Below the pieces are notes generated by a model that saw only the letters and a program-made list of their open reading frames with translations, made no database searches and was not told the origin of the DNA. From an uncultured virus (IMG/VR IMGVR_UViG_3300021138_000003) (taxonomy: Duplodnaviria; Heunggongvirae; Uroviricota; Caudoviricetes), in the IMG/VR virus record IMGVR_UViG_3300021138_000003: DNA of 64,000 nucleotides; one strand, given 5' to 3'. This document shows, one piece after another, positions 1 through 64,000 of the stretch. Every line of letters starts with the position of its first letter. Position 1 is the stretch's first letter. The translations under genes were made by a program, and so were the position numbers.

Positions 1-46
1 TTTAGTAACAGCAATATTTTTTAACCTAGACTGAAAGGAAGTTATA

Positions 47-1471
47 ATGAGTACGTTTATCGAAGCAGTTGCAAATCAAGAGGCAAGAACTGCAAATGGA
101 ATGCGAGCACTTGCATCTACAGGAAATTCTTGTGTTTCACTTTTCTACGGCATCGGCGCAAGCCGTGGCAAGAACATTGTTCCTGCCTTTACCGCAGCTT
201 TTGTGGAAAACCGCGAAATTGCTCTGCGTATTGCACAGTGGGCACGTGATGCTCGTGGTGGTGCAGGTGAACGTACGCTGTTCCGTGACATCCTTGTACA
301 TCTTGAAAAGACTGACACGGATGCTGCAAAGGCACTGCTTGCCAAGGTACCGGAAATCGGTCGTTGGGACGACTTGCTGGTCTTCACTACCACTGATCTC
401 AAGGTCGAAGCATACGCATTGATCGCCGAAGCACTTGCTGCCAGTAACGGTCTTTGTGCCAAGTGGATGCCGCGTAAGGGCGCTGTTGCAGCTGAACTTC
501 GTGCTGCACTCGGTATGAGCCCTAAGCAGTATCGTAAGACTCTGGTCAACTTGACCAAGGTCGTCGAAACTCAGATGTGTGCCAAGGATTGGGACAACAT
601 CAACTTCAACCACGTTCCTTCGCTTGCAGCTTCGCGCTACAAGAAGGCGTTTACTCGTCACACTCCAAAGTTTGCCGAGTATGTGGCTAAGTTGATCAAG
701 AAGGATCCGACTGTTAAGGTCAACGCCGGTGCAGTTTACCCTTACGATGTCCTTAAGGGCGTAGTAAGTGCGTACGGTACTACTTCTAAGTCGAAGACTG
801 AACTTGATCACATCGTAGCACAGTGGGATGCGTTGCCTGACTTTGTCGGTGATGCTAACATTCTTCCACTTGTTGACGTTTCGGGTTCTATGACTTGTCG
901 AGCAGGTGGCCACAACTCAAAGAGTGAAACTACTTGCCTTGAAGTTGCAGTTTCGCTGGGTCTGTATCTTGCAGACAAGAACAGCGGTAAGTTCAAGGAT
1001 ACGTTCCTTACTTTCAGCGGTTCTCCGGACCTGATCACTCTCAAGGGCAACGTCATTGACAAGATCAACCAGATGGTTAAGAGCAAGTGGGAAATGAACA
1101 CCAACTTGCACCGAGCATTTGACAAGATCCTGTCTGTTGCGGTCGCTAACAACGTGCCGCAGCACGAAATGCCTGAGATCCTTTTGGTGCTCAGTGATAT
1201 GCAATTCGACTGTTGCCGAGGGCACGATGACACTGCAATGCAGATGATCGAACGCAAGTATGCTGATGCAGGTTACACTGTTCCGCAGGTTGTGTTCTGG
1301 AACATCAACTCCAGCGACAATGTGCCTGTAAAGGCAGATAAGTCGGGTGCTGCATTGGTCAGTGGTTTCAGCCCAAGCATTGTTAAGGCACTGCTTGCAG
1401 CTGATATGACTGACTTCACACCAGAAGGCATTTGTCTCAAAACCGTTATGATTCCGCGTTATGACATTTAA
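47..1471 (+). CDS. DUF2828 / Ro60(TROVE)-like protein with C-terminal VWA domain
   Basis: N-terminal RDARGGAGER and GRWDDL motifs; MIDAS motif DVSGSM; LSDMQFD and VVFWN VWA motifs; SD GGAAG. Confidence 0.8.
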   Translation: MSTFIEAVANQEARTANGMRALASTGNSCVSLFYGIGASRGKNIVPAFTAAFVENREIALRIAQWARDARGGAGERTLFRDILVHLEKTDTDAAKALLAKVPEIGRWDDLLVFTTTDLKVEAYALIAEALAASNGLCAKWMPRKGAVAAELRAALGMSPKQYRKTLVNLTKVVETQMCAKDWDNINFNHVPSLAASRYKKAFTRHTPKFAEYVAKLIKKDPTVKVNAGAVYPYDVLKGVVSAYGTTSKSKTELDHIVAQWDALPDFVGDANILPLVDVSGSMTCRAGGHNSKSETTCLEVAVSLGLYLADKNSGKFKDTFLTFSGSPDLITLKGNVIDKINQMVKSKWEMNTNLHRAFDKILSVAVANNVPQHEMPEILLVLSDMQFDCCRGHDDTAMQMIERKYADAGYTVPQVVFWNINSSDNVPVKADKSGAALVSGFSPSIVKALLAADMTDFTPEGICLKTVMIPRYDI

Positions 1472-1479
1472 GTAACAAT

Positions 1480-1515
1480 AAAGGTCCTGGCATTAATTTG
1501 TCAGGACCTTTTTTT
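1480..1515 (+). terminator. Rho-independent terminator hairpin (copy 1 of repeated stem-loop)
   Basis: AAAGGTCCTGGCA-TTAATT-TGTCAGGACC followed by a T-run. Confidence 0.8.
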
Positions 1516-1519
1516 GTGC

Positions 1520-1548
1520 TTGACATACCTACTAAAGTCTACTATACT
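1520..1548 (+). promoter_or_regulatory. sigma70-like early promoter
   Basis: TTGACA-17nt-TATACT. Confidence 0.75.
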
Positions 1549-1579
1549 GTAGAAGTAAACAGCAAAAGGAAACTTGTTA

Positions 1580-1894
1580 ATGTTTTCATTTTTTAAGCGT
1601 AAGAAGGAATACAAGAACTTGGCAGCAGCACCAACTATGCCGCCGGCTCCACCTAAGAGTGCAGCACGTCGTCTAGAGCTTCGCGAAGAAATTCGTAGGC
1701 CCGTAGAGTCCAATACAAATTATGACTCCGGTCCGGATATCGTCGACACAATCATCGCAGCTGAAGTAATCAGTGATATTATGAGCTCCGACACTTCTTC
1801 CTATGACAGTGGTTCTAGCTACGATAGCGGATCCAGTGATTTCAGCGGAGGTGGCGGCGACTTTGGCGGCGGCGGTTCCGATAGTTCTTGGTAA
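1580..1894 (+). CDS. Hypothetical protein with Ser/Gly-rich C-terminal tail (FSGGGGDFGGGGSDSSW)
   Basis: ORF with SD AAGGA; tail resembles that of TPM/YgcG-type proteins. Confidence 0.7.
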   Translation: MFSFFKRKKEYKNLAAAPTMPPAPPKSAARRLELREEIRRPVESNTNYDSGPDIVDTIIAAEVISDIMSSDTSSYDSGSSYDSGSSDFSGGGGDFGGGGSDSSW

Positions 1895-1906
1895 AAGGAA
1901 ATTAAG

Positions 1907-2134
1907 ATGAATTACGAAGGTTTGTTTGAAGATTTTAATAACATTCGTTCTACCCAGCCATACGTAATTGGCAAGGTCGTTGACGAAGCTCAGAATTACA
2001 TTGAGTACCTCGAGGGCAAGGAATCTACCCTCAACAAGCTCGTCGATTATTTCAATGAACTCGACGAATCCAAGGGTTTCGAATCCAAGAAAGAAATTTT
2101 GGACAAGATTCTCACCATCCTCCCTGCTGAATAA
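1907..2134 (+). CDS. Hypothetical protein
   Basis: ORF with SD AAGGA and phage-like codon usage. Confidence 0.7.
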   Translation: MNYEGLFEDFNNIRSTQPYVIGKVVDEAQNYIEYLEGKESTLNKLVDYFNELDESKGFESKKEILDKILTILPAE

Positions 2135-2145
2135 GGAGTATTTGT

Positions 2146-2805
2146 ATGTTTAAGAAGTTTGTTATTGGCGCCATGGCTGCGCTTATGATTGCACAGCCTG
2201 CTTTTGCTGGAAAGTTTGGTGGTGGCAGTAGCTTTAGTTCCAGTCGCAGTAGCTTTAGCTCGGGCAGCAGCTATCGTAGCAGCAGCTACAGCTCAGGAAG
2301 CAGCTATCGCCCTAGCAGCAGCTATCAGAGCACTTATAAACCCGCAGCACCTGCTACAGCACCGCGTTTTAGCTCGGGTGCCAGCTATAACACTGCAAAG
2401 CCTGCACAGACACAGGTAGTGCCGCGTTCAAGCAGTCCTTATTACGGCGGAGGTTATCGTTCTTCTCCGGTAGTGAATAATCACTACTACGGTGGTGGCG
2501 GATATGGTGGTGGTGGCGGTGGATTCACTAGCAGTCCGTTCTTTTGGCTGTGGATGTTTGATCACAATCGTCAGCAGGCTCCTGTAGTTGTTAACAGCGG
2601 TGGCGGATATGCTCCTCAGGCTCAAGGCGCTCCGATGCAGGGTGATCCCGGCCAGGTTCAGTATGCGCAGGCACCGCAGAATCAAGGTCCAGGTTTCTTT
2701 GGAATGATCTTTTACGGACTTCTTAACCTTGTAATCCTGATCCTTGTAATCACTGCAATTGTGTGGATCATTGTTAAGATCCGCAAGATGATCCGAGGCA
2801 ACTAA
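2146..2805 (+). CDS. Exported Gly/Ser-rich membrane-anchored protein
   Basis: Signal peptide (AQPAFA), low-complexity G/S/Y region, C-terminal TM helix; SD AAGGAG. Confidence 0.75.
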   Translation: MFKKFVIGAMAALMIAQPAFAGKFGGGSSFSSSRSSFSSGSSYRSSSYSSGSSYRPSSSYQSTYKPAAPATAPRFSSGASYNTAKPAQTQVVPRSSSPYYGGGYRSSPVVNNHYYGGGGYGGGGGGFTSSPFFWLWMFDHNRQQAPVVVNSGGGYAPQAQGAPMQGDPGQVQYAQAPQNQGPGFFGMIFYGLLNLVILILVITAIVWIIVKIRKMIRGN

Positions 2806-2941
2806 CATGCTTTGCACAGCAGTCACTAGCGCACTTGAAGTCAATTTTTTCAGCTTTATTGCAGGAGTTGTGCTAACTTCAGTGTTGTTTGGCAGGTTTA
2901 TGGTCAAGCATCGCAAAAAGCATACTCCGGAAATTTAAATT

Positions 2942-2976
2942 AAAAGCCCTGGCATTAATTTGTCAGGGCTTTTTTC
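2942..2976 (+). terminator. Rho-independent terminator hairpin (copy 2 of repeated stem-loop)
   Basis: AAAAGCCCTGGCA-TTAATT-TGTCAGGGC followed by a T-run. Confidence 0.8.
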
Positions 2977-3005
2977 TTGACTAAATTACTTTAATCTAGT
3001 ATATT
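2977..3005 (+). promoter_or_regulatory. sigma70-like early promoter
   Basis: TTGACT-17nt-TATATT. Confidence 0.6.
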
Positions 3006-3035
3006 AAGCAGTAGATAGATAATAAGGAATTAGAT

Positions 3036-3572
3036 ATGAAAACCTATGTGACCAGTGATCTCCATTTCTTCCACCAGAATATAATGAAGTTCTGCCCTGA
3101 AACTCGTCCTTATAAGGACGTCGAAGATATGAATCAGAGCATGATTCGCGAGTGGAATGCCAAGGTTGCCGCAGAGGACACTGTATACATCCTGGGCGAC
3201 GTTGCGTTCGCACCTACTAACAAGGCGGTTGAGATTCTGAATCAGCTAAACGGCGATAAGATTCTAATCGAAGGCAACCACGACCGCAAGATGCTAAAAG
3301 ATCCGGTGTTTCGTCGTTGCTTCAAGGAAATCCATGTTTATTATGAAATGACTTATAACAAGACTTTTGTAGTGATGTTCCACTATCCAGTATTTGATCA
3401 TAATCGAGCAGGGCATGGTAGCATTATGTTACATGGCCACCGTCATGGTCAGCCCACTGGTATTCCAGGAAGGATTATGGATGTAGGATATGATGCAACT
3501 GGAAAAATTGTAGTTGAGTTAGATGAAGTTATTCAGAAGATGAAACTTGTTGATCCAATGAAGCACCATTGA
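3036..3572 (+). CDS. Calcineurin-like metallophosphoesterase
   Basis: SDLHF, LGD, GNHD and HGHxH motifs. Confidence 0.9.
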   Translation: MKTYVTSDLHFFHQNIMKFCPETRPYKDVEDMNQSMIREWNAKVAAEDTVYILGDVAFAPTNKAVEILNQLNGDKILIEGNHDRKMLKDPVFRRCFKEIHVYYEMTYNKTFVVMFHYPVFDHNRAGHGSIMLHGHRHGQPTGIPGRIMDVGYDATGKIVVELDEVIQKMKLVDPMKHH

Positions 3573-3597
3573 CATACGTTAGAATTGTCTATATAAT
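3569..3597 (+). promoter_or_regulatory. sigma70-like early promoter
   Basis: TTGACA-17nt-TATAAT. Confidence 0.8.
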
Positions 3598-3626
3598 GCG
3601 CTAATAAACAACACAAGGACACAGAC

Positions 3627-4517
3627 ATGAACAAGATCGAACTTAAGAATTGGGTTGAAAAGAATCCCAAGCTGGTTAAGATGCGCGAAAGCGACGCATA
3701 TCCCGGTCTGTTTGTGCTCAAGTACACTAAGCGGGTGTTCTACGACGACCTGTGGAATCGCTTCCTTGAGGAATGTCGTGGCACTGTAATCGATCGCGAT
3801 TTCAATGTGATTTCTCGTCCGTTTACCAAGGTCTACAACTACGGCGTCGAGAAGAAGGCGCCTAAGCTCAGCGACGATACTGTTGTTGATGCGTATCGCA
3901 AGATCAACGGTTTCATGGTTGCTGTTACTTGGCATGACGGAGATATCCTTGTGTCCACTACTGGTAGCTTAGACAGTGACTTCTGTGCAATGGCACGTGA
4001 ACTGATCGATGTCAATGTGTATCGTGAAATTTGCCGCGCAAATCCGCGCCTGACTTTTATGTTTGAATGTGTGCATCGCAACGATCCGCACATCATTCCT
4101 GAGCAGGAAGGTATGTACTTGATCGGCTACCGTTTGAAGGAATGGGATAGCCCGGTGAAGTTGGATTCACATGCTCTTGCAGTATTTGGTATCCAGTTTG
4201 GTTGCTTGCCTGTTATAGGCGCTCGCACTACTGTAGGTGATCTGCTCAAGGTAGTAAAAAATGTCCGTCATGAAGGGTTTGTATTCTACACCGAAGACGG
4301 TGTTGCTGCTAAGATCAAGTCTCCGTACTACTTGACCAGCAAGTGGGTTGCCCGCAATCCGCGCACTGACAAGTTAATGAGTGATCAGATCAAGCAACAG
4401 ATCGACGAGGAGTATTATCCGCTGGTTGACAAGATCCGCGCTAATATTGTGGAATACACCGCAATGGACGAGCAGAATCGTCTTGCTTGGGTACGTGAAG
4501 TGCTGGAAACTGCATAA
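3627..4517 (+). CDS. RNA ligase 1 (T4 RnlA-like)
   Basis: ECRG, PFTKVYN, adenylation motif KING, TFMFE, EGFV, KIKS. Confidence 0.85.
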   Translation: MNKIELKNWVEKNPKLVKMRESDAYPGLFVLKYTKRVFYDDLWNRFLEECRGTVIDRDFNVISRPFTKVYNYGVEKKAPKLSDDTVVDAYRKINGFMVAVTWHDGDILVSTTGSLDSDFCAMARELIDVNVYREICRANPRLTFMFECVHRNDPHIIPEQEGMYLIGYRLKEWDSPVKLDSHALAVFGIQFGCLPVIGARTTVGDLLKVVKNVRHEGFVFYTEDGVAAKIKSPYYLTSKWVARNPRTDKLMSDQIKQQIDEEYYPLVDKIRANIVEYTAMDEQNRLAWVREVLETA

Positions 4518-4789
4518 TGTCGTACTACAACGAGCGTAATGGTTGGGCAGACACCGGCAAGAAATTAAATAATCGCCGGTGTCCAAACTGCAGAAGCACT
4601 AGGTTCAAAGAAACGTTGAGTCGTGAACACTGCCCCGATTGCGGTCTAGAATGCAACTATTGGGGCAGTGGCGCTAATGAAGTCTATGATGCTATGTGTA
4701 AGCGTAAATGGGCCGAGGAAGATCGCAAGCGTGAAGAAGACTTTCGTAGACAAATGCGCGAAGAATGGAGTGATGGGTATGACGATTAA
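4517..4789 (+). CDS. Small Zn-ribbon protein
   Basis: CPNC...CPDC. Confidence 0.65.
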   Translation: MSYYNERNGWADTGKKLNNRRCPNCRSTRFKETLSREHCPDCGLECNYWGSGANEVYDAMCKRKWAEEDRKREEDFRRQMREEWSDGYDD

Positions 4790-4994
4790 GCCTGGAACGA
4801 CTGTTAGCATCAACAGCATCGGCGATCTTGCTATGACTCACAAAAAGTGGATAAACAAGAAAGCAATCGTCATTAAGCAGTGCAAATCTGGACTGTTTTT
4901 AGTGCAAGATATTATGTCTAATGAACAAACTACTGTACCGAAACGCAATTTGGATATTGTAGAAAAGGCGTGGGGAGAAAATAATGACAGTTGA
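4779..4994 (+). CDS. Hypothetical protein (SH3/KOW-like)
   Basis: ORF overlapping neighbours; start placed at MTIKPG. Confidence 0.5.
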   Translation: MTIKPGTTVSINSIGDLAMTHKKWINKKAIVIKQCKSGLFLVQDIMSNEQTTVPKRNLDIVEKAWGENNDS

Positions 4995-5133
4995 AGACTT
5001 ACAGCGTGTCTACGATTCATTGCTTGAATGCGGGCCTGACGAAGAAGACTTTGGTTGGGGACCCACATACGAGTTTGCAATGCAACGCAGAAACAATGCA
5101 TTGAGGATTCTTAAGGAAGCGATAGAACGATAA
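4984..5133 (+). CDS. Small hypothetical protein (49 aa)
   Basis: SD GGGAG, MTVEDLQRVY...; below ORF-track length cut-off. Confidence 0.5.
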   Translation: MTVEDLQRVYDSLLECGPDEEDFGWGPTYEFAMQRRNNALRILKEAIER

Positions 5134-5197
5134 ATCAGTTGTATTCTCGACGGAAACCTAGTATAATATATCTTATAAACAACTTAAAGGAAATAAG

Positions 5198-5692
5198 ATG
5201 ACCAAGACTTGTACTATTCTCGTTGGTGTGCCTGCCGCCGGTAAGAGCACTTGGATCAGCAATCAGCCGTTGAAGGACGATACTTATATTGCGTCCACGG
5301 ATCGTGTCATTGAGGAAACTGCTCGTGAATATGGTATGACCTACAACGAAGCTTTCAAGGATCTTATTGGATTCGCTGAAACTGTGATGTGGCGCCACAT
5401 CGATCGTGCTGTGTTGTTTGGTCATGATATCGTCATCGATCGTACTAACATGAGCCGCAAGAGCCGTGCTAAGTTCATCAACTATTTGAAGAACAAGGGC
5501 TATGTGTTCGATGTTGTTGTGTTCGATCATCCCGAAGACAAGACTGAGTGGAATCGTCGACTGAATTCGCGTCCTGGTAAGACCATTCCTGAGAATGCAA
5601 TTCAGTCTATGCTGGCGTCGTTCCAGTTTCCTTCTCATGAGGAAGGTTTCCGCGACATCACTGTGATTAATTCGTTTTTGAATGATGGCTAA
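5198..5692 (+). CDS. Polynucleotide kinase-like P-loop kinase (AAA_33)
   Basis: Walker A GVPAAGKST, STD, IVIDRTN, RRLNSRPGK. Confidence 0.85.
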   Translation: MTKTCTILVGVPAAGKSTWISNQPLKDDTYIASTDRVIEETAREYGMTYNEAFKDLIGFAETVMWRHIDRAVLFGHDIVIDRTNMSRKSRAKFINYLKNKGYVFDVVVFDHPEDKTEWNRRLNSRPGKTIPENAIQSMLASFQFPSHEEGFRDITVINSFLNDG

Positions 5693-5693
5693 T

Positions 5694-6437
5694 TTAAGGC
5701 TTCTTTTTAAGTAACATACCAGAAACCCACTCATTACCAAATGGTTTTTCTTTAGCACAGACTGCTATTACCCCATTATTATACCACTTGTTTCCCAGTG
5801 TAGTGGGTTTCTGGTTTAATCTTCCGTTAGTCCATCCCTCTGGGCATTCTTTAAGAAATCTGGTCTCTATGCCGTTATTGTACCAACTTCTTTCAGAATT
5901 CGTTTTTGCTCGGCGAATGCCTGAAGCCGTTTTCACGGCAGCTGAATGGACCTTTCCATACATCGGATTTAACTCTCCAACATATTTCTCCTTTCGGAAA
6001 TCTGAAATTTTTTTCTTTGTTTCAGATGATAATGTTTTACCTTTATGTGATTCACTAATTTTATTTTTAAATTCGATCGATCGGGATATACCTTTTAATT
6101 TGTGACTTATTTTAGATTTATGTTCATCTGATAAAGGACCAAATTTTTTCCCTTTATTGATACTGCCGCCTGATCCTTGTTCTAAAGTTAAATTGGCCCA
6201 CATGGTGCTATTAACTATATCCCATAATTTACTATAATAAATTCCCCATTCGGTTACTTCCTGAGCGGTTGCACATTCTTTTAAAATTTCTGTAGTTACA
6301 TCATATCCATGCTTTTTGATATGATAGGTCCAACGTTTTCCAGATCCTCGATATTTGTGCGGATCTTTTGATTCTGTTTTTCCGAGATATTTTAACCCAG
6401 TTTTATTGTGAGTTTTGACGTACAAATAAATAGTCAT
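5694..6437 (-). CDS. Free-standing GIY-YIG homing endonuclease with NUMOD3-like and WYNNG repeats
   Basis: IYLYVKTH...KYLGKT, YRGSG, HKSKIS/ETKKKIS/NPMYGKVHS repeats; start at MTIYL with SD AAGGA. Confidence 0.85.
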   Translation of the reverse strand: MTIYLYVKTHNKTGLKYLGKTESKDPHKYRGSGKRWTYHIKKHGYDVTTEILKECATAQEVTEWGIYYSKLWDIVNSTMWANLTLEQGSGGSINKGKKFGPLSDEHKSKISHKLKGISRSIEFKNKISESHKGKTLSSETKKKISDFRKEKYVGELNPMYGKVHSAAVKTASGIRRAKTNSERSWYNNGIETRFLKECPEGWTNGRLNQKPTTLGNKWYNNGVIAVCAKEKPFGNEWVSGMLLKKKP

Positions 6438-6494
6438 GCTGATAGTTCCTTTATAACCGTTAGTGTCCTTGGGTTTTGCCGAACCGCGAAGGAC
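6438..6494 (-). ncRNA. Conserved structured RNA leader of homing endonuclease gene (copy 1)
   Basis: Shares P1-CGC-P2(GGC loop)-C-P1'-CUAA..AUCAGC-AUG architecture with 41171-41225 and 53809-53863, with compensatory changes. Confidence 0.75.
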
Positions 6495-6501
6495 TTTTTT
6501 G

Positions 6502-6530
6502 TTGACTTGATAAAACAAAAATTGTATAAT
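6502..6530 (+). promoter_or_regulatory. sigma70-like early promoter
   Basis: TTGACT-17nt-TATAAT. Confidence 0.8.
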
Positions 6531-6567
6531 ATATTTATATTTTAACACAGATATAGAAAGCAACTTT

Positions 6568-7077
6568 ATGACCACTACCCGAGCAACCCTTTTTCTTGAT
6601 ATGGACGGCGTAGTTGCCGACTTTGACGGCTATGCAAGCAAGGTCCTCGGACAGCCTGCTCCAGATGGTCGCTGGCCCGACGAAGTTTGGTCTAGCATTA
6701 TCCGCGATCCTCGCATCTATGGACTGCTTGAAAAGACCAAAGAAGCAGATGCGCTAGTCGAATACTGTCGTTACCTTAGGGATACACGTAATTACAAACT
6801 CCTGTTCCTAACTGCTGTACCCAAGGGTAACGATGTTCACTGGGCATTCTACGACAAGGTGCTATGGGGCCAAAAGTATTACCCGGATATTCCTGTTCAC
6901 TTTGGTCCGTTTGCCAAGAACAAAAAGGATCACTGCAAGACCGGTGATATCCTGATCGATGATAAGCCCAGCAATATCATTGAATGGGAAAATGTTGACG
7001 GTAAGGGAATCTTGCACAAAGGTGATCTTTTAGAAACCTTGGATATTCTTAAGGGCATTGTTCAAGGCAATGACTAA
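6568..7077 (+). CDS. HAD-family 5'(3')-deoxyribonucleotidase (NT5C-like)
   Basis: LDMDGVVADF, LTA, ILIDD. Confidence 0.85.
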   Translation: MTTTRATLFLDMDGVVADFDGYASKVLGQPAPDGRWPDEVWSSIIRDPRIYGLLEKTKEADALVEYCRYLRDTRNYKLLFLTAVPKGNDVHWAFYDKVLWGQKYYPDIPVHFGPFAKNKKDHCKTGDILIDDKPSNIIEWENVDGKGILHKGDLLETLDILKGIVQGND

Positions 7078-7474
7078 AGTCGTAGTAAACGGCACATTTG
7101 ATATTTTGCATGTCGGACACATTGAATTGCTCCGACATGCAAAAACTGCATATCCCGACGCATTTGTTTATGTGCTAATTGATTCCGATAAACGAGTTCG
7201 AGAACTCAAAGGTCCTGGCCGACCTGTTAATACGCAAGAAGAGCGTCGAACCATGTTACAGGCTCTCCGCTATGTAGATGCTGTAAATACTTTCAAAAGC
7301 GATCAAGAGCTTGCCGATATCATTCGTGGGTTCGAACCTGACATAATGGTCAAGGGCAGCGACTATAAAGACAAGCCAATAATCGGCGCAGAATATTGTA
7401 AAGAAATAGATTTTTATGAAAGACTCGAAGAATTCTCGACAACCAAAAAAATTCAAGATATTACTAATCGGTGA
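7070..7474 (+). CDS. Cytidylyltransferase-family nucleotidyltransferase (HldE/RfaE domain II-like)
   Basis: NGTFDILHVGH, ELKGPGRP, VKGSDY, FSTT. Confidence 0.9.
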   Translation: MTKVVVNGTFDILHVGHIELLRHAKTAYPDAFVYVLIDSDKRVRELKGPGRPVNTQEERRTMLQALRYVDAVNTFKSDQELADIIRGFEPDIMVKGSDYKDKPIIGAEYCKEIDFYERLEEFSTTKKIQDITNR

Positions 7475-8177
7475 TAATTGTACTGATGTGTATCAATACG
7501 GCGTAGTAGACCGTATAAGTCCAGAGGCTCCTGTTCCGATTTTCCGGTTTACACACGTTGAGAATCGACCAGGCATGGTATCAAATGTCAAAAACAATCT
7601 ATTAAACTTAGGATGCACAGTAACGTGTATGCACGGCATCTCTAGCACAAAAACTCGAGTAATTGATTCTAGATCTAGACAACATTTGCTACGCATGGAT
7701 GAAGATGTAGCCAGCCAACCATTGTTATTCGATGATATCGATTTAACTCAAGATTATGACGCAATTGTAGTCAGTGATTACGAAAAAGGTTACGTTAGCT
7801 ACACATTGATTAGAGATCTACGTGATCATTTTGATGGACCTATATTTGTAGATACCAAAAAGCCAGATCTAGAATATTTTGAAGGTTGCTACGTTAAAGT
7901 AAATGCACACGAGCGCGCAGCAGCTACTAGTGTATGCACAGACCTTATTGTAACGCGCGGAGAACAGGGCGCAGAACACGATAACGTAAAATATCCTGCG
8001 CCTGCAACAGAAGTTGTAGACGTTTGCGGTGCAGGTGACACATTTACCGCTGCTCTAGCGTATCAATACCTGAAAACCAAAGATATTAAAGAAGCAATTA
8101 AGTTTGCTATCAAAGCTGGCGCAGTTTCTGTGCAGCATACAGGTGTGTATGCACCAAAATTAGAGGAAATACAATGA
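7416..8177 (+). CDS. PfkB-family sugar kinase (HldE/RfaE domain I-like)
   Basis: RISPEAPVP, SDYEKG, VDVCGAGDTF. Confidence 0.9.
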   Translation: MKDSKNSRQPKKFKILLIGDNCTDVYQYGVVDRISPEAPVPIFRFTHVENRPGMVSNVKNNLLNLGCTVTCMHGISSTKTRVIDSRSRQHLLRMDEDVASQPLLFDDIDLTQDYDAIVVSDYEKGYVSYTLIRDLRDHFDGPIFVDTKKPDLEYFEGCYVKVNAHERAAATSVCTDLIVTRGEQGAEHDNVKYPAPATEVVDVCGAGDTFTAALAYQYLKTKDIKEAIKFAIKAGAVSVQHTGVYAPKLEEIQ

Positions 8178-8536
8178 CTAGATTGACCGGATTTGTCGAA
8201 AAAGGATGGGGCTACGAAAATATTTGGGCTACCAATGACAAGTATTGCGGAAAATTGATGAAATTTAACAAAAATGCTCGATTTTCCATGCATTTTCATA
8301 GCGAAAAGGACGAAAGTTGGTACATTTTGAGTGGAAAATTTGAAGTAGAGTACATTGATACTTCAAATGCTAGAGTACATACTGAAATTTTGTCCGAAGG
8401 TAACACATGGCACAATCCTCCACTGTTACCACACCGACTAACTTGCCTCGAAGAAGGCGTGATAATCGAAGTTAGCACTCCAGATAGTGTAGAAGACAAC
8501 TATCGAGTAATGCCGGGCGATAGTCAAAAAAAGTAA
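8174..8536 (+). CDS. Cupin protein (mannose-6-phosphate isomerase type II-like)
   Basis: KGWG, SMHFHSEKDESW, EVSTPDSVEDNYRV. Confidence 0.8.
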   Translation: MTRLTGFVEKGWGYENIWATNDKYCGKLMKFNKNARFSMHFHSEKDESWYILSGKFEVEYIDTSNARVHTEILSEGNTWHNPPLLPHRLTCLEEGVIIEVSTPDSVEDNYRVMPGDSQKK

Positions 8537-8620
8537 CATTTAGGCGTCAAAATAGCAGAAAAAATATTAACTACGTACTAAATAATAGAAATTATATACA
8601 CAGTTAATTCGGAGCCGATC

Positions 8621-9706
8621 ATGATACCTAAAGTACTTTTTATCCTCAAACGTCGAGAGGATTATAACAGTGAAAAACATAGCCATGTGGGATTATCCAC
8701 AGGTTTGTACAATTCTGCCAGTTTCGTAGTAGACATGCTTAACGATGTAGGTGTTGAATCAATTCTCGAAGTTGCCATTGACAATAATTGTATCGATAGA
8801 TTAGTTACAGCACACAAACCGACCCACGTAATTGTTGAAGCACTGTGGGTAGTACCAAGTAAATTCACAGTATTAACTAAACTGCATCCAAATGTAAAAT
8901 GGATTATTCGACTTCATAGTGAAATGCCTTTCATGGCAGGTGAAGGAATGGCCATGGATTGGTTAGGTGATTATATCAAATTTCCACAGATTTCAATCGG
9001 TATTAACGCTCCACGAATGCTAAATGAAATTCGAACTTATTTGGCCACCGTAATGGGATACAACGACGATGAGATCGAAAACCGTGTTGTATATATGCCA
9101 AACTTTTATCCACAAGAATACAAAACTAAGAAATTCTTGCCTACAGGAAAATACAAAGGTAAGAAGTATTGGATCGATATCTGCTGTTTCGGTGCAGTGC
9201 GACCATTAAAAAATCACATGGAACAGGCGGTTGCCGCAGTTAAATTTGCCAATAAGCATCAACTTCAGCTAAGATTTCATATTAACTCAGGTCGCATCGA
9301 AATGCAGGGAAGTCCTGCATTACATAACTTGCAGGGATTTTTCCAGCATCTTAACGAGCACGGACACCAGCTTATTAGTCATGAATGGACTCCTAGAGAG
9401 CAATTTTTGGAACTTTGTGCAACAATGGATATCGGACTACAATGCAATTTCTCAGAAACATTCAATATTGTATCAGCGGACTTGATTAGTCAAGGCGTAC
9501 CTATTGTGGGATGTGAAGAAATTCCATGGTCCTTTCATATGTTTAACGCAAAGCCTGCATTTAGCGATGATATTGCTGAAAAAATAGAATATACATTTAA
9601 GAGCCCTAGATTAAATGTTTGGGCTCACCAGAAGAAATTAACCAATTATACCAACAAAACCAAGAAGATTTGGATTAAATACTTCAATAAGGAGATGCAA
9701 CAATGA
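8621..9706 (+). CDS. Glycosyltransferase (GT-B fold)
   Basis: FGAVRPLKN, SETFNIVSAD..SQGVP GT4-like motif. Confidence 0.7.
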   Translation: MIPKVLFILKRREDYNSEKHSHVGLSTGLYNSASFVVDMLNDVGVESILEVAIDNNCIDRLVTAHKPTHVIVEALWVVPSKFTVLTKLHPNVKWIIRLHSEMPFMAGEGMAMDWLGDYIKFPQISIGINAPRMLNEIRTYLATVMGYNDDEIENRVVYMPNFYPQEYKTKKFLPTGKYKGKKYWIDICCFGAVRPLKNHMEQAVAAVKFANKHQLQLRFHINSGRIEMQGSPALHNLQGFFQHLNEHGHQLISHEWTPREQFLELCATMDIGLQCNFSETFNIVSADLISQGVPIVGCEEIPWSFHMFNAKPAFSDDIAEKIEYTFKSPRLNVWAHQKKLTNYTNKTKKIWIKYFNKEMQQ

Positions 9707-9894
9707 AACACACAGTAAGAAGTCACCACTGGAACGCTGGTCGACTAGAAGTTAGAATTGAAGTATTTGAATCTTATGAACTCGCAATTGAGTTCTTAAG
9801 TTACCTATCTTTCCATTCTGCCAAAGTTTATAATGACCAAGGAATGCTCGTTTCGGAACATTCCCTACATGTATCTTCGGTTACATACGCTTAA
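9703..9894 (+). CDS. Hypothetical protein
   Basis: SD AAGGAG; overlaps upstream stop. Confidence 0.6.
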   Translation: MKHTVRSHHWNAGRLEVRIEVFESYELAIEFLSYLSFHSAKVYNDQGMLVSEHSLHVSSVTYA

Positions 9895-9945
9895 AATGTA
9901 TATTGCTCGTGGTCATATTATAATGTATAATACATAATTAGTAAT

Positions 9946-10047
9946 GCGGCCGTGAGCAAATATGGCAAAGCTCTCGACCTACTGGACGAGGATTAGGCGA
10001 CGTCTTAGACACAGCCTTTGGAGGTTCAAGCCCTCCCGGCCGCACCA
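9946..10047 (+). tRNA. Atypical tRNA-Leu-like RNA (anticodon undetermined)
   Basis: Acceptor GCGGCCG/CGGCCGC + A-CCA, D-arm AGC..TGGCAAA..GCT, T-arm GGAGG-TTCAAGC-CCTCC; two non-canonical central hairpins; upstream extended -10 TGTATAAT. Confidence 0.75.
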
Positions 10048-10069
10048 CTAACAATTTCAGGTTTTAAAC

Positions 10070-10954
10070 ATGACCGTACTGATTTTATCTAAATTATCTG
10101 AATCCTCATACGAAAATTCTAGACTAATCGAAAAATTTAAAGAGCATAACATCGTTGTTAGACTCGCACATCCTGACAAATTCGATATTGTTGTCGGCGG
10201 CGATATCAAAAACGGTGTAAAATATAATGGCGAAATTATTGATTTGCCGGAAATTGTTTTAACTAGAACAGGATCAGGAACTACAAAATTTGCAGATGCT
10301 TTAATACGCCAATTTGAAGAAGCTGGCGTGACCTGTATTAACAGCTCAGAAAGCATCAATATATCCAAAGATAAACTAAGAACTAGTCAATTATTAGCAA
10401 AAAGTAAATTACCTATCCCAAATACAATGTTGGTTAGGTTTCCTATATCACACGAAATTGTTCATCAAGAAATCGGTTGGCCATGCGTAGTTAAGGTAGT
10501 TACCGGAAGTTACGGTGACGGAGTTTATCTCTGTGAAAAACGCAAAGATTTTAAAAAGTTAATGGAACTAATCGATAGCTTAAAAAGTCAGAAAACGTTA
10601 ATCGTCCAAGAATATGTGAACACTAGACCAGGGGAAGATCTTCGAGTATTAGTAATCGGAGGTAAAGTCATCGGTGCAATGAGGCGGATCGGTGCAGAAG
10701 GCGAATTTCGAGCCAATATCACAGGTGGCGGGCGAGGAGAGCCGTTTGAAATAACTAATGAGATAGACTTCATTGCTCGAGAAACAGCAAAAGTATGTGG
10801 ACTTAGTATTGCCGGAATCGATTTGCTGTTTGACAAAGACAGTTTTAAAGTATGTGAAGCTAATTCCGCGCCGGGGTTCTCTGGATTCGAGCAATATTGC
10901 GGCATCGATGTTGCAGAAGAAATTGTCAAATACGTGAAATTTAAACTCTTGTAA
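10070..10954 (+). CDS. rimK: RimK-family ATP-grasp alpha-L-glutamate ligase
   Basis: KDKLRT, GSYGDGV, QEYV, DLRVLV, FRAN, AGIDLL, EANSAPGF. Confidence 0.85.
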   Translation: MTVLILSKLSESSYENSRLIEKFKEHNIVVRLAHPDKFDIVVGGDIKNGVKYNGEIIDLPEIVLTRTGSGTTKFADALIRQFEEAGVTCINSSESINISKDKLRTSQLLAKSKLPIPNTMLVRFPISHEIVHQEIGWPCVVKVVTGSYGDGVYLCEKRKDFKKLMELIDSLKSQKTLIVQEYVNTRPGEDLRVLVIGGKVIGAMRRIGAEGEFRANITGGGRGEPFEITNEIDFIARETAKVCGLSIAGIDLLFDKDSFKVCEANSAPGFSGFEQYCGIDVAEEIVKYVKFKLL

Positions 10955-10989
10955 TTTGATTTAAAGATGCTATAATACGAAAATAGCAA

Positions 10990-11595
10990 ATGAATAAACA
11001 TAACAAATATCATCAACTTTATATCGACATTGCCAGCCGCGTAGCTGAAGAAAGCCATGCACAAAGGCGAAAAGTCGGATCTATCATTGTCAAAGACGGT
11101 AGGATTATCTCTATGGGCTGGAATGGTATGCCATCCGGCTGGGATAACTGCTGCGAGGATAGAGTATACGCCAACGAATGGTCTATTGACAATGATGTAT
11201 GGAATTATGAGGACGAAAATGGTAGACCTTATAATTTAGTAACCAAACCCGAAGTGTTACACGCAGAAAGCAATGCGATTGCTAAATTAGCAAAATCAAC
11301 AGAATCAGGTAAAGACGGTGATTTATACATCACCTTAAGCCCATGTATCGAATGCGCTAAATTAATTCTCCAAACCGGTATATCAAGAGTCTTTTACAAA
11401 ACTGTATACCGCGATGTCTCGGGCATAAATTTTTTACTCAAATCTAATATTGAAGTAATACAAATGCAGGAAAACCAGCCTGTAGAGCCAGATCTTGCAT
11501 TAAATGAGATTTTTGACGATAAATTAGATAGTACAGCAATTACCCTGTTGTCAAATTGTCAAAATAAACTACTTAAGGACGAAAATGAAAAATAA
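10990..11595 (+). CDS. dCMP deaminase
   Basis: GWNGMPSG, HAESNAI, SPCIEC. Confidence 0.9.
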   Translation: MNKHNKYHQLYIDIASRVAEESHAQRRKVGSIIVKDGRIISMGWNGMPSGWDNCCEDRVYANEWSIDNDVWNYEDENGRPYNLVTKPEVLHAESNAIAKLAKSTESGKDGDLYITLSPCIECAKLILQTGISRVFYKTVYRDVSGINFLLKSNIEVIQMQENQPVEPDLALNEIFDDKLDSTAITLLSNCQNKLLKDENEK

Positions 11596-12310
11596 AGGTA
11601 AACTGCAAATTCCTGCTGCTAAGAAGGCAGCAACTCCGCCAATTCCGGTGCCGCAGACACCGCAGCCTGTGGGCAAGCAACAAACTCCACCGAGTGTTAT
11701 GATTCTTGTTCCAGCAATGGAAATGGTTAATGCTGAGTTTGCTCAGCATCTTGCAATGGCGTGTGCAAATCTTGTCGCTAATGGCGTTAGGATTAACTGT
11801 GCATTTAACATCGGAAGTGTTATCACGATTGCTCGTCGTAATCTAACTGACATTTTCATGAAGAGCGACTTTGATTTTGCTTGGTGGATCGATAGCGACA
11901 TGAAGTTTCCAATCGATGCTCCTCTCAAGCTTCTAAAGCGTGGTGTGCCACTAGTTGGTTGTAACTATCGTCGTCGCCGTTTTCCTAATCCAGGTTTTAC
12001 TGGAATGATGGGTTCGCCCGGTGCATTCACTGAGCTCGTCACTGACGACAATAGTCCTGCGATGCAGGAAGTAGACGTATTGCCACACGGTTGCGTAATG
12101 GTACATCGTTCAGTTTATGAAAAGATTCCACAGCCGCACTATCTACAGGATTTTGTTCCTGAAATGAATCTCGAAATTGGCGAAGATATCTACTTCTGTC
12201 AGAAGGCTAGAGAAAATGGTATTCCTGTTTGGTGCGATCACGAATTGAGCAAGGAAATTGCCCACATCGGTATTTTCCACTTCAATTATAATCTGTCAGT
12301 ACCACAGTAA
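11585..12310 (+). CDS. Glycosyltransferase-like protein (GT-A fold)
   Basis: ARRNL, WIDSDM (DxD), GEDIYFC, IAHIG. Confidence 0.7.
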   Translation: MKNKGKLQIPAAKKAATPPIPVPQTPQPVGKQQTPPSVMILVPAMEMVNAEFAQHLAMACANLVANGVRINCAFNIGSVITIARRNLTDIFMKSDFDFAWWIDSDMKFPIDAPLKLLKRGVPLVGCNYRRRRFPNPGFTGMMGSPGAFTELVTDDNSPAMQEVDVLPHGCVMVHRSVYEKIPQPHYLQDFVPEMNLEIGEDIYFCQKARENGIPVWCDHELSKEIAHIGIFHFNYNLSVPQ

Positions 12311-12322
12311 GAAAGTACGAAT

Positions 12323-12481
12323 ATGGACTTTGAAGCAATCGAACTTCGCAAGGTTAAAAACGGTGTTATCGTTTCGTTGCGTACAACGGATGAAGATAGC
12401 GAATACGTTTTTGATACTAACCGAAAAGCATTACGGTTTGTCAAAGACCTATTAGAAGGGAAAGTATCGACTGATACTTAA
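12323..12481 (+). CDS. Small hypothetical protein (52 aa)
   Basis: MDFEAIELRKVKNGVIV...; fills gap between genes. Confidence 0.55.
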   Translation: MDFEAIELRKVKNGVIVSLRTTDEDSEYVFDTNRKALRFVKDLLEGKVSTDT

Positions 12482-12489
12482 AATTTGAT

Positions 12490-12930
12490 ATGAAAACAGA
12501 ATACAATATCAAAGATACAGTTTGGATTCACATGGGAGAGCGTAAGCTCACTAAAGGTCGAGTAGTTGAGATTATTGACCTCGAACATTTGAATGAAAAA
12601 TATAATCCAGATTATGAACTGTATGTAATCGAAGTACAGACGGGTATTGATCCCGTCTACGAAGTAAGAGATTTTGGACAAATTAGTCCAGATTCGCAAG
12701 GGCCTATTGCATTATTTCGTCGAGAAGGGTTAGATGGTGCAAATCGATACTTAAAAAAGGTAGGTTTGCCTATTCCGCAGGGTTTTGAAGAATGGAACGA
12801 AACGAAACCATCTCCTACACCAAAAACAAATGGGGTAATACGTACAGATCCATTGATAGTACCAATGCCTCCTGTTTCTAAACCTAAAAAGAAACGATAT
12901 TACCGCGGTAAGGCTAAAAAGCCAGCATAA
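12490..12930 (+). CDS. Hypothetical protein
   Basis: ORF with basic C-terminal tail. Confidence 0.65.
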   Translation: MKTEYNIKDTVWIHMGERKLTKGRVVEIIDLEHLNEKYNPDYELYVIEVQTGIDPVYEVRDFGQISPDSQGPIALFRREGLDGANRYLKKVGLPIPQGFEEWNETKPSPTPKTNGVIRTDPLIVPMPPVSKPKKKRYYRGKAKKPA

Positions 12931-13241
12931 TGCTGATTAGAAAGCCAGAAGACTATAAATTCTACCAATACAAAATGTTGGACGACACAGTTGTTGAATA
13001 CAAACGACTCGTCGTCCACCATTTTGAAATAGACGACAGCCAGCACATCGTCGATATAAATATCGTCGAGCGGTTAGCCGAATGGGCAAATTCCGAACGC
13101 GGTCAATGGATCTTGAAAAATGCTGCCGAGGATCCTTATTATGATTCCTATCGTCGTCCAGAAACATGGACTATAGAGTTCAAAGTAGTAGCAACGTTTG
13201 AACTCAAAAAACTTTCAGAATATTACCTAAGATTTAGTTGA
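12930..13241 (+). CDS. Hypothetical protein
   Basis: ORF translationally coupled via TAATG. Confidence 0.65.
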   Translation: MLIRKPEDYKFYQYKMLDDTVVEYKRLVVHHFEIDDSQHIVDINIVERLAEWANSERGQWILKNAAEDPYYDSYRRPETWTIEFKVVATFELKKLSEYYLRFS

Positions 13242-13266
13242 CTTCATACAAAGAAGTTAGTATAAT
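13238..13266 (+). promoter_or_regulatory. sigma70-like early promoter (near-leaderless transcript)
   Basis: TTGACT-17nt-TATAAT; ATG begins 7 nt after the -10 box. Confidence 0.75.
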
Positions 13267-13272
13267 AGTCAA

Positions 13273-13812
13273 ATGAAACTAACTTGCCTTGACCTCGAAA
13301 TGAATCAGCCTAGCGGCAAGATCATCCAAATTGGTGCCGTTATCGGTGATACCAGTTCGGGAGTAATTTCTCATAGACTACGGATTTATGTAAATCCAAA
13401 TGAAACTCTTAATCCCGAAATTATTAAGTTGTGCGATATTTCACAAGAGCAGGTTGATTCAGGGTGTACACTTGAAGAAGCTTATCTGCAATTAAAAGAG
13501 TTTCATAAAAACTCAGACTTTATCAATCCAGTAACGTGGGGTGGCAGCGACAGTGAGGAACTTCGTGCGCAACTCGATCCCGCAGTATGCGATGATTGGT
13601 GTTTCGGTCGTCGATGGATCGATGCTAAAACTGTGGCTGTAACTCGCATGATATTACGCGATGATAAAATTTATAGCGGCGGACTTAGCACTACAATGAA
13701 AAGGTATGGCCTAAAATTCCAAGGTCATGCACATGATGCTCAAACTGATGCAGAAAATACTTTTAGAATGTACAATCATATGTTATACTTGATGCGTAGT
13801 GGGAGTTTCTAA
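13273..13812 (+). CDS. DEDDh 3'-5' exonuclease
   Basis: LDLE, IIQIGAV, WID, HDAQTDAENT. Confidence 0.85.
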   Translation: MKLTCLDLEMNQPSGKIIQIGAVIGDTSSGVISHRLRIYVNPNETLNPEIIKLCDISQEQVDSGCTLEEAYLQLKEFHKNSDFINPVTWGGSDSEELRAQLDPAVCDDWCFGRRWIDAKTVAVTRMILRDDKIYSGGLSTTMKRYGLKFQGHAHDAQTDAENTFRMYNHMLYLMRSGSF

Positions 13813-14048
13813 TGGCAAGAGAATATCGTAAAGTTGATGAAAATTGTGATGTTACCTGTTTAGAAAACGGCAGAACCACATCAGCAGTTGTATTAGAATT
13901 CAAGGAACATCTTAAACTAACTGTTGTATTGAACAAGGCGATTAAGCTACATTTATTGTGGAATGGCCGTAAATATCTAGGTAAGAGTTCGGGCCTAGAA
14001 TTTGCAAGTGATGGACCGAACATTACAACTTATAGCGCAGGACGTTAA
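13812..14048 (+). CDS. Hypothetical protein
   Basis: Coupled ORF. Confidence 0.6.
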   Translation: MAREYRKVDENCDVTCLENGRTTSAVVLEFKEHLKLTVVLNKAIKLHLLWNGRKYLGKSSGLEFASDGPNITTYSAGR

Positions 14049-14050
14049 TT

Positions 14051-14278
14051 ATGACCGATGAAATTAAAATTCGATTCGAGCCCGGATGCTTTGACGATTT
14101 TGAAGGGACACAGGAAGAACTTGACGAATTTGTTAATATGATCAAGGATCTTGTTCAAAGTGATGAATTTCAAGCAAGGATCAGCGAAGTAGAAGAAGGC
14201 GATTACATCTACGATGACGAAGAAGCTGCAGAAATTCTAGATAAGTTTAAAGGCAACGCTAACAAAACTGTACATTAA
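14051..14278 (+). CDS. Acidic hypothetical protein
   Basis: ORF; PGCFDDFEGTQEELD. Confidence 0.65.
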   Translation: MTDEIKIRFEPGCFDDFEGTQEELDEFVNMIKDLVQSDEFQARISEVEEGDYIYDDEEAAEILDKFKGNANKTVH

Positions 14279-14287
14279 GGAGTTGTT

Positions 14288-14617
14288 ATGAAGGCGCAGA
14301 CACCGGCAGAAGGTATTTTGCTCCAGCGAGATTGGGGCAAGGCAAAGACATATTCTATTGAATGTGAATGCACTGATCCTGATCATGCACATACATTAGA
14401 TGTAGAAGCCGATAAAGATTTCGGTGTTACTGCGACTATCTGGACCACTGCTCATGTTCCCCTTTGGAGCGTTAGTCGTTGGAAGTTAATTTGGCAGTTG
14501 CTTACCAAAGGCGAAGTCAAGTACGAAGTTGCTCTTATCCTTCGTGAGCAGCAGGCACTTAACTATGCCCAAGCACTCAAGAAAGCGATCAAGGACGTAA
14601 AGGAATTTAAGCGATGA
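14288..14617 (+). CDS. Hypothetical protein
   Basis: SD AAGGAG; CECxxxxH. Confidence 0.65.
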   Translation: MKAQTPAEGILLQRDWGKAKTYSIECECTDPDHAHTLDVEADKDFGVTATIWTTAHVPLWSVSRWKLIWQLLTKGEVKYEVALILREQQALNYAQALKKAIKDVKEFKR

Positions 14618-15429
14618 GAAACTATTGGACCTGTTCAAAATTTGCTGACTGGCTTCGTGGTACCCCTAAGCTCAAGTGGGGCACTGGCGACGAGTGGAAA
14701 GACTGGAAAACCAAAGCCCGGGCAGCACACCCTATCCGTTGGTGGCTAGCCGAAGAAGGTCTTGATCATATTCAAGATGTTGTCATGTATATTCCGGAGA
14801 AAATTCGCAGTGTTCGATATTATATTAATAATCGCTTTATTACCCGTAGTAATTGCCTTGTTGCTCATCCTCGTGATATTGCGCCTGGCACTTGGCGTGA
14901 TGTGGGTGATCGATTACTTCCTTGCCTTTTTAATTCGCTTGTTGACTTCGTCGAAGTCGAAACCGCGTGGATGATGGTAGTTTGGGACGAAGAAGCCAGT
15001 AAGAAGTACAAAACTTCGTGGCTTCGTCGTCAAGGGTGGTGTACATGGCGTAGTCGCGACGCCGGTCTTGCACACCTCGATTGGGCAGCCGGCCTTACTC
15101 ATAACGAGGAATGGGTCGACAAGGACAGCCCTAACTATAGTAAACCAACTCCTCAGGCTCTGCAGGCAATGGAGATTAAGGCTCTTTACCTTTGGTGGAC
15201 TGAAGTCTATCCTAATCGTCCAGAACCCTACGATGTAAGCGGGTGGAGTGCATACTGTGATGAAAAGCGTAAGCGCGGTATCGATGTTTTTGAAACCGAT
15301 CCCCAGGAAAACAAGGAAGAATCTCGTAGGCTTCTAGATACACTGCATGATCTCGAAGCAAAGTATGAAGCAGAAGACGAAGAAATGATGATTCGTCTTA
15401 TCAAAGTACGCAATGGGCTTTGGACATGA
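14614..15429 (+). CDS. Trp-rich hypothetical phage protein
   Basis: Long ORF with phage codon usage. Confidence 0.75.
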   Translation: MRNYWTCSKFADWLRGTPKLKWGTGDEWKDWKTKARAAHPIRWWLAEEGLDHIQDVVMYIPEKIRSVRYYINNRFITRSNCLVAHPRDIAPGTWRDVGDRLLPCLFNSLVDFVEVETAWMMVVWDEEASKKYKTSWLRRQGWCTWRSRDAGLAHLDWAAGLTHNEEWVDKDSPNYSKPTPQALQAMEIKALYLWWTEVYPNRPEPYDVSGWSAYCDEKRKRGIDVFETDPQENKEESRRLLDTLHDLEAKYEAEDEEMMIRLIKVRNGLWT

Positions 15430-15782
15430 TCGGATTTACTATTGTAATTGCGCTGATAATAGCATATTATTTTGTTGTAGCATATAAAAATGCACTACTA
15501 CAAAAGAGAGAACAGGTTGTTAGATATCTCAATGAAATTATTCATACTGTAGAGGTTGAAAAAATCAATGGTATCGAATATTGGTATGATTTTGATAATC
15601 ATAAATTTCTTGGCCAAGGTGGAACATTTGATGAAGTACTTAAAGTTGTCAAATCTAGGTTTCCCGACCATATATTTCTATTCAAAGATCATAACGGCGG
15701 ACTTTGCGCTAAAACAAATTGGCAAATAGTCCCCTTTGATGAACTAAAGAAGCTCGATCTTGCAACCAGAGAAGGAAAATAA
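15426..15782 (+). CDS. Membrane-anchored hypothetical protein
   Basis: N-terminal TM helix. Confidence 0.65.
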   Translation: MIGFTIVIALIIAYYFVVAYKNALLQKREQVVRYLNEIIHTVEVEKINGIEYWYDFDNHKFLGQGGTFDEVLKVVKSRFPDHIFLFKDHNGGLCAKTNWQIVPFDELKKLDLATREGK

Positions 15783-15783
15783 T

Positions 15784-16449
15784 ATGTCAAATATCGAAAC
15801 TCCAAAGACCTATACTATCAGAATGCACGGGAATGGCGGAGAAGTTGTTCTAGGTAAAGTGCCTACCAGGATCTACGATTATTTCGTAGAAAACGACATC
15901 GATCTTGCAGAGTTTTCCAATGATTGGCAAGACAATCAGATCGAAGATGATGATCTTCATCCGTTTGATCCAGGTGCTTGGTTCGACTGTGACGAAATTG
16001 CACACGAATCCGGTGTCGAAATGGATGAATCGAACGTTATAGAAGTATTCGACCAAGACGGCAACATTGTTTGGGCATGTAACTTAGATGCTGCTAATCT
16101 AGAAGAAATCGGTTGCGAAGTACTAACTGGACTCGACATCGATGCATCCGATCAAAAAGAGGGGTCTGTTGTATTCTATGGTCAACAATTCGAAAAAGGT
16201 GTGTTTTTTGAAGGGACTATCGAATTAACTGAGCCGTTTGATGTTACTAAACTAAAATTTCTTTGCACAGAAATCGAAGGTTGGTGTGTATGCAGCGACA
16301 TCGAATATGATAATGTTGTCATTGACGGGGAAGAAGGTGATATCGAAGAAGACAGTAATTATGTCGCATTCATTAAAATTCTCAAGGACGGCGATACACA
16401 GGTGTATATCGGACCCAATGACGAATATTCTTCAGTATCATGTCTATAA
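15784..16449 (+). CDS. Highly acidic hypothetical protein
   Basis: SD AAGGA; D/E-rich. Confidence 0.7.
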   Translation: MSNIETPKTYTIRMHGNGGEVVLGKVPTRIYDYFVENDIDLAEFSNDWQDNQIEDDDLHPFDPGAWFDCDEIAHESGVEMDESNVIEVFDQDGNIVWACNLDAANLEEIGCEVLTGLDIDASDQKEGSVVFYGQQFEKGVFFEGTIELTEPFDVTKLKFLCTEIEGWCVCSDIEYDNVVIDGEEGDIEEDSNYVAFIKILKDGDTQVYIGPNDEYSSVSCL

Positions 16450-16931
16450 GCAAAAGTCCACATCGTAATACCTTTCAACGAGATTGCTACGTTGAAGGCA
16501 AGATGAAGGAAGGTGTCTTGCCTGACCCCGAAATGTTAGATTATTATCTTCAAGTACAACGAAATTCTGAACACAAATTCGATGATCCTAAGAGTCGTGA
16601 ATCCAATTTAGAATATGATTTGCGTTCTACCGATTGGATTTTAGAAAAGGTTCGTGGGTCAGACGTATATGCTCAACACCTTTATGCTGCACTATGTAAC
16701 AATGATTTTACCAAATTAGAAGTTATTCAAATACTTAAAGAAGAAAAATGGTCATGTTCGTGGCGGTATGCCGGAGGCATTATCGCAGATATGCAGGAAA
16801 AAGGTGACTACGTGGACTGGTACTGTTCCGGATCTTGGGGCGATTCAGATGGGCTAGTTCACGAAGGAGAAATAACTGATGAAATACGCAGTGATCTTAA
16901 GCGACTAGGTTGGGCTGTAGTTTCCAATTGA
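16440..16931 (+). CDS. Hypothetical phage protein
   Basis: YAQHLYAALCNN, WSCSWRYAGGIIA, DWYCSG. Confidence 0.75.
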   Translation: MSISKSPHRNTFQRDCYVEGKMKEGVLPDPEMLDYYLQVQRNSEHKFDDPKSRESNLEYDLRSTDWILEKVRGSDVYAQHLYAALCNNDFTKLEVIQILKEEKWSCSWRYAGGIIADMQEKGDYVDWYCSGSWGDSDGLVHEGEITDEIRSDLKRLGWAVVSN

Positions 16932-16956
16932 CTAAATCAATACTTTAATGTATAAT
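16928..16956 (+). promoter_or_regulatory. sigma70-like early promoter
   Basis: TTGACT-17nt-TATAAT. Confidence 0.8.
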
Positions 16957-16985
16957 CTAAGCTGTAACATAGATAAGGAGATATC

Positions 16986-18227
16986 ATGGCTGTAGCTGTT
17001 AAAGCGGCCCCTAAGGGCTTGACTGTTCGTAAGAAAAAAGCAAGACCGCCTGCTGTTCGTCGAGGCGGCAAGAAGATCGGTCCTAGCTTCGATGGCTGGG
17101 AAAAGCTAGATGGATACAAGTATGGTCGGATGATAGAGTCTGCTCGATCTTTTTATTACGAACATTTTCAATCTGCAGATCTTGAGCCAGATGTTTGGGA
17201 ATGGATGAAGGCAAACGATTATAGTGTTGCCGATATTCGTGCTGCTAAGGCACACGGTATTAGCATCAATATTGCAATTGTTTGCAGGATGCTCAACACA
17301 GGCATGCCAGATTTTAATCCATTGTATGCAACATACTGGGAAAGCCTAGCAGGTACCAGTGGCAGTATTCGTCCTAGTTCAACTTTTATCCGTGAACGAC
17401 TTGCAGAAGCAATCGAAAAAGGTTCGAACAAAGTAGTCGAAGAAAAGGTTGCAGAAAAGAAAAAAGTCAATGTGTATGTTCCTACTATTCAGGAACGTAT
17501 GCGCGAAGTTGCGTATGCAATGGCTGACGAAATTGACGAAGCAATTGATAGCTTTATCACTGATCCAAATGCGTTTGATCCCGCATCTTACAAGATTGCA
17601 GCAATGCTTCGCGGCAAGCAAGCAAAGGCAGCACATGCACGATTGATTAAAAATCTTTATGTCAAGGATCTTGCAGAATTTACTCAGCTTGTAAGCGTAG
17701 ATTGTCCTAAGGATTTAATGGAAGGCTACACAGTCTATGGCAAGAAGAACATCAAGAAAATGTTCGACTTCTTAACTCAGGTTGTGAATGCATGTGATCA
17801 AATTGCTGGCGAAGCTAAGATTGCCCGCGCTCCTCGCGCCAAGAAGGCAAAACCCGCAGAAGATCAAGTTAAAAAAATCAAATTCAAGGCAACTGACGAC
17901 CGATATAACATTGCTAGTGTGCCTGCATCGCAGTTAGTAGGTGCGGTTGCTGTAGTAGTGTTTAACACAAAAACTCGCAAGCTAGGATTTTATGTTGCAG
18001 ATGCAACATCACAGGTACTCGGTGTCAAAGGAACATCTATTATAGGTTTTGATACAAAGAGAAGCATTCAGAAAACTCTGCGCAAACCCGAACTACAGCT
18101 TAAAGAATTTAAAGCCATCGGTACGCAGAAACGTATGCAAACTTGGTTTGAAGGAATTAAAACTACAGAGACCGTTCTCAACGGACGTATTAATGCAGAA
18201 GTTATGATCTTAAAGGTGTGGAAATGA
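16986..18227 (+). CDS. Basic hypothetical phage protein
   Basis: 413-aa ORF, SD AAGGAG, own promoter. Confidence 0.8.
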   Translation: MAVAVKAAPKGLTVRKKKARPPAVRRGGKKIGPSFDGWEKLDGYKYGRMIESARSFYYEHFQSADLEPDVWEWMKANDYSVADIRAAKAHGISINIAIVCRMLNTGMPDFNPLYATYWESLAGTSGSIRPSSTFIRERLAEAIEKGSNKVVEEKVAEKKKVNVYVPTIQERMREVAYAMADEIDEAIDSFITDPNAFDPASYKIAAMLRGKQAKAAHARLIKNLYVKDLAEFTQLVSVDCPKDLMEGYTVYGKKNIKKMFDFLTQVVNACDQIAGEAKIARAPRAKKAKPAEDQVKKIKFKATDDRYNIASVPASQLVGAVAVVVFNTKTRKLGFYVADATSQVLGVKGTSIIGFDTKRSIQKTLRKPELQLKEFKAIGTQKRMQTWFEGIKTTETVLNGRINAEVMILKVWK

Positions 18228-18619
18228 AAATAGGAACTTCATATAGCCGTTGCTTGCTTGATATTTTTGAAGGCCGAGTTGACATCAATGATGTGATGGT
18301 CATTGTTGCTCGAACGGATTTCGATCCGTTCGACGATGATCAGTGGTCCAACATTTGGCATGGATACCACGACGATCCTTATTCTTTTAGCCATCCAGAA
18401 TGGGCTCGTTTAAAGGACGAGGATGAAGAACGAATGCGTGATCTAAGCAAAGAAATTTACGACACTGGTAAATTACACCAGCCTCGTAAATTTGGTGCGC
18501 ATCCTCGGCGCATGGAACAATATTGGTATGATCTAATTCTTACCGAAGACGTCAAAGACTCTAATCCCGCAGTCAAGAAAGCGTGGGATCAATATCGAAT
18601 GTTAGCACACTTAGTATAA
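18224..18619 (+). CDS. Hypothetical protein
   Basis: MKIGTSYSRC..., GKLHQPR. Confidence 0.7.
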   Translation: MKIGTSYSRCLLDIFEGRVDINDVMVIVARTDFDPFDDDQWSNIWHGYHDDPYSFSHPEWARLKDEDEERMRDLSKEIYDTGKLHQPRKFGAHPRRMEQYWYDLILTEDVKDSNPAVKKAWDQYRMLAHLV

Positions 18620-18622
18620 GGA

Positions 18623-19267
18623 ATGAATATGAATAATTTAATCCCAATGGTAGTCGAAAAGTCCAGTTCGGGTGAACGAGCTTACGACATTTATAGTCGA
18701 TTGCTCAAGGAACGCATTGTGTTTCTTAATGGACCCGTCGACGATCATTCTGCCAATGTAATTGTAGCGCAGATGCTGCATCTTGAAAGCGAGGACAGCT
18801 CAAAGGACATTAATCTGTATATCAACAGTCCGGGCGGCCTTGTTACAGCAGGTCTAAGCATTTATGATACTATGCAGTTCATCGGCCCTGACGTTGCAAC
18901 TTATGTTATGGGTCAGGCATGTTCAATGGGTTCATTCCTTGCACAGGCCGGTGCAGCAGGCAAGCGGTTTGTACTTCCCGAATCGCGCACTATGATTCAC
19001 CGCGTTAGTTCAGGAACTCCAGGTACAAGCGGCAGTGTTCATGTACAGGAACTTCAGTTTGAGGATGCAAGGCGCTCATACGAAGAAAGTCAGCGAATTA
19101 ATCAGCGACTAACAGAGCTCTATGTGCGTCATAATACCGCAGGCAAGACCTACGAAGAAATGTTTGAAGCAATGAAGTTCGACACCTTCTTGTCTGCACA
19201 CGAAGCAGTCGAATGGGGTCTTGCTGATGTTGTAGTAAATAAGCGACCACAACCCGAAGTAGCATGA
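18623..19267 (+). CDS. clpP: ATP-dependent Clp protease proteolytic subunit
   Basis: [28 protein letters not shown] (catalytic Ser), MIH. Confidence 0.95.
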
Positions 19268-19273
19268 TTTAAT

Positions 19274-19338
19274 AAGTCTCCGTGTTGTGATAATTACTAA
19301 TATGGGACCAGATCCTTTTAGGCACAACACGGAGACTT
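19274..19338 (+). promoter_or_regulatory. 16-bp perfect inverted repeat sequestering the RBS of the downstream gene
   Basis: AAGTCTCCGTGTTGTG (19274-19289) / CACAACACGGAGACTT (19323-19338); SD GGAG lies in the 3' arm. Confidence 0.7.
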
Positions 19339-19342
19339 CATC

Positions 19343-19663
19343 ATGGAAATAACTCAGGCATTAGATCGAATTTCAAAACAAACTAAAATGTGGGCATGGT
19401 TTGGAAGAATCAGCCCTATACTATTTTTTATTTCAGTAATTTCACTTTATACCGTAGATCATACCGCGGTTCCCTTTATTCTTTATACCGGATGGACTGT
19501 TTTTATTCTAACCTCCATAGTATGGTGGATCTGGGTAATAAAAACCATGAACGAAATGATTAAACTATACGAAACTACATTTGGTCTGTTAGATGACATC
19601 AAAGAAGAAATTGTTGATGTTCGCGAGGATCTAAATATTGTTAAAAAGTCTAGCAATAGTTAA
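19343..19663 (+). CDS. Two-TM membrane protein with coiled-coil tail (holin candidate)
   Basis: Two hydrophobic helices, charged C-terminus. Confidence 0.6.
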   Translation: MEITQALDRISKQTKMWAWFGRISPILFFISVISLYTVDHTAVPFILYTGWTVFILTSIVWWIWVIKTMNEMIKLYETTFGLLDDIKEEIVDVREDLNIVKKSSNS

Positions 19664-19684
19664 ATAAAGGTGCTATAATGCACA

Positions 19685-19723
19685 AATCGGACTAGGCGTT
19701 CATCCCGATTAAAAAATTCTGCC
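19685..19723 (+). promoter_or_regulatory. preQ1-I-like pseudoknot riboswitch candidate upstream of queD
   Basis: P1 AATCGG/CCGATT, loop ACTAGGCGTTCATC, A-tract, 3' GCC complementary to loop GGC; extended -10 TGCTATAAT just upstream. Confidence 0.55.
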
Positions 19724-19751
19724 ACCATTGATAATAAGAAAGATAAAAACA

Positions 19752-20249
19752 ATGGAACCCATAGTTTACAAATATACAAGCACAAAAGAATATATTGATG
19801 CTTTTCCATGTGCATATCGACAATGGAAGGCAGACAGTCATTGTAATCTGAATCATGGATACAGCTTTTCAATGAAGTTTTATTTTGGTACCAATAGCCT
19901 TGATGCTCGAAATTGGGCAGCAGATTATGGTGGATTAAAGGATCTTAAAAAGATCCTTGAAGACCAGTTTGATCACACCACACTTGTTGCAGAAGATGAT
20001 CCTGAACTGGAGTTCTATAAGGAAATGGAGCGACGTAAATTGGCTAAATTAACAATTATTCCGGCAACAGGCTGCGAAGCACTTGCTGACATGATCTATC
20101 GGTTTGTTAACGGTGTTTACATTCCTGATCATTGGGGTCAAGGTGAAGCAGAACGTCTTTGGTGTTGGAGAGTTGAGGTGAGAGAGACACAGAGCAACAT
20201 GGCTTTCCGTGAAGGGCATCGTGAATGGAATGAGGATTTGCTGGGGTGA
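19752..20249 (+). CDS. queD: 6-carboxy-5,6,7,8-tetrahydropterin synthase (QueD/PTPS-like)
   Basis: SHCNLNHGY, DYGGLK, QFDHT, GCEALA, VEVRET. Confidence 0.85.
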   Translation: MEPIVYKYTSTKEYIDAFPCAYRQWKADSHCNLNHGYSFSMKFYFGTNSLDARNWAADYGGLKDLKKILEDQFDHTTLVAEDDPELEFYKEMERRKLAKLTIIPATGCEALADMIYRFVNGVYIPDHWGQGEAERLWCWRVEVRETQSNMAFREGHREWNEDLLG

Positions 20250-20431
20250 ATTTTTCAACATCAGGATCATCCTCTAAACTAAAAAACTGTCTAGATCAAT
20301 CACTCAAACAAATGGGATATGATCCAGACTATGCACACGATTTTACCATTCTTTCAACCGGCGATAACATCAACCGTAAAAGAATTATAATTTCAATTGA
20401 GCCCAGATCGAATCCATTCAGCCAGGACTGA
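20246..20431 (+). CDS. Hypothetical protein
   Basis: Short coupled ORF. Confidence 0.4.
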   Translation: MNFSTSGSSSKLKNCLDQSLKQMGYDPDYAHDFTILSTGDNINRKRIIISIEPRSNPFSQD

Positions 20432-20433
20432 AA

Positions 20434-20643
20434 ATGATTCTCGATCTGCACGGTGTAAAACACCAAGATGTTGACTGTTTAGTGGAAGACTTTGTTTTGA
20501 TGAATCAAAACAGTTTTCCACTAACAATCATTTGTGGCAATAGTCCTAAAATGATTTCACTGGTAAATAATGTTACTCAAAGAATTGGTTGCATCACAGA
20601 AATGTATCGTTACGGTGTAATTACTGTGGCAAGATTTATATAA
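20434..20643 (+). CDS. Smr-domain-like small protein
   Basis: LDLHG and IICG motifs. Confidence 0.6.
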   Translation: MILDLHGVKHQDVDCLVEDFVLMNQNSFPLTIICGNSPKMISLVNNVTQRIGCITEMYRYGVITVARFI

Positions 20644-20653
20644 AGGAAAACTT

Positions 20654-21040
20654 ATGAGTGGAATTATGATGCCGATGTTGAAATATAGATTCAGAATATT
20701 ATTAGATAGAAACATTGACCCAGAATATATCGTTACACAAAATGTTGTGAGCTATGAAGCTGATTATAAAAATAAAAAAATCAATCTGGTTATAAGACAG
20801 CCTGCATCAGATTCTGGAATGACTAGCATAATTAGAACAATATGTGATATACAAAGATTTGTATTGACTGTGGAGGCTCTGGGTCCAGGCACAAAAGATC
20901 CTGAAGTACAATTTCTAAATGAATTATGGTGTAGTGTGGAAACCCACAATTTTAAACTTTCCTATGGCAATGATGACAATATTGCACATCATTATTTGAC
21001 GATGAGTTTTGATTCACTACGAACAAAACTATTTGACTAA
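20654..21040 (+). CDS. Possible divergent tail-tube (gp19-like) paralog
   Basis: MPMLKYRFRI N-terminus and beta-rich pattern reminiscent of tube proteins. Confidence 0.4.
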   Translation: MSGIMMPMLKYRFRILLDRNIDPEYIVTQNVVSYEADYKNKKINLVIRQPASDSGMTSIIRTICDIQRFVLTVEALGPGTKDPEVQFLNELWCSVETHNFKLSYGNDDNIAHHYLTMSFDSLRTKLFD

Positions 21041-21066
21041 AATGCATTTGCTGTTATAATTGCAGC

Positions 21067-21249
21067 ATGACAAACACTTCTACATGGACTGTAACAGTTA
21101 TTGAAGACGAAGAGGGTGCTATCCTCCCGTTCCCTGATGGGTTACTCGAAAGTGTAGGCTGGCAAGAGGGAGATACTCTTGAATGGATCGACAATAGTGA
21201 TGGCTCTTGGACATTAAGGAAAGTCGATGACGCCGAAACAGAAGCGTGA
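21067..21249 (+). CDS. AbrB/MazE-like swapped-hairpin DNA-binding protein
   Basis: ILPFP..LLESVGWQEGDTLEW; promoter TTGACT-16-TATAAT at 21033-21060. Confidence 0.75.
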   Translation: MTNTSTWTVTVIEDEEGAILPFPDGLLESVGWQEGDTLEWIDNSDGSWTLRKVDDAETEA

Positions 21250-21442
21250 ACGAATTAAGTTTATCCTGCCTAAGTTAACTGATGGCAATAGAAATATCTT
21301 CATGAGAATGTATTCACATGAGGATTTGGCTAGAGACATCAACGAAGTAGTTGACACAATGCCTGCCAAGAAGCTAAACTGGGCGCTACAACAAGCCGAA
21401 AACACATATTATAAACTCTTTAGGATTCTTAAAAAGATATGA
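21227..21442 (+). CDS. Hypothetical protein
   Basis: ORF, SD AAGGA. Confidence 0.55.
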   Translation: MTPKQKRERIKFILPKLTDGNRNIFMRMYSHEDLARDINEVVDTMPAKKLNWALQQAENTYYKLFRILKKI

Positions 21443-22222
21443 CTAAGACCATCTGGACGTAATCATACCTTTAATCCATCCTTTAGATATGTAGTCTTCT
21501 AAATTTTCTCGGGATATTCGAAGATTCTCGGTACCGTTGTTTATCCATGTTGCACCTTTTTTAACAGGTGCCCATTTCTTTTTAATCCAACCATTTGATA
21601 ATTTTGCTGTTAACTCGCCAATCTCGCACAAACTATATTCATCCATTTCGGCCTGATAAATCCAAACTTTTCCTTGAGTTGGAGATCTAGGAAGTCCTTT
21701 TTTCCAGCCTTCATTAATATAAGCAGACAACTTATTTGGAGATATCATTTTCTTTTCGGTACCTCTATAAACCCAAATGGTATCTGTTGTAGAAGACATA
21801 TTCCTACCTATTATCCATCCTTCTTTTAACATTTTTTCTACCGCATTAGGATGAACAGCGCATCGTTCATTTGTTTCCGAATGATGTAAATGTTTCAATC
21901 CGGTACTCCCTTTATTATAACCACCATAGCCACCTCCTACTATATTATAAACATCTGATCTTTTTAAAAAATCAAGAGTTACTATTTCCTTTTCTTTAGC
22001 AAACATTTCTTCCGGAGTTTCAAAAATGTATAATACCTCTTTTTTAAAAAATTCTCTTCCATATTTTTCTATTGCACGATTTATGTTAGTTCCTGAACCA
22101 CAATAATCATCATTTAGATTATCTGTAGAATGAGCACCTATGTAAAATTTATTGTTCATTAAATTGGTAGTTTGATAAACGGTGTGGAATTTTCTTTTAT
22201 TTTGATGCTTGGTATTTGCCAC
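21443..22222 (-). CDS. Free-standing GIY-YIG (Seg-like) homing endonuclease
   Basis: VYQTTN...FYIGAH, YCGSG, AIEKYG, YN..GG; repeated GW..G / WI modules. Confidence 0.85.
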   Translation of the reverse strand: MANTKHQNKRKFHTVYQTTNLMNNKFYIGAHSTDNLNDDYCGSGTNINRAIEKYGREFFKKEVLYIFETPEEMFAKEKEIVTLDFLKRSDVYNIVGGGYGGYNKGSTGLKHLHHSETNERCAVHPNAVEKMLKEGWIIGRNMSSTTDTIWVYRGTEKKMISPNKLSAYINEGWKKGLPRSPTQGKVWIYQAEMDEYSLCEIGELTAKLSNGWIKKKWAPVKKGATWINNGTENLRISRENLEDYISKGWIKGMITSRWS

Positions 22223-22223
22223 G

Positions 22224-22252
22224 TTGACTTTCCTTAGATAATTCTGTATAAT
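22224..22252 (+). promoter_or_regulatory. sigma70-like early promoter
   Basis: TTGACT-17nt-TATAAT. Confidence 0.75.
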
Positions 22253-22285
22253 ATATTTATGTGTTTGCTTGTAAAAGGATTAATT

Positions 22286-23302
22286 ATGACTATTAAACGT
22301 GTGGGTTTTTGCTGCAAGTGGATTGATCGACCTGATCAGGTTGATGGTATCAAACCCACTGACGATTGTAAGAAATACAACACAGGCGGCACTACTGTGG
22401 CCTGGCTTAATCGACAAAAGCGTGATGTTGCAGAACAAAAACTTTGGGATTTGATGGAACAAAACATCGAATCTATTCGCAAGCTAGTCAAACGAGTAGG
22501 CACCTTAGATGATAATCTCCGCATGGTGCGCATTAGCAGTGACATTCTTCCTGTTTATACTGAGTCTACTTGGGGCTATTTCTGGTTGCGTCCTGATGTA
22601 CGCAACTACTGTGAAAAGCATTTCTCTGCGGTTGGTGATATTGCTCGTGATAGTGGTGTACGCCTTTCTATGCATCCTGGCCAATTTACAGTGTTAGCCT
22701 CTGATAATGCTGATATTGTAGATCGTAGTATTGCAGAATTTGAATACCATGTAGACATGGCTCGCTGGATGGGCTATGGTAAGACCTTCCAGGACTTTAA
22801 GATCAATGTACATATTGCAGGTCGACAAGGTCCTGCAGGCATTCGTCGAGCATTGGCTCGTATGACACCCGAGGCTCGTAATACTCTTACTATCGAAAAC
22901 GACGAAATGACCTGGGGTATTGAGGATAGTATAGAACTAGTTAACGATTGTGCGCTAGTTTTAGATATTCATCATCATTGGATCAAGACAGGAGAATACA
23001 TTGAAAATACTGATGACCGCGTTAAAAGGGTTATTGATAGTTGGCGCGGTCTCCGTCCTGCTTGTCATTTCTCAGTTTCACGCGAAGACTTGCTCGTTGG
23101 ACACTGCGGGGACACTCGACCCGATCTTAACGCATTGCTAGAGACTGGATACAAAAAGGGCAAACTTAGAGCCCATTCTGATTTTTACTGGAATAAATCT
23201 GTAAATGAGTGGGCTCTAAGTTTTAATAATGATTTTGATATAATGTGCGAATCAAAAGGTAAGAACTTGGCCAGTTTTGCACTAGCCAAGTCCATTACTT
23301 AG
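22286..23302 (+). CDS. uvsE: UV-damage endonuclease (UVDE/UvsE)
   Basis: RISSD, RLSMHPGQFTVL, TIENDE, LDIHHH, AHSD, MCESK. Confidence 0.9.
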   Translation: MTIKRVGFCCKWIDRPDQVDGIKPTDDCKKYNTGGTTVAWLNRQKRDVAEQKLWDLMEQNIESIRKLVKRVGTLDDNLRMVRISSDILPVYTESTWGYFWLRPDVRNYCEKHFSAVGDIARDSGVRLSMHPGQFTVLASDNADIVDRSIAEFEYHVDMARWMGYGKTFQDFKINVHIAGRQGPAGIRRALARMTPEARNTLTIENDEMTWGIEDSIELVNDCALVLDIHHHWIKTGEYIENTDDRVKRVIDSWRGLRPACHFSVSREDLLVGHCGDTRPDLNALLETGYKKGKLRAHSDFYWNKSVNEWALSFNNDFDIMCESKGKNLASFALAKSIT

Positions 23303-23549
23303 GTGCCTTCGGCTTGCGTGGTGCGCGAGCCTTCTTAACAACTGCTTCAACTTCTGCTTCAACAGCAGCTTCTACTTTCTTAGCAGCAGCCTTGACTTTC
23401 GGAGCAACCTTCTTAACTTCAGCTACAACAGCAGCTTCGACCTTCGGTGCCTCTTCTTTGATTACAATTTCGACTTTCTTTTCTAGTTCTACTACCGCAG
23501 CTTCAACTGTAGTTGTAATACCTAAAAGCTTCTTAAAGAATCCTAACAT
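23295..23549 (-). CDS. Small Ala/Val/Lys-rich low-complexity protein
   Basis: SD AGGAG on minus strand; KVEAAV repeats, basic tail; TAAATA upstream. Confidence 0.65.
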   Translation of the reverse strand: MLGFFKKLLGITTTVEAAVVELEKKVEIVIKEEAPKVEAAVVAEVKKVAPKVKAAAKKVEAAVEAEVEAVVKKARAPRKPKAPK

Positions 23550-23597
23550 AATTTTCTCCTTTCTTATTAAAGCTCGGCTTTATTTAATCCTATAAAT

Positions 23598-24176
23598 ATG
23601 ATTATGAAATATAATTTTGTCAAAGAATTCATTTTAAATGAAGGGAAGACACCTTCAGAAGATGATCACTTAGTGCAGTTAAAATTACCATATGCTCGCA
23701 GTGATCTCGATCCTATCATGTCTGAAGATACCATCAACTATCATTATGGGAAACTTTATAAAGCATATGTTGATAAGTTTAATTCAGGAGAAGGTGATCC
23801 TGACTTCAACGAAGCTGGGGCATTTCTTCATAAGATTTATTTTGAACAATTTCAATCTCCGAGTAGTAGTAAACCTGCCGGAGAGATATTAGAATTTATC
23901 AACAAGCATCATGATACATTTAACGATTTCAAAGTAAGTTTTGAAGAAGTCGCTATGGGAATACAAGGATCAGGTTGGGTATATCTAGCTAAAAACGGAC
24001 AGATAAAAACTATTAAAAATCACAAAATACGCTCAGATATTGTTTTACTAATAGACTGGTGGGAACACGCTTGGGCATTAGATTATCAAGCAGATAAAAA
24101 GAAATACTTGGCAAATACATGGAAAATTATCAATTGGTCAGTAATTCAACAGCGTATAGCAACAACAGATAGGTAA
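23598..24176 (+). CDS. Fe/Mn superoxide dismutase-like protein
   Basis: LPY..L.P, HY, GSGWV, DWWEHAW; late promoter TATAAATA at 23591. Confidence 0.85.
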   Translation: MIMKYNFVKEFILNEGKTPSEDDHLVQLKLPYARSDLDPIMSEDTINYHYGKLYKAYVDKFNSGEGDPDFNEAGAFLHKIYFEQFQSPSSSKPAGEILEFINKHHDTFNDFKVSFEEVAMGIQGSGWVYLAKNGQIKTIKNHKIRSDIVLLIDWWEHAWALDYQADKKKYLANTWKIINWSVIQQRIATTDR

Positions 24177-24179
24177 AAC

Positions 24180-24896
24180 ATGCTTACTCTCGATAATGTA
24201 TCGGTTCAGGCTATTAGCAGCGGACCGTTACTCGTTGATATAGATTTAACAATATTGCCCGGCGAGATTCATGCAGTAATGGGGCCAAAAAATAGCGGCA
24301 AGTCTGCGTTAGCCCATACAATAATGGGTCATTCCGATTTAGAAATTAGCAGTGGAGTAGTAACATACAACGAAGATGTTATAAACGATATTCCTGCAGA
24401 CGAACGATCTAAAAACGGTATCTATCTCAGTTTTCAACATCCGCCCGAATTTGGAGATATTAGAAATTGGGAATTACTTAAAGAATGTTATAATCTTAAG
24501 AAATCCGAAATAGATGACATGCGTCTTAAATTTGATGCATGTAGTGAGCTGTTGGGTCTAGGTAATAATCATGGCGAGACTTTCACAGACATGATGACTC
24601 CTGCAGAGGCTAAAATTAATGAACTGATTTTTATGCTAATGTCGAATCCGCGCTTAGTCATTCTAGATGAAATTGACGAGGAATTAACTGATGAAGAATG
24701 TAATCTCGTTGGCGTTATTCTAAAAGAATTTCTAAAAGATAAAAGTCGTGCTTGTTTAGTTATTACAAGAAATCGTAAATTTTTAGATATTATTCAACCG
24801 ACAAATGTTCATATAATGGCAGAAGGAGAAATTCAGCTGTCGGGACAGACAGAACTTTATAAAAGGATCGTTGAAGATGGGTATTCAGAGTTTTAA
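24180..24896 (+). CDS. SufC-like ABC ATPase (degenerate)
   Basis: GEIHAVMGPKNSGKS, SFQHP, ILDEID; ABC signature and H-loop altered. Confidence 0.8.
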   Translation: MLTLDNVSVQAISSGPLLVDIDLTILPGEIHAVMGPKNSGKSALAHTIMGHSDLEISSGVVTYNEDVINDIPADERSKNGIYLSFQHPPEFGDIRNWELLKECYNLKKSEIDDMRLKFDACSELLGLGNNHGETFTDMMTPAEAKINELIFMLMSNPRLVILDEIDEELTDEECNLVGVILKEFLKDKSRACLVITRNRKFLDIIQPTNVHIMAEGEIQLSGQTELYKRIVEDGYSEF

Positions 24897-25695
24897 AGCA
24901 CAAAAAGGCGATCCAGATTGGGCATTTACACCAGATCAATATTTTGACAAAGAATTTAAAGTAATCGATGCAAGTGTTGTTGAACTTTCAAGGAATCAAG
25001 CCGATCGAATGGTATTAAGGCAAACTCCTACTGAAAAAGAAATGCTAGCAAAACATATTCGAATCGATGTCTGTGAGAATTCTTCATTAGATCTAACAAT
25101 TATCAATGAGGCTGCGGATAACATGCAGCAAGTTTTTATATATGATATCCATGTTAGAGATCGTGGCCAAATTAATATGGGATTGTTTGCCAAAGGCGGA
25201 AAGCTAAACAAACATATCGTCCAAATTAAATTAGAAAATTTTGCCAATTTTAATGGATATGGATATATGTGTAATGATGCTAGTGGTGATTCTGAATTGA
25301 TTACTAAGATTGAACATCTCGGATCTGCCAGCATTAGCAATCAGTTTTTTGTTTTCGAAGCTGGGACTAATAGCCAGACTGTATTTCAAAGCTGGGTACA
25401 GGTTGAAGAGGACACCGAATTCACCCAAGTCGGAGTCGATGCAAGTAATTTGATTACAGGTCCAAATGGAAGATGTCAAAGCGTTCCCCAAGTCTTCAAT
25501 GATACCTACACTTCAAAAATTAGTAGCAGGTCGGATACAGAATTTCTTGATCCGGATAAGATATATTATCTACAGACCAGAGGAATGCCAAAGGATCGTG
25601 CAAGATCATTGCTTATTGATCAACACCGAAACCGTGTCTTAGATATTATCCCTTCTGAAGATATCAAAGAAGAAATAATTCAACTACTGAGTTAA
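24877..25695 (+). CDS. SufD/SufB-like beta-helix protein (short)
   Basis: IYYLQTRGM..A.SLLI C-terminal motif; adjacent to sufC-like gene. Confidence 0.75.
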   Translation: MGIQSFKAQKGDPDWAFTPDQYFDKEFKVIDASVVELSRNQADRMVLRQTPTEKEMLAKHIRIDVCENSSLDLTIINEAADNMQQVFIYDIHVRDRGQINMGLFAKGGKLNKHIVQIKLENFANFNGYGYMCNDASGDSELITKIEHLGSASISNQFFVFEAGTNSQTVFQSWVQVEEDTEFTQVGVDASNLITGPNGRCQSVPQVFNDTYTSKISSRSDTEFLDPDKIYYLQTRGMPKDRARSLLIDQHRNRVLDIIPSEDIKEEIIQLLS

Positions 25696-25789
25696 TTTTC
25701 TAAGGTTATTGTATCTCCTTAATAGCTACACTAGAATTACAAAAATTCTAGGTAAATATTAAAAAGCGAACATTTACGCAGGAGATACC

Positions 25790-28700
25790 ATGGCTATAGG
25801 TAAATTAACTATTAATATCGGCGGACAACCTAATGACGGGACTGGCGATAGTATTCGAGAAGCATTCGATAAAACTAATCAAAACTTTTCCAACCTATTT
25901 AATGCAATTGGTAGCTCTGGAAATCTTACCTTTGCTGGCGATTTAGCAGACACTCCGTCGTCACTATCTCCAAATAAATTATTAGTAACTGATTCATCAG
26001 GGTTTACTGTAACTCAAGCATCATTAATTGCAGGATCAGGTATTGCAATAGTTACTACCTCCGGTAGTATTACTATTACTAATAATATATCGACTGGCAC
26101 AACTTCGACTTTTGTAATCAATAATACTACAACTGCCGTTAACACTAACTCCGGGGCGCTAGTTGTTCAAGGCGGAGTCGGTATTGGTGGTTCTTTGTAT
26201 GTCGGCGGCAATTTAAATGTCACTGGTAATATTAGTGGTATAGTTGCCGGTATTACCACTTCTACACAAAATTTAATTGGTGGATCTACTGGATCAATTC
26301 CTTATCAAACAGGACCTAATACTACTGCGTTTATAGGCATAGGATCAGCCGGCACTGTATTACACAGTAATGGTACTACAGCCACTTGGGTATCTACTAG
26401 TTCATTAGGATTAGGCGGAATCGGAGGATCATATAGCGGTATCTTTACTATTACCAATGTAACTTCATCTACTACCTCTACTAACGGAGCATTAGTAGTA
26501 GCAGGTGGTGCAGGAATTGGTGCAGGCTTAAATGTTGTTGGTAATACCAATATTTATGGTAATTTAGCAGTTAGTGGCTCTATTACAGGATCCAATGTCA
26601 CCGTTAATGTAACTAATCTTAGTGCAAACAGCGGTACATTCTACGGAGATGTTACCGGCAACGGTGCTTTATATGCAGGAGTAGTCGGAGGAAGTACTTT
26701 TCCTCAGACTATGATCCAGGCCACTGGCAACTACAATGGTTACATGGAAATTAATGTACAAAATTTCAATGTAGGATCTAAAAATAGTACAGACATTATT
26801 GCATCAGCTGATAATGTTGGCACTAACAATAGTTTTATTGATATGGGTATCACTGGCAGCCACTGGGATGGTACTCAACCATATAGTTTAGGAACTGCGG
26901 TAGGAATCAATGACGGATATGTATTAGTAGGTTCGGGTGCTACTGCAAAACAAGGTAATTTAGTACTGGCCACAGAAACTACCGGATCAAATATTAAATT
27001 TGTCGTTGCTGCAACTAGCGCACAATCTACTCTAACACAAGTTACTACTGCATCTGTTGCAATGATAGTTAACCCAGTTAACAGCGTTTCAACTTCAACT
27101 AACACCGGAGTTTTAGTAGTTAACGGAGGTGTAGGAATTGGCGGTACATTGAATATCGGTGGTGGACTAGTTGTTGGTGCCAGTATTACTGCTACTCAAG
27201 TTAATATTAGCAGCATCAATGTTGCACTTGGACAAAATGCAGGTCAAACAGGACAAGGAAATTATGCAGTTGCCCTTGGGTATTTTGCAGGAAATTCTAC
27301 ACAGAGCAGCGTTGCAATTGCTATTGGTGTTCAAGCAGGACAGACGGGGCAAGGCATGTCAGCAGTTGCACTCGGCGATACTGCCGGTCAGACTTCTCAA
27401 GGGTCCAATACTGTTGCTATAGGATTTTCAGCAGGCCAAGTTTCTCAACTAGCAGAAGCGATTGCAATCGGCGATACCGCAGGTAATCTTAATCAGGGTA
27501 CAAGTGCAGTCGCCGTCGGTCAAACAGCAGGTAGTACTAATCAAGGATCTAATGCTGTTGCAATCGGTCTGGCCGCAGGTTATACTTCTCAATCGGCAGA
27601 ATCAATTGCAATCGGTGATAACGCAGGTTATAGTAATCAAAACATGTTTGCTATTGCTATAGGATCTTCAGCAGGCAGGATTAGTCAAAGCGGCAATGCT
27701 ATTGCAATCGGTCAAGGAGCAGGTAGTACTAATCAAGGCGCTAACGCTATTGCAATCGGTCTGGTCGCAGGTAGTACTAATCAACCAGCTAATTCTATTA
27801 TATTAAATGCCAGCGGCAATACATTAAATGGCGCTACAACAAGTAGTTTTTATGTTTCTCCAATTAGAACTGATGCTTCAACTAGCGGTACTACATGGAG
27901 TCTTTACTATAATCCAATAACTAAAGAAATTACAACTGCAACTGCCGGAACTGGAGGCGGATCATTTAATGGTGGCACTGTAACTAGTGCAACTACATTC
28001 ACTAACACGGTTACCATTACGTCAATTACTGCATCAACATCAACAAATTCAGGAGCATTAATAGTTGCCGGTGGGGTCGGCATTGGTGGAAATTTAAATG
28101 TTAATGGTATAATAAGTGCTACTTCATTAACAATTACTTCAACAGAAACAGATCGCGGAACCTTAGCAATTCAAAGTACTGCGTCGTCAACATCAACTAA
28201 TACTGGTGCATTAGTAGTTGCCGGAGGTATAGGAGTAGGAGGAGTAGTATACGCCGGTGGTGCTATTACTGCTTCGTCGTTTAGTGGGGCCGGTACTGGT
28301 CTTACCGGTACTGCTGCATCATTAACCGTGGGTAATGCAACAACTGCTGTTAATGTTACTAATTCATTGACAATCAACAATGGTGGTTCGGGTTCAGCAA
28401 GTGGCAGTACATTTAATGGCAGCGGCGCTGTAACTATCTCGTACAACACAGTCGGTGCTCCCAGCACAACTGGTGTAAATGCCACAGGTACATGGAACAT
28501 TGTTGCAGGAACTGCAAACATTGCAGCATCTGCAGGTTCAGTACCCAACTCGCTAACAATTAATAATAGCGGATCAGGTTCAGCAAGCGGTGCTACATTC
28601 AATGGAAGTGGTGCTGTAACTATCTCGTACAACACAGTCGGTGCACCTAGCACCGGTGGTGCAAATGCCACCGGCACATGGAACATTGTTGCAGGTACCG

Positions 28701-29167
28701 CAGTAAATGCACAGTATCTAGGCGGTGTTGCCGCCGCTAGCTACCTAACATCAGTACCAAATGCGTCAACGCAGGTATCATCTTTGGGAGTAGGCACTGC
28801 GGCATCAGGTACAAGTGGTGAAATTCGCGCAACCGGCAACGTCACTGCTTATTATTCCTCAGATGCTAGGTTGAAAGAAAATGTACAACCGATTCCAAAT
28901 GCACTTGATTCGATTGACAAGATTAATGGAGTGACCTTCAATTGGACTGCAGATTTCCTCAAAGATCAGGGTGAAGAAGATGGTTATTTTGTTCGGAAGC
29001 ACGATGTCGGAGTCATTGCTCAAGAAATTCAAGAAGTATTGCCCGAAGCAGTTGCCGAAAGAGAAGATGGTTATCTTGCAGTTAAATATGATCGAATTGT
29101 TCCGCTTCTAATTCAAGCAATCAAAGAGCTAAAAGCAGAAGTTGAAATATTGAAGGGCAACAAATAA
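25790..29167 (+). CDS. Long tail fibre with YadA-head-like repeats and C-terminal intramolecular chaperone (peptidase S74)
   Basis: NDGTGDSIREAF N-terminus, GALVVxGGxGIGG repeats, AIAIG..AG repeats, SDARLKEN...GVIAQE...LLIQAIKEL. Confidence 0.85.
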   Translation: MAIGKLTINIGGQPNDGTGDSIREAFDKTNQNFSNLFNAIGSSGNLTFAGDLADTPSSLSPNKLLVTDSSGFTVTQASLIAGSGIAIVTTSGSITITNNISTGTTSTFVINNTTTAVNTNSGALVVQGGVGIGGSLYVGGNLNVTGNISGIVAGITTSTQNLIGGSTGSIPYQTGPNTTAFIGIGSAGTVLHSNGTTATWVSTSSLGLGGIGGSYSGIFTITNVTSSTTSTNGALVVAGGAGIGAGLNVVGNTNIYGNLAVSGSITGSNVTVNVTNLSANSGTFYGDVTGNGALYAGVVGGSTFPQTMIQATGNYNGYMEINVQNFNVGSKNSTDIIASADNVGTNNSFIDMGITGSHWDGTQPYSLGTAVGINDGYVLVGSGATAKQGNLVLATETTGSNIKFVVAATSAQSTLTQVTTASVAMIVNPVNSVSTSTNTGVLVVNGGVGIGGTLNIGGGLVVGASITATQVNISSINVALGQNAGQTGQGNYAVALGYFAGNSTQSSVAIAIGVQAGQTGQGMSAVALGDTAGQTSQGSNTVAIGFSAGQVSQLAEAIAIGDTAGNLNQGTSAVAVGQTAGSTNQGSNAVAIGLAAGYTSQSAESIAIGDNAGYSNQNMFAIAIGSSAGRISQSGNAIAIGQGAGSTNQGANAIAIGLVAGSTNQPANSIILNASGNTLNGATTSSFYVSPIRTDASTSGTTWSLYYNPITKEITTATAGTGGGSFNGGTVTSATTFTNTVTITSITASTSTNSGALIVAGGVGIGGNLNVNGIISATSLTITSTETDRGTLAIQSTASSTSTNTGALVVAGGIGVGGVVYAGGAITASSFSGAGTGLTGTAASLTVGNATTAVNVTNSLTINNGGSGSASGSTFNGSGAVTISYNTVGAPSTTGVNATGTWNIVAGTANIAASAGSVPNSLTINNSGSGSASGATFNGSGAVTISYNTVGAPSTGGANATGTWNIVAGTAVNAQYLGGVAAASYLTSVPNASTQVSSLGVGTAASGTSGEIRATGNVTAYYSSDARLKENVQPIPNALDSIDKINGVTFNWTADFLKDQGEEDGYFVRKHDVGVIAQEIQEVLPEAVAEREDGYLAVKYDRIVPLLIQAIKELKAEVEILKGNK
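27218..27787 (+). repeat. About 12 tandem 16-aa repeats (A[IV]A[IL]GxxAGxxxQ)
   Basis: Visible in the translation with 48-nt periodicity. Confidence 0.85.
28361..28702 (+). repeat. Internal duplication of about 52 aa (period 186 nt) in tail fibre
   Basis: NSLTINN.GSGSASG.TFNGSGAVTISYNTVGAPST.G.NATGTWNIVAGTA occurs twice. Confidence 0.9.
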
Positions 29168-29168
29168 G

Positions 29169-31598
29169 ATGACCGCTCCTATTTGGGGAACACCAGCAGG
29201 ATTCCTAGGAACATTAACGGAAAGAGTTACTACTTCAATTCCGTTAATAGCAACCGGAACTAATCTCACATATTCATTGATTGCAGGCAATTTACCGACA
29301 GGTCTTCGATTGAATACCTCTAACGGTGTAATCATCGGAACACCAGTATCTGTACCTGCAGAGGTATCATCAACGTTTGTTATAAGAGCAGAAAATTCAA
29401 AAGGAATCAATGATCGAACTTTTGGGTTAGATGTTATAGGACCGTCTGTGCCAGTATGGGCAACTGTCCAAGGACCTCTTCCTGTTGGCCCTAACGGTGA
29501 AAATTTTACATTTAATTTAGAATATGTTGATATTACTCTAAGAGCACAAACTGATGTTATTGCCTCAGGAAATAGTTTAAAATATTATATAGCCGATAAT
29601 CAAGGACAATTGCCGCCCGGATTGATGTTAACTGAAAACGGAAGAATCTACGGATATGTCAAAGACAATTTAACATTAGATAATTTAGTCAGTCAATCAG
29701 GTGGATACGACGACGAAATGTATGATGCATATCCGTATGATCATAGTGTTGTTGTAGATAATGTAGTTCAGCTAGTTAAACCCGAATCAATTAATAAAAT
29801 ATATCAGTTTGTAGTAACAGTTACTGACGGTTACGATAGTGCAAAGCGTCTATTCAGCATTGAAGTTGCCGATCCTAATAGTATGCGGGCAGACAATACA
29901 TTTATGGATGTAGATTCTACCACAATCGATGCCAGTTCCAGTTATCTTCTGGCACCAATTTGGCAAAGTAATCTAGGAAATCTATTACCCAATATTGCTA
30001 ACCTTGGGGTTATAAGAGCCGCAACTACACAAGTGATAACACTGTATGATTATGATCCGTATCCATTTGTAGGTCCTGTCGTATGGGATTGGTCAATCAC
30101 AGTAAATCCCGATATAAAGTTAATTTCCGATAGTCAATTAAATTTCTTAGGGCATCCCACTCAAAATCTAGCAGGGAACAACCAGCTATATTTTAAAGAC
30201 GCAACATTATTTCCAGTAGTAGGAATGCAAATTCAACTTAACGAATACATTCCCGGGTATGATTCGACTACTTATACTATTACAAATGTGTTCAAAACTA
30301 GTGACACTTCGGGGTATGTAAATTTAGACCGACCATTAGTAACTAATACAATTACCAATGACGGTAATATGCCCAATTCTATAGGATTTTATGCAGGTAC
30401 TCCTAGTATGCATCCGACCGGATTTAGTTTAGATCCAGCATCGGGAGAATTGCACGGAAACATACCATATCAGCCTGCGTACAGTCAAACTTACAGATTC
30501 ACTGTAAGTCTTATTAAGACTGATTTACAAACAGGCAATACTGTAAGATCTAGCCAAATATTCCTGTTAACCATTAACGGTGATATACACAGTTATATTG
30601 AATTTGTCAGTACCGCGTCACTTGGAACGTTGATACCTGGCCAGATATCGGAACTTGCTGTTGTAGCAAAAAATGTCAACACCAATTTTAATTTAGAATA
30701 TTCATTAGCGGCAGGCGAATTGCCAGCAGGATTATCATTAAATTCTGACGGCACAATCCAAGGTAAAATTCAATATAATTCAGAAACTACCTTCGATATG
30801 GGAGATTTAACGTTAGACCAAAATTCTACAACGATTGATAAAAACTGGTATTTCACTGTCAGTGTCAACGATGTTTATCGATTAGATTCAGTAGCACAAC
30901 AATTCTATATCACTATCGGTGCTCAACCTAGTTCGGCATATACAAGAATGTTTGTCAAACCGTTTATGTCTCTCGATAACAGAACATCATACAATGCCTT
31001 TATCACAAATCCGACAATATTCGATCCTAGCCTACTTTATCGACCAAATGATCCAGAATTCGGCACTCAGACCGATATTAGAATGCTGATCGAGACAGGT
31101 ATAGAAATTGAGTCGTTAGACACTTATGCAGAAGCACTGACTTCGGTGTTCCATCGTAAACGATTTTATTTCGGCGATGTCGGCAGTATTTTAGCAACAG
31201 ATAGTAATAATAATCCAGTCTATGAATTAATTTATGTATCAATGATTGACGATCAAATGATAGGAAACTATAGTCCTTCATATGCTGTATCATTGGGAAA
31301 TATGCAGGCACAACTCGAATCAATACAACTCAGTCCCGGAATGACTATTTCGGTAGACGAAGATTATCAGCCACGATACATGACAACACTGCAATCTAAT
31401 GGGGTTCCGTTAGGATTTATTAAAGCTGTTCCAATATGTTATGTGACTCCGGGAAATTCTGCTAAATTCTTATCGAGAATTGCAAATAGTGGGTTTGATT
31501 TTAAACAACTAGATTTCGATACTGATCGCGTAATCGTAGAAACCACTCAAGAGACTGGGCAAACAAATTGGCTACTTTACCCAACAATACGACAATAA
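29169..31598 (+). CDS. Baseplate/tail structural protein with putative Ig (He_PIG-like) domains
   Basis: Repeated G.LP.GL.L...G.I.G motifs; next to tail fibre. Confidence 0.75.
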   Translation: MTAPIWGTPAGFLGTLTERVTTSIPLIATGTNLTYSLIAGNLPTGLRLNTSNGVIIGTPVSVPAEVSSTFVIRAENSKGINDRTFGLDVIGPSVPVWATVQGPLPVGPNGENFTFNLEYVDITLRAQTDVIASGNSLKYYIADNQGQLPPGLMLTENGRIYGYVKDNLTLDNLVSQSGGYDDEMYDAYPYDHSVVVDNVVQLVKPESINKIYQFVVTVTDGYDSAKRLFSIEVADPNSMRADNTFMDVDSTTIDASSSYLLAPIWQSNLGNLLPNIANLGVIRAATTQVITLYDYDPYPFVGPVVWDWSITVNPDIKLISDSQLNFLGHPTQNLAGNNQLYFKDATLFPVVGMQIQLNEYIPGYDSTTYTITNVFKTSDTSGYVNLDRPLVTNTITNDGNMPNSIGFYAGTPSMHPTGFSLDPASGELHGNIPYQPAYSQTYRFTVSLIKTDLQTGNTVRSSQIFLLTINGDIHSYIEFVSTASLGTLIPGQISELAVVAKNVNTNFNLEYSLAAGELPAGLSLNSDGTIQGKIQYNSETTFDMGDLTLDQNSTTIDKNWYFTVSVNDVYRLDSVAQQFYITIGAQPSSAYTRMFVKPFMSLDNRTSYNAFITNPTIFDPSLLYRPNDPEFGTQTDIRMLIETGIEIESLDTYAEALTSVFHRKRFYFGDVGSILATDSNNNPVYELIYVSMIDDQMIGNYSPSYAVSLGNMQAQLESIQLSPGMTISVDEDYQPRYMTTLQSNGVPLGFIKAVPICYVTPGNSAKFLSRIANSGFDFKQLDFDTDRVIVETTQETGQTNWLLYPTIRQ

Positions 31599-31624
31599 AT
31601 ATTAGATAAAGGTAGATTTAAAAT

Positions 31625-32026
31625 ATGGCCAGTAATATTAATACATCAAATATCGATGCAAATTTTCCAGTACAAGGACAAGACAATCCTAGTCAGGGAT
31701 TTAGAGATAATTTTAGCTATATCAATATTGCTTTAGATACTGCTGCCTCAGAAATTACCGCATTACAAGAAAATTCGGTAGAAATATCTACTGCTACTAG
31801 TACTTCAACAGGTGTTGTTAAGATCGGTTCAGGAATTGCCATTACAGGCGATGGGACTATTTCAGTTCCATATATTTTACCATCATATACAACTTCTACA
31901 GTACATTCTATTTCGCCTGCCTTAGCTGGCGCATTGGTATTTGTTTCCAACGCGCCAGGAGGAGGACAGCCTTGTTACTATGATGGTAGTCATTGGTATA
32001 CTATTAATGGTAGAACACAAATTTAA
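31625..32026 (+). CDS. Virion structural protein (paralog A)
   Basis: ID.NFPV.GQDNPSQGFRDNF motif; TAAATA upstream. Confidence 0.7.
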   Translation: MASNINTSNIDANFPVQGQDNPSQGFRDNFSYINIALDTAASEITALQENSVEISTATSTSTGVVKIGSGIAITGDGTISVPYILPSYTTSTVHSISPALAGALVFVSNAPGGGQPCYYDGSHWYTINGRTQI

Positions 32027-32058
32027 TTCTCTGGTCATTTAACAAGGTAAATAATATT

Positions 32059-32577
32059 ATGACATCAACCGTTACCAACTACAGTAATTTAATCGATACT
32101 ACGTTCCCTGTGCCAGGCGTAGACAATGACACTCAGGGATTTCGCAATAATTCTATTAACATTCAACAGGCATTAGACACTGCGGCGAACGAAATTACTA
32201 ATCTACAGACTCAATATGGTGGCCTAGTAACACAAATCAACGATGCTACTGTTATTGGTGATAATTTTGCTGCAATAGTTGCATCAACAGTTACCACTAT
32301 TGTTGTAAACTCACTGTCAAATTATAATCCAGACATTGTTTCGCCTATTGTTTCATTATGGTACAATACAACCATTACCAATTCTATTAGTGCAATAACT
32401 TCTGGAACATTTGTTGTTCGATCTAACCCGCCAGCTGCATCAACCGGAACAGTCGGCGATGTAAAAGGAATGTGCTGCGTAACTACCAGTGCTGTGTATT
32501 TTTGTTACAACAATTATGTTGGAGATAATGCAGATATTTGGGCTAAAGTTAATACTGTAGGGCAGCATTGGCCATAA
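32059..32577 (+). CDS. Virion structural protein (paralog B)
   Basis: IDTTFPVPGVDNDTQGFRNN, homologous to the upstream ORF N-terminus. Confidence 0.7.
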   Translation: MTSTVTNYSNLIDTTFPVPGVDNDTQGFRNNSINIQQALDTAANEITNLQTQYGGLVTQINDATVIGDNFAAIVASTVTTIVVNSLSNYNPDIVSPIVSLWYNTTITNSISAITSGTFVVRSNPPAASTGTVGDVKGMCCVTTSAVYFCYNNYVGDNADIWAKVNTVGQHWP

Positions 32578-32819
32578 TGTTTAATCCACTATTAGAAGAC
32601 CTTACTTTATTAAAGGACACAGAAATTGAGTCACGAATGAGTGAACTCAATAAAAAGTACAATATTGCTCTTCGAATGGGCTACGGTGATGCTGCCAGAC
32701 AAATTGCGGTAGTAATCGAAGCAGTCCGTGAAGAAACACTTCGTCGTCAGCAAGAAGCTTCAAAGAAATTAATGCAAAAACATAACAAAGATTTAGACGA
32801 TCTCATAAATGTAGGTTGA
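32577..32819 (+). CDS. Hypothetical coiled-coil protein
   Basis: MFNPLLEDL... Confidence 0.65.
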   Translation: MFNPLLEDLTLLKDTEIESRMSELNKKYNIALRMGYGDAARQIAVVIEAVREETLRRQQEASKKLMQKHNKDLDDLINVG

Positions 32820-32850
32820 TTTTTCCTTTAAATTTTGCTATAATACATAT

Positions 32851-33372
32851 ATGAATACTTCCAAGTTCGGTGAAATCATTTTAGACGAAAACGACATTTT
32901 TCAAGGTCTTTATTCTGGAAAAATCGCCGATTTATCGTCTGTAAACATCCAAAATCAATCATTAATTGACCAATTTAATCTTGCACGTACTACGAACGCA
33001 GATTCCATTCCTAATCTTAAAAAGTTCGAAACTAAATTTCAAACTCAAGAAGAATTTGATGAACATAATCAGAAACAATGGTTTATGCCCGATGAATATA
33101 AAAACATGGCCATCGAGGAATACATTCTAAACCAATGCACTACTGAAGAAGAATTCGTAAGAGTAGGCGAAGAATTGTTTCTTTTTCATCAACATAATAT
33201 GATCGAGGTCTTAAAATACCTTAAATACTTGGTCGACACCATGCGATCAAACAACGTCATATGGGGAGTAGGCAGAGGAAGTGCTGTTGCAAGTTATTGT
33301 TTATACTTGTTAGGAGTACACAGGATCGATAGTCTAAAATACAAATTAGATATCACTGAATTTTTAAGATAG
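32851..33372 (+). CDS. DNA polymerase III alpha (DnaE)-like fragment
   Basis: RVGEEL, YLVDTM, WGVGRGSAVASYCLYLLGV..ID, EFLR. Confidence 0.8.
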   Translation: MNTSKFGEIILDENDIFQGLYSGKIADLSSVNIQNQSLIDQFNLARTTNADSIPNLKKFETKFQTQEEFDEHNQKQWFMPDEYKNMAIEEYILNQCTTEEEFVRVGEELFLFHQHNMIEVLKYLKYLVDTMRSNNVIWGVGRGSAVASYCLYLLGVHRIDSLKYKLDITEFLR

Positions 33373-33381
33373 GAAAATAAT

Positions 33382-33573
33382 ATGGCACGTAAAGTATATC
33401 GAACAATGCAGGGCAAGCAAGTTGATCTAGAATCATTGGCTGCTCGTAATGAAACTATGCCAGCAGTAGGCAACGTTAGAATGAATGCTCGCGGAGATGA
33501 ATTAGGACCGGGTGGTCAAATTATTCGCAAGCGTGAAGATATTGTCAACGATCACTATAATCAAAAGAAGTAA
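33382..33573 (+). CDS. Hypothetical protein
   Basis: AVGNVRMNARGDELGPGG. Confidence 0.7.
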   Translation: MARKVYRTMQGKQVDLESLAARNETMPAVGNVRMNARGDELGPGGQIIRKREDIVNDHYNQKK

Positions 33574-33576
33574 TTA

Positions 33577-33987
33577 ATGGTTATTAGAAAAGGTAAACTT
33601 ACTCCGGTACTCGATCGCGTACTAGTTACGGATATGTATTTCGGAGATCAAAAAACTGCTAGTGGCATCATTATCCGCGACGATAATGGTACTTCTAGAG
33701 GAATATATCCACGATGGGCCAAAGTTCACGCAAAAGGACATAAAAATGTCGACGATTATCAAGTCGGTGATTGGGTTTTAGTCGAACATGGAAGATGGAC
33801 CCGGGGAGTCAATGTCGACGAAGGTACCGGTGAGGTAATCGACGTTCGTATGGTCGAAGCCGAAAGCATCATTGGCTGGCAAAACGAGAAGCCAGACAAC
33901 GCAGTGATGATTAATAATGGTATTGATACAACTCCAAATGTTCAACACCGTCCAGAAGATTTTGTTAATGAAGCGAGGAAATTTTGA
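33577..33987 (+). CDS. GroES-like co-chaperonin
   Basis: P.LDRVLV, KTASGII, VGDWVL. Confidence 0.8.
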   Translation: MVIRKGKLTPVLDRVLVTDMYFGDQKTASGIIIRDDNGTSRGIYPRWAKVHAKGHKNVDDYQVGDWVLVEHGRWTRGVNVDEGTGEVIDVRMVEAESIIGWQNEKPDNAVMINNGIDTTPNVQHRPEDFVNEARKF

Positions 33988-34394
33988 GTAACATAGATTT
34001 AAACAAGTATGCAGAGTTTGTACTAGCAGTCTGTTCAGAGACAAGCAAGGATCCAGTAGAATTTGTAGAACATGTCCGGAAACTCCACAATACCAGTAAT
34101 GTCAACATTCCGTTGCTACTTACAGCAGGTATAGGACTTGCCAGCGAAGGCGGAGAGTTCAATGAAATTGTAAAGAAGATTTTCTTTCAAGGTAAGCAGC
34201 TTAACGAAGATGCACGGTTTCACATGAAGCGCGAACTCGGTGATGTTATTTGGTATTGGATGAATGCTTGTAACGCACTTGGTCTTGATCCTAACGATGT
34301 TATCGCTGAGAATGTCAAGAAGCTAGAAGCACGTTATCCTGGTGGTAGCTTTGATGCCCACTATAGTGAAAATCGCAAAGAAGGAGACCTATAA
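33984..34394 (+). CDS. MazG-like nucleotide pyrophosphohydrolase
   Basis: GLASEGGEFNEIVKK, ELGDVIWY, NVKKLEARY. Confidence 0.85.
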   Translation: MSNIDLNKYAEFVLAVCSETSKDPVEFVEHVRKLHNTSNVNIPLLLTAGIGLASEGGEFNEIVKKIFFQGKQLNEDARFHMKRELGDVIWYWMNACNALGLDPNDVIAENVKKLEARYPGGSFDAHYSENRKEGDL

Positions 34395-34543
34395 TGGCAG
34401 AATCAAGTATGAGCTTTTCTAAAGATGTTGTACAAGATATGATTGCAACATTCGGTAAAGAAATTGCAATAGAGCAGCTTACTGGTGCTTGTCGGGCATG
34501 GATCGAAGTACTGGTAGAAGAAGCCGAAGAAGAAACCAAATAA
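34394..34543 (+). CDS. Small hypothetical protein (49 aa)
   Basis: SD AGGAG; coupled on both sides by TAATG. Confidence 0.55.
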   Translation: MAESSMSFSKDVVQDMIATFGKEIAIEQLTGACRAWIEVLVEEAEEETK

Positions 34544-34782
34544 TGGGACTAGGCCCGTCCGTTTGTACTAGATGTAAGATTCTTCATATATACATCCCTA
34601 ATGAAGAAGAACCCAACAGGCAGGGTAGATGGGTTTGTCCTTTTAATGAATACCATGAAAAAAGTTCTCTTTGGATGCTGCCCATGGAAGAACAAAAATT
34701 ATATCTCGATAATTCAAAATTCCTAAGATTTGTAACTAAAGATTATTCCCATTTAAAACAGCAAAAATCTGTTGACTCTTAG
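34543..34782 (+). CDS. Small Cys-containing hypothetical protein
   Basis: CTRC...CP; start placed at MGLGP. Confidence 0.55.
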   Translation: MGLGPSVCTRCKILHIYIPNEEEPNRQGRWVCPFNEYHEKSSLWMLPMEEQKLYLDNSKFLRFVTKDYSHLKQQKSVDS

Positions 34783-34831
34783 TTAACATATCAAATGTAG
34801 TAAATGTAATAAATACATATAAGGAGTTTAT

Positions 34832-35524
34832 ATGTACGGATATATCTACAAAACTACAAATATTTTAAATAATAAAATCTATATTGGCAAAAAAGAAAGC
34901 TCATCTTTTGTCGAAACTTACTACGGATCAGGAACTGTACTAAAACAAGCAATTAAAAAATATGGTCAAGAAAACTTTAAAATAGAAATACTCATCTAGG
35001 CAAGTACGAAGGCTGAATTAAATTTATTAGAAAAACAATGTATATCACAGCATCGAAAATCACATAATTGTTATAACATTGCAGACGGCGGAACCGGCGG
35101 CAACACTACAACATTGCACCCTCAAAAATCAGAAATTATTTCAAAAAGACAAGAAGGTATAAAAAGATGGCACGATTCTCAAACTGAAGAGGAAAAAATA
35201 GTTCGGGCAAAAACTATTAGTCAATCTAAAAAAGGAAAAAGTAATGGACACCTCGGGTTTACGCATTCCCTAGAAACTAAAGAAAAAATCAGATTATCAA
35301 ATATTCTAGTAGATCGGTCAAACAATCCAGAATGGCGAGAAAAACACGCAATTTCTATGGAAAAAAGAAGAGGAATACCTCTTGCAAAAAAATATAAACC
35401 TGTTATAATAGACGAAATTGAGTATCCATCAGTAAAAGATGCGTTAATTGCATTAGGTATTACTCATCGGGCAATTTTTTATAAAAAAATTAAAGAAGGT
35501 AAACTTAAGGTAATCTATAAATGA
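34832..35524 (+). pseudogene. GIY-YIG/NUMOD3 homing endonuclease interrupted by an in-frame TAG
   Basis: MYGYIYKTTN...IYIGK...YYGSG...KKYG; TAG at 34997-34999; frame continues to YNIADGG and HSLETKEKI; SD AAGGAG. Confidence 0.8.
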
Positions 35525-35985
35525 TTTTCAATAAAGTTAAAAAATTAAAGGATCATAATAAAAGGATAGGTATAGTATTTTCTGCATTTGATGTACTTCA
35601 TGCAGGTCATATTGCGATGTTAGCCGAAGCAAAAAATCATTGTGATTATTTGATTGCAGGATTACAAACAGATCCTACCATTGACAGAGCTAGCAAAAAT
35701 TCTCCCGTTCAAAGTATCGTAGAACGCCAAATTCAATTGGCTGCTGTAAGATATGTTGACGAAGTTGTTGTTTACCAAACAGAGCAGGACTTAATTGACT
35801 TGCTTCTAATACTACCGCTCGACGTTAGAATACTCGGAACTGAATACAAAGACAGAGAGTTTACCGGAAAGGTAGAATGCGAGTCCAGAGGAATCGAATT
35901 GATTTACAACGGGCGTGATCACAGTTTTTCATCCAGTAATCTACGCAAGCGTGTAGTAGAAGCCGAGTATAACAAAGGAAAATAA
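35521..35985 (+). CDS. Cytidylyltransferase (TagD-like)
   Basis: SAFDVLHAGH, GLQTDPT, RDHSFSSS. Confidence 0.9.
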   Translation: MIFNKVKKLKDHNKRIGIVFSAFDVLHAGHIAMLAEAKNHCDYLIAGLQTDPTIDRASKNSPVQSIVERQIQLAAVRYVDEVVVYQTEQDLIDLLLILPLDVRILGTEYKDREFTGKVECESRGIELIYNGRDHSFSSSNLRKRVVEAEYNKGK

Positions 35986-36423
35986 ATGCCCATTGAAATC
36001 AGTGATCTTCCTCAATATATCACTGGTAGTCTAAGTCGATCTAACACAGTTGTTCTTTGCGAGCACTGCAAAGGATACGGATTCTTCGAAAAAGAAGAAT
36101 TATCCGACTATCACAAGAGAGAGTATAGTACATATCGTACTACATGCGGACGTTGCGAAGGCGACGGGAGAATGATTAAATCAACCGAACGTTTATCGCT
36201 AAATTTAGGTAATGACAAAGTGCAACTTATGCCTTACATTTCCTTTAAGGAGTTCGTAGATCCACATAGCTACGAAGATAGATGGCTGAGACTGCGATTA
36301 GATATGACTGATCGGCAGCTTGAAGCAAAATATCCCGAACTTGCGGCAGTAAACTATGACAACTACGATAGATTAGTTGAGCAGTATCGTACAATGGAAT
36401 TGTTAAAGAAGGAAACTATATGA
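35986..36423 (+). CDS. Protein with DnaJ-type CxxCxGxG zinc finger
   Basis: CEHCKGYG, CGRCEGDG. Confidence 0.7.
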   Translation: MPIEISDLPQYITGSLSRSNTVVLCEHCKGYGFFEKEELSDYHKREYSTYRTTCGRCEGDGRMIKSTERLSLNLGNDKVQLMPYISFKEFVDPHSYEDRWLRLRLDMTDRQLEAKYPELAAVNYDNYDRLVEQYRTMELLKKETI

Positions 36424-36587
36424 ATCACGAAGTTGAACGATTTGAAGGTGAACTAAGAATTCTTCGAGAACAAAATAAAAAGTACAAAGATGCTTTACAA
36501 AAAATTGAAGAATTTGGACATAATAACGGTCACGGCCGCGGCTATACCTGTGCTAACATTGCAAAAGAAGCATTAGAAAGTAATTAA
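36420..36587 (+). CDS. Small hypothetical protein (55 aa)
   Basis: SD AAGGA; MNHEVERFEG... Confidence 0.5.
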   Translation: MNHEVERFEGELRILREQNKKYKDALQKIEEFGHNNGHGRGYTCANIAKEALESN

Positions 36588-36596
36588 AGGCATACT

Positions 36597-37517
36597 ATGA
36601 AGCAACTATGGGTTGAACAATATCGTCCAAAAACAGTAGACGGTTACGTCTTTCGTGACGAAAATCAAAAGAAACAGATTCTTACATGGATCAAGGACAA
36701 ATCTATTCCCCACTTGATGCTAAGTGGTTCTCCAGGTATTGGTAAAACTACACTGGCAAAAATGTTGCTTCACGAAATCGGTGTTGAAGAATTTGATATT
36801 TTAGAAATCAACGCTTCTCGAGACAACGGCGTTGACTTTTTAAGAGATACCATTGTTAGATTCGTACAAATGATGCCATTTGGTCCGTTTAAAGTTGTGC
36901 TGCTAGACGAAGCAGACTATCTGTCAAAGAGTTCACAGGCAGTGCTGCGCGGAGTTATGGAAGAATATGCAGATACAAGTCGATTTATTTTAACTTGTAA
37001 TTCACCGCATATGATTATGCCAGCAATTCATAGTCGCTGTCAGCAAATGCACTTTACATCCATTGATCAAACTGAATTTACAGTACGAGTTGCGACAATT
37101 CTTACTGAAGAAAATGTTGAATTTGATTTAGATACCTTAGATACTTACGTTAAAGCAACATACCCTGACCTACGTAAATGCATTAATTTCCTTCAACAAA
37201 ATACGCAAGATGGTCAATTAGTAATCGCTAACTCCAATGATTCCGGAGTTGCTGATTATAAAATTGATATGGTAAATTTGTTTAAGGCAGGTAAAATACA
37301 AGCGGCTAGAAAGTTGCTTTGTGCAAATGCTCGTCCAGAAGAGATGGAAGATATCTACCGGTGGATGTACGATAACTTAGATCTTTTTGGCAAAGATGAC
37401 GAAACTAGAGATCAAGCGTTGTTGATCATTAAACAAGGACTTGTAGATCACACACTGATTGCCGATCCGGAGATTAACCTTGCGGCTGTTCTTGTAAAGC
37501 TAGCTCGTTTACAGTAG
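36597..37517 (+). CDS. Clamp loader AAA+ subunit (gp44/RFC-small-like)
   Basis: WVEQYRP, GSPGIGKT, NAS, LDEAD, SRC. Confidence 0.95.
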   Translation: MKQLWVEQYRPKTVDGYVFRDENQKKQILTWIKDKSIPHLMLSGSPGIGKTTLAKMLLHEIGVEEFDILEINASRDNGVDFLRDTIVRFVQMMPFGPFKVVLLDEADYLSKSSQAVLRGVMEEYADTSRFILTCNSPHMIMPAIHSRCQQMHFTSIDQTEFTVRVATILTEENVEFDLDTLDTYVKATYPDLRKCINFLQQNTQDGQLVIANSNDSGVADYKIDMVNLFKAGKIQAARKLLCANARPEEMEDIYRWMYDNLDLFGKDDETRDQALLIIKQGLVDHTLIADPEINLAAVLVKLARLQ

Positions 37518-37572
37518 TTGACAGTACTCATCTATTTTGCTATTATACAACAAATAGCAAAGGAGTAACGAC

Positions 37573-37905
37573 ATGGAAATTTGTAGCCTCTGTGGTGTCC
37601 AGGCAGTTAATCTCTGGGGAACTTGTTGGAACTGCGAACGAAATAAAAATATAGCAAAGCAGGCTAGACTTCAAGAAAAGCAGTTTAAACTTCAACAAAG
37701 GAACGCACTTAACAATTCGTACTACGAAGAGGACGAGTATTACGAAGAAACACATTCTTCGGGAGAAATGCCCGAATGGCTTCTTGCTACTATAGCTTTC
37801 CTAATCGTAGGAGCCGTAATAATCTATTTCTGGTTTATTATTTTGCCAGTTATGTTAATTTTTGCAATTATTGGTGCATTTAGCAACGACAATAATAAAG
37901 AATAA
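37573..37905 (+). CDS. Membrane protein with N-terminal Zn-ribbon
   Basis: CSLC..CWNC plus C-terminal hydrophobic segment; promoter TTGACA-17-TATTAT at 37518-37546; SD AAGGAG. Confidence 0.65.
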   Translation: MEICSLCGVQAVNLWGTCWNCERNKNIAKQARLQEKQFKLQQRNALNNSYYEEDEYYEETHSSGEMPEWLLATIAFLIVGAVIIYFWFIILPVMLIFAIIGAFSNDNNKE

Positions 37906-37950
37906 AAAACCGCGTAACTCGATTTGCAGGTCGGTGGTTACGCGGTTTTC
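37905..37950 (+). terminator. Bidirectional terminator between convergent genes
   Basis: AAAACCGCGTAAC...GTTACGCGGTTTT. Confidence 0.7.
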
Positions 37951-37975
37951 ATTTGGTTAAATTTCTTTTTCTATT

Positions 37976-38731
37976 TTAGTCGTCTAACTCCTTATAGATT
38001 GATAAAATTTCCTTAACCGCCGGGTGACGTTCGATATCTTTTGCTTGAAATTGCACGATATCGATCATCTTGTGGCCTGAATGAGTGCGTAAACGACTCA
38101 CAAAGTCTAATAACCCGTTTGTTTCGGGTCTATCTGCCTGTTGTAGATCTCCTGTTACAATCATTCTCGAGTTTTCACCGATACGTGTTAGTAACATTTT
38201 CATCTGACTTGGTGTTGCATTTTGCATTTCGTCAGCTACAATGTAAGCGTTCTTGAATGTGCGCCCACGCATATAAGCAAGAGGACTAATTTCAAGAAGA
38301 CCATTTTCTAACATGGAAGTAATTTCTCGTGGATGATAGTATTCTTTGAAAACATCAAATATTGGACGAGTCCATGGTTCCATTTTCTGTTCCAGTGTGC
38401 CTGGTAGAAATCCATGTTCTTCATCGACAGATACAGCCGGCCGTGTAATGACTATTTTGTCAACCACCCCCTCTTTGAATTGCTTGATGGCATGCTGTAC
38501 TCCAAGCATAGTCTTACCGGTACCTGCTGGCCCGATGGCAAAGACTATGTATTTTCGTGAGTTTCGAAGAGCCTCAATATATGTTTCCTGGCTTAGATTG
38601 CGAGGAACAATATTAACGTCTTTCTTCTTTTTAACATAATGATTGAATTCGATAAGGTTTGGTGTCTCATCGCGCTGCGAATAAGCATTGTTGGCACCAG
38701 TGTTGCGTTCACGCCTTCTTGGTTTAGACAA
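37976..38731 (-). CDS. phoH: PhoH-like ATPase
   Basis: GPAGTGKT, TRPAV, GFLPG, YMRGRTF, DEMQN, TGD; TTG start with SD GGAG. Confidence 0.95.
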   Translation of the reverse strand: MSKPRRRERNTGANNAYSQRDETPNLIEFNHYVKKKKDVNIVPRNLSQETYIEALRNSRKYIVFAIGPAGTGKTMLGVQHAIKQFKEGVVDKIVITRPAVSVDEEHGFLPGTLEQKMEPWTRPIFDVFKEYYHPREITSMLENGLLEISPLAYMRGRTFKNAYIVADEMQNATPSQMKMLLTRIGENSRMIVTGDLQQADRPETNGLLDFVSRLRTHSGHKMIDIVQFQAKDIERHPAVKEILSIYKELDD

Positions 38732-38844
38732 ATCGCATCTCCTAAAGTAGATGACCTGCACACTTAATTATCTATATTTTTTAAAATCCTAATCAAATGC
38801 CGAAATTCGGAATCGCATAAATACCTTGCCAAGAGAGAACCCAT

Positions 38845-39387
38845 ATGCTTGATATTATTGATTTGATTAAAAACATTGAAAACCTAACTACCGATAACGA
38901 ATCGTTTAAAATTCTCAAGGATTTTGAACGAGTTCTAGATGATATCGATGTGTATGTTTTTAAAAATTGGGAAGATGGTGAATTAGTCGAAGGACCAAAT
39001 GTACATCGACATACCGTTGAATGTAAATTTATGTGGCCTTACGAAAATATGCCAGATCCGATCGGAGGAGCAAGACTTCTCGATTATGGGTGCAAAGTTT
39101 CCTATAAAGAAAGCGATTTATTAGTTCCTCGTAAAATCTACAAACCCGGAGATTATCGACCTGGCACAAAAAAGGGCAAGATTGATGCTCAACCTATCTG
39201 GATTGTATCAATCACTATGCCTAAAAAATTAATGCAAGATATATTCCAAGGACAAAAACGTCAACAAAGCGAATACGTCAAAGATCATATTGATATCGAT
39301 CCAAGCCAAACAATGACGCCAGATATGGCCGCACAGGAAGCAATGCCCAATGAACCAGTACCACAAACACCAACTCAAGGGATGTAA
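38845..39387 (+). CDS. Hypothetical phage protein
   Basis: LKDFERVLD...YVFKNW...MPDP.GG; TAAATA upstream. Confidence 0.75.
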   Translation: MLDIIDLIKNIENLTTDNESFKILKDFERVLDDIDVYVFKNWEDGELVEGPNVHRHTVECKFMWPYENMPDPIGGARLLDYGCKVSYKESDLLVPRKIYKPGDYRPGTKKGKIDAQPIWIVSITMPKKLMQDIFQGQKRQQSEYVKDHIDIDPSQTMTPDMAAQEAMPNEPVPQTPTQGM

Positions 39388-40120
39388 ACTTGTCGAAGGT
39401 CTTCGTAAAGATGACCTAAAGGACATGATCGACCATCTGTTTACTATTGATCAATATCAAAGTAAAATGGGTGAAGATAAGGATACACTTGTATTAAGAT
39501 TTCGTGCAGCCAGCAAAGAACCTGCTATCGATCTAATGGAATTCATTGAAAAAGGTTATTCATTTGTTCTCGATGCTGATACCAGCTCAGGTGAAGAAAA
39601 GGATGGCAGTTATAGCGTATTTGTCGAACTCGAAAGAACCGAAAACGCTGCTGAAGAAATTAAAGATCTGCTAAATGGTATCGGTCAACTATGCGGGTGT
39701 TCTTCATGGAAATTCCGCTGGTACAGAGATATCGAAGGTCACACCTTCGATGTAAAGACCGCTCAGCAAATAATTCCATTAACTCCAGAAGCATATGAAT
39801 CTAGAGTCGGTGCTTCCGAGGCAGAAGAAATTTCTGAATTCTTTGACCAGGGTGCAATCGACGATATCACTGTAGAAGATAGCATTGTTACATTTAGGAA
39901 ACCTTTTGCAGAATCGTTGTCTGCTAGAGTAATCGCGATAGGGGATTACAATGTGCTTAAAAATGCGCTGCGAGGCGGCCTACAGCTTGACGAATCTAGT
40001 CGCAGTCAAGTAACCTATCTAAACAAGTATCTAGGCAATTACGACATTAATAAAATAGAAAATCATTTCTTGATCAGAAATGGCAGTCGTGCTATAATAC
40101 TTTCTAAGGAACGCTGGTAA
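39350..40120 (+). CDS. Hypothetical phage protein
   Basis: EGLR..DL, IDQYQSKMG, DL.EFIEKGY. Confidence 0.75.
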   Translation: MNQYHKHQLKGCKLVEGLRKDDLKDMIDHLFTIDQYQSKMGEDKDTLVLRFRAASKEPAIDLMEFIEKGYSFVLDADTSSGEEKDGSYSVFVELERTENAAEEIKDLLNGIGQLCGCSSWKFRWYRDIEGHTFDVKTAQQIIPLTPEAYESRVGASEAEEISEFFDQGAIDDITVEDSIVTFRKPFAESLSARVIAIGDYNVLKNALRGGLQLDESSRSQVTYLNKYLGNYDINKIENHFLIRNGSRAIILSKERW

Positions 40121-40204
40121 ACTACGCACATTAAAATAAATAAACAACCGCGGCGATTTATATCCATGCGGATATCACCATTTAATCAATAGGGAAGGTA
40201 TGAA

Positions 40205-40600
40205 ATGGGTAAAGAAGTACTTGAACACAAGCATCTTATCGTCAGAGCAGAGTTAAATAATCCACCACAATGCGCCGAAGCAATTCAAGACTGGATGAAA
40301 AATCTAGTGGATCAAATTGGCATGAAAATTTTAATGGGCCCCTACGCTGTATATTCTGACATGGTCGGTAATCGCGGACTGACCGCCGTGACTATTATTG
40401 AGACTAGCCATATAAGCGTTCATGTTTGGGATGAATGCGAACCTGCATTAATGCAAATGGATGTTTACACTTGCTCTGAATTGAACATTAGCGATGTATT
40501 TCAAGCCATTGCTCCTTTCGAGCCTGTTAAGACTGAATACAAATTCATTGACCGAGAACATACTCTCACGTTGCTCGAGCAAGGAAAACAAGAATTATAA
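40205..40600 (+). CDS. speD: S-adenosylmethionine decarboxylase proenzyme
   Basis: GLTAVTIIETSHISVHVW, DVYTC. Confidence 0.85.
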   Translation: MGKEVLEHKHLIVRAELNNPPQCAEAIQDWMKNLVDQIGMKILMGPYAVYSDMVGNRGLTAVTIIETSHISVHVWDECEPALMQMDVYTCSELNISDVFQAIAPFEPVKTEYKFIDREHTLTLLEQGKQEL

Positions 40601-41170
40601 TTTTTTCTTGCAATGGTCGTTATGCCATCTAGTTATATTTCCAATGTTACTTTGTTTACCACAATGTTTGCAAACCGAAATATGACAAGAGGCATGGCGA
40701 CCATCAGCAAGCATTTCTTTTTGTAAGTTGCCGCCGACCCAGTGGTGCGTTCCATCGGCTACACGTTTTCTATTTGAAGTTCTCTGGATTTCACCACCTA
40801 TGAAATTATGAGTTCCTGATTCAATATTTTTTCTTCTAGATTCTTCTTGCCTTTTCAGAGTTTCTTGAGAAATGTTTTGCTTCAAAAAGTTATGCTTACC
40901 TGCATCTATTCTCCGTGCATTACTTAATTTTGCAATTTTACTTTTTTCAGTCGAAGAGAGTAAATTTTTCATTCTAAAAGCAATTAATCTGCAGGCGCCA
41001 TAATCGCCTTGTCGAAAATGTATCTCATAGTGTTCTTGTAATGTTACTGACATTAAATTTTTTGGGTCGTTATTTAATTTATTACCATCTATGTGATGAA
41101 TTTCATTCCCTTCGGGAATAGGACCATAGTGTTTTTCATAAACTTGTCTGTGATTACTATAAATATTCAT
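40595..41170 (-). CDS. Free-standing HNH homing endonuclease
   Basis: HRQVYEKHYGPIP...IHHIDGNKLNN...NL...EH; GTHNF repeats; C-terminal CKHC..HNDHC. Confidence 0.9.
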   Translation of the reverse strand: MNIYSNHRQVYEKHYGPIPEGNEIHHIDGNKLNNDPKNLMSVTLQEHYEIHFRQGDYGACRLIAFRMKNLLSSTEKSKIAKLSNARRIDAGKHNFLKQNISQETLKRQEESRRKNIESGTHNFIGGEIQRTSNRKRVADGTHHWVGGNLQKEMLADGRHASCHISVCKHCGKQSNIGNITRWHNDHCKKKL

Positions 41171-41225
41171 GCTGATACTCCTTTGCAGTATTAGAATGAG
41201 TGGGAATGCCAGTTCCGCGACTCAT
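41171..41225 (-). ncRNA. Conserved structured RNA leader of homing endonuclease gene (copy 2)
   Basis: AUGAGU-CGC-GGAA-CUGGCA-UUCC-C-ACUCAU-U-CUAAUACU-GCAAAGG-AGUAUCAG-C-AUG. Confidence 0.8.
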
Positions 41226-41228
41226 AGA

Positions 41229-41240
41229 TATTTATAAATA
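41229..41240. promoter_or_regulatory. Overlapping divergent T4-type late promoters
   Basis: Palindrome TATTTATAAATA gives TATAAATA on both strands (HNH gene leftward, spanins rightward). Confidence 0.65.
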
Positions 41241-41263
41241 CCTAGAACAAAGGAGCAAGTACT

Positions 41264-41749
41264 ATGTGGTTATTACATTTATTACCAATGGGGCTAATTG
41301 CTATTATTGTTCATGGAATTTTACTTTTAGGAGTTGTTGCGTTAGCTGCTAGTTATATTGTTAGGTATATACCAACAATAGGCATTTACGCACTTCCTGT
41401 TAGGATAGCTTCGATTGCAATTTTAGTCGTTGCAGTATATTTAGAAGGTGTTTACGGTACACATATGTGGTACCAGGACCAAGTTAAAGACCTGCAGGCG
41501 GCGGTTGCAAAATCCGAAGAACAAAGTAAGACACTTAATACCGAACTTTCGACTGCAATCCAAAAAGATACTGTAACTATCAAAGATCATACAAACACAG
41601 TCCATACCGAAGTCGTAGAGAAATTAGTGCCAATTGATAAAGATTGCACCCTAGATCCAATGGTTGTCACTGTACTAAATCATGGAGCAACTTCACCATT
41701 AAATACTGCTGCAAAAGCCCAAACACCGGCACAAGGAGATCAAAAATGA
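41264..41749 (+). CDS. Inner-membrane spanin (Rz-like)
   Basis: N-terminal TM helices, coiled coil, C-terminal Cys; followed by a lipoprotein gene. Confidence 0.65.
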   Translation: MWLLHLLPMGLIAIIVHGILLLGVVALAASYIVRYIPTIGIYALPVRIASIAILVVAVYLEGVYGTHMWYQDQVKDLQAAVAKSEEQSKTLNTELSTAIQKDTVTIKDHTNTVHTEVVEKLVPIDKDCTLDPMVVTVLNHGATSPLNTAAKAQTPAQGDQK

Positions 41750-42012
41750 AAAAATCTCTAACAATACTGATGTTGATGTTATTATCCGGGTGTGCAACTG
41801 TTATTCCTGTTAAACGACATTTTCCCGAGTCTATTCCAGAATTAATGCAACCATGCCCAAATTTAAAACAGCAGCCCGATACCACTAAATTAAGTGATGT
41901 AGTCGGAACTGTAGTAGATAATTATGGATTATACTATGAATGTCAGAACAAAGATGCCAAGTGGATCGAATGGTATAAAAAGCAAAAATCTATTTTCGAT
42001 AGCGTAAAATAA
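41746..42012 (+). CDS. Outer-membrane spanin lipoprotein (Rz1-like)
   Basis: Lipobox LLSGC, Pro-rich, CP...NY..YYEC; SD AGGAG. Confidence 0.7.
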   Translation: MKKSLTILMLMLLSGCATVIPVKRHFPESIPELMQPCPNLKQQPDTTKLSDVVGTVVDNYGLYYECQNKDAKWIEWYKKQKSIFDSVK

Positions 42013-42020
42013 TTCATTTA

Positions 42021-42049
42021 TTGACTTCTGCATAACGAAATAGTATAAT
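42021..42049 (+). promoter_or_regulatory. sigma70-like early promoter
   Basis: TTGACT-17nt-TATAAT. Confidence 0.75.
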
Positions 42050-42075
42050 AAGGAAATTATACTGGATCCTCATCA

Positions 42076-42900
42076 ATGACTGACTATTATCAAATACTGG
42101 GCGTAGAACGCACAGCATCAGAACAAGAGATTAAATCTGCATATCGAAAACTTGCAATGCAACATCACCCCGACAAAGGAGGTGATATTAATAAATTTCA
42201 AGAAATCAGCACAGCATACGAAACATTAAGTGATGCACAAAAAAGAGCTGCTTATGATAATCCTGCACCTCAATATGGGCAAGGTCCTAGAGGATTCGAT
42301 TTTGGTTTCGAGGGACAAGGATTTGAAAGCATTTTTGGTCACGGAAGCCCTTTTGGAGAAATATTTGGATTTAGACAACGGCAAGCTGTAAATCAATCCA
42401 TGAGATTATCAACTTCAATTACATTAGAAGATGTATTTTATGGAAAAGAACTACTTGCAGAAGTTACATTACCTAGTGGTCGCAGTCAAACTGTAAATAT
42501 CAAAATCCCAAAAGGAATTCACGACGGTACTACATTAAAATTATCAGGAATGGGCGACGATTCCATCCAAGAGTTGCCTCGCGGTGACATTTTATTAACA
42601 ATCCATGTGCAAGATCATCCTACATTTATAAGGTCAGGTGATGATCTTGTTCAAAATTTAGAAATAAGTTGCATAGATGCGATGCTAGGCACAAATATCA
42701 CCGTCACCGACTTAGATAATATACAATTAGATACTGCAATCCCTGCAGGTATTCAGCATGATTCCATGTTAGGATTAGCAGAACGAGGTATGCCTAATTT
42801 CCATACCGGAAATAAAGGCCGATTGCTATTAAAAATTAAAATTAAAATCCCCGAACTTTCAGATATGCAAAAAGAGAATTTGAGAAAATTAAATATATGA
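42076..42900 (+). CDS. DnaJ/CbpA-like co-chaperone (no Zn finger)
   Basis: DYYQILG, HPDK, DnaJ C-terminal domain. Confidence 0.95.
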   Translation: MTDYYQILGVERTASEQEIKSAYRKLAMQHHPDKGGDINKFQEISTAYETLSDAQKRAAYDNPAPQYGQGPRGFDFGFEGQGFESIFGHGSPFGEIFGFRQRQAVNQSMRLSTSITLEDVFYGKELLAEVTLPSGRSQTVNIKIPKGIHDGTTLKLSGMGDDSIQELPRGDILLTIHVQDHPTFIRSGDDLVQNLEISCIDAMLGTNITVTDLDNIQLDTAIPAGIQHDSMLGLAERGMPNFHTGNKGRLLLKIKIKIPELSDMQKENLRKLNI

Positions 42901-43385
42901 TGATAGTGAAATTTCCTAACCCAATTTTATCAGAGCAAATGCCTGCTTTTGATTTTGAAAATCCAATTTATGACCCAGAAAAATTAGAATACGATATGCT
43001 AGATACCATGTATTCGCATGGAGGTATTGGATTAGCAGCTAATCAAGTAGGAATTAGGACCAGGGTATTTGTTATGGGTAGTAGAGAAGACCCCGACAAC
43101 GGAATGGCATTTTTTAATCCAGAAGTTATTGCAAATACAGATAATATCGAAGACCTAGAAGAAGGATGCTTGAGTTTCCCAGGAATCTATGTTAAAATAA
43201 AACGACCGACAGCAATTAAAGCGCGTTGGCAAAATTCAAAAGGCGAATCGATGGAGGGTACATTTGAAGGTTACGAATGTAAATGCTTTTTGCATGAGTT
43301 AGATCATCTAGAAGGTATTACTTTTAAAAATAGGGTAAGTCCACTAAAATGGACTATGAGCGTAAAGAAATCTAAAAGGAAATAA
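42897..43385 (+). CDS. def: Peptide deformylase
   Basis: GIGLAANQ, EGCLS, HELDHL. Confidence 0.95.
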   Translation: MMIVKFPNPILSEQMPAFDFENPIYDPEKLEYDMLDTMYSHGGIGLAANQVGIRTRVFVMGSREDPDNGMAFFNPEVIANTDNIEDLEEGCLSFPGIYVKIKRPTAIKARWQNSKGESMEGTFEGYECKCFLHELDHLEGITFKNRVSPLKWTMSVKKSKRK

Positions 43386-43386
43386 T

Positions 43387-45663
43387 ATGTTAGAACCGAA
43401 TAAGAATTTGGCATCAATTTTTGAACGAGCAATCAAACTTGCTATTAAGAATAAACACGAATATGTTACTCTAGAACATTTCTTATTCAGTATTATTTCT
43501 GATAAAGATTTTGAAAAAGTTCTAGTAGATTTTGGCACTGACGTTCCTGAACTTAAGAACAATCTCGATAATTTCATCAAAACCCAGCTCAAGGACATTG
43601 AGGTAGCTGAACTTACTGAAAAGCCACGAAAGACAAATAGCATTGAACGAATGCTAAATCGTGCATTTACTCAAGTATTGTTTAGCGGCCGCACTATTAT
43701 CGAACCCACTGACTGTTTTGTTGCTCTATTTTCTGAAAAGAAAAGTCATGCACTGCATTTTATGCGCCTTGCAGGCATTGATAAGGACAAATTTGTCGAC
43801 TTCATTAATAATGAAACCGAGCAAACTTCCGAAGCTGCTGAGGAAATCAGCAATGCTCAACTAGAAAAGATTATTGTACAATTCTGTACCAATTTAAACA
43901 ACAAAGTTAAGCAGAAAAAAATCGACCCAGTAATCGGTCGTGAAAAAGAGATAGACGATATTCTTCTTGTTCTTGCCCGACGCCAAAAGAGCAACGTCAT
44001 GATGATCGGTGAACCAGGCGTAGGTAAGACTGCAATTGCAGAAGGTCTTGCCCGTAAGATCGTCGAAGGCGATGTTCCCGATTATATCAAGGACCACACT
44101 GTTTACAACCTCGATATTAGCGGAATGCTTGCAGGTTCTAAGTATCGTGGCGATTTCGAAGAACGCCTTAAGATGGTAATTACCGCACTAGAAAAGCGTA
44201 AGAACTGCATTTTATTCATCGACGAAGCACACATGATGAGTGGTGCTGGCGCAGTAAGCAGCAGCAGTTCAAACGATATGAGCAACATGCTAAAGCCTGC
44301 GTTAACCAAAGGTACCTTAAAGGTCATTGCAAGCACTACTTGGGAAGAATTCCGTAAGCATTTCGAAAAGGATCGTGCGTTAATGCGACGATTCCAGCGG
44401 GTAGTAGTCAATGAACCTAGCGAAGAGATGGCAATTGAAATCATCAAGGGCTTGCGTAAGTATTATGAAAAGCATCACGGTGTTAAGATTACGAATCAAG
44501 CAATCACCGATGCTGTCAAGTACAGTACAAAGTATATTACTGACAAACACCTGCCAGATAAGGCCATCGACCTAATCGACTGTGCTTGTGCTCGATTCAA
44601 GGTACGCAACGAAGAAGGCGGCGTTGTCGATCACGAAGAAATCATGTTCGAAGTTGCAAAGGCTGCAAATCTTCCTGTCGAGCAGGTTGCTGCCAAGGAA
44701 AATCAAAACCTTCGAGATCTCGAAAAAAACATGAACGGCAAGGTATTTGGTCAAGATACTGCTATTGAAATTTTGCTAGACAAGATCTTCATTGCACAGG
44801 CGGGTTTGAAATCCATTAACAAGCCGATCGGTAATTTCCTTTTTGTTGGTCCTACAGGTTGTGGTAAGACTGAAACTGCCAAGGTACTTGCAGAATCTCT
44901 AGGTGTACAGCTTGTGCGCTTTGATATGAGTGAGTTCCAGGAGCAGCATAGTGTTGCTAAATTCCTCGGGTCACCTCCGGGTTATGTCGGCTTTGACGAA
45001 AATGCAGGTCAGCTCATCACTAAGTTGCAGGAACATCCAAACTGCGTGTTGCTTTTGGACGAAATTGAAAAGGCACATCCTAGTGTAAGTAACGTGTTGC
45101 TAGGTTTGATGGACAACGGTTTTGTTACAGGATCTAATGGTAAAAAGGCAGATGCTCGAAATGCCATTGTTATCCTTACTTCCAATCTTGGTGCCAGCGA
45201 TGCTGAAAAGAATGGCGTAGGATTCGGTAGTCAAGAACGCGACGGCGAAATTAATGCAGCAGTCAATGCGTTCTTTAAGCCGGAATTCCGTAATCGTTTA
45301 GATGGTATCATCCAATTCGGTAAGCTAGAGCACACTGTGATGATCCGCATTGTTAAAAAGTTCATCGATGAACTTAATGCGCAGATCAAGGAAAAAAATA
45401 TCTTTGTTAAACCCACCCCAGATGCAGTTGAATTGCTGATTAAAAAGGGATTTAATAAGAAGATGGGTGCTCGTCCGCTACATCGTACTATTGATGATCA
45501 GATCAAGAAGCCACTTAGCAAGGAAATCTTGTTCGGAAGACTGGTTAATGGTGGCATTGTAGAGATCGATACCAATGAGGACCAGTTCGTGTTTAATTTT
45601 ATCAATGTATTAGATACTACATCAGATAAAATCGCAGAAACAGTAGACGATGAAAATTCATAA
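43387..45663 (+). CDS. clpA: ATP-dependent Clp protease ATP-binding subunit ClpA
   Basis: Clp N domain, [25 protein letters not shown] loop, MGARP. Confidence 0.95.
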
Positions 45664-46342
45664 AACCAGTAAACTATTCTACGGAAAATATCCGTTTCGA
45701 ATCGAAGTCCGGATTAATGGCGGCGACGTGCTTGCGCGAAACCGCCATAATCTAGATAAAGCACTGAAAAATATTACTAACACATGGCGTTATAAAGATT
45801 TTAGTCAGAATTCAATCAATGAACTGAGAAGATATTCGAACAAATATTCCGAACTTGATCAAACAAAGTTCAAACAACGTGTTGAAGGACAGTATATAAA
45901 GTTCTATACGGAAAACCGCACAGATCACGAATTTATATACCGCACAATGCAAGATTGGGTAACTGACTGCCACGAACCTGAAAATGACGACGACTTAGAT
46001 AAACTTTTTACCAAAAAAAATGTTGTCTTAAGAAGACGATATCCGCACGGCGGACTTCAATTTCGAATAATTTTAAAGAATCGAATACCGCAATCTCGTA
46101 AAACATCTTTCCTTAATTGGTTAGAAAATTATGCCGACGATATTCACATGACAGAACTTACTCGCCGCTATTTAAGAGAAAGTAGTAGATATAGCGAAGG
46201 ATATTCCATCTACGTTAGAAATGAAAAATTGCTGATGATGATAGGATTATTTCTTGGTTCTGATATTAAAAAAATTGAAGAATTTGTTCTTCGTGGTACA
46301 CAAATAAATAGTGTACCCGAGGATGAATTATGCCCAACTTAA
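45650..46342 (+). CDS. Hypothetical basic protein
   Basis: KLFYGKYP..., 230 aa. Confidence 0.7.
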   Translation: MKIHKTSKLFYGKYPFRIEVRINGGDVLARNRHNLDKALKNITNTWRYKDFSQNSINELRRYSNKYSELDQTKFKQRVEGQYIKFYTENRTDHEFIYRTMQDWVTDCHEPENDDDLDKLFTKKNVVLRRRYPHGGLQFRIILKNRIPQSRKTSFLNWLENYADDIHMTELTRRYLRESSRYSEGYSIYVRNEKLLMMIGLFLGSDIKKIEEFVLRGTQINSVPEDELCPT

Positions 46343-46800
46343 CAAGTACATTTGAATTTTATAATCCGTGGATAACTAGAAATTCACATACCACGCAACC
46401 TAGCATTACTATGCCTCAGATGGTTAATGGGCAAATGCCCATTAACCCATTAAGTTTAAACAGCAAAGAACTTCCTGCCGCCGGCTATTATGGCCTAGGT
46501 GTTAGAACACATTCAGTTACTTACGCTATTTCAGGAGCGTTTAAAGGAACTTGCAATATTCAAGGATCGATTTCACCTCATCCTTGCAATGATTCTGACT
46601 GGTTTGACATTCCCGATGCATTAAAAACTTATGTAGGATTAGAAACCACCGGTGGGGCCGGAATCAGTGGTGGATTTAGTGGTGCAGTTAGTCGCCCTAC
46701 TCATACAGATATCGTAGAATTTACCGGACTTTATTCTTATCTTCGAGCTGTAATTACAATACAACAAGGTACTGTGCAGTCTATTAGGTTAAACTTTTAA
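46330..46800 (+). CDS. Hypothetical (likely structural) protein
   Basis: TAAATA upstream; GYYG, DWFDI, FTG.Y.YLRA. Confidence 0.65.
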   Translation: MPNLTSTFEFYNPWITRNSHTTQPSITMPQMVNGQMPINPLSLNSKELPAAGYYGLGVRTHSVTYAISGAFKGTCNIQGSISPHPCNDSDWFDIPDALKTYVGLETTGGAGISGGFSGAVSRPTHTDIVEFTGLYSYLRAVITIQQGTVQSIRLNF

Positions 46801-46841
46801 CAATATAAATACACAATACTATTTTGAGGTTCTAAACTGAC

Positions 46842-47237
46842 ATGAAGCTACTTGAATTTTTCGGAAACATTGAACACAATGTTAATCAAGACAAGGATCA
46901 AGATCCTACCGGCCTTGGCAAGGAAGAAGAAAAAGAACTAAAAGACAATGTTTTTTGGTACATCCTCGATCACGATGATTTTCATAAAAAATATTTCATG
47001 CCAATTGCTAAAAAAATCAAAAAAGCTCATGCTAAAAGCAAAACCGAAGACATGCACGATTGGAAAACATGGTTGCCAATGGTTAACGCAGGATGTGCAG
47101 AATTCTTTAAAAAGCAGCCAACGATGGGCGACCCACATGAGATATTTCACAAAAAATTTCGAATGGATATTTGTAAGAGATTGGCTGACCATTATCATAA
47201 AGATATCCTAAAAGGCGAATACGAACTAGGACGCTAA
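46842..47237 (+). CDS. Hypothetical late protein (MKLLEF N-terminus)
   Basis: Late promoter TATAAATA at 46804-46811. Confidence 0.7.
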   Translation: MKLLEFFGNIEHNVNQDKDQDPTGLGKEEEKELKDNVFWYILDHDDFHKKYFMPIAKKIKKAHAKSKTEDMHDWKTWLPMVNAGCAEFFKKQPTMGDPHEIFHKKFRMDICKRLADHYHKDILKGEYELGR

Positions 47238-47238
47238 T

Positions 47239-48936
47239 ATGAAACTGAATGAATTTTTTCATATAAACGAAAAGCAATCTGATTGGGAGATTCATAATCT
47301 CCACAAACTAGATCATATACTTGTGAAATTGGCAGATATGGTAATACGCGGGCAGAAGAAAGAACCTGCATATTTTGGTATGGTTGCTGCTGCCGTGTTA
47401 GATCCTGATCAACATATTGTTGCTCGATTGAATATTCCTGCAGAGGACGGCACACGTATACATGCAGAACGTGCTGCAATGGTTGCTTATTATAAAAAAT
47501 ATGGTGAAATTCCTGAAGGTAGTATCATTTTAACTACATTAAGTCCTTGCTGCGAGCACATGGATGACCGCGCAGGAGAAAGTTGCACAGATTTAATCAA
47601 TAAAAGTCCGGTGCATAAAGTATATTGCGGGTTTATTGATCCTTCACAACACGGACACAATGATCGACGATTTACTCTACAAGAAACTAATAATCCTAAA
47701 ATTCGCGCTATATGTGAAAAACTAGCTGATGTATTTTTAGATGATGATGAAATGCACGAAGCAATCGATCGTGATGACGCAATTTCTAAAATCAAAAAAT
47801 TACAAAATACATCAGGCAGAAATGAAAATGAACTAGCAAATATCGAGCGCATTATTAAGAAATTAATGAATGAGTTTGATATTAAGCCAGAAGATATAGG
47901 ACAACATGCTCCAGTTGACCCACTTAAAGCTAAGTTAGCAAAAGCAGCGTACGACAAACAAATGGCAGCCGATGCACTACGAGGTGAGTGGAAAAATATC
48001 AAAGGTAGATTTGTAAATATGTTTGCCGAAGATACAGTAAACGAAGTATTCACTAGCAAACAACAAGTCATTGCTCATTTTATTAAAATAGGAAAAACAG
48101 CAGCACAAGGTGCATCAGCTTGGGAAAAAGGTTGGAGAGGACGTGTTCCTAAAAAACCCAAAGAACCTGCTTTACAATCTACTAGACAGTATCGTTTTCC
48201 GTATAACGACGAAAATGAAGCGTTTGATATCGGAATGGGTCAGGCTTCGCATAGGAAAGACGGCCTCGATGAGGTGGTCGATATCAGCGATTTAGAACAA
48301 GCAATGTCCGACCTTCAATCAGAATTTAATTTCGTTAGCAAGTATCCTATGAGCCAATGGGATTTACCTCCCGAACAACGACTTCCATGGAAACGACCAC
48401 CTACTAAACGGAATCCGTACGGAGTTGAGTATTCTGAAGAAGAGCGAAAATCACTGTTAGGACCACATTATGTGCCAGAGTTTGACATTGGTACAATAGA
48501 TGACGACGACGATGACGACTATATCAACGAATCGATTAATGTTGCCGATTTCAAGGAAATTCTAAAAAAGTTCTTGCCCTTGGCCAAGAAAATTGTTAAA
48601 CTAAACAAAATGCCGACGATTATTTTAAGAAATACTATTTCTGATAATCATCAACCTACTATGGGACGTTTTCGTAATGACACATATACATTGGAATTGG
48701 CTATTGCAAATAGACAACCAGTCGACATTTTACGAACACTTGCACATGAGTTGACTCATGCAAAGCAAAACGAAGAACATGTTAACATCGATCCTACCAC
48801 AGGGTCGAGAGACGAAAATGAAGCAAACGCAATGGCCGGAATAGTAATCCGCCATTTTAATAAAGAATATCCAGAGTATCTATCCTATCAACCTGTAGAA
48901 GAAGGTAAGACTAATGGGCGGAAACGTATTCGCTGA
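47239..48936 (+). CDS. Modular protein: CDA/RibD-like deaminase + linker modules + HExxH metallopeptidase-like domain
   Basis: IHAERAA...TTLSPC...C deaminase motif; RTLAHELTH...E.EANA zincin motif. Confidence 0.75.
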   Translation: MKLNEFFHINEKQSDWEIHNLHKLDHILVKLADMVIRGQKKEPAYFGMVAAAVLDPDQHIVARLNIPAEDGTRIHAERAAMVAYYKKYGEIPEGSIILTTLSPCCEHMDDRAGESCTDLINKSPVHKVYCGFIDPSQHGHNDRRFTLQETNNPKIRAICEKLADVFLDDDEMHEAIDRDDAISKIKKLQNTSGRNENELANIERIIKKLMNEFDIKPEDIGQHAPVDPLKAKLAKAAYDKQMAADALRGEWKNIKGRFVNMFAEDTVNEVFTSKQQVIAHFIKIGKTAAQGASAWEKGWRGRVPKKPKEPALQSTRQYRFPYNDENEAFDIGMGQASHRKDGLDEVVDISDLEQAMSDLQSEFNFVSKYPMSQWDLPPEQRLPWKRPPTKRNPYGVEYSEEERKSLLGPHYVPEFDIGTIDDDDDDDYINESINVADFKEILKKFLPLAKKIVKLNKMPTIILRNTISDNHQPTMGRFRNDTYTLELAIANRQPVDILRTLAHELTHAKQNEEHVNIDPTTGSRDENEANAMAGIVIRHFNKEYPEYLSYQPVEEGKTNGRKRIR

Positions 48937-49855
48937 TAAAACAAGCAGCATCAAGCGTGAACACATTACTCCAACACTAACCGCATATTTTGCAGAACTA
49001 TCCAATTTATTTCCAGCTAAAGACTATCTGTTTAACACAGATCATTTCATTCCTTTAGGGTCTGTTGGTAAAAAGTCTGTGAGCGGTGACATCGATCTAG
49101 GTGTTGATATCCGGGACTTGTTTGACCTAAATGATGTTTACGGATCATTAGAAGAATGGGGACTGATTGCTGCTGAGTATGAAGACGAATTCATTCAACT
49201 CAAAAAGCGAGCCCGTACTAGCAGCGATGACCAGCTACGTGTTAAAGCGTTTCTTAAACTGCTAACTCAATGTATCAATGATCATGCTGAGCATATCTTC
49301 TGCGACGAAAAGAAAGTAACTGATGGCAATATCTTTACATTATTTCCGCAGGTCGATGAAAATAATTTTGGCCTAGGTACCAGTGTGCAGATTGACTGGA
49401 TGGTAGGCAACATTGAATGGTTGAAGTTTTCATACTATTCTGCTGCATATCCTGAAGATTCAAATGTTAAAGGTCTGCATCGTACACAGCTAATGCTTAG
49501 TGCATTCCAAGTGGCTGGACTTTCGTTTAATCATGTAGCAGGTGTGAAGGATAAATCTAGCGGTGAAATTATAGCAGTGTCGCCCGCAGGCGCGCTTGCT
49601 GTGTTAAGTGCTCGATTAGGGTTTACCGTTACGCAAGATGATGTAGAGGACTATTACAAACTCTACACATTGTTAGCTGAAAACATGGATCCTGATCAAA
49701 ATCATCGTCTACTTTGCACATATTTTAAAATCCTGGACTCAACTAGGGTTGACATTCCAGACAATTTAACGTATCATTGGCTGAACTACAAAGATGAACT
49801 AGGGTTAACAGGCAAATTCCTGCCTGAGACTTCTAAGCTGAAGGAATATGTATGA
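48914..49855 (+). CDS. Pol-beta superfamily nucleotidyltransferase (1)
   Basis: LGSVGKKSVSGDIDL, VQIDWM. Confidence 0.75.
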   Translation: MGGNVFADKTSSIKREHITPTLTAYFAELSNLFPAKDYLFNTDHFIPLGSVGKKSVSGDIDLGVDIRDLFDLNDVYGSLEEWGLIAAEYEDEFIQLKKRARTSSDDQLRVKAFLKLLTQCINDHAEHIFCDEKKVTDGNIFTLFPQVDENNFGLGTSVQIDWMVGNIEWLKFSYYSAAYPEDSNVKGLHRTQLMLSAFQVAGLSFNHVAGVKDKSSGEIIAVSPAGALAVLSARLGFTVTQDDVEDYYKLYTLLAENMDPDQNHRLLCTYFKILDSTRVDIPDNLTYHWLNYKDELGLTGKFLPETSKLKEYV

Positions 49856-50724
49856 GCGGTGTAACTGGTGCAGAACGTGTTCGTAGCCGTGCAGACTTTG
49901 CACAGTTTGTTGACGAGTTTCGTGAAGTAATAGGAGATTTTCCTGGCTTTGTCAATATGACTACGTCTGGCAGTTATAACTCCGACCTTACTAAGACTAC
50001 GTTTGGTGACATCGATTTAATTGTTCATATTCATACAAGTCTTACTAAGCAGGTACTTAAACAGAATCTAGTTAAGTATCTTCAGGAATTTCCTGAGGAT
50101 GTGATTGTACCGTTCACTTCAGAAAAGCATCGCGGCAAGCGTACAAGCAACACTGGTGAACTTGTATCAGTTCGGTTTCATAGCAAGATACTAGGATATT
50201 CTGTTCAGATTGATACTATTGTTGCACTAACTGAAGAAGAGATGGAGTTTAAGAGACAGTTTCTTGATATGCCTGCTGAAAAGCAAGGCTTGATTTTAGG
50301 ACTTGTTAAAGTTGCACTAATCGAAAGAGGCGAGTTCGATCTTGCAGTGCTTTCTTTAAAAATTCCACAACTTTTTAATCCTGGATCCGATGCTGAATAC
50401 GAATTTGCTTTGAGTAGTTCTAAGTTGGAATTGCGATTGGTACACTATAGACCAGGCACAACTGAACATTTACAGCACGATATCTTGTGGACCAGCCAAA
50501 ATTGGAATGATGTTAAAAAGCTATTGAATCAGTATGATCTTGACAAACCATTTCATGAACTGCTGATAGATGTTAAGAACACTATTGAAAATCCACGCAG
50601 CGCAAAGCGTATTATGGGGTTGTTCAAGAGTATGGTTACAGTTAAATCAGGCGAAGTAGGTACATCCAAGGGTGAAATTAAAGAACGGGCTTTAACACAG
50701 GTAGTACTATGTCTGACACAGTAG
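49852..50724 (+). CDS. Pol-beta superfamily nucleotidyltransferase (2)
   Basis: SGSY...FGDIDLIV, VQIDT. Confidence 0.75.
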   Translation: MSGVTGAERVRSRADFAQFVDEFREVIGDFPGFVNMTTSGSYNSDLTKTTFGDIDLIVHIHTSLTKQVLKQNLVKYLQEFPEDVIVPFTSEKHRGKRTSNTGELVSVRFHSKILGYSVQIDTIVALTEEEMEFKRQFLDMPAEKQGLILGLVKVALIERGEFDLAVLSLKIPQLFNPGSDAEYEFALSSSKLELRLVHYRPGTTEHLQHDILWTSQNWNDVKKLLNQYDLDKPFHELLIDVKNTIENPRSAKRIMGLFKSMVTVKSGEVGTSKGEIKERALTQVVLCLTQ

Positions 50725-51263
50725 TTTTTGCATTTGGTCGTTTTCAGCCGCCCACCATCGGTCATGGCATGATGTTTCAGTTGATCAAGAATCTGGCTGC
50801 ATCTGAAAACGCAGATCATGTCGTCTTTGTCAGCAAGACTCATGACAAGAAAAAGAACCCGCTGGACATTGATTTCAAGTTGTCACTACTGCAAGCAATG
50901 TTTCCTAGCGTAAACTTTGTTGCATGTGATGATGTAGTTCGTACACCCGTGGAGGCTGTTAAGTCACTGGATGGCAAATACAAGAATCTGGTATTCATGG
51001 CAGGTGGTGATCGTATTAACACATTAGGTCCTGTTATTGAAAAACAGAACGGAATCGATTACAGTTTTGCATCAATCGAATTAATGTCAGTAGGTGAGCG
51101 AGATCCAGATTCAGATGGTATAGACGGAGTAAGTGGTACTTGTCTGCGAGAAGCTGCAAAAATTCGTGATTTTAAGGCGTTTCGTCAGGGGATTCCTTCG
51201 ACCTTAACTGACAAAGACACAGAAACCCTAATGGAAATGATAAGTACTAGTATACCTTGTTAA
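50709..51263 (+). CDS. HIGH-motif (cytidylyl/adenylyl) nucleotidyltransferase
   Basis: FGRFQPPTIGH, KNPL, GGDR, RDPD..VSGT..R. Confidence 0.85.
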   Translation: MSDTVVFAFGRFQPPTIGHGMMFQLIKNLAASENADHVVFVSKTHDKKKNPLDIDFKLSLLQAMFPSVNFVACDDVVRTPVEAVKSLDGKYKNLVFMAGGDRINTLGPVIEKQNGIDYSFASIELMSVGERDPDSDGIDGVSGTCLREAAKIRDFKAFRQGIPSTLTDKDTETLMEMISTSIPC

Positions 51264-51275
51264 GGAAATACTTGT

Positions 51276-52355
51276 ATGAGAGCTTCGGAATTACCGATTC
51301 GAAAAAAATCGAATAAAACAAAAGAATCAGTCGACGGCGGATCGCCGGAAGCAGCAAAACGCGGCGTAGGAAATGCCAGTTATGTTTCACAAAATCCCAA
51401 AGAGTTCGGCGAAGCAATGCTTCCAAAGAGCATGTTTGCAGGTTCAAAAAAGAATAAACTAGGTCCTGCAGGTCAGCTTAAAGGTAATATGAAACGTCCT
51501 GCTCGCGCAGGCGATCTTGTAGGCTGCGAAGAAGCTATCGAACACAATCCGGAAAATCCTGAAGATCCGATGATCGTCGGACATCAGGGTGTAAATCCTG
51601 CTCGATTATCATATAGAATAAAACAAGCAAAATGGATGCTGGCAGAATTAGCAGAAAAAGCTAAAACTGCCGGTCCTAACGAATGGAAAATTATTTCTCA
51701 TCATATGAAAGAGCTCGAAATGAATATCGAGCAAATTCGACATGCATACGAAGAAATGGGAAAGAAATATTTCGGCGAATCCGAATTACACGAAGACTGG
51801 CAAAAAGTTAATAAACATGACAAAACCGCTGGGATGAGCAAGAAAGCTGTCAAAGCATATCGTAGAGAAAATCCAGGTTCTAAATTAAAGACCGCTGTTA
51901 CAAAAAAGCCAAGTGAATTAAAGAAAGGCTCAAAGGATGCAAAACGCCGCAAGTCTTTCTGTGCTCGTATGTCAGGTATGAAAAAATCTCGCGCAAGTGC
52001 AAAGACCAAGAGAGATCCTAATAGTCCAATTAACAAGGCTCTTCGTCGTTGGAATTGCGAAAGCATTGAAGAAATGCGCGATATGATTGTCTACGCAACA
52101 ACAGAAATTATAGCTCTAAAAGAAGCATCTAATCCAGCACAACAAGCAGCCATTGCTGTCAACATGAAAAAGCAAGGAAAGAAGCCAAAGAATGTTGACG
52201 AAGAAAAGCAACGCCTAGATCCTAAGTGCTGGAAAGGTTATCGAAAGCAAGGAACCAAGATGAAGGGGGATACTCGAGTCAACAATTGCGTTAAAGTCAG
52301 CGAAACTTGGGAACACAAAATGGCCGAATTAATTAAGATCTTGGAATCAAAATGA
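51276..52355 (+). CDS. Modular basic late protein (putative internal head polyprotein)
   Basis: Short modules starting after E: AMLP, DWQKVN..KRRKSFCARM, ASNPAQQAAIA, KQRLDPKCWKGY. Confidence 0.7.
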   Translation: MRASELPIRKKSNKTKESVDGGSPEAAKRGVGNASYVSQNPKEFGEAMLPKSMFAGSKKNKLGPAGQLKGNMKRPARAGDLVGCEEAIEHNPENPEDPMIVGHQGVNPARLSYRIKQAKWMLAELAEKAKTAGPNEWKIISHHMKELEMNIEQIRHAYEEMGKKYFGESELHEDWQKVNKHDKTAGMSKKAVKAYRRENPGSKLKTAVTKKPSELKKGSKDAKRRKSFCARMSGMKKSRASAKTKRDPNSPINKALRRWNCESIEEMRDMIVYATTEIIALKEASNPAQQAAIAVNMKKQGKKPKNVDEEKQRLDPKCWKGYRKQGTKMKGDTRVNNCVKVSETWEHKMAELIKILESK

Positions 52356-52669
52356 AGCAATATCGTATAACTTCTGCAGACCTAAGTCAAGACAGTGATG
52401 ATGCATATCTTGCACCAGATGATCCAATCCATGAACTAAAGGCTGTGCAATACATGGGCGGCCTCGGTGCCGAAGCTAGACTGGCTGAATATCGTGCAGC
52501 ACAAGCGAAACATAATCAAGAAATAAATAAGGGAAGTAATCCAAGTCTAACTGGCACTGAAAAGCGTCAGCTAGAACGAGAGCATAATATAAAGCCAGGA
52601 ACTCCTGAATGGTTTCAGCTTTGGTTTGGTCGACCGAATATGACCGGTGAGAAGCCAGTAGGAAAATAA
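52352..52669 (+). CDS. Hypothetical protein
   Basis: IKPGTPEWFQLWF. Confidence 0.7.
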   Translation: MKQYRITSADLSQDSDDAYLAPDDPIHELKAVQYMGGLGAEARLAEYRAAQAKHNQEINKGSNPSLTGTEKRQLEREHNIKPGTPEWFQLWFGRPNMTGEKPVGK

Positions 52670-52673
52670 TACT

Positions 52674-53183
52674 ATGAGATTTCGAGAAATTATGCAAGAA
52701 TCAGATCGCCGGCCGCTGGATCGTCGCGAACTTGCACAACTCATGCATATTGCAGAACGTGTTATTGCAACTGTTTCTAAAAAAAGCACCTTAAATGAAA
52801 CTGACCATCCAGGCAATCCAAAAATGTTGTCTAAAGATCAACTTGCAACATTAAAGGGAATGATTTCACTTCCAGATCTTAGCATGAACAAGAGTAACGG
52901 TAATTTTTATCAACAGATGAGATTCTTTTTGGCAATGGCCGGAGCACCTGATTATCCTACTCCTCCGGCGGGAGCAATGGCCGGGGATCCATCGATCATG
53001 CCATATTCTTCAGCAGATTTGGAAATAATTAAATCAGCAATTGACATGGTCGGCGGCGGAAGAATGGTAGATATGACTGATAATAAAAGTCGAGAACGAG
53101 AAGATACTAACATCGTGAGTCCAGTAGCTAACTGGATGCACTCAGATAAACCTAAGAAAGTAGAGCCAAAGGTATTAAAATGA
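52674..53183 (+). CDS. Hypothetical late protein (MRFREI N-terminus)
   Basis: YQQMRF..AMAGAP, N.VSPV. Confidence 0.7.
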   Translation: MRFREIMQESDRRPLDRRELAQLMHIAERVIATVSKKSTLNETDHPGNPKMLSKDQLATLKGMISLPDLSMNKSNGNFYQQMRFFLAMAGAPDYPTPPAGAMAGDPSIMPYSSADLEIIKSAIDMVGGGRMVDMTDNKSREREDTNIVSPVANWMHSDKPKKVEPKVLK

Positions 53184-53207
53184 AGGAAGCACGACCAGAT
53201 TCTATCA

Positions 53208-53807
53208 TTATTTTAATCGAGTTCTAGGTAGCATCCCAGAAACCCACTCATTGCCAAATGGTTTTTGTTTAGCACAAACTGCTATAACTCCATTATTGTA
53301 CCATTTGTTTCCTAATGTAGTAGGTTTCTGGTTTAATCGTCCTTTTGTCCATCCCTCTGGACATTCTTTAAGAAATTTAGAATCTTTTCCATTATTGTAC
53401 CAACTTCTTTCAGAATTTGTTTTTGCCCGGCGTATACTCGAGGCTACTTTTACACTATCCGAATGTGTTTTTCCAAACATACCATTTCTATTACCCTTTC
53501 GAATTTCAGATAATCTTTTTAATGTCTGATCAGAAAATTTAAGACCCGAAGCGCCTTCGCCGCCGTCAGTTTTATTGATTAGAATTCCAGTGTTATTATC
53601 TTTTCTGCCGTACCATCGAATGTATCGACGCTCAATTGCAAGAGCTCCTAATTCAGTCAGATTTTGTTCAAGAAATACAATTCTAGATAAATCCTTCGGA
53701 GGACGATGGTGTTTGTGATTTTGAAATGCCCGCATTTCTTTTCCCTTTCCGATATAATAAGGGGAACCATCTCTGCGTATATAGGCATATACATAATAAA
53801 TATTCAT
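53208..53807 (-). CDS. Free-standing GIY-YIG homing endonuclease with NUMOD3-like and WYNNG repeats
   Basis: YYVYAY.R.DG.PYYIGKG, E...I..YGR, L.N.TDGGEG, NGMFGKTHS. Confidence 0.9.
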   Translation of the reverse strand: MNIYYVYAYIRRDGSPYYIGKGKEMRAFQNHKHHRPPKDLSRIVFLEQNLTELGALAIERRYIRWYGRKDNNTGILINKTDGGEGASGLKFSDQTLKRLSEIRKGNRNGMFGKTHSDSVKVASSIRRAKTNSERSWYNNGKDSKFLKECPEGWTKGRLNQKPTTLGNKWYNNGVIAVCAKQKPFGNEWVSGMLPRTRLK

Positions 53808-53808
53808 T

Positions 53809-53863
53809 GCTGATACTCCGCATAAGTATTAGAGTAGTTGGATACGCCAATATCGCGAACTAC
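53809..53863 (-). ncRNA. Conserved structured RNA leader of homing endonuclease gene (copy 3)
   Basis: GUAGUU-CGC-GAUA-UUGGCG-UAUC-C-AACUAC-U-CUAAUACU-UAUGCGG-AGUAUCAG-CA-AUG; TATAAATA 5 nt upstream. Confidence 0.8.
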
Positions 53864-53948
53864 ATCATTATTTATATCATCTATTGACTTCTCTGTGGAT
53901 ATATAGTAATAAACGTTTCTATATTATTTAAAGGATTATAAATACAGT

Positions 53949-55460
53949 ATGAATAGAAAAGATCCAGTGAAGTCAACAGAAGTGTATATCGATCTCGATG
54001 GTGTGCTAGCAGATTTCTTTTCAGAATATGCTAAACTTGCTGGAATACAGTCGGGTAACTATCGAGATATTCCACCAGCAAAGACTGATCCTACATTAAA
54101 CAAAATGATCGGAACAGATTTCTTTGCACGACTTCCAAAATTTCCCAGTGCCGATCAGCTTATTAAAATTACTGTAAAATTATTCGGTCGATACCATATC
54201 TGTTCCAGTCCGCTTCGTGGTGATCACGAAAATACTGAGATCCAGAAAAAAGAATGGATTAAAAAGCATCTAAGTCCGCCACCTGCTACTATTATCATCA
54301 CACCTAACAAGGCAAAATACGCCGTACAACCAGACGGCACTCCTAATATTTTAGTCGACGACCGCGGTAGCAACATTAGTGCATGGGAAGCCAAGGGTGG
54401 CATCGGTATCAAATATCAAGCCGATGAAGACGGATTGGAAAAAGTAATCGAAGGGTTCGCAAGGGCACGTAAAATTCTGCGCGGGGAACTTGAACACGAA
54501 CCACAGACACTAACAACTAAGAACCGCAGTACTGGACAAATTGTTACTAAAAGTGGTCACAACGATGCAGACGAAGATGATGTTGCAGAAGCCGACGATA
54601 TTAACCCACGTTTTCAGCAAAATCCTATTATGGCTAATGAAGCGGTTCGATCCAATCCTACCGGAATCGAACATACAGAAACTGAAAGCTATGGTCCCTG
54701 GATTATTACCACAACAACTACACCTAGAGTAATGGGGAAAATTACCAATGGTCAGTTATTATATGTAGCTAAAATCGCACACAAGAAAGAAAAAAATAGA
54801 GTTTTATATGCTACCGGGAAAACACAAGGTGAAGCTACTGATGCTGCAATTAAATTAGTAACACAAGATATTAGATCAGATAATCCAGACGATTATAAAA
54901 CTTTTATTGCAGACTTAAATTCGCCATTTCATAAAGAATTATATGATCCCCATTCGGGTGATTATTTTAAAATTTCTCGGTCACCGAGTGGTCCTGTTTT
55001 AATAATGTTAGGACCGGAATGGTATAAAACTCTAGGCAGCGAAGTAGCTGAGTTAGGTTTTAAGAAAGCAGCAAATAGAACCGAAAATCAAGGCAAAGAT
55101 TATGTGTTTTTGGGATTCACAGTTTCTCCAGTGGTTGTTAAAACTCTCGGCTTGATCCCAAATATGAGATATGGATTAGAATTTTTAGAAAAAGACGACG
55201 ATGGAAACTCAGTTTTTAAAATGATTCCGGATTCCCGTGCTCATGGAATTTCAGATAAGCAACGACTACCTTTTCCGGCACTAACTTTAGCCGCTACTGG
55301 TAAAGTCGACTTGCCTAATATCAAAGAATCTGCTAGTAGTGGTGCTACTTCTGCTGGAGCAGTTGCTAGTGCTCCTGCGCAAGGTGGCGGTTGGTTGTTC
55401 GGAGGTACTGTAGGTGCTCCAAAAACTAAAAAGAAAAAAGCCAAGGTGTTAAAAAGATGA
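53949..55460 (+). CDS. HAD 5'-nucleotidase (NT5C-like) fused to additional modules
   Basis: IDLDGVLADF, CSSP, NILVDD; late promoter TATAAATA at 53937; C-terminal ESASSGATSAG and basic tail. Confidence 0.75.
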   Translation: MNRKDPVKSTEVYIDLDGVLADFFSEYAKLAGIQSGNYRDIPPAKTDPTLNKMIGTDFFARLPKFPSADQLIKITVKLFGRYHICSSPLRGDHENTEIQKKEWIKKHLSPPPATIIITPNKAKYAVQPDGTPNILVDDRGSNISAWEAKGGIGIKYQADEDGLEKVIEGFARARKILRGELEHEPQTLTTKNRSTGQIVTKSGHNDADEDDVAEADDINPRFQQNPIMANEAVRSNPTGIEHTETESYGPWIITTTTTPRVMGKITNGQLLYVAKIAHKKEKNRVLYATGKTQGEATDAAIKLVTQDIRSDNPDDYKTFIADLNSPFHKELYDPHSGDYFKISRSPSGPVLIMLGPEWYKTLGSEVAELGFKKAANRTENQGKDYVFLGFTVSPVVVKTLGLIPNMRYGLEFLEKDDDGNSVFKMIPDSRAHGISDKQRLPFPALTLAATGKVDLPNIKESASSGATSAGAVASAPAQGGGWLFGGTVGAPKTKKKKAKVLKR

Positions 55461-56647
55461 TCGACGAAAATCGAAAAGGTATACGAGCAGTAAAGCGAAA
55501 AATCAAACCGGCTAGCGGCCATTCCGGAACAAAAAAACTAGGTCCAGCTACTCCAATGACTCGCAAAATTCATGTTGCAAAAAACGGTGTATATAAGGTG
55601 AAGAAGCACAAATATTTCGAAGATCTCGAAGCACAATTAACTAGTACATTAAACGAATATCAAGATAGGATGGCAGGAGTGGGTATGGGAGATTACAGTC
55701 CAACAGAAACCTTTAATGGCGGTGGAGAATACAACGACGAAGTAGGCATGATTAAAAGCGATCTACATACCATTGGTCGTTCTGCTGTCGAACTGGCTAA
55801 AATTTTAGGCCCGGATGAAAATCTTCCAGAATGGGCTCAAGAAAAAATTGCACAAGTTAAAGGAATGCTAACTTCAGTTACAGATTATATGAAAAGCCAG
55901 CACGAACAAGGTGACGTTTTTCATACCAACGAATCTAAAGGTGAACACGTATCGGTACTATACATTGACGGGCGTCCATCAACAAAGTACACTAACCCAA
56001 AAGATGCAGAAAAAGATCTTAACACATTAAAATCAAAATATCCTAAAAAATCTTTCGAACTTAAACGAGAAATCAGAGAAGATGATCTAGAAGAAGGGTG
56101 GGGTAAGGCTGCACTAATCGGCACTGCTACATTCATTGCAGCAATTGCAGGTATTAATCATATGCAAGCACAAAAACTCATGCACAGTGATCCGCAACTT
56201 GCTAAACTAGCTCAATTCCGAGATCGTGCGGTAAAAATAGGAGATGAAGCAAAAGTAGAAGAACTTGATAAAAGAATCGAAGCTACATTAAGTCACCTCC
56301 AAGTAACCGGTGATGAAATACGCGGAGACGACGGTAAGCCAGTTGATCCAGTTTACGAGGATCGTTGGAAATTTAGTGGAAAAACCGGCGGAATGGAGCG
56401 TGACACTTCAGATTCTGATCAGCGTCATGGGTTATATATTAATGGAAAATTAATTAGAACCTATAATACAAAAGCTGAAGCAGAAAATGTCAAGCGTCGT
56501 GATCCAAAATTCAAAGATGCCACAATTAAAAAGATTGCTGAATCTAAAAAATGGACACACGATAGTCTTGCAAAGAAATTATTTGAACAAGAAATTACAT
56601 ATGAAGATCAATTAAATGGTATGCTACGCAGGAAGTTAAGCAAATGA
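55457..56647 (+). CDS. Modular late protein (putative internal head polyprotein)
   Basis: EYNDEVGM..ENLPEWAQEKI module; several xxE-delimited segments. Confidence 0.7.
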   Translation: MIDENRKGIRAVKRKIKPASGHSGTKKLGPATPMTRKIHVAKNGVYKVKKHKYFEDLEAQLTSTLNEYQDRMAGVGMGDYSPTETFNGGGEYNDEVGMIKSDLHTIGRSAVELAKILGPDENLPEWAQEKIAQVKGMLTSVTDYMKSQHEQGDVFHTNESKGEHVSVLYIDGRPSTKYTNPKDAEKDLNTLKSKYPKKSFELKREIREDDLEEGWGKAALIGTATFIAAIAGINHMQAQKLMHSDPQLAKLAQFRDRAVKIGDEAKVEELDKRIEATLSHLQVTGDEIRGDDGKPVDPVYEDRWKFSGKTGGMERDTSDSDQRHGLYINGKLIRTYNTKAEAENVKRRDPKFKDATIKKIAESKKWTHDSLAKKLFEQEITYEDQLNGMLRRKLSK

Positions 56648-57081
56648 GCGATCTTAGCAAAGCAGCAAAAATTGCATTCTCTTCTGAATTTGCTTTCTAT
56701 TTGAAAGCACATAACTTTCATTGGAACATAGAAGGCCCAGATTTTCTAGAATATCACGAACTTTTTGGCAAAATCTACGAAGAAGTATATAGTTCAATTG
56801 ACGATTTTGCAGAAAAAATTCGTGCAATCGGATCATATGTTCCAGCTAGCTTTGCTCGATTTAGTATGTTAACTCAAATCGAAGACGAAACAGACGTACT
56901 TGACCAAATGTCAATGATAAATGAACTACTAGGCGACAATGAAAAAATGGGCAAGGTTCTTAAAATGGTCTACGATCTTGCAGAACAACACGGTGAACAC
57001 GGTTTCTCAAACTTCTTGGCCGAACGCATGGATGCGCACAGAAAACACTCGTGGATGCTACGTGCGAGCCTTAAAAGATAA
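56644..57081 (+). CDS. dps: Dps/ferritin-like protein
   Basis: KAHNFHWNIEG, HELF, DDFAEKIR, H.K..WML. Confidence 0.9.
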   Translation: MSDLSKAAKIAFSSEFAFYLKAHNFHWNIEGPDFLEYHELFGKIYEEVYSSIDDFAEKIRAIGSYVPASFARFSMLTQIEDETDVLDQMSMINELLGDNEKMGKVLKMVYDLAEQHGEHGFSNFLAERMDAHRKHSWMLRASLKR

Positions 57082-57085
57082 TTGA

Positions 57086-57114
57086 TTGACATTTTCAAAT
57101 AATTCGTTTATACT
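57086..57114 (+). promoter_or_regulatory. sigma70-like early promoter
   Basis: TTGACA-17nt-TATACT. Confidence 0.75.
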
Positions 57115-57136
57115 ACGTAAACAATAAGGAGAAAAT

Positions 57137-57406
57137 ATGAGTAAAGTTTTTGGCAACGCTGAATTAGCGAAGCTCAAGCAGTTGGTTAACGAAGGTGTTA
57201 CCGTCCTTCAAGAAGTTGAAGATCTTACCCAAGGTCTTAACGACACAATTAAAGCAGTTGCAGAAGAATTAGAAGTAAAGCCTGCAATTATCAAGAAAGC
57301 AATTAAAGTTGCACAAAAGGGTAACTGGGAAAACGTATTCAGCGACTTCGACGATCTCGAAACTATCGTTGCTGCTACCGGCCATGATACCCGCAGTAAT
57401 CCCTAA
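57137..57406 (+). CDS. Small dsDNA-binding protein (T4 DsbA/DUF2312-like)
   Basis: Helical pattern IKAVAEELEVKPAIIKKAIKVA; SD AGGAG. Confidence 0.55.
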   Translation: MSKVFGNAELAKLKQLVNEGVTVLQEVEDLTQGLNDTIKAVAEELEVKPAIIKKAIKVAQKGNWENVFSDFDDLETIVAATGHDTRSNP

Positions 57407-57436
57407 AATTAGATAATTAAAGTATATAGAGTATGG

Positions 57437-57486
57437 TGTGACGAGCCACAAATCGTCGCGAAGAAGGTTGCCGGCCATAAGCGGTA
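57437..57486 (+). promoter_or_regulatory. Tandem hairpins with GCCAYAAR octaloops upstream of the polymerase operon
   Basis: TGTGACGA-GCCACAAA-TCGTCGCG and TGCCG-GCCATAAG-CGGTA. Confidence 0.55.
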
Positions 57487-57623
57487 TGGAAAATAAAATG
57501 ATAAAAGAAGAAAGAGAATTTCTCTGCGAATCGTGTATCGATATCGATTATTGCACTACACGTTGCAAACTCCAAGAACAATTAAGTGAAGATGTAGAAG
57601 TCATTCGGGAGGAATCTGAATGA
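57486..57623 (+). CDS. Small Cys-rich protein
   Basis: CESC...C...C; overlaps polB start (ATGA). Confidence 0.45.
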   Translation: MENKMIKEEREFLCESCIDIDYCTTRCKLQEQLSEDVEVIREESE

Positions 57624-59251
57624 GTTACGTTGACGCACGATGGGACCGCGACAATGATGTCGTGCAAGTCGTAGAGCGCGACCCAAAATTAGGTCGCATC
57701 TACCAAGAATATCCGGCAAGATACGTGTTCTATTATCCAGATCAAAAAGGTAAGCACACAAGCATTTTCGGAGATCCGTTAAGCAAAGTAGTTGCTAAAA
57801 ACTGGAAAGAATATACCAAAGAACAAAAGATTCATAGTGGTCATAAGCTGTTTGAGAGTGACATTAATCCAGTATTTCGGTGTCTAGAAGAGAACTATCT
57901 AGGTCGAGACGAATCTAAACTCAACGTTGCATTTTGGGATATCGAGGTGGACTTCGATCCTGAACGAGGATATGCAAGTCCCGACGATGCGTTTATGCCA
58001 ATTACCGCAATAGCAGTTCACCTACAATGGCTAGATACATTAGTATGTTTGGCTGTTCCACCTAAAACCTTAACTATGGCGGAGGCGCAGGAGTTAATCA
58101 AAGATATTCCTAACACAATTCTATACGAAACTGAAGCAGAAATGTTAGACACATTTCTAAATCTAATCGAAGATGCAGACGTGCTTAGTGGTTGGAACAG
58201 TGAGGGATTTGATATGCCCTACACTGTGAATCGAATCATTAAAACGTTAAGCAAGGAAGATACTCGCAGATTGTGTTTGTGGAATCAATTTCCAAAACGT
58301 CGTGAATATGAAAAGTACGGAAAAGCTGCCGTCACTTATGATATTTCAGGGCGTGTACACCTTGATAGTCTCGAACTTTATCGTAAGTATACATACGAAG
58401 AACGTCATAGCTATCGATTAGATGCTATCGGTGAAATGGAAGTCGGTGAAACTAAAACGGTATACGAAGGCACACTTGATCAGCTTTACAACAATGACTT
58501 CCGAAAATTCATTGAATATAACCGGCAGGACACTGCACTACTCGATAAGTTAGATAAGAAATTAAAATTTATCGATCTTGCGAACTCGATTGCACACGAA
58601 AACACCGTTCTATTGCAAACAACAATGGGCGCTGTTGCTGTTACAGAACAGGCAATTATTAACGAAGCCCATAGACATGGTCTAATTGTTCCAAGTCGCA
58701 CACGCAAAGATGATCGTGGCGATACGCAGGCCGCAGGTGCATACGTTGCATATCCCAAGAAGGGATTGCATGAATGGATTGGGTCGATGGATATTAACTC
58801 ACTGTATCCATCAGCAATTCGTGCGCTGAATATGGGTCCAGAAACAATTATCGGACAGCTACGACCAGATTATACTACTCCGGAAATTGAAGCAAAAATG
58901 GCTCGAGGAATGAGCTTTGCTGCTGCGTGGGAAGGCAAATTTGGTAGTAATGAATACGAATTTGTCATGAATCGAGACAAAGCCCACGATATCATTGTCG
59001 ATTGGGAAGACGGATCGACTGATGTGCTTAGTGGTGCTCAAATTTACGATGTAATTTTCGAAACTAACAAGCCGTGGATGATCAGTGCCAATGGAACTAT
59101 CTTTACCTACGAAAAGGAAGGTATTATTCCAGGTCTTCTAAAACGTTGGTATGCGGAGCGGCAATCATTACAGGCCGAACTGAAGTCATATATTGAACTT
59201 TCGTCCGGAATTGACATTGATGATCAATTTATAGAGTCATTGACAATATAA
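57620..59251 (+). CDS. Family B DNA polymerase, N-terminal half (exonuclease + motif A)
   Basis: ExoI DIE, ExoII WNSEGFD, ExoIII YNRQD, motif A DINSLYPS; ends after first fingers helix. Confidence 0.95.
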   Translation: MSYVDARWDRDNDVVQVVERDPKLGRIYQEYPARYVFYYPDQKGKHTSIFGDPLSKVVAKNWKEYTKEQKIHSGHKLFESDINPVFRCLEENYLGRDESKLNVAFWDIEVDFDPERGYASPDDAFMPITAIAVHLQWLDTLVCLAVPPKTLTMAEAQELIKDIPNTILYETEAEMLDTFLNLIEDADVLSGWNSEGFDMPYTVNRIIKTLSKEDTRRLCLWNQFPKRREYEKYGKAAVTYDISGRVHLDSLELYRKYTYEERHSYRLDAIGEMEVGETKTVYEGTLDQLYNNDFRKFIEYNRQDTALLDKLDKKLKFIDLANSIAHENTVLLQTTMGAVAVTEQAIINEAHRHGLIVPSRTRKDDRGDTQAAGAYVAYPKKGLHEWIGSMDINSLYPSAIRALNMGPETIIGQLRPDYTTPEIEAKMARGMSFAAAWEGKFGSNEYEFVMNRDKAHDIIVDWEDGSTDVLSGAQIYDVIFETNKPWMISANGTIFTYEKEGIIPGLLKRWYAERQSLQAELKSYIELSSGIDIDDQFIESLTI

Positions 59252-59920
59252 TCGTAATTGTTCAAGTGACGAAACGAAAAGAAAATTATCAACCAGTTTT
59301 TGTTTTTTGTAAATCCTTTCTAGATACCAAGGCTTGTTAATGGTGCTTATTTCAATATATAAATTTTTACTTTTGATATATGCATCACATTCTTTTTTTG
59401 AATTATTTGGATATTTTTTATGAAGTTGTATATCGTCACTACCATATATAGACATCAAATATTCGCAACAATCACGTTCTATTTGCGAATAATAAGTTCT
59501 CCCATTTTCAGTAACAGGTATACTCCAGGTGGGACGCAGGACACGAGGTTTGCATTCAAGACACCTAACGGTTTTGCGCAATGCTCTATCGAGAGTTGTA
59601 GTGATACAATTCCCACACAAATGAGTTAGTTTTATCAAAGAATATGAATTAATGTATTCATTACTATCTGAAAAACTCCAGCCTATATTTTTAAGTTGTT
59701 GTTGAACAATCGATAAAGGTTTACGAATACGAAGTTTATAACAATGTCTACATTCTTTACCGTCTCTGAGAACACCGGGACGTGTCCTCCAGACATTGTT
59801 ACAAACAAGACATAAATGATCAATAGGAGTATTCATATTAATATATCGATCAAGCGGAACAACTTTTCTAGGTTCAATCATATTGGTATATTGTTCATGT
59901 GTATATTTTATATTAGACAT
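59237..59920 (-). CDS. Putative homing endonuclease (Zn-ribbon repeats + PD-(D/E)xK-like nuclease) inserted antisense within polB
   Basis: CLVC, CRHC, H.CG, CLEC; SQIE...CDAY...YIEI nuclease-like motif; AT-rich. Confidence 0.7.
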   Translation of the reverse strand: MSNIKYTHEQYTNMIEPRKVVPLDRYINMNTPIDHLCLVCNNVWRTRPGVLRDGKECRHCYKLRIRKPLSIVQQQLKNIGWSFSDSNEYINSYSLIKLTHLCGNCITTTLDRALRKTVRCLECKPRVLRPTWSIPVTENGRTYYSQIERDCCEYLMSIYGSDDIQLHKKYPNNSKKECDAYIKSKNLYIEISTINKPWYLERIYKKQKLVDNFLFVSSLEQLRLYCQ

Positions 59921-59967
59921 ATTTCTCTCGCTAAATAGTTTCATATTTAGCATTTAAAGGAAAAGAA

Positions 59968-61176
59968 ATGCAAGCAATAGAAATTAAAAAATTAATTAAA
60001 GAAAAAAACGTCAAAGAATTACGCAAGTTGATACACGCAGGAATTTTAACTGTTAACGACGGGAAAATTTCTTTAACTGATAAAAATTATGCCAATGCTC
60101 AAATAGAATATTGGGATAAACGTCAGCTAGTTAAGAAGATTAACTTGAACAGTTTGTATGGTGCCATTCTTAACGCAGGTTGCAGATTCTTCGACAAACG
60201 TATCGGTCAAAGTACCACGCTCACTGGTCGTCGTATTGCTCGCCACATGGCAGGTAAGGTTAATGAATATATCACCGGAGATTACGATCATATTGGTAAA
60301 AGTGTAATTTACGGTGACACTGACTCTGTTTATTTCAGTGCATGGCCTATTTTGAAAACTGATATTCAAAAGGGATTAATTCCTTGGAACAAGGACACAG
60401 TTATTCAACTATACGATCAGATTTCAGACGAAGTAAACTCTACATTTCCACAATTCATGCTAGATGATTTTCATTGCCCTAAGTCGCGCGGCGAAGTTAT
60501 TAAAGCAGGTCGTGAAATTGTTGCAGACCGTGGATTGTTTATTACAAAGAAGCGTTATGCAGTTCGTTATTACGATAAGGAAGGCAAGCGTCAAGACAAG
60601 GATGGCAAGGAAGGCAAAGTCAAAGCAATGGGCTTAGATCTCAAGCGTTCAGATACTCCGGAATTCATGCAAGACTTCTTAAGTGAAATCCTCGAAAGAG
60701 TACTAGACGGTGCTCCTGAGCAGGAAATCCTAGATCGCATCAGCGAATTCCGAACTGCATTTAAGGCCAGACCAGGCTGGGAAAAAGGATCGCCAAAGCG
60801 AGCAAATAACATTGCAGAATATCAGGCCAAAGAAAAGAAGTACGGTAAGGCAAATATGCCCGGACACGTTCGTGCTAGTATTAATTGGAACACCCTTAAA
60901 ACCATGCATGGTGACAAATACAGTCAGCAGATTGTCGACGGTATGAAAGTTATTGTCTGCAAGGTAAAGGATAATCCGCTCGGCTATACTAGTGTCGCAT
61001 ATCCGGTCGACGAACTTCGGTTGCCGCCATGGTTTCGAGAACTACCATTTAATCATGCCGATATGGAAACAGCGATTATTAACAACAAACTAGATAATCT
61101 TATCGGCGTGCTAGACTGGGATTTAGAATCAACTACACAAAACAATACATTTGGTAGTTTATTTTCGTTTGATTGA
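59968..61176 (+). CDS. Family B DNA polymerase, C-terminal half (motifs B and C, thumb)
   Basis: QLVKKINLNSLYG, YGDTDS, KKRYA; own SD AAGGA. Confidence 0.95.
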   Translation: MQAIEIKKLIKEKNVKELRKLIHAGILTVNDGKISLTDKNYANAQIEYWDKRQLVKKINLNSLYGAILNAGCRFFDKRIGQSTTLTGRRIARHMAGKVNEYITGDYDHIGKSVIYGDTDSVYFSAWPILKTDIQKGLIPWNKDTVIQLYDQISDEVNSTFPQFMLDDFHCPKSRGEVIKAGREIVADRGLFITKKRYAVRYYDKEGKRQDKDGKEGKVKAMGLDLKRSDTPEFMQDFLSEILERVLDGAPEQEILDRISEFRTAFKARPGWEKGSPKRANNIAEYQAKEKKYGKANMPGHVRASINWNTLKTMHGDKYSQQIVDGMKVIVCKVKDNPLGYTSVAYPVDELRLPPWFRELPFNHADMETAIINNKLDNLIGVLDWDLESTTQNNTFGSLFSFD

Positions 61177-61238
61177 AAATAATCATTGACCTTTAACCAA
61201 AACCTAAATATAATACACAACAAAGGATAAAAATAAAA

Positions 61239-61973
61239 ATGCTTGATCTACTTAAAGACATTGTATCACATACACATAACTTAGGCTTCTTAAACATCGT
61301 AAAGATTACAGGCGATGAAGAATCTACAAAAATCGACAGCATGGCAGACGATCGGTCTGTTATCATGTATGGCGAAGTAAACAATGCAGTTCCGGAAATG
61401 CAGGGCGTATTCGGTATGCCGCAGCTTAACAAACTAAAGATCCACTTAGATTGCCCGGAATACAAAGACAAGGCAAAGATTGACATCGTAACTGCCGATC
61501 GCAATGGTGTTAATTTGCCCGTTGGTCTGCACTTTGAAAATGCTGCAGGTGACTTCAAGAACGATTATCGATTCATGAACACTGAAATCATTAACGAAAA
61601 GCTAAAGACTGTTAAGTTCCGCGGTGTTACATGGACTGTTGAAGTTGAGCCAAGTGTTGCTGCTATTCAGCGTTTTCAATTTCAGGCCGCAGCAAACAAT
61701 GAACACACAACATTCTTAACCAAGACCGACGGCGGTAATCTAAAATTTATCTTCGGCGATCAAAGCACACACGGTGGTGAATTTGTGTTTGCAACAGGCG
61801 TTACTGGTAATTTGTCAAAAGCATGGACTTGGCCAGTTAGCCAAGTATTGAGCATTCTTAAGATTGCAGATGCTAACAATGCTAAATTGAGCATCAGTAA
61901 TGAAGGTGCAATGCAGATCACATTAGATAGTGGGATTGCAACTTATCAGTATATTATTCCGGCGCAGGCATGA
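61239..61973 (+). CDS. Sliding clamp (gp45/PCNA-like)
   Basis: Size, beta-rich two-domain pattern, position after polB, YIIP C-terminus. Confidence 0.6.
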   Translation: MLDLLKDIVSHTHNLGFLNIVKITGDEESTKIDSMADDRSVIMYGEVNNAVPEMQGVFGMPQLNKLKIHLDCPEYKDKAKIDIVTADRNGVNLPVGLHFENAAGDFKNDYRFMNTEIINEKLKTVKFRGVTWTVEVEPSVAAIQRFQFQAAANNEHTTFLTKTDGGNLKFIFGDQSTHGGEFVFATGVTGNLSKAWTWPVSQVLSILKIADANNAKLSISNEGAMQITLDSGIATYQYIIPAQA

Positions 61974-62335
61974 TAAAGAATATTTCCGCAACAGGAAGGT
62001 ACATACAGGTGCAAGGCGGAATGCCCTCACCTGTATATTTCAACAACTTTAGTGGTGCAATGGGTGTCGGTGACGTAAGATATAACACAAATTCTCAGTC
62101 ACTTGAAGTTTACGACGGCACCACTTGGATGCAATTTCAGGACGGATATCCTATGATAAGTCTCACCACCGAGGCAGAAACATTGTTAGATTGGGCTCGT
62201 GAGCAGCGTAATAAGCAATGGGAATTAGATGAACTAGCTAAAACCAAACCTGCCGTACAAGCCGCAATAGCAAACCTAAATAACGCCAAAGCACAGTTAG
62301 AAGCAACTGTGATATTAAGCAAAGAGACATTATGA
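61970..62335 (+). CDS. Hypothetical protein
   Basis: GDVRYN...LEVYDG..W; LLDWAR. Confidence 0.7.
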   Translation: MIKNISATGRYIQVQGGMPSPVYFNNFSGAMGVGDVRYNTNSQSLEVYDGTTWMQFQDGYPMISLTTEAETLLDWAREQRNKQWELDELAKTKPAVQAAIANLNNAKAQLEATVILSKETL

Positions 62336-63972
62336 CACGACCACCAGTTAATTTAACTCCATTGCAGAAAGACTACGCTGTCTATTTGCCAGCTATCAGT
62401 AGTTTTTACAGCACATATATTGCCAAGCAACGATTAGAAGAGTTTGTGCCAACAGAAAGAATTCCAGCAGGATTCGATCGAGGTATCGAAGGTATGAACT
62501 TCTTAAATCCCGAAGAAGGATACTTTACCTATAAGTATGCACTTTATTCTGCAGGTCATGCCCAGCTAGATGTAGTTAAAGCACAAACACAAGAAAGCAT
62601 GATTCAACAGCGCGACCGAAATAATACAATGATTTTAGGCGACTCGGGCGGTTATCAGATTGGTAAGGGTGTTCTTAAGTTTGATTGGTTAAATTTTGAC
62701 GGTCCTGCTGCAAACAAGACCCGTCAGAGTATCTTAGAATGGCTCGAAGTCACTGCTGACTGGTCCATGATGTTAGACGTTCCGACTTGGGCCTGCGATC
62801 ATATTCACAGTGAAAAAACAGGACTAAAAACGTTCGAAGATTGCTTAGATAAAACACGGTTCAATAATGATTACTTTTTAAAGAATCGGTTAGGTCAGAC
62901 TAAATGGCTGAATGTGTTGCAGGGCAGTGACTGGGATACTGCTGAAAAGTGGTATCAAGGCGTTAAGGAATTTAGTGATCCGGCTGGTCCATATGCAGGT
63001 AAAGAAGCAGAAGGCTGGGCATTCGGTGGTGCTAATATGTGCAAGATGGATATCACTCTTAAGCGCCTAATGACCCTTAGAGAAGACGGTTTGTTAACAA
63101 ACAAAAACTGGATTCACTTCTTGGGCACCGCACAACTTGATTGGAGTTGCTATCTAACTCTAATTCAGCGACAGGTCAGAAAACATATTAATCCAGAACT
63201 TACAATTTCGTTTGACTGTGCTAGTCCGTTTATCGCAACAGCACACGGGCTAGTTTATACTAACGCAGTTCACACTCCGAAACGGTGGTCAGTTATTATG
63301 GATAAGGCACCAGATAATAAATCACTTGCTGAATCGGATATTCCATTTCCGTTTGAATCAGAATTCGGTCGTAGATTAACAATGGGTGACATTGCTTACT
63401 ACAATCTCGGCGTACCGAAAACACAAGAGGAACTAGGCAAAGGTGTCACATTTGATCACTTAAATCCTGATCATTACGTTGAAGTTCCTAAGCTAAACAA
63501 ATTAGGTAAAATTCCTAACAAAACCTCTTGGGATAGTTTTAGCTATGCACTAATGATGGGTCACAATGTATACTGCCACATTGTTGCTGTGCAGAGAGCA
63601 CAACAGTTAATGGATATCGAACTCGTTAAGACCAAGGGCAAATTGCACTGGAAGCACTGGAAAAAGGTCAAAGCCGCAGATATGAGTGACGAATACAGTG
63701 ATTGGGTTCCGCGCAATATTCTTTACTTTAACAGCTTTATCGAAGACTTGTTCAACACCAAGACCAAAGAAGAAGCATTCGAAATGATTGATAGTCGTCA
63801 AGGAAAAGCATTCTTAACTGATCTAGAAGGTGCTCGACTACAAGGTGGGCCTGCTCAAAATCACTTCGGTAACTTGTTCGATGTAGAAACAGTAACTAAG
63901 CAAATCGAAATCGATCTAGCAAATCCCGACGACGATGACCTTCGCGCTCTAGAAGAAAGCATCGACGAATGA
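62332..63972 (+). CDS. TGT-fold base-exchange enzyme (DpdA/queuine tRNA-ribosyltransferase-like)
   Basis: DSGGYQ, MMLDVP, NVLQG, WAFGG, HFLG, SFD, HN motifs. Confidence 0.75.
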   Translation: MTRPPVNLTPLQKDYAVYLPAISSFYSTYIAKQRLEEFVPTERIPAGFDRGIEGMNFLNPEEGYFTYKYALYSAGHAQLDVVKAQTQESMIQQRDRNNTMILGDSGGYQIGKGVLKFDWLNFDGPAANKTRQSILEWLEVTADWSMMLDVPTWACDHIHSEKTGLKTFEDCLDKTRFNNDYFLKNRLGQTKWLNVLQGSDWDTAEKWYQGVKEFSDPAGPYAGKEAEGWAFGGANMCKMDITLKRLMTLREDGLLTNKNWIHFLGTAQLDWSCYLTLIQRQVRKHINPELTISFDCASPFIATAHGLVYTNAVHTPKRWSVIMDKAPDNKSLAESDIPFPFESEFGRRLTMGDIAYYNLGVPKTQEELGKGVTFDHLNPDHYVEVPKLNKLGKIPNKTSWDSFSYALMMGHNVYCHIVAVQRAQQLMDIELVKTKGKLHWKHWKKVKAADMSDEYSDWVPRNILYFNSFIEDLFNTKTKEEAFEMIDSRQGKAFLTDLEGARLQGGPAQNHFGNLFDVETVTKQIEIDLANPDDDDLRALEESIDE

Positions 63973-64000
63973 AGAGAGATTACACCACAGGCGTTTCAAC

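Follow-up and report, generated by a model that had tools for sequence, protein, structure and literature searches.

In the insertion sequence IS10, an outward promoter near the 5' end of the transposase gene yields RNA-OUT, a short folded RNA directed against the ribosome site of RNA-IN. In IS200, the RNA art200 lies opposite the tnpA 5' UTR and blocks translation initiation (PMC4513863). Homing endonucleases are toxic if over-made; in T4, the timing of promoters and hairpins that mask the ribosome site keep them in check. A 2010 review describes, for the homing endonuclease genes (HEGs) of the T-even phages and Aeh1 (I-TevI, I-TevII, I-TevIII, mobE, and segB), a late promoter together with a hairpin that sequesters the ribosome binding site, the Shine-Dalgarno (SD) sequence and AUG being buried in a helix of the longer early and middle transcripts; it also states that T4 had yielded no small regulatory RNA with a characterised function (PMC3014915). 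Dassa et al. (2009) described hairpins upstream of GIY-YIG and Vsr-like free-standing HEGs from ocean and lake metagenomes, present in 15 of 16 UTRs. Ten of these UTRs contain the late-promoter element TATAAATA, and two conserved motifs, read on the sense strand, pair with each other (PMC2677866).

The late-promoter sequence is TATAAATA in T4 and NATAAATA in T4-like cyanophages (PMC2984593). In cyanophage S-PM2, an antisense RNA of ~225 nt, CfrI, lies opposite an HEG and links the HEG to psbA (PMC2984593). A further relevant class of elements is that of the PeSLs, composite terminator/early-promoter motifs of T4-type phages that flank variable genes and have been proposed as recombination points (PMC4122927).

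The window analysed here is a stretch of 64,000 nucleotides from an uncultured virus (IMG/VR IMGVR_UViG_3300021138_000003). Besides HEGs, it encodes RNA ligase, baseplate, clamp-loader, and split DNA polymerase genes. The 57 bases at 6438..6494, termed copy C, directly precede on the minus strand a free-standing HEG of 247 aa (5694..6437) with a NUMOD3 motif (3e-08). By eye, this HEG also has a GIY-YIG-like N-terminus, and its remote tblastn matches are annotated as homing or GIY-YIG endonucleases. Read directly, the minus strand from 6494 to 6438 is GUCCUU (6494-6489)-CGC-GGUU-CGGCAA-AACC-C-AAGGAC (6470-6465)-A-CUAACGGUU-AUAAAGG-AACUAUCAG-C (6438), followed by AUG (6437-6435), letter for letter as in the original prediction, which had taken the motif for a structured leader of the endonuclease mRNA. 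In this HEG-sense orientation, the 5' arm of helix P1 (6494-6489/6470-6465) is followed by CGC (6488-6486) and by helix P2 (6485-6482/6475-6472) with its loop (6481-6476), and C6471 lies between the 3' arms of P2 and P1. A linker A (6464) leads to 'P3' (6463-6455/6447-6439); the SD sequence AAGGA is located at 6451-6447, and C6438 precedes the AUG. A covariance model of the family, R1, assigns copy C 71.5 bits (E 1.1e-17).

On the plus strand, the same region reads as a different unit. In order, it contains the heptamer ATAAATA (6426..6432), 5 nt, G6438, hairpin 1, hairpin 2, a U6 run, and TTGACT-17-TATAAT. The heptamer resembles a T4-type late promoter, occupies HEG codons 2-4, and faces away from the HEG. 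A predicted RNA of ~63 nt, with putative ends at 6438 and 6500, folds with a minimum free energy (MFE) of -16.5 kcal/mol, and RNAalifold also returns the fold. After G6438, positions 6439-6447 pair with 6455-6463 to form hairpin 1, whose loop CCUUUAU (6448-6454) is the complement of the SD region. U6464 separates it from hairpin 2, in which 6465-6470 pair with 6489-6494, G6471 with C6487, and 6472-6475 with 6482-6485. Positions 6465-6494 thus present a 12-pair bulged hairpin, and six T residues follow directly (6495..6500; an A6 run before P1 on the minus strand), which is the layout of an intrinsic terminator. A simple terminator scan of the window did not report it, probably because the stems in that scan are without bulges.

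Immediately after the U6 run lies a sigma70-type early promoter (6502..6530, plus strand), present as originally noted and matching the consensus at 11 of 12 positions; it precedes an NT5C-like gene (6568-7077, plus strand) with a Pfam NT5C match. The minus-strand TATAAATA at 6532..6539, 37 nt upstream of P1, was likewise found where it had been reported. Its letters overlap, on the complementary strand, the extended -10 region of the early promoter, and its position there may be incidental. Taken singly, the folds of copy C are unremarkable (minus strand, z = -1.40; plus strand, z = -1.77), and support for structure comes from comparison across the family rather than from folds of single sequences.

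The window contains two other copies, both also on the minus strand. Copy A (41171..41225; 68.2 bits) heads an HNH_3 HEG at 40595-41170 and lies between an HEG-side TATAAATA (41236-41229, minus strand) and a facing TATAAATA (41158-41165, plus strand). Copy B (53808..53863; 65.2 bits) heads a NUMOD3 HEG at 53208-53807, with an HEG-side TATAAATA at 53876-53869 (minus strand) and a facing ATAAATA at 53796-53802 (plus strand). R1 finds exactly these three copies in the window, the next best match scoring 11.6 bits. Likewise, the loose pattern CTAA-N12-24-TATCAGC-N0-1-ATG occurs three times in the window, where 0.04 occurrences are expected, and none of 100 shuffles reaches three. Copy C had been called the most divergent of the three. 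Its P1 and P3 do differ from those of A and B, while CGCG, C, CUAA, and UAUCAGC are kept; the label holds within the window only, since across the family the P3 type of copy C, CUAAC.GUU/AACUAUCAG, is the commonest class and its R1 score is the highest of the three. The nearest record (G001; 26% of sampled words shared) holds a copy identical to copy C.

Beyond the window, the strict pattern CGCG-N13-C-N7-CTAA-N12-24-TATCAGC-N0-1-ATG is found at no fewer than 121 IMG/VR loci and at least 120 metagenome loci. In the far larger metagenome set, 12 of 87 new unique matches resembled chance and were dropped, leaving 75 further members. Contig ends in this set, viewed as possible transcript ends, did not cluster by eye and carry no information on transcription. 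The alignment A2, from which R1 was built, comprises 95 unique sequences, 3 from the window and 92 from other loci, so that R1 was trained on strict-pattern matches. In five large viral contigs, R1 detects 4, 8, 3, 2, and 13 copies. Most of these fall outside the strict pattern, having CACG in place of CGCG, or AAUCAGC or CAUCAGC in place of UAUCAGC, and copies within one genome have P1 in common.

Among 72 unique full-length downstream ORFs, 46 have Pfam matches and 26 do not. The matches are to NUMOD3 (25), HNH_3 (11), HNH or HNH_5 (8), GIY-YIG (4), SegE GIY-YIG (1), the I-TevI DNA-binding domain (1), and DUF7487 (2). Homing-endonuclease-type domains are present in 44 of the 46, and only DUF7487 in the other two. 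From this spread it follows that the cassette heads HEGs of unrelated folds. The idea that the hairpins belong to a generic terminator class next to which HEGs happen to land was considered and rejected: in a 333-kb contig, all 12 hairpins of the cassette type belong to cassette copies.

The carriers form a clade of uncultured large T4-related phages. By clamp-loader similarity, the nearest isolate is the Pseudomonas jumbo phage PA5oct (56% identity), followed by Atu_ph07, SCTP-2, RsoM2USA, and XacN1. Megablast of positions 5000-8000 against phage isolates gave no match, as did blastn of a 110-nt cassette. R1 returned no hits in PA5oct, Atu_ph07, RsoM2USA, or XacN1, nor in Synechococcus phage B23, Vibrio phage SRILMA, or Rhizobium phage P10VF; in Salicola phage SCTP-2 there was one weak hit (32 bits) that resembles the P1/P2 hairpin only. 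Passages of the PA5oct paper report TTGAC/TATAATA promoters and contain nothing on the cassette motif. A resemblance to a ribozyme or riboswitch was considered; Rfam 15 gave no matches for the whole window on either strand, with only chance-level scores near the motif (E 3-6: rli60, CRISPR-DR63, and ZFAT-AS1). A full-text search of the openly available literature found no description of the family.

Comparison across the family indicates that base pairing in the element is under selection. In A2, the 18 pairs of the original model, read on the HEG strand, are standard in 88.5% of cells, compared with 67.6% after shuffling, and none of 500 shuffles reaches the observed value; controls in which the pairing is slid give 27-45%. 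The covariation score is 0.555 versus 0.152 in shuffles (again 0 of 500). Both-sided changes occur in 6 of 6 P1 pairs and 3 of 4 P2 pairs among the 95 unique members, although cell counts overstate the number of independent events because the sequences share ancestry. These results bear out the original view that pairing is selected, and also that copy C reflects conserved structure rather than recent duplication. The P2 loop is found in both orientations; for example, CGCCAA occurs 12 times and its complement UUGGCG 7 times.

The strand on which this structure is selected is, however, probably not the one proposed. When the 18 pairs are mirrored in the reverse-complement alignment, 98.5% are standard, as opposed to the 88.5% on the HEG strand. 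By helix, the values for the plus and HEG strands, respectively, are 99.6% and 94.7% for P1, 97.6% and 78.2% for P3, and 98.7% and 99.7% for P2. The pairing of P1 was left unconstrained by the search pattern; an A·C read on one strand becomes a G·U when the other strand is read. In HEG orientation, P1 in the 95 members has 540 Watson-Crick pairs, 28 A·C, 0 G·U, and 2 others; the 75 further metagenome members have 425, 22, 0, and 3. The non-Watson-Crick pairs in this orientation thus total 50 A·C and 0 G·U. Part of the asymmetry of P3 is built in, since the CTAA/TCAG pattern fixes the invariant A·C at its position 3 on the HEG strand. Position 5 of P3 on that strand is C·A in 62, U-A in 29, and another combination in 4 of the 95. 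The CGCG to CACG bulge variant, seen in 8 of 30 R1 matches, would correspond to a change from G-C to G·U on the opposite strand.

Folding energies agree with the pairing. Of 115 unique members, 110 fold to a lower MFE on the strand opposite the HEG, where the mean is -17.3 kcal/mol, compared with -11.9 kcal/mol on the HEG strand. P3 alone averages -5.8 kcal/mol on the plus strand and -1.8 kcal/mol on the HEG strand. The window copies fold on the plus strand at -16.5 (copy C), -18.0, and -14.1 kcal/mol, with two hairpins each, and on the minus strand the three copies give -11.4, -12.4, and -13.0 kcal/mol. RNAalifold of the three copies, the check suggested originally, recovers P1/P2 on the minus strand (11 pairs), but P3 is absent there; on the plus strand, both hairpins form, with 20 pairs. 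Some observations run the other way. At position 6 of P3, 8 of 95 members, copy C among them, show a G·U when the HEG strand is read and hence an A·C in the plus-strand helix; for P2, the HEG-strand counts are 5 G·U versus 1 A·C. The rarity of G·U pairs on either strand would also fit selection on both RNAs or on the DNA. Nevertheless, the fixed A·C mismatch in P3, usually accompanied by a second, and the wobble asymmetry of P1 suggest that the conserved fold is probably selected mainly on the strand opposite the HEG. Selection on structure stands as originally proposed, and its assignment to the mRNA leader probably does not.

Conservation extends on both sides of the helices. Upstream of P1, the family consensus has ATAAATA at -12 to -6; among 111 unique members, the gap between the end of TAAATA and P1 is 5 nt in 72 and 3 nt in another 21. 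Past the AUG, the sequence ATG-A-N-TATTTAT, to +12, contains the reverse complement of the same heptamer. Of the 111 members, 101 have TATTTA at a distance of 4-9 nt downstream of CAGC, and about 10% have no second heptamer. Its reading frame varies: in 87 sequences it encodes xIY in 63, YL in 10, and I/L-F-I in 6, and it is absent from 8. Because TATTTA is kept in all three frames, the constraint is on nucleotides and not on protein, and a conserved N-terminal peptide (MxIY) was rejected as the explanation. TATTTA also precedes unrelated nuclease folds.

The two heptamers could in principle pair in a read-through RNA, ATAAAUA with UAUUUAU, to form an additional helix, P0. This was rejected as the main explanation. 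Both heptamers are present in 89 of the 111 members, the HEG-side heptamer alone in 9, and the facing heptamer alone in 12. In addition, the variable bases next to each heptamer do not covary, as judged by eye. Solitary occurrence and absence of flanking covariation argue for two promoters rather than a helix. In the 333-kb relative, ATAAATA occurs 120 times, of which 62 lie within 60 nt upstream of an ATG on the same strand, whereas five control heptamers have 3 of 32, 6 of 52, 12 of 83, 2 of 61, and 8 of 79 occurrences near starts. Seventy-two of the 120 are fully intergenic, though by a crude gene call only 9% of the contig is non-coding. By its placement, ATAAATA behaves as a promoter in this clade, presumably one with late timing. 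T4-type late transcription starts at the sixth nucleotide after the heptamer. With this spacing, the HEG transcript would start at the first base of P1, and the opposite transcript at the G before hairpin 1 (6438 in copy C). The facing promoter might be thought to serve the neighbouring gene. The upstream neighbour is opposite to the HEG at 54 of 80 loci, and the facing heptamer is present at 46 of 53 loci with an opposite neighbour; however, it is also present at 25 of 26 co-oriented loci, and driving the neighbour was therefore rejected as its general role.

Copy C departs from the majority on the HEG side. The heptamer next to P1 is missing in 13 of 111 members; in 11 of these, a run of four or more A residues abuts P1, and 12 retain the facing TATTTA. 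GTCAA precedes the A-run in 5 of these 13, and in 7 of 12 such metagenome members (12 of 25 in all), mostly where P1 is GUCCUU. These sequences place copy C in a recurrent sub-lineage whose putative HEG-side promoter has been replaced by an A-run. The P1 sequence that made it look divergent thus marks this sub-lineage, in which a predicted terminator is joined to an early promoter, and copy C appears as the clearest terminator form of the cassette.

We propose that the element is a portable HEG head cassette of ~80 bp in which the facing heptamer starts an antisense RNA of ~60-65 nt that has its own terminator and blocks ribosome binding on the HEG mRNA. We give this reading a probability of about 0.55; it builds on the architecture, the covariation, the strand asymmetry, the frame-independent second heptamer, and the restriction to HEGs described above. 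On the HEG strand, the full cassette would comprise (N)ATAAATA, 5 nt, the P1/P2 hairpin with its CGC and C bulges, a weakly folded SD region, and the AUG, with another ATAAATA in reverse complement in codons 2-4. From the facing late promoter, an RNA would arise that begins at the foot of hairpin 1, whose loop would act as an anti-SD. Hairpin 2 and a U-rich tail would end the transcript; in most members this tail would be complementary to the HEG promoter, and in copy C it would be the U-run. Complementarity between the antisense RNA and the HEG mRNA would be complete from the mRNA 5' end across the SD to -1 of the AUG, and pairing with the leader would block ribosome binding and keep nuclease translation low. 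The cassette would, in addition, halt antisense transcription running through the HEG. The A·C mismatches of the HEG strand would leave the ribosome site of the free mRNA open and would avoid a terminator-like hairpin ahead of the coding-region UAUUUAU. In this scheme, the two transcription starts, termination, pairing, and repression are predicted steps.

Two features fit the antisense reading less readily. The tail in most members, AYYUUUAUUUAU, is moderately U-rich and is already explained by the HEG promoter. A pure antisense partner also does not need the invariant CGCG, C, UCUAAY, and AUCAGC, which could instead reflect a protein site or some tertiary contact. A more tentative extension, which we consider doubtful, is that every cassette is a late-expressed antisense RNA gene and that the RNAs act both in cis and in trans. 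The anti-SD hairpin and the initiation letters hardly differ among the copies of one genome, which number up to 13, and the RNAs could therefore impose a genome-wide multicopy inhibition, setting a ceiling on total homing-endonuclease translation as the number of copies grows, with the hypervariable P2 hairpin tuning which copies cross-talk. If true, this would be an RNA-based copy-number governor for selfish phage nucleases, in which the complement of one promoter forms the terminator tail of the partner.

Other readings account for parts of the evidence. P1/P2 could act only in the sense leader, stabilising the late HEG mRNA as 5'-terminal hairpins are known to do, with the SD region tuned and the opposite strand functionless. 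The spacing of the HEG-side heptamer, which puts a T4-type start at the first base of P1, speaks for such a role, as do the stability of P1/P2 on the HEG strand (mean -8.9 kcal/mol) and the G·U pairs of P2 on that strand. What makes a sense leader alone unlikely is that P1 wobbles exclusively in the other orientation and that P3 is both weak and unpredicted by RNAalifold on the HEG strand. Such a leader also leaves unexplained the frame-independent TATTTA in codons 2-4 and the A-run of the copy C sub-lineage, where no promoter abuts P1. Alternatively, the cassette could be only a terminator or insulator that stops antisense transcription through the HEG and so leaves the phage transcriptionally unaffected, with no regulatory pairing. 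In copy C, the hairpin, U6, and TTGACT-17-TATAAT on the plus strand are PeSL-like (PMC4122927), GTCAA and an A-run recur in the promoter-less members, and the upstream neighbour is frequently opposite to the HEG. For termination alone, however, the conserved first hairpin and the conserved facing heptamer would be superfluous. This heptamer is kept at co-oriented loci, where antisense read-through from the neighbour is unexpected, and in the 333-kb contig such hairpins never stand alone; as a complete account, termination seems improbable.

Two further possibilities place the function in the DNA or in the act of transcription. Inverted repeats could be used in single-stranded or cruciform DNA, or the ~80 bp could be a homology patch for the shuffling of HEG cassettes. 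About 95-99% of pairs are Watson-Crick on either strand, the occurrence of one cassette before unrelated nuclease families requires recombination at its 3' edge, and both the two orientations of the P2 loop and the common P1 of copies in one genome are in keeping with a DNA-level element. Duplex DNA would not be expected to show 50 A·C to 0 G·U, homology patches have no need of compensatory changes, and promoter-like heptamers stand at both ends, positioned to transcribe the element, all of which render a DNA-level function very unlikely. The convergent heptamers could also act by themselves. Convergent promoters at close spacing are known to interfere, as in coliphage 186. Here, 89 of 111 members have putative late promoters ~70 bp apart that face each other, with ~5 nt between each promoter and the foot of a helix, so that polymerases might collide or occlude one another and the RNA structures would be secondary. 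Collision alone explains neither the compensatory changes in three helices nor the 21 of 111 members with a single heptamer, copy C among them, and is the least probable of the readings considered. Under the antisense reading, which we prefer, the 57 bases at 6438..6494 are best annotated on the plus strand as a terminator/small-RNA unit, besides the mRNA leader.

Compared with the systems outlined above, the cassette shares with the T-even and Aeh1 HEGs a putative late promoter, RNA structure at the translation initiation region, and, by prediction, low nuclease synthesis. Nevertheless, its SD lies in the loop and 3' arm of a weak sense helix (mean -1.8 kcal/mol), and the fold is better on the other strand. 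Burial of the SD and AUG of the I-TevI/mobE type is not seen, as P3 is absent from both the minus-strand MFE structure of copy C and the RNAalifold consensus; nor would a late start remove the 5' arm of a helix, as the arms of P1/P2 and P3 all lie downstream of the predicted start. The hairpins of Dassa et al. also precede free-standing HEGs in metagenomic phage-like loci, but they were read on the sense strand, and the letters of their motif 1 given in Supplementary Figure S4, to which the comparison is limited, are unlike those of the cassette family (PMC2677866). Copy C on the plus strand is arranged like a PeSL, its stem-loop and U-run leading directly into a sigma70-type early promoter (PMC4122927). 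Unlike PeSLs, the cassette hairpin is joined only to HEG starts, has family-specific bulges, and is flanked mostly by late promoters. CfrI, like the predicted RNA, is antisense to an HEG in a T4-like phage, but as described it is not a two-hairpin unit of ~60 nt at the start of the HEG (PMC2984593).

The closest parallels are found in IS10 RNA-OUT and IS200 art200. In these systems, and by prediction in the cassette, an outward promoter lies at or inside the 5' end of a gene for a mobile nuclease or transposase, and the RNA, like that predicted here, is short, stably folded, and complementary to the 5' end and ribosome site of the mRNA. The cassette differs in that it belongs to phage homing endonucleases, that both of its putative promoters are heptamers of the T4 late-promoter type, and that its transcripts are predicted from sequence. 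Furthermore, its U-rich tail would be the complement of the sense promoter, the overlap of ~57 nt would stop at -1 of the AUG, and several internal letters are invariant across hundreds of copies. If the prediction is correct, a built-in antisense RNA is a different solution to the restraint of homing endonucleases from that of T4, one used as in insertion sequences but found before unrelated nuclease families at hundreds of loci, and compact in design, as the complements of its promoters would serve the other strand as a U-rich tail and as codons. The element would provide annotation with a new RNA family, one that marks the starts of HEGs in metagenomic phages. With its predicted antisense RNA, the cassette would be a new and widespread member of the antisense-controlled mobile nuclease genes typified by IS10 and IS200.

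The helices of the cassette, the head element of about 80 bp that precedes homing endonuclease genes (HEGs), differ in how they vary among copies within one genome. The viral contig G006 (loci L160-L176) carries 13 copies, and in 12 of these P1 is GUAGUU/AACUAC or one base removed from it, whereas P2 is unlike in most of them. This pattern suggests either concerted evolution of the copies or a constraint on P1 at the level of sequence, with P2 free to vary or diversifying. Across the family, the six-base P2 loop (6476-6481 in the window) is found in both orientations: CGCCAA occurs in 12 members versus 7 with its complement, UUGGCG, and CGUCAA in 12 versus 2 with UUGACG. It is as if the tip of the P2 hairpin can flip, and such a flip would leave kissing between a sense and an antisense copy unaffected.

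At eight loci (L015, L023, L024, L028, L067, L068, L082, and L083) the cassette is intact by pattern and the downstream ORF has only 8 to 75 codons; these short ORFs may be decayed HEGs whose cassette has been retained. A lone hairpin on the minus strand of Salicola phage SCTP-2 (locus L158; MF360958.1, 292616-292666), which scores 32 bits with the family covariance model R1, has the CGC and C bulges of the cassette and the loop CGGCAA. It lacks P3, the heptamers, and an HEG, and precedes a hypothetical gene of 77 aa.

Two minus-strand nuclease genes of the window have no cassette. One, HNH-endonuclease-like (59237-59953), lies between the two plus-strand ORFs of a split DNA polymerase (57620-59251 and 59968-61176), both of which match phrog_262. 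The other is a SegE/GIY-YIG-like HEG (21443-22222); the region upstream of it (22222-22290) holds, on the strand opposite to the gene, an early promoter (GTTGAC...TATAATATATTTAT) that closely resembles the one at 6502-6530.

The T4-type late-promoter-like heptamers show arrangements of their own. At 53938-53951, the ATG of a 503-aa gene (53949) stands just 4 nt past the end of ATAAATA; unless this start codon has been placed wrongly, the transcript would have almost no leader. At 41229-41240, the palindrome TATTTATAAATA yields back-to-back TATAAATA heptamers on both strands; the minus-strand heptamer would serve the HNH gene, and the plus-strand one is 24 nt upstream of a plus-strand gene at 41264. 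The related 333-kb phage contig often has a comparable third heptamer, placed some 12 nt past the one on the HEG side.

Follow-up and report, generated by a model that had tools for sequence, protein, structure and literature searches.

A covarying two-hairpin module with facing late-promoter-like elements heads unrelated homing endonuclease genes of uncultivated phages and may specify an antisense RNA

The window analysed here, a stretch of 64,000 nucleotides from an uncultured virus (IMG/VR record IMGVR_UViG_3300021138_000003), belongs to an uncultivated T4-type large phage, whose DNA polymerase shares 51% identity with its counterpart in PA5oct-like jumbo phages. Three homing-endonuclease genes (HEGs) on the minus strand of this 64-kb window are each headed by a two-hairpin module of about 57 nt. 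The gene at 40595..41170 encodes an I-TevIII-like HNH homing endonuclease (Pfam HNH_3, 2.3e-16; 32% identity to I-TevIII of RB3 by tblastn). The genes at 53208..53807 and 5694..6437 encode GIY-YIG-type enzymes, which differ in kind and both bear NUMOD3. The former is of the YVYAY...YYIGKG type and has relatives matching phrog_15526 and phrog_314. The latter is of the TIY...YLG type, and an identical protein at locus L002 matches phrog_314. The module is absent from two further minus-strand HEGs of the window, at 21443-22222 (SegE-like) and 59237-59953 (HNH).

The three copies of the module, referred to as copies A, B, and C, precede the ATGs at 6437, 41170, and 53807, and their P1 stems start at 6494, 41225, and 53863, respectively. 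Each follows the layout P1(6 bp)-CGC-P2(4 bp)-6-nt loop-P2'-C-P1'-N-CTAA...P3...ATCAGC-(N)-ATG. In copy B the sense-strand core (P1-C-G:C-C-P2-loop, then P3 with the Shine-Dalgarno sequence, SD) occupies 41171..41225 on the minus strand and abuts the ATG. The core of copy C (53809..53863, minus strand) is separated from its ATG by a spacer A at 53808, and that of copy A lies at 6438..6494 on the minus strand. A sequence-only reading of this DNA had proposed a common architecture before the three genes, with stems that differ in sequence yet pair perfectly and with the SD enclosed by P3. All of this stands. In a structural scan of the window P1 and P2 pair perfectly in each of the three copies while their sequences differ, and the SD sits in the loop and 3' arm of the sense P3. 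The scan found the module at 6494, 41225, and 53863 only, plus one weak unrelated candidate at 11767. A covariance model (R1), run with filters off, gave copies A, B, and C scores of 72.0, 67.7, and 64.5 bits, the next-best site in 64 kb being at 11.3 bits. A fixed-register pattern matched the window twice against 0.11 matches expected, and 0 of 100 shuffles reached two matches; copy A is missed by this pattern because its GGC sits one base off. A chance origin of the three-copy resemblance is excluded.

In contigs of uncultivated phages, hundreds of HEGs unrelated to one another have the module in front of them. In a pattern scan at least 121 IMG/VR loci match the pattern, and they hold 93 unique copies. 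As a control, the same pattern was run over 596 Gb of prokaryote genomes and gave 23 matches; one of these is a genuine copy, carried by a MAG contig of 682 bp, and another is marginal at 20 bits. Because the pattern fixed several blocks, copies were also gathered via proteins. When relatives of the GIY-YIG gene at 53208-53807 were collected, with one of the peptide seeds N-terminal, the module was found directly 5' of the ORF in 79 of 80 loci. Relatives of the I-TevIII-like HNH gene, collected with an alignment query and with neither seed N-terminal, have it in 48-49 of 80 loci; the leaders of the 31 HNH loci that lack the module consist plainly of late promoter and SD. When the HNH enzyme of the window was the sole protein query, only five partial C-terminal matches came back, none with the cassette.

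The downstream genes agree with the earlier proposal that the element travels with free-standing HEGs of any family. Downstream ORFs of 100 aa or more number 83. Tests covered the 61 for which the most sequence was available, and 56 of these match endonuclease PHROGs spread over several families. Three of the other five match phrog_15526/10829 only, and two match nothing. Complete ORFs shorter than 100 aa follow 8 of the 93 copies. Megablast of positions 40000-44000 of the window against phage sequences gave no match. No match was obtained either by blastn with a 106-nt cassette, and R1 over the whole S-PM2 genome had its best E value, 2.2, at an unrelated place. R1 found nothing in S-SRM01, B23, ACG-2014f, and S-N03, though all of them carry related GIY-YIG genes. 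R1 matches in PA5oct and Phosso were rejected as junk on inspection. One divergent R1 copy is present in Pseudoalteromonas phage vB_Psh_XG4, where the antisense TATTTA described below is missing.

Across the 93 unique copies P1 and P2 pair at nearly every position, and the stem sequences are many. Alignment A1 (95 copies) contains 359 doubly changed cells compared with 100 +/- 10 in shuffles, and none of 500 shuffles is as high; the signal is lost when pairing partners are slid by one to three columns. In alignment A4 (45 unique copies obtained via HNH proteins) 15 of 19 pairs are doubly changed, with 170 such cells vs 52 +/- 5 in shuffles and again 0/500. These tests bear out the earlier description of a covarying structured element; since the copies are related, however, the shuffle results and the p-value given below overstate independence. 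Note that alignments A2 and A4 were fitted to the model. RNAalifold, applied to the antisense strand of 110 copies, recovers both hairpins, with 13 of the 16 predicted pairs compensatory, and its fold includes an extra G:C pair between the bulged Gs.

That extra pair bears on the internal loop. The sequence-only reading had treated CGC and the single C opposite it as unpaired. In the protein-anchored sets, changes of CGC to CAC go along with changes of the single C to T, indicating that the middle G of CGC pairs with the single C. The combinations of the two bases are GC 46, AU 6, and AC 2 of 54 copies in one set and GC 33, AC 9, and AU 3 of 45 in the other. Two invariant single-base bulges remain around this middle pair. 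The loop GGC, formerly described as invariant, is not conserved in the wider family, where the commonest loops are CGCCAA, CGTCAA, and CGGCAA. As for the supposedly invariant CUAA and AUCAGC at the base of P3, only CTA...CAG is truly so, its A.C mismatch included, and the neighbouring pairs covary. Pairing alone leaves the invariant G.U (the antisense form of this A.C), the two bulges, and GCUG...UAG unexplained. The stems are otherwise highly diverse: among 146 copies the 3' hairpin occurs in 124 different sequences and the 5' hairpin region in 114, both named as read on the antisense strand, and the three window copies all differ. The idea of the 5' hairpin as a shared 'address' for cross-silencing between cassettes was rejected for now because its region is as diverse as the 3' hairpin (114 vs 124 of 146).

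The wobble statistics and folding energies indicate that the conserved fold is under selection on the HEG's antisense strand, and not as a leader structure on the sense strand as formerly supposed. Cells that are not Watson-Crick are almost all A.C or C.A on the HEG strand, equivalent to G.U on its complement. Among the unforced cells of the pattern set, 1287 of 1390 are paired on the sense strand and 1365 of 1390 on the antisense strand, with 93 A.C against 15 G.U. The GIY-YIG-anchored set has 932 of 1034 cells (90.1%) paired on the sense strand and 1025 of 1034 (99.1%) on the antisense strand (A.C 96, G.U 3). The corresponding values in the HNH-anchored set are 756 of 853 (88.6%) and 848 of 853 (99.4%), with 93 A.C and a single G.U. 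The constant A.C mismatch of the sense strand thus reads as an invariant G.U on the antisense strand, and the frequent alternation of C and T facing a constant A in P3 becomes G.U / A.U there. The sense P3, on the other hand, carries an invariant A.C and a frequent C.A mismatch. The antisense strand has the lower MFE in 144 of 146 copies, with a mean of -17.1 vs -12.0 kcal/mol for the sense strand. For all three window copies the antisense MFE structure is the consensus fold, whereas in the sense MFE structures P3 is absent from copies A and C and interrupted in copy B.

The module is bracketed by two promoter-like elements that face each other. The promoter calls are consensus matches from which firing is predicted. 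On the side away from the gene, 127 of 146 copies have a TAAATA whose end lies 3-6 nt ahead of P1. The spacer that follows this sense TAAATA is A-rich plus GT (T at -1 in 91% of 107), unlike what follows 34 other TATAAATA sites at the same loci. On the gene side, TATTTA, the complement of TAAATA, begins 3-8 nt past the A of the ATG in 83 of the 93 unique copies. This antisense TAAATA lies inside codons 2-4 in three reading frames (x-Ile-Tyr, Tyr-Leu, and Ile/Leu-Phe), and codon 2 is always NNT while its amino acid is variable. The distance between TATTTA and GCTGAT stays at 4-6 nt because an optional spacer base between ATCAGC and ATG compensates. Of 84 ORFs in the window only the three HEGs have the signal, and among 567 flank ORFs, taken as a control, 4 have it. 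Both promoter-like elements are found in 116 of the 146 copies, the antisense one only in 16 (132 in total), the sense one only in 11, and neither in 3. T4 late promoters are described as spanning -13 to -6 (PMC1524935). With TATAAATA placed at -13..-6 on that description, the predicted +1 is a G preceded by T on both strands, and the predicted outward start is the G complementing the base just before the ATG (PMC1524935). Because the sense TAAATA precedes P1, the predicted late transcript of the HEG would hold both arms of P3.

The far end of the predicted antisense RNA is moderately terminator-like. Its 3' hairpin has a mean energy of -10.0 kcal/mol, and 115 of 146 copies have at least five U within the next 9 nt. 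The tail begins 2 nt past the stem, after AC, and is usually interrupted (as in ACUUUAUUUAU), with runs mostly of 3-4 and a longest run of three in 85 of 146 copies. Where the sense promoter is lacking (19 copies, partly of one clade), the U runs are longer, with a mean of 4.8 vs 3.4, and typically read AUUUUUGUU. A consensus terminator scan of positions 40000-42500 did not call the site of the copy B hairpin. It should be mentioned that part of the U-richness of the tail is simply the complement of the sense promoter.

All these elements can be followed in the window. In copy B, the antisense late-promoter-like TATAAATA lies at 41158..41165 on the plus strand, within codons 2-5 of the HNH gene. 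The antisense RNA predicted from it would run from 41171 to 41237 on the plus strand, with G41171 as the start obtained from TATAAATA at -13..-6 (PMC1524935). It comprises a 5' hairpin (41172-41194, plus strand) with the anti-SD loop CCUUUGC and a 3' hairpin (41196-41225, plus strand) with two bulged Gs, followed by a U/A-rich tail. The MFE structure, at -17.3 kcal/mol (z -2.8), is the two-hairpin consensus. The sense TATAAATA of this copy, at 41229..41236 on the minus strand, has its predicted start at G41223, 2 nt inside P1, and overlaps a plus-strand TATAAATA (41233-41240) facing the gene at 41264-41749. In copy C, the antisense core TAAATA occupies 53797..53802 on the plus strand within codons 2-4 (AAT ATT TAT), and the predicted RNA, 53808..53875 on the plus strand with its start at 53808 or 53809, folds at -12.8 kcal/mol into the consensus. 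Its sense TATAAATA (53869..53876, minus strand) predicts a start at G53863, the first base of P1. TATAAATA ends 3 nt (copy B) and 5 nt (copy C) before P1, in line with the earlier observation of a late promoter 3-5 nt upstream of P1 in two copies.

Copy A has the antisense late-promoter-like AATAAATA at 6425..6432 on the plus strand, within codons 2-5 (ACT ATT TAT). The predicted antisense RNA, 6438..6500 on the plus strand, would consist of G6438, the two hairpins, and a clean UUUUUU (6495-6500). There is no TAAATA beside P1 in this copy, and the closest sense TATAAATA is at 6532-6539, about 38 nt upstream. Directly after the U6 follows an early-type promoter (TTGACT at 6502-6507, 17 nt, TATAAT at 6525-6530) that faces the gene at 6568-7077. 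In copy A the order is that of a textbook: the promoter is followed by the two hairpins, these by U6, and the U6 by the -35 box of the TTGACT-17-TATAAT promoter of the neighbour. GTCAA, which stands upstream of some of the copies, was considered as a part of the cassette and rejected, as it is the complement of the neighbour's early-type -35 box (TTGAC). On the minus strand of the window TATAAATA occurs at three sites, all upstream of cassette-headed HEGs and two of them adjoining P1. On the plus strand it occurs at six sites, one of which is the inner promoter of copy B.

We propose, with a probability of about 60%, that the module is part of a portable two-promoter cassette that makes an antisense RNA of about 60 nt restraining the nuclease in cis. 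In this cassette of about 85 bp, two T4-type late promoters would face each other across the segment of about 57 bp. From the outer promoter, transcription of the HEG mRNA would begin on or close to the segment's first base. Outward transcription would come from the inner promoter, which is built into codons 2-4 of the HEG. Its product, about 60-65 nt long, would have a 5' hairpin with a loop complementary to the SD, a second hairpin of 11 bp with two invariant bulged Gs, and the U-rich terminator-like tail. Given the predicted start, this RNA would match the complement of the leader exactly, all the way from P1 to the last base ahead of the ATG and across the SD. Since it would be fully complementary to the 5' UTR of the HEG, it would be expected to pair with the leader, probably loop-to-loop at first, and thereby to keep ribosomes from binding and/or make the duplex a target of RNase III. 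A potentially toxic nuclease would thus be restrained late in infection, when template copies are many. Timing alone would give no switch, because both RNAs would use late promoters. The motif, its covariation and strand preference, the two promoter-like elements with their fixed spacing, and the link with HEGs are observed here; firing of both promoters, termination of the RNA at the tail, and repression of the HEG are inferred.

The outward RNA could also serve the neighbouring gene, because in two thirds of the callable copies (96/141), including all three window copies, the upstream neighbour lies on the opposite strand; it is on the same strand in 45. This arrangement speaks for an explanation in which the antisense RNA, once a HEG has inserted, serves to keep the phage genes next to it expressed or insulated. 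The inner promoter and a structured leader would run into the adjacent gene, and/or the hairpin and U-tract would stop transcription arriving through an inverted HEG. In T4, HEGs are described as containing promoters for host genes that lie downstream, a feature favouring retention of the HEGs (PMC2988022), and the tail of the cassette is only moderate as a terminator. The antisense promoter, however, is kept equally when the neighbour is co-oriented (39/45) and when it is divergent (84/96), which favours a function intrinsic to the cassette over that of a promoter for the neighbour and weakens the simple version in which the inner promoter just drives the next gene. With a co-oriented neighbour, the RNA would extend in antisense direction into the 3' end of that gene, and U-rich tails are commoner in exactly this class (40/45 vs 69/96; Fisher p = 0.03, overstated by the relatedness of copies). 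The neighbours in the window also have early-type or late promoters of their own beyond the hairpin, between it and the start codon. We regard this explanation as unlikely, if worth keeping in mind.

A little less probable again is a regulator on the sense strand, a two-hairpin 5' leader that would control stability, hide the SD, and be opened by a protein, a ligand, or the ribosome. Such a leader would suit the sense late promoter, whose predicted transcript begins at P1, and the enclosure of the SD by P3. T-even HEGs are known to be controlled by hairpins that sequester the RBS (PMC2988022), a Watson-Crick pair is as good on one strand as on the other, and the invariant bulges could be a protein site. 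What it does not account for is the excess of A.C over G.U (93:15, 96:3, and 93:1) or a P3 that retains one invariant A.C and one frequent C.A mismatch. The sense fold is also the weaker one in 144 of 146 copies and misses the consensus in two of the three window copies, and the frame-independent TATTTA inside the ORF would have no role. Ligand sensing or self-cleavage, suggested in the sequence-only reading, is not supported either: no riboswitch or ribozyme family of Rfam 15 is matched, and the conserved unpaired bases amount to two bulges, short linkers, and the G.U, with no pocket. The wobble asymmetry by itself cannot separate RNA from DNA, as G.T wobbles are tolerated in single-stranded DNA, and HEG loci are recombination hot spots. 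Hairpins of single-stranded DNA, arising in replication or recombination and acting in homing or replication, would explain the asymmetry too. Yet the segment is bracketed at fixed spacing by promoter-like elements, its ends coincide with the predicted starts, a U/T-rich tail follows the hairpin, and the loop of the 5' hairpin is the complement of the SD. Brackets, tail, and anti-SD loop are expected of transcripts and not of DNA hairpins, and we consider the DNA explanation very improbable.

If the antisense RNA does restrain its own nuclease gene, a more far-reaching picture may tentatively be drawn. The cassette could be a self-contained, horizontally shuffled promoter-antisense RNA-promoter module of lytic T4-type phages that acts as a copy-number-dependent brake on HEGs. 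The invariant G.U and bulged Gs might be a recognition site for the nuclease or an RNA chaperone. The diverging stems might keep the RNA of each HEG private, in the manner of plasmid antisense incompatibility groups. To our knowledge, the control that keeps free-standing homing endonucleases harmless to their phages has been worked out in just a few T-even cases, where every gene has a hairpin of its own, and antisense RNAs are barely documented in lytic phages. Here one homologous, strongly covarying cassette stands before nuclease genes of several unrelated families in uncultured large phages, and its fold points to an antisense RNA, a strategy of insertion sequences. If this is true, the cassettes would constitute a widespread family of regulatory RNAs in lytic phages, and selfish nucleases would be shown to bring along a portable brake of their own. 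Promoter and antisense parts would also become available as a compact set that nature has already diversified.

In agreement with the earlier impression that the element belongs to no named family, Rfam 15 gave no gathering-score hits in the window and none at the motif with E <= 1 in three representative loci. Full-text searches of the literature found no description of such a cassette. The motif may, however, be the same as DNAVirus_1557 of a 2023 IMG/VR catalogue of about 10,000 candidate structured RNAs (PMC10690425), to judge from the tabulated description by which the two were compared. The listing for DNAVirus_1557 gives a length of 58 nt and 59 sequences, exclusively of freshwater Caudoviricetes, located no more than 25 bp upstream of GIY-YIG genes (PMC10690425). 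That description reports 1 covarying base and gives no strand analysis, promoters, or function (PMC10690425).

Among antisense RNAs of phages, CfrI of cyanophage S-PM2 is the one linked to a HEG in the literature searched. It is described as an RNA of about 225 nt antisense to both the HEG F-CphI and psbA (PMC2984593, PMC9602691). Like the RNA predicted here, it overlaps a free-standing HEG in a T4-like phage and runs outward into the upstream gene. Unlike it, CfrI is about four times longer and tied to psbA, and the accounts of it describe no portable cassette. The HEGs of T-even phages and Aeh1 provide another comparison. I-TevI, I-TevII, I-TevIII, segB, and mobE are reported to have RBS-sequestering hairpins together with late promoters (PMC2988022). 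These also are HEGs of T4-type phages with a late promoter immediately upstream and the SD in a hairpin, by which nuclease expression is limited (PMC2988022). The comparison with the I-TevI hairpin made in the sequence-only reading is apt in part only. The SD of the cassette lies in the sense P3, but this stem carries mismatches and is absent from or interrupted in the sense MFE structures of the window copies. In T4 the late start leaves transcripts without the inhibitory arm, whereas the late start of the cassette precedes the whole structure, so that its predicted transcript contains both arms of P3 (PMC2988022). In the cassette the selected fold lies on the other strand, and a second, outward promoter-like element lies inside the ORF. 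The cassette is also one homologous element across nuclease families, in contrast to the idiosyncratic hairpin of each T-even gene (PMC2988022).

The closest working analogue, by mechanism and not by homology, appears to be the RNA-IN/RNA-OUT system of IS10/Tn10. There, too, the nuclease or transposase gene of a selfish element has two facing promoters at its 5' end (PMC5006887). RNA-OUT is described as 69 nt long and stably folded, with a 35-nt overlap with the translation initiation region (PMC5006887). The likeness to the cassette lies in a short folded antisense RNA over the initiation region and in the expected ribosome block, which would be stronger at high copy number (PMC5006887). IS200 is reported to be under antisense control likewise, by art200 (PMC4513863). 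There is no homology of sequence or structure between RNA-OUT and the cassette, and RNA-OUT is included in Rfam, where the cassette has no match. The cassette differs further in its phage late promoters and in the overlap of the whole leader of about 57 nt instead of 35 nt (PMC5006887). Its two hairpins with invariant bulges and G.U are common to unrelated nuclease families in lytic phages, and its function is a predicted one.

Upstream of the HNH homing-endonuclease gene (HEG) that carries the two-hairpin cassette, the palindrome TATTTATAAATA at 41229-41240 gives TATAAATA on either strand. Because one TATAAATA is directed at the HNH cassette and the other at the gene at 41264-41749, the palindrome looks like a bidirectional late promoter. 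Another type of promoter is found beside HEGs in the window. Near-perfect sigma-70-type promoters (GTTGACT, 17 nt, TATAAT) exist at 6502-6530 and about 22225-22255, adjoining two HEG 5' ends on the outside. This arrangement is probably the early-promoter consensus of the window's phage.

A fourth HEG, which is SegE-like and of the GIY-YIG type (21443-22222, minus strand; phrog_314 match, 1e-35), starts with GTG and lacks the cassette. The gene at 22259-23302 is faced by a TTGACT-17-TATAAT promoter, whose complement directly adjoins the 5' end of this HEG. The cassette is also absent from the HNH HEG at 59237-59953. This minus-strand ORF separates the two ORFs into which the DNA polymerase gene (57620-61176) is split, the N-terminal at 57620-59251 and the C-terminal at 59968-61176. 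The auxiliary gene set of the phage includes PhoH (37976-38761, minus strand), a speD-like AdoMet decarboxylase (40205-40600), and a Lon-like ATP-dependent protease of 758 aa (43387-45663; phrog_4871).

Complete ORFs of just 8-75 aa are found behind eight of the 93 unique cassettes from IMG/VR (L017, L025, L026, L030, L069, L070, L084, and L085). They resemble HEGs that have decayed or been frameshifted while the cassette stayed intact. Among cultured phage records, the sole copy found is in Pseudoalteromonas phage vB_Psh_XG4 (L222 1487-1565; PP712099 56144-56208), a record marked UNVERIFIED_ORG. This copy is divergent: the base of P3, the hairpin next to the ATG, is GUA...CAC with the A.C mismatch retained, and TATTTA, the complement of the predicted antisense late-promoter core, is not present 3' of the ATG.

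Two HNH relatives (L276 and L278; ORF start at 1489) have no cassette. About 60-25 nt 5' of their ORF lies TATAAATA, and behind it a GC-rich hairpin with a perfect stem, between A and T runs, which is terminator-like whichever strand is read. This leader may be a separate, unrelated answer to the same problem as the cassette.

Follow-up and report, generated by a model that had tools for sequence, protein, structure and literature searches.

How an essential gene that selfish DNA has cut can stay functional without splicing is still incompletely understood. Aeh1 NrdA is one biochemically studied case, and the origin of its rescuing tails was left open there. The same question is raised by the gene for the family-B DNA polymerase (polB) of an uncultured freshwater giant phage, which lies in the 64,000-nt stretch of DNA analysed here, referred to as the window. 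According to our analysis, this locus is a well-documented new case of a known way in which selfish DNA splits essential genes. Among known systems, it stands closest to the split gene 43 of Aeromonas phages 25 and 44RR and to the mobE-associated tails of Aeh1 NrdA. We consider it probable that a homing-endonuclease cassette invaded the part of polB that encodes the fingertip, and that the polymerase is made as two polypeptides that reassemble without splicing, their new ends probably helping the halves to dock.

The N-half of polB (57620..59251, + strand; 543 aa) was delineated from the list of open reading frames, Pfam matches (PF03104 and PF00136) and a match to RB69 gp43 (E 3e-33). It comprises, in order, the exonuclease domain (DNA_pol_B_exo1), the first palm part and the first fingers helix (DNA_pol_B model positions 13-140), a tail and a TAA stop codon at 59249-59251. 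Its core ends in LQAELK, which is followed by the 21 residues of the acidic tail. The C-half (59968..61176, + strand; 402 aa) was defined by the same list, by Pfam DNA_pol_B from position 145 and by the alignment with RB69 gp43. A basic head of 46 residues precedes EYWDKRQL and is followed by the second fingers helix with KKINLNSLYG, the YGDTDS palm motif and the thumb. The ATG at 59968 is preceded, at a distance of 6 bases, by the Shine-Dalgarno-like AAGGA (59957-59961), which lies in a divergent spacer (59921..59967) and constitutes a ribosome-binding signal of the C-half's own. Two cistrons thus make up the locus: the first closes with its own TAA, and the second opens with its own AAGGA and ATG. 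The N-half stops after the WYAER helix, and K57, N61 and Y64 of the C-half align with K560, N564 and Y567 of RB69 gp43, which places the break between the two fingers helices. These data agree with the original prediction, made from the sequence, of a family-B polymerase in two halves around an antisense endonuclease gene, broken in the fingers domain and with a separate Shine-Dalgarno sequence for the C-half. The nearest named phage relatives, PA5oct, Phosso and Atu_ph07, are 43-51% identical, and the clade is jumbo-phage-like; a megablast search of the 3.6-kb region against phages gave no match.

The gene in the gap (59237..59953, − strand) was annotated as a predicted free-standing homing-endonuclease gene using PHROG matches, homologues and a structure model. 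Its longest open reading frame encodes 238 aa, and the homologues support a probable start at 59920, which yields 227 aa. Because the last 15 nt of this frame overlap the end of the N-half (the last four codons and stop of the tail), the non-coding DNA between the halves amounts to just 14-47 nt, depending on the endonuclease start chosen. The PHROG endonuclease families matched were 559 (E 5e-15), 681 and 15137. The HNH label on PHROG 559 is an annotation name only: none of the Pfam HNH families matched the protein at E up to 0.01, and NCBIfam gave no match for it. PF14311, a Zn-ribbon family, is carried by 6 of the 26 homologues. A scan for promoters returned 8 promoter-like sites (13 expected), a scan for terminators returned 0, and no consensus rose above chance.

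The homologues and the structure model of the endonuclease (pLDDT 85) suggest two Zn-ribbon-like repeats followed by a C-terminal PD-(D/E)xK-fold domain at residues 138-238. In a wide search with VIA-align, these residues matched TnsA (1t0f; Z 9.0, rmsd 2.4, 95 aligned), VRR_NUC (Z 7.2), the homing endonuclease I-Bth0305I (3r3p; Z 6.6) and Vsr (1cw0; Z 6.2). Most of the 35 matches with Z of 5 or more were PD-(D/E)xK-fold nucleases, the best reaching only Z 9.0. The modelled domain would thus share its fold with TnsA, I-Bth0305I and Vsr at a sequence identity of 10-18%; the N-terminal Zn-ribbon repeats are particular to this endonuclease family. A Foldseek search of the model against the PDB returned nothing at E 0.001 or better; the best matches, to influenza PA-N endonuclease, were weak (E 0.035). 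Among 20 endonuclease sequences, H/C residues and E159, D190, E201 and K207 are invariant; the stretch reads E201-x-S203 with K207 nearby, and a canonical (D/E)xK is not obvious. The PF14311 matches of the homologues and the structural matches are consistent with the Zn-ribbon/PD-(D/E)xK-like nuclease that had been proposed at the outset.

Uninterrupted alleles delimited what had been inserted. According to the blastn borders against two such alleles, L007 and L006, and an alignment of the junction, a cassette of 919 bp (59186..60104) stands in place of 32 bp of L007. It consists of the 21-aa tail, the antisense endonuclease gene, the ribosome-binding site, the ATG and the 46-aa head. In L007, the nearest uninterrupted allele, polB is a single open frame without tail, endonuclease gene, restart signal or head. 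Window positions 56551-59185 match L007 1333-3967 with 95.4% DNA identity, and positions 60105-64000 match L007 4000-7895 with 98.5% (blastn). L006 likewise lacks the cassette, and the flanks of both alleles are 95-98.5% identical to the window. Since a near-identical allele lacks all of these parts, we conclude that the tail, restart signal, endonuclease gene and head arrived together as one cassette. Extra mismatches to the left of the junction, 13 in 100 bp, resemble a co-conversion tract, although the flanks contain comparable mosaic patches in other places.

The uninterrupted state prevails among relatives. In 77 of 80 related loci, the N- and C-cores lie in one open frame, 33-42 nt apart, with a short fingertip. 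The cassette is present in two loci, one of them identical to the window, and the remaining locus is frameshifted at another place in its N part. An assembly artefact, raised with the original prediction as a possible explanation, was rejected: an identical 8033-bp stretch occurs in IMG/VR, four diverged lineages have the same layout, and contigs from three sequencing runs other than the likely source span both cassette borders with zero differences from the window.

The gene might have been split first, with the endonuclease gene entering the two-cistron spacer later, as proposed for Aeromonas phage 25 as compared with 44RR. The polymerase gene of Agrobacterium phage Atu_ph07, whose break aligns with the window's and holds an 18-nt spacer free of any endonuclease gene, would fit this order of events, and the same ambiguity has been discussed for phages 25 and 44RR (PMC2988022). 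However, Atu_ph07 could equally represent a cassette that has lost its endonuclease, and the window's nearest allele lacks the break as well as the two ends and the endonuclease gene, all of which arrived as one block. We therefore regard a split that preceded the endonuclease as rather doubtful, and it bears on the first origin of the cassette, not on the window.

The distribution of the endonuclease is specific to this site. A full-length relative (at least 42% identity) occurs at 13 loci, and at every one of them it lies antisense and directly after an N-half of polB. The C-half is found on the far side in 12 of these; the other locus, L097, stops at the contig edge. At least four diverged polymerase lineages carry the cassette at the same site, and the split layout persists at identities as low as 52-54%. 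Between loci L075 and L088, the N- and C-cores are 63% and 66% identical, respectively, and the tail, endonuclease and head 71%, 79% and 98%. Their DNA identity is 78-96% across the cassette and 50-70% in the flanks, with dS of 0.5-0.86 in the cassette and saturated in the flanks. The cassette is more recently related between L075 and L088 than their polymerase genes are. By contrast, the window and L075 show the opposite pattern, with cores 75-80% and endonucleases 63% identical. The grouping of cassette-bearing sequences as one clade on the core tree was rejected (AU p 2.7e-6; 4 changes of state), the HEG-positive group having been defined after the tree had been seen. The cassette thus moves between polymerase lineages and brings with it parts that L007 lacks, as was anticipated for a mobile element that supplies its own restart signal and extensions. 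Together, the family matches, the presence or absence of the gene at one site and its lateral spread predict a free-standing endonuclease of the homing type.

These patterns make it improbable that the cassette is ancestral and vertically inherited, the short fingertip having arisen by repeated precise deletions. Long fingertips do occur in outgroup phages, as they do in L088 and L089, the two basal lineages that carry the cassette. Nevertheless, the window's sister allele, 98% identical in the cores, is without the cassette; 67 of the 80 loci agree in the length of the short fingertip, and 10 more come near it; and the divergences of cassette and host gene disagree in both directions.

Splicing could in principle restore a single polypeptide: phage polymerase genes often hold group I introns and inteins, and polB of PA5oct and MIJ3 contains a split intein at motif C (PMC6892783). 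At the break, an Rfam search of 58500-60700 on both strands gave no match at E up to 1, so no ribozyme core was found, and Pfam detected no intein or Hint domain and no PF14890 in either half. These searches match the initial reading, in which intein hallmarks and a group I core were lacking. Moreover, the head does not end in HN plus Cys/Ser/Thr, the gap is occupied by an antisense frame under purifying selection (endonuclease dN/dS 0.14, L075 vs L088), and unsplit relatives have protein-coding sequence that aligns with each of the two ends. It is accordingly most improbable that a cryptic intron or intein restores a single polypeptide. We find it just as hard to credit that the insertion inactivated the polymerase gene, even if a second polymerase may exist outside the 64-kb window. 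Both halves are intact, the split layout persists across the diverged lineages, head-bearing C-pieces form 31 clusters at 90% identity, and a pN of 0.15-0.32 against a saturated pS of 0.77-0.87 indicates purifying selection on the polymerase cores.

We then considered the origin of the two ends. The tail (S523-I543; 59186..59248, + strand) has a net charge of −5 and the head (M1-I46; 59968..60105, + strand) one of +3, in line with the acidic and basic extensions first described. A tblastn search of the phage collection with the 46-aa head alone gave no match at E up to 1, and profile tests with shuffles were used instead. The head matched a profile of five unsplit distant fingertips at 20.8 bits, a score that 0 of 2000 shuffles reached. 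The head and tail profiles both matched an unsplit 963-aa polymerase, P0059 (0/2000 shuffles for each), and the tail profile also matched the Atu_ph07 tail (2/2000). The tail was not significantly similar to the distant unsplit fingertips, 627 of 2000 shuffles reaching its score. Judged by profile similarity, the tail and the head correspond to the opposite ends of one continuous fingertip insert in certain unsplit relatives, the match being less widespread for the tail. The extensions are therefore not novel, contrary to the original claim: the head matches a contiguous insert of unsplit jumbo-phage polymerases, and head and tail match P0059. A contiguous insert in unsplit homologues had been named with the original prediction as refuting it, and its presence refutes the novelty of the extensions.

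The AlphaFold model of P0059 (28-row alignment) had a mean pLDDT of 56.8, too poor for use, and the three short helices and hairpin of its head-equivalent (~551-598; pLDDT 58-68) are a mere hint from a poor model. A complex prediction for the tail (N-half 510-543) and head (C-half 1-47) scored 0.24, below the mark of 0.32, and gives no verdict in either direction.

It is quite possible, although we lean the other way, that the cassette is mobile but that tail and head are passive passengers of co-conversion, the palm and two fingers helices by themselves joining the halves. Fingertip-split Pfu polymerase and T4-like gp43 function without dedicated tails (PMC3061061, PMC2988022), the tails of Aeh1 NrdA are dispensable for fragment pairing (PMC3045599), and 77 of the 80 relatives manage with a short fingertip and no insert. 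Against passive carriage, purifying selection acts strongly on the head (dN/dS 0.02, L075 vs L088; tail 0.23), which is better kept between these loci than the endonuclease (98% vs 79%). Part of the conservation of the tail may come from its overlap with the 3′ end of the endonuclease gene. In addition, the ends have opposite net charges in four cassette lineages: in the three other than the window's, tails range from −4 to −5 and heads from +3 to +4, whereas the head-equivalents of unsplit relatives range from −3 to +2. One more tail, that of L095, has a net charge of 0.

We favour a model in which the predicted endonuclease would cut cassette-free polB alleles during co-infection, and repair would copy the cassette along with the donor's fingertip-coding flanks. 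Two polypeptides would then be produced and would reassemble into the polymerase with neither RNA nor protein splicing, by analogy with split gp43 and split Pfu polymerase. Tail and head, as oppositely charged pieces of one small subdomain, probably aid the docking of the halves; this step is the least certain. More tentatively, the cassette could be a portable module, an endonuclease gene flanked by two halves of a folded fingertip subdomain, that is installed in polymerases which had lost this subdomain and whose refolding across the break makes invasion harmless. If so, a replicative polymerase would gain a domain as a side effect of a selfish element, and the role of the fingertip in nucleotide selection may change. 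The locus offers a natural series of alleles: some are uninterrupted and short, some are uninterrupted with a long fingertip, others are split and hold the endonuclease gene, and one is split without it. This series shows that rescuing tails need be no more than a domain of the donor gene, which the cassette transports in two pieces, and four or five natural variants make the docking hypothesis directly testable. An uncharacterised, predicted family of Zn-ribbon and PD-(D/E)xK homing endonucleases now has a defined target gene.

Petrov et al. (2006 and 2010) reportedly described split gene 43 of T4-related phages and the seg43(25) endonuclease of phage 25. Within the excerpts searched, the literature provided general precedents and no description of this cassette or clade. 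Gene 43 is split into 43A and 43B in the T4-related Aeromonas/Acinetobacter phages 25, 31, 44RR, 65 and 133 (PMC2988022, PMC3061061), and the products, gp43A and gp43B, are reported to purify together and to be active (PMC2988022). Aeromonas T4-like phages with gp43 split in the fingers had been named as a precedent in the original prediction. The window resembles these phages in that two cistrons encode its family-B polymerase, which is interrupted at the fingertip, between the fingers helices; in phage 25, too, a free-standing endonuclease gene occupies the gap. That endonuclease is of the GIY-YIG seg type, whereas the window's is antisense and of the Zn-ribbon and PD-(D/E)xK type, and the window belongs to a jumbo-phage-like rather than a T4-related clade. 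The order of events was left open for phage 25; in the window, the uninterrupted allele shows that break, ends and endonuclease came jointly. An engineered, fingertip-split Pfu polymerase also reassembles and is fully active (Hansen et al. 2011; PMC3061061) but, unlike the window's polymerase, is artificial and has neither a mobile element nor added peptide ends.

In fractured genes (Dassa et al. 2009, cited in PMC6892783), such as polB of PA5oct and MIJ3, a split intein is combined with a free-standing endonuclease. An endonuclease gene likewise separates the pieces of these genes, but they are broken at YGDTDS with intein blocks, whereas the window's break lies at the fingertip and no intein blocks were found. 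Some relatives of the window's C-half also carry a split intein at motif C. Escherichia phage CMSTMSU, whose polB looks shattered, was left out, its record being marked UNVERIFIED.

Crona et al. (2010; PMC3045599) described assembly tails in a similar arrangement, nrdA-a, mobE and nrdA-b of Aeh1, which is a published precedent for the composite enzyme and the end-assisted reassembly that were invoked from the start. In both systems, a homing endonuclease gene splits an essential gene without splicing. The window shares further features of the NrdA type: ends that are absent from uninterrupted alleles, linked to an endonuclease gene and of opposite net charge. The enzyme is another one, however, and the charges are reversed, the window having an acidic tail and a basic head. 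The Aeh1 system is known biochemically and the window's from its sequence; in the latter, the ends are traceable to a subdomain that related polymerases already had, and the unit as a whole can be followed from one lineage to another.

The three open reading frames described in the original prediction were borne out by the ORF list and the sequence. In polB, which encodes a family-B DNA polymerase, the N-half (57620-59251, plus strand; 543 aa) contains the PolB exonuclease domain and matches the polymerase model of Pfam over its first 140 positions; this model resumes at position 145 in the C-half (59968-61176, plus strand; 402 aa). Between the halves lies a minus-strand endonuclease ORF (59237-59953), whose 3′ end shares 15 nt with the end of the N-half. 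Alignment of homologues supported a start at an internal Met at 59920, leaving at most 47 nt of non-coding sequence between the halves; within this spacer, AAGGA occurs six bases upstream of the C-half ATG. Residues K57, N61 and Y64 of the C-half aligned with K560, N564 and Y567 of RB69 gp43, which places the polB break at the fingertip, between the two fingers helices. Consistent with the lack of intein hallmarks and of room for a group I core noted in the original prediction, Rfam yielded no family in 58500-60700 at E values up to 1, and no intein domain was detected in either half using Pfam.

We scanned IMG/VR with the C-half, identifying 80 loci of 72-100% identity. Of these, 77 carried the N- and C-cores in a single open frame, separated by 33-42 nt, the fingertip being short (about 11 residues). 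The endonuclease gene was present in two loci: L005, identical to the window across 8033 bp, and L075. In L024 (2524-4003), the N part occupied two frames near residues 297-314, owing to a frameshift or to misassembly, and polB was otherwise uninterrupted. The nearest uninterrupted alleles were L007 and L006. The window matched L007 with 95.4% identity over 56551-59185 and 98.5% over 60105-64000; between these flanks, L007 has 32 bp whereas the window has 919 bp. The inserted block runs from exactly S523 of the N-half to I46 of the C-half and thus comprises a 21-residue tail (S523-I543), the endonuclease gene, a ribosome-binding site with ATG, and a 46-residue head (M1-I46), together referred to as the cassette. 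The break in polB is thus an insertion.

Mismatches to L007 were concentrated to the left of the junction (13 in 100 bp and 29 in 300 bp), against a single one in the 800 bp that follow it on the right. This skew resembles a co-conversion tract extending to one side only, but the flanks contain further mosaic patches. More specifically, 57686-58085, 60905-61104, 61405-61504 and 63305-63604 carried 7-12 mismatches per 100 bp in otherwise near-identical DNA, a pattern suggestive of mosaic recombination among closely related phages that is independent of the cassette.

Both borders of the cassette were covered without differences by contigs from three freshwater runs besides the likely source, runs that may share one campaign. 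Other freshwater-run contigs omitted the block, one of them continuing into the sequence of the uninterrupted allele; joints with a short side (33-39 nt) are weak. Using the alignment of endonuclease homologues as a query, we recovered nine viral and six metagenome loci. Wherever a full-length relative occurred (13 loci; 42-100% identity), the endonuclease gene was antisense and directly 3′ of a polB N-half, and the C-half lay on its far side in 12, L097 stopping at the contig edge. Overall, these data demonstrate that the cassette is real and site-specific. In L098 (1-1576), a low-coverage contig, a 30%-identical relative, also antisense, follows the N-half tail of a polB that is Rak2/BF-like; the ORF beyond it is not recognisably polB. 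The 122-aa protein encoded in L099 (3193-3558) has just the C-terminal nuclease domain in common with the endonuclease (44% identity over 57 aa), preceded by a different N-terminal region, and its gene is flanked by UvsX-like and helicase-like genes. This arrangement suggests a modular nuclease domain.

The endonuclease matched no Pfam or NCBIfam model; in PHROG, it matched 559 (named HNH endonuclease), 681 and 15137. Its 26 homologues were 43-65% identical, six of them containing the Zn-ribbon PF14311. Invariant positions comprised two H-x-C-x2-C...C-x2-C-like repeats, E159, D190, E201 and K207. Foldseek returned only weak rows for the structural model (pLDDT 85). Residues 138-238 of this model were similar to the PD-(D/E)xK nucleases TnsA (Z 9.0), VRR_NUC (7.2), I-Bth0305I (6.6) and Vsr (6.2). 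From the model we assign, with moderate confidence, a PD-(D/E)xK fold with putative catalytic residues. Four further minus-strand ORFs with homing-endonuclease signatures occur in an otherwise plus-strand gene block: 5697-6575 and 53211-53807 (both NUMOD3), 21446-22222 (SegE GIY-YIG) and 40598-41170 (HNH_3). In this genome, free-standing endonuclease genes seem habitually to lie antisense. A ferritin/Dps-like gene (56644-57081, plus strand) lies just upstream of polB and a PhoH gene (37979-38761, minus strand) farther away; a 546-aa ORF (62332-63972, plus strand) downstream of a clamp-like gene had no match in Pfam or PHROG.

In a tree of 64 polymerase cores, the window was sister to the cassette-free L006 with a support of 100. 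L075 was nested within a 35-row clade of cassette-free alleles, and two further cassette carriers, L088 and L089, branched below the 55-row short-fingertip clade. The presence of the cassette corresponded to four changes on this tree, and holding the four cassette rows together was rejected (AU p 2.7e-6, for a group named after the tree was seen). Between L075 and L088, protein identity was 63% and 66% in the N- and C-cores versus 71% in the tail, 79% in the endonuclease and 98% in the head; DNA identity was 78-96% in the cassette and 50-70% outside it, and synonymous divergence was 0.5-0.86 in the cassette versus saturation in the cores. The window and L075 displayed the reverse pattern, the cassette (tail, 52%; endonuclease, 63%; head, 68%) being more diverged than the N- and C-cores (75% and 80%). 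Joint vertical descent fits neither pattern: the cassette moves, and its peptide ends move with it. According to dN/dS between L075 and L088 (head, 0.02; tail, 0.23; endonuclease, 0.14), all three parts are under purifying selection, the tail partly overlapping the endonuclease reading frame.

Five distant named relatives, Phosso, Serratia BF, K64-1, XbC2 and Vibrio 2.275.O, have a long fingertip insert in a single uninterrupted polymerase gene of ~1000 codons. The window head matched a profile of five unsplit inserts with 20.8 bits, a score reached by none of 2000 shuffles (maximum 13.8); the tail did not match it significantly (627/2000 shuffles). Among 5.8 billion proteins, residues 1-60 of the C-half had 31 near-length matches, all C-pieces starting with such a head, and one longer-range match, the unsplit 963-aa polymerase P0059 (E 5e-3), to which the split C-half P0058 is closely related. 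The P0059 fingertip was matched by both the cassette-tail and the cassette-head profile (0/2000 shuffles each). These matches to unsplit relatives indicate that tail and head represent opposite ends of one fingertip insert, which is contiguous elsewhere. The window's clade otherwise lacks this insert, which comes back in two pieces with an endonuclease gene. Accordingly, and contrary to the original prediction, the extensions are not novel. The original observation as a whole is confirmed, and its interpretation is partly supported.

Atu_ph07 (L002, 878-3847) has its polB split at the corresponding fingertip position of the alignment; the break there contains an 18-nt spacer and a GTG start but no endonuclease gene. 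The Atu_ph07 tail was also matched by the cassette-tail profile (2/2000 shuffles). This split may have been left by a cassette since lost, or may have arisen independently. PA5oct polB (L004, 1096-6322) shows no break at the fingertip; it is interrupted at motif C by a split intein (YGDTD/S...VHN/S), the two parts being separated by a gene for a 560-aa 'Hef-like' endonuclease, an arrangement also described for MIJ3 (PMC6892783). PF14890 (intein splicing) occurred in 13 of the 31 head-bearing C-pieces (P0028, P0031, P0034, P0037, P0041, P0042, P0047-P0049, P0052-P0054 and P0057). Twelve of these measure just 233-248 aa and have an intein N-part as their terminus, following YGDTDS, indicating that polB of some relatives is in three pieces, with a fingertip break and a motif-C split intein.

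With the cassette's structure, borders and lateral spread shown, along with selection acting on its parts and the source of its ends, we propose the following mechanism. In mixed infections, the endonuclease would cut cassette-free alleles, and repair would copy the cassette together with the donor's fingertip-coding flanks. The N-half would then terminate at TAA, the C-half would initiate from its own ribosome-binding site, and the two polypeptides would reassemble without splicing. Other fingertip splits support reassembly: gp43A and gp43B are reported to co-purify and to be active (PMC2988022), and split Pfu to be fully active (PMC3061061). Tail and head may help the halves dock. Their net charges are opposite (-5 and +3, respectively) and similar in three more lineages, the L095 tail being neutral; the counterparts of the head in unsplit relatives carry net charges between -3 and +2.

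This arrangement is one of the endonuclease-fragmented genes. Our literature searches found general precedents, and nothing in the material consulted described this cassette. According to Crona et al. 2010 (PMC3045599), the Aeh1 ribonucleotide reductase requires tails that arose with the mobE insertion; the authors proposed that tails of this kind were inherited together with the endonuclease gene and may be a general feature. The locus provides comparative evidence for this idea in a polymerase and shows where the tails come from. As compared with phages 25 and 44RR, the window differs in clade, endonuclease family and endonuclease orientation, and its polB has an uninterrupted sister allele.
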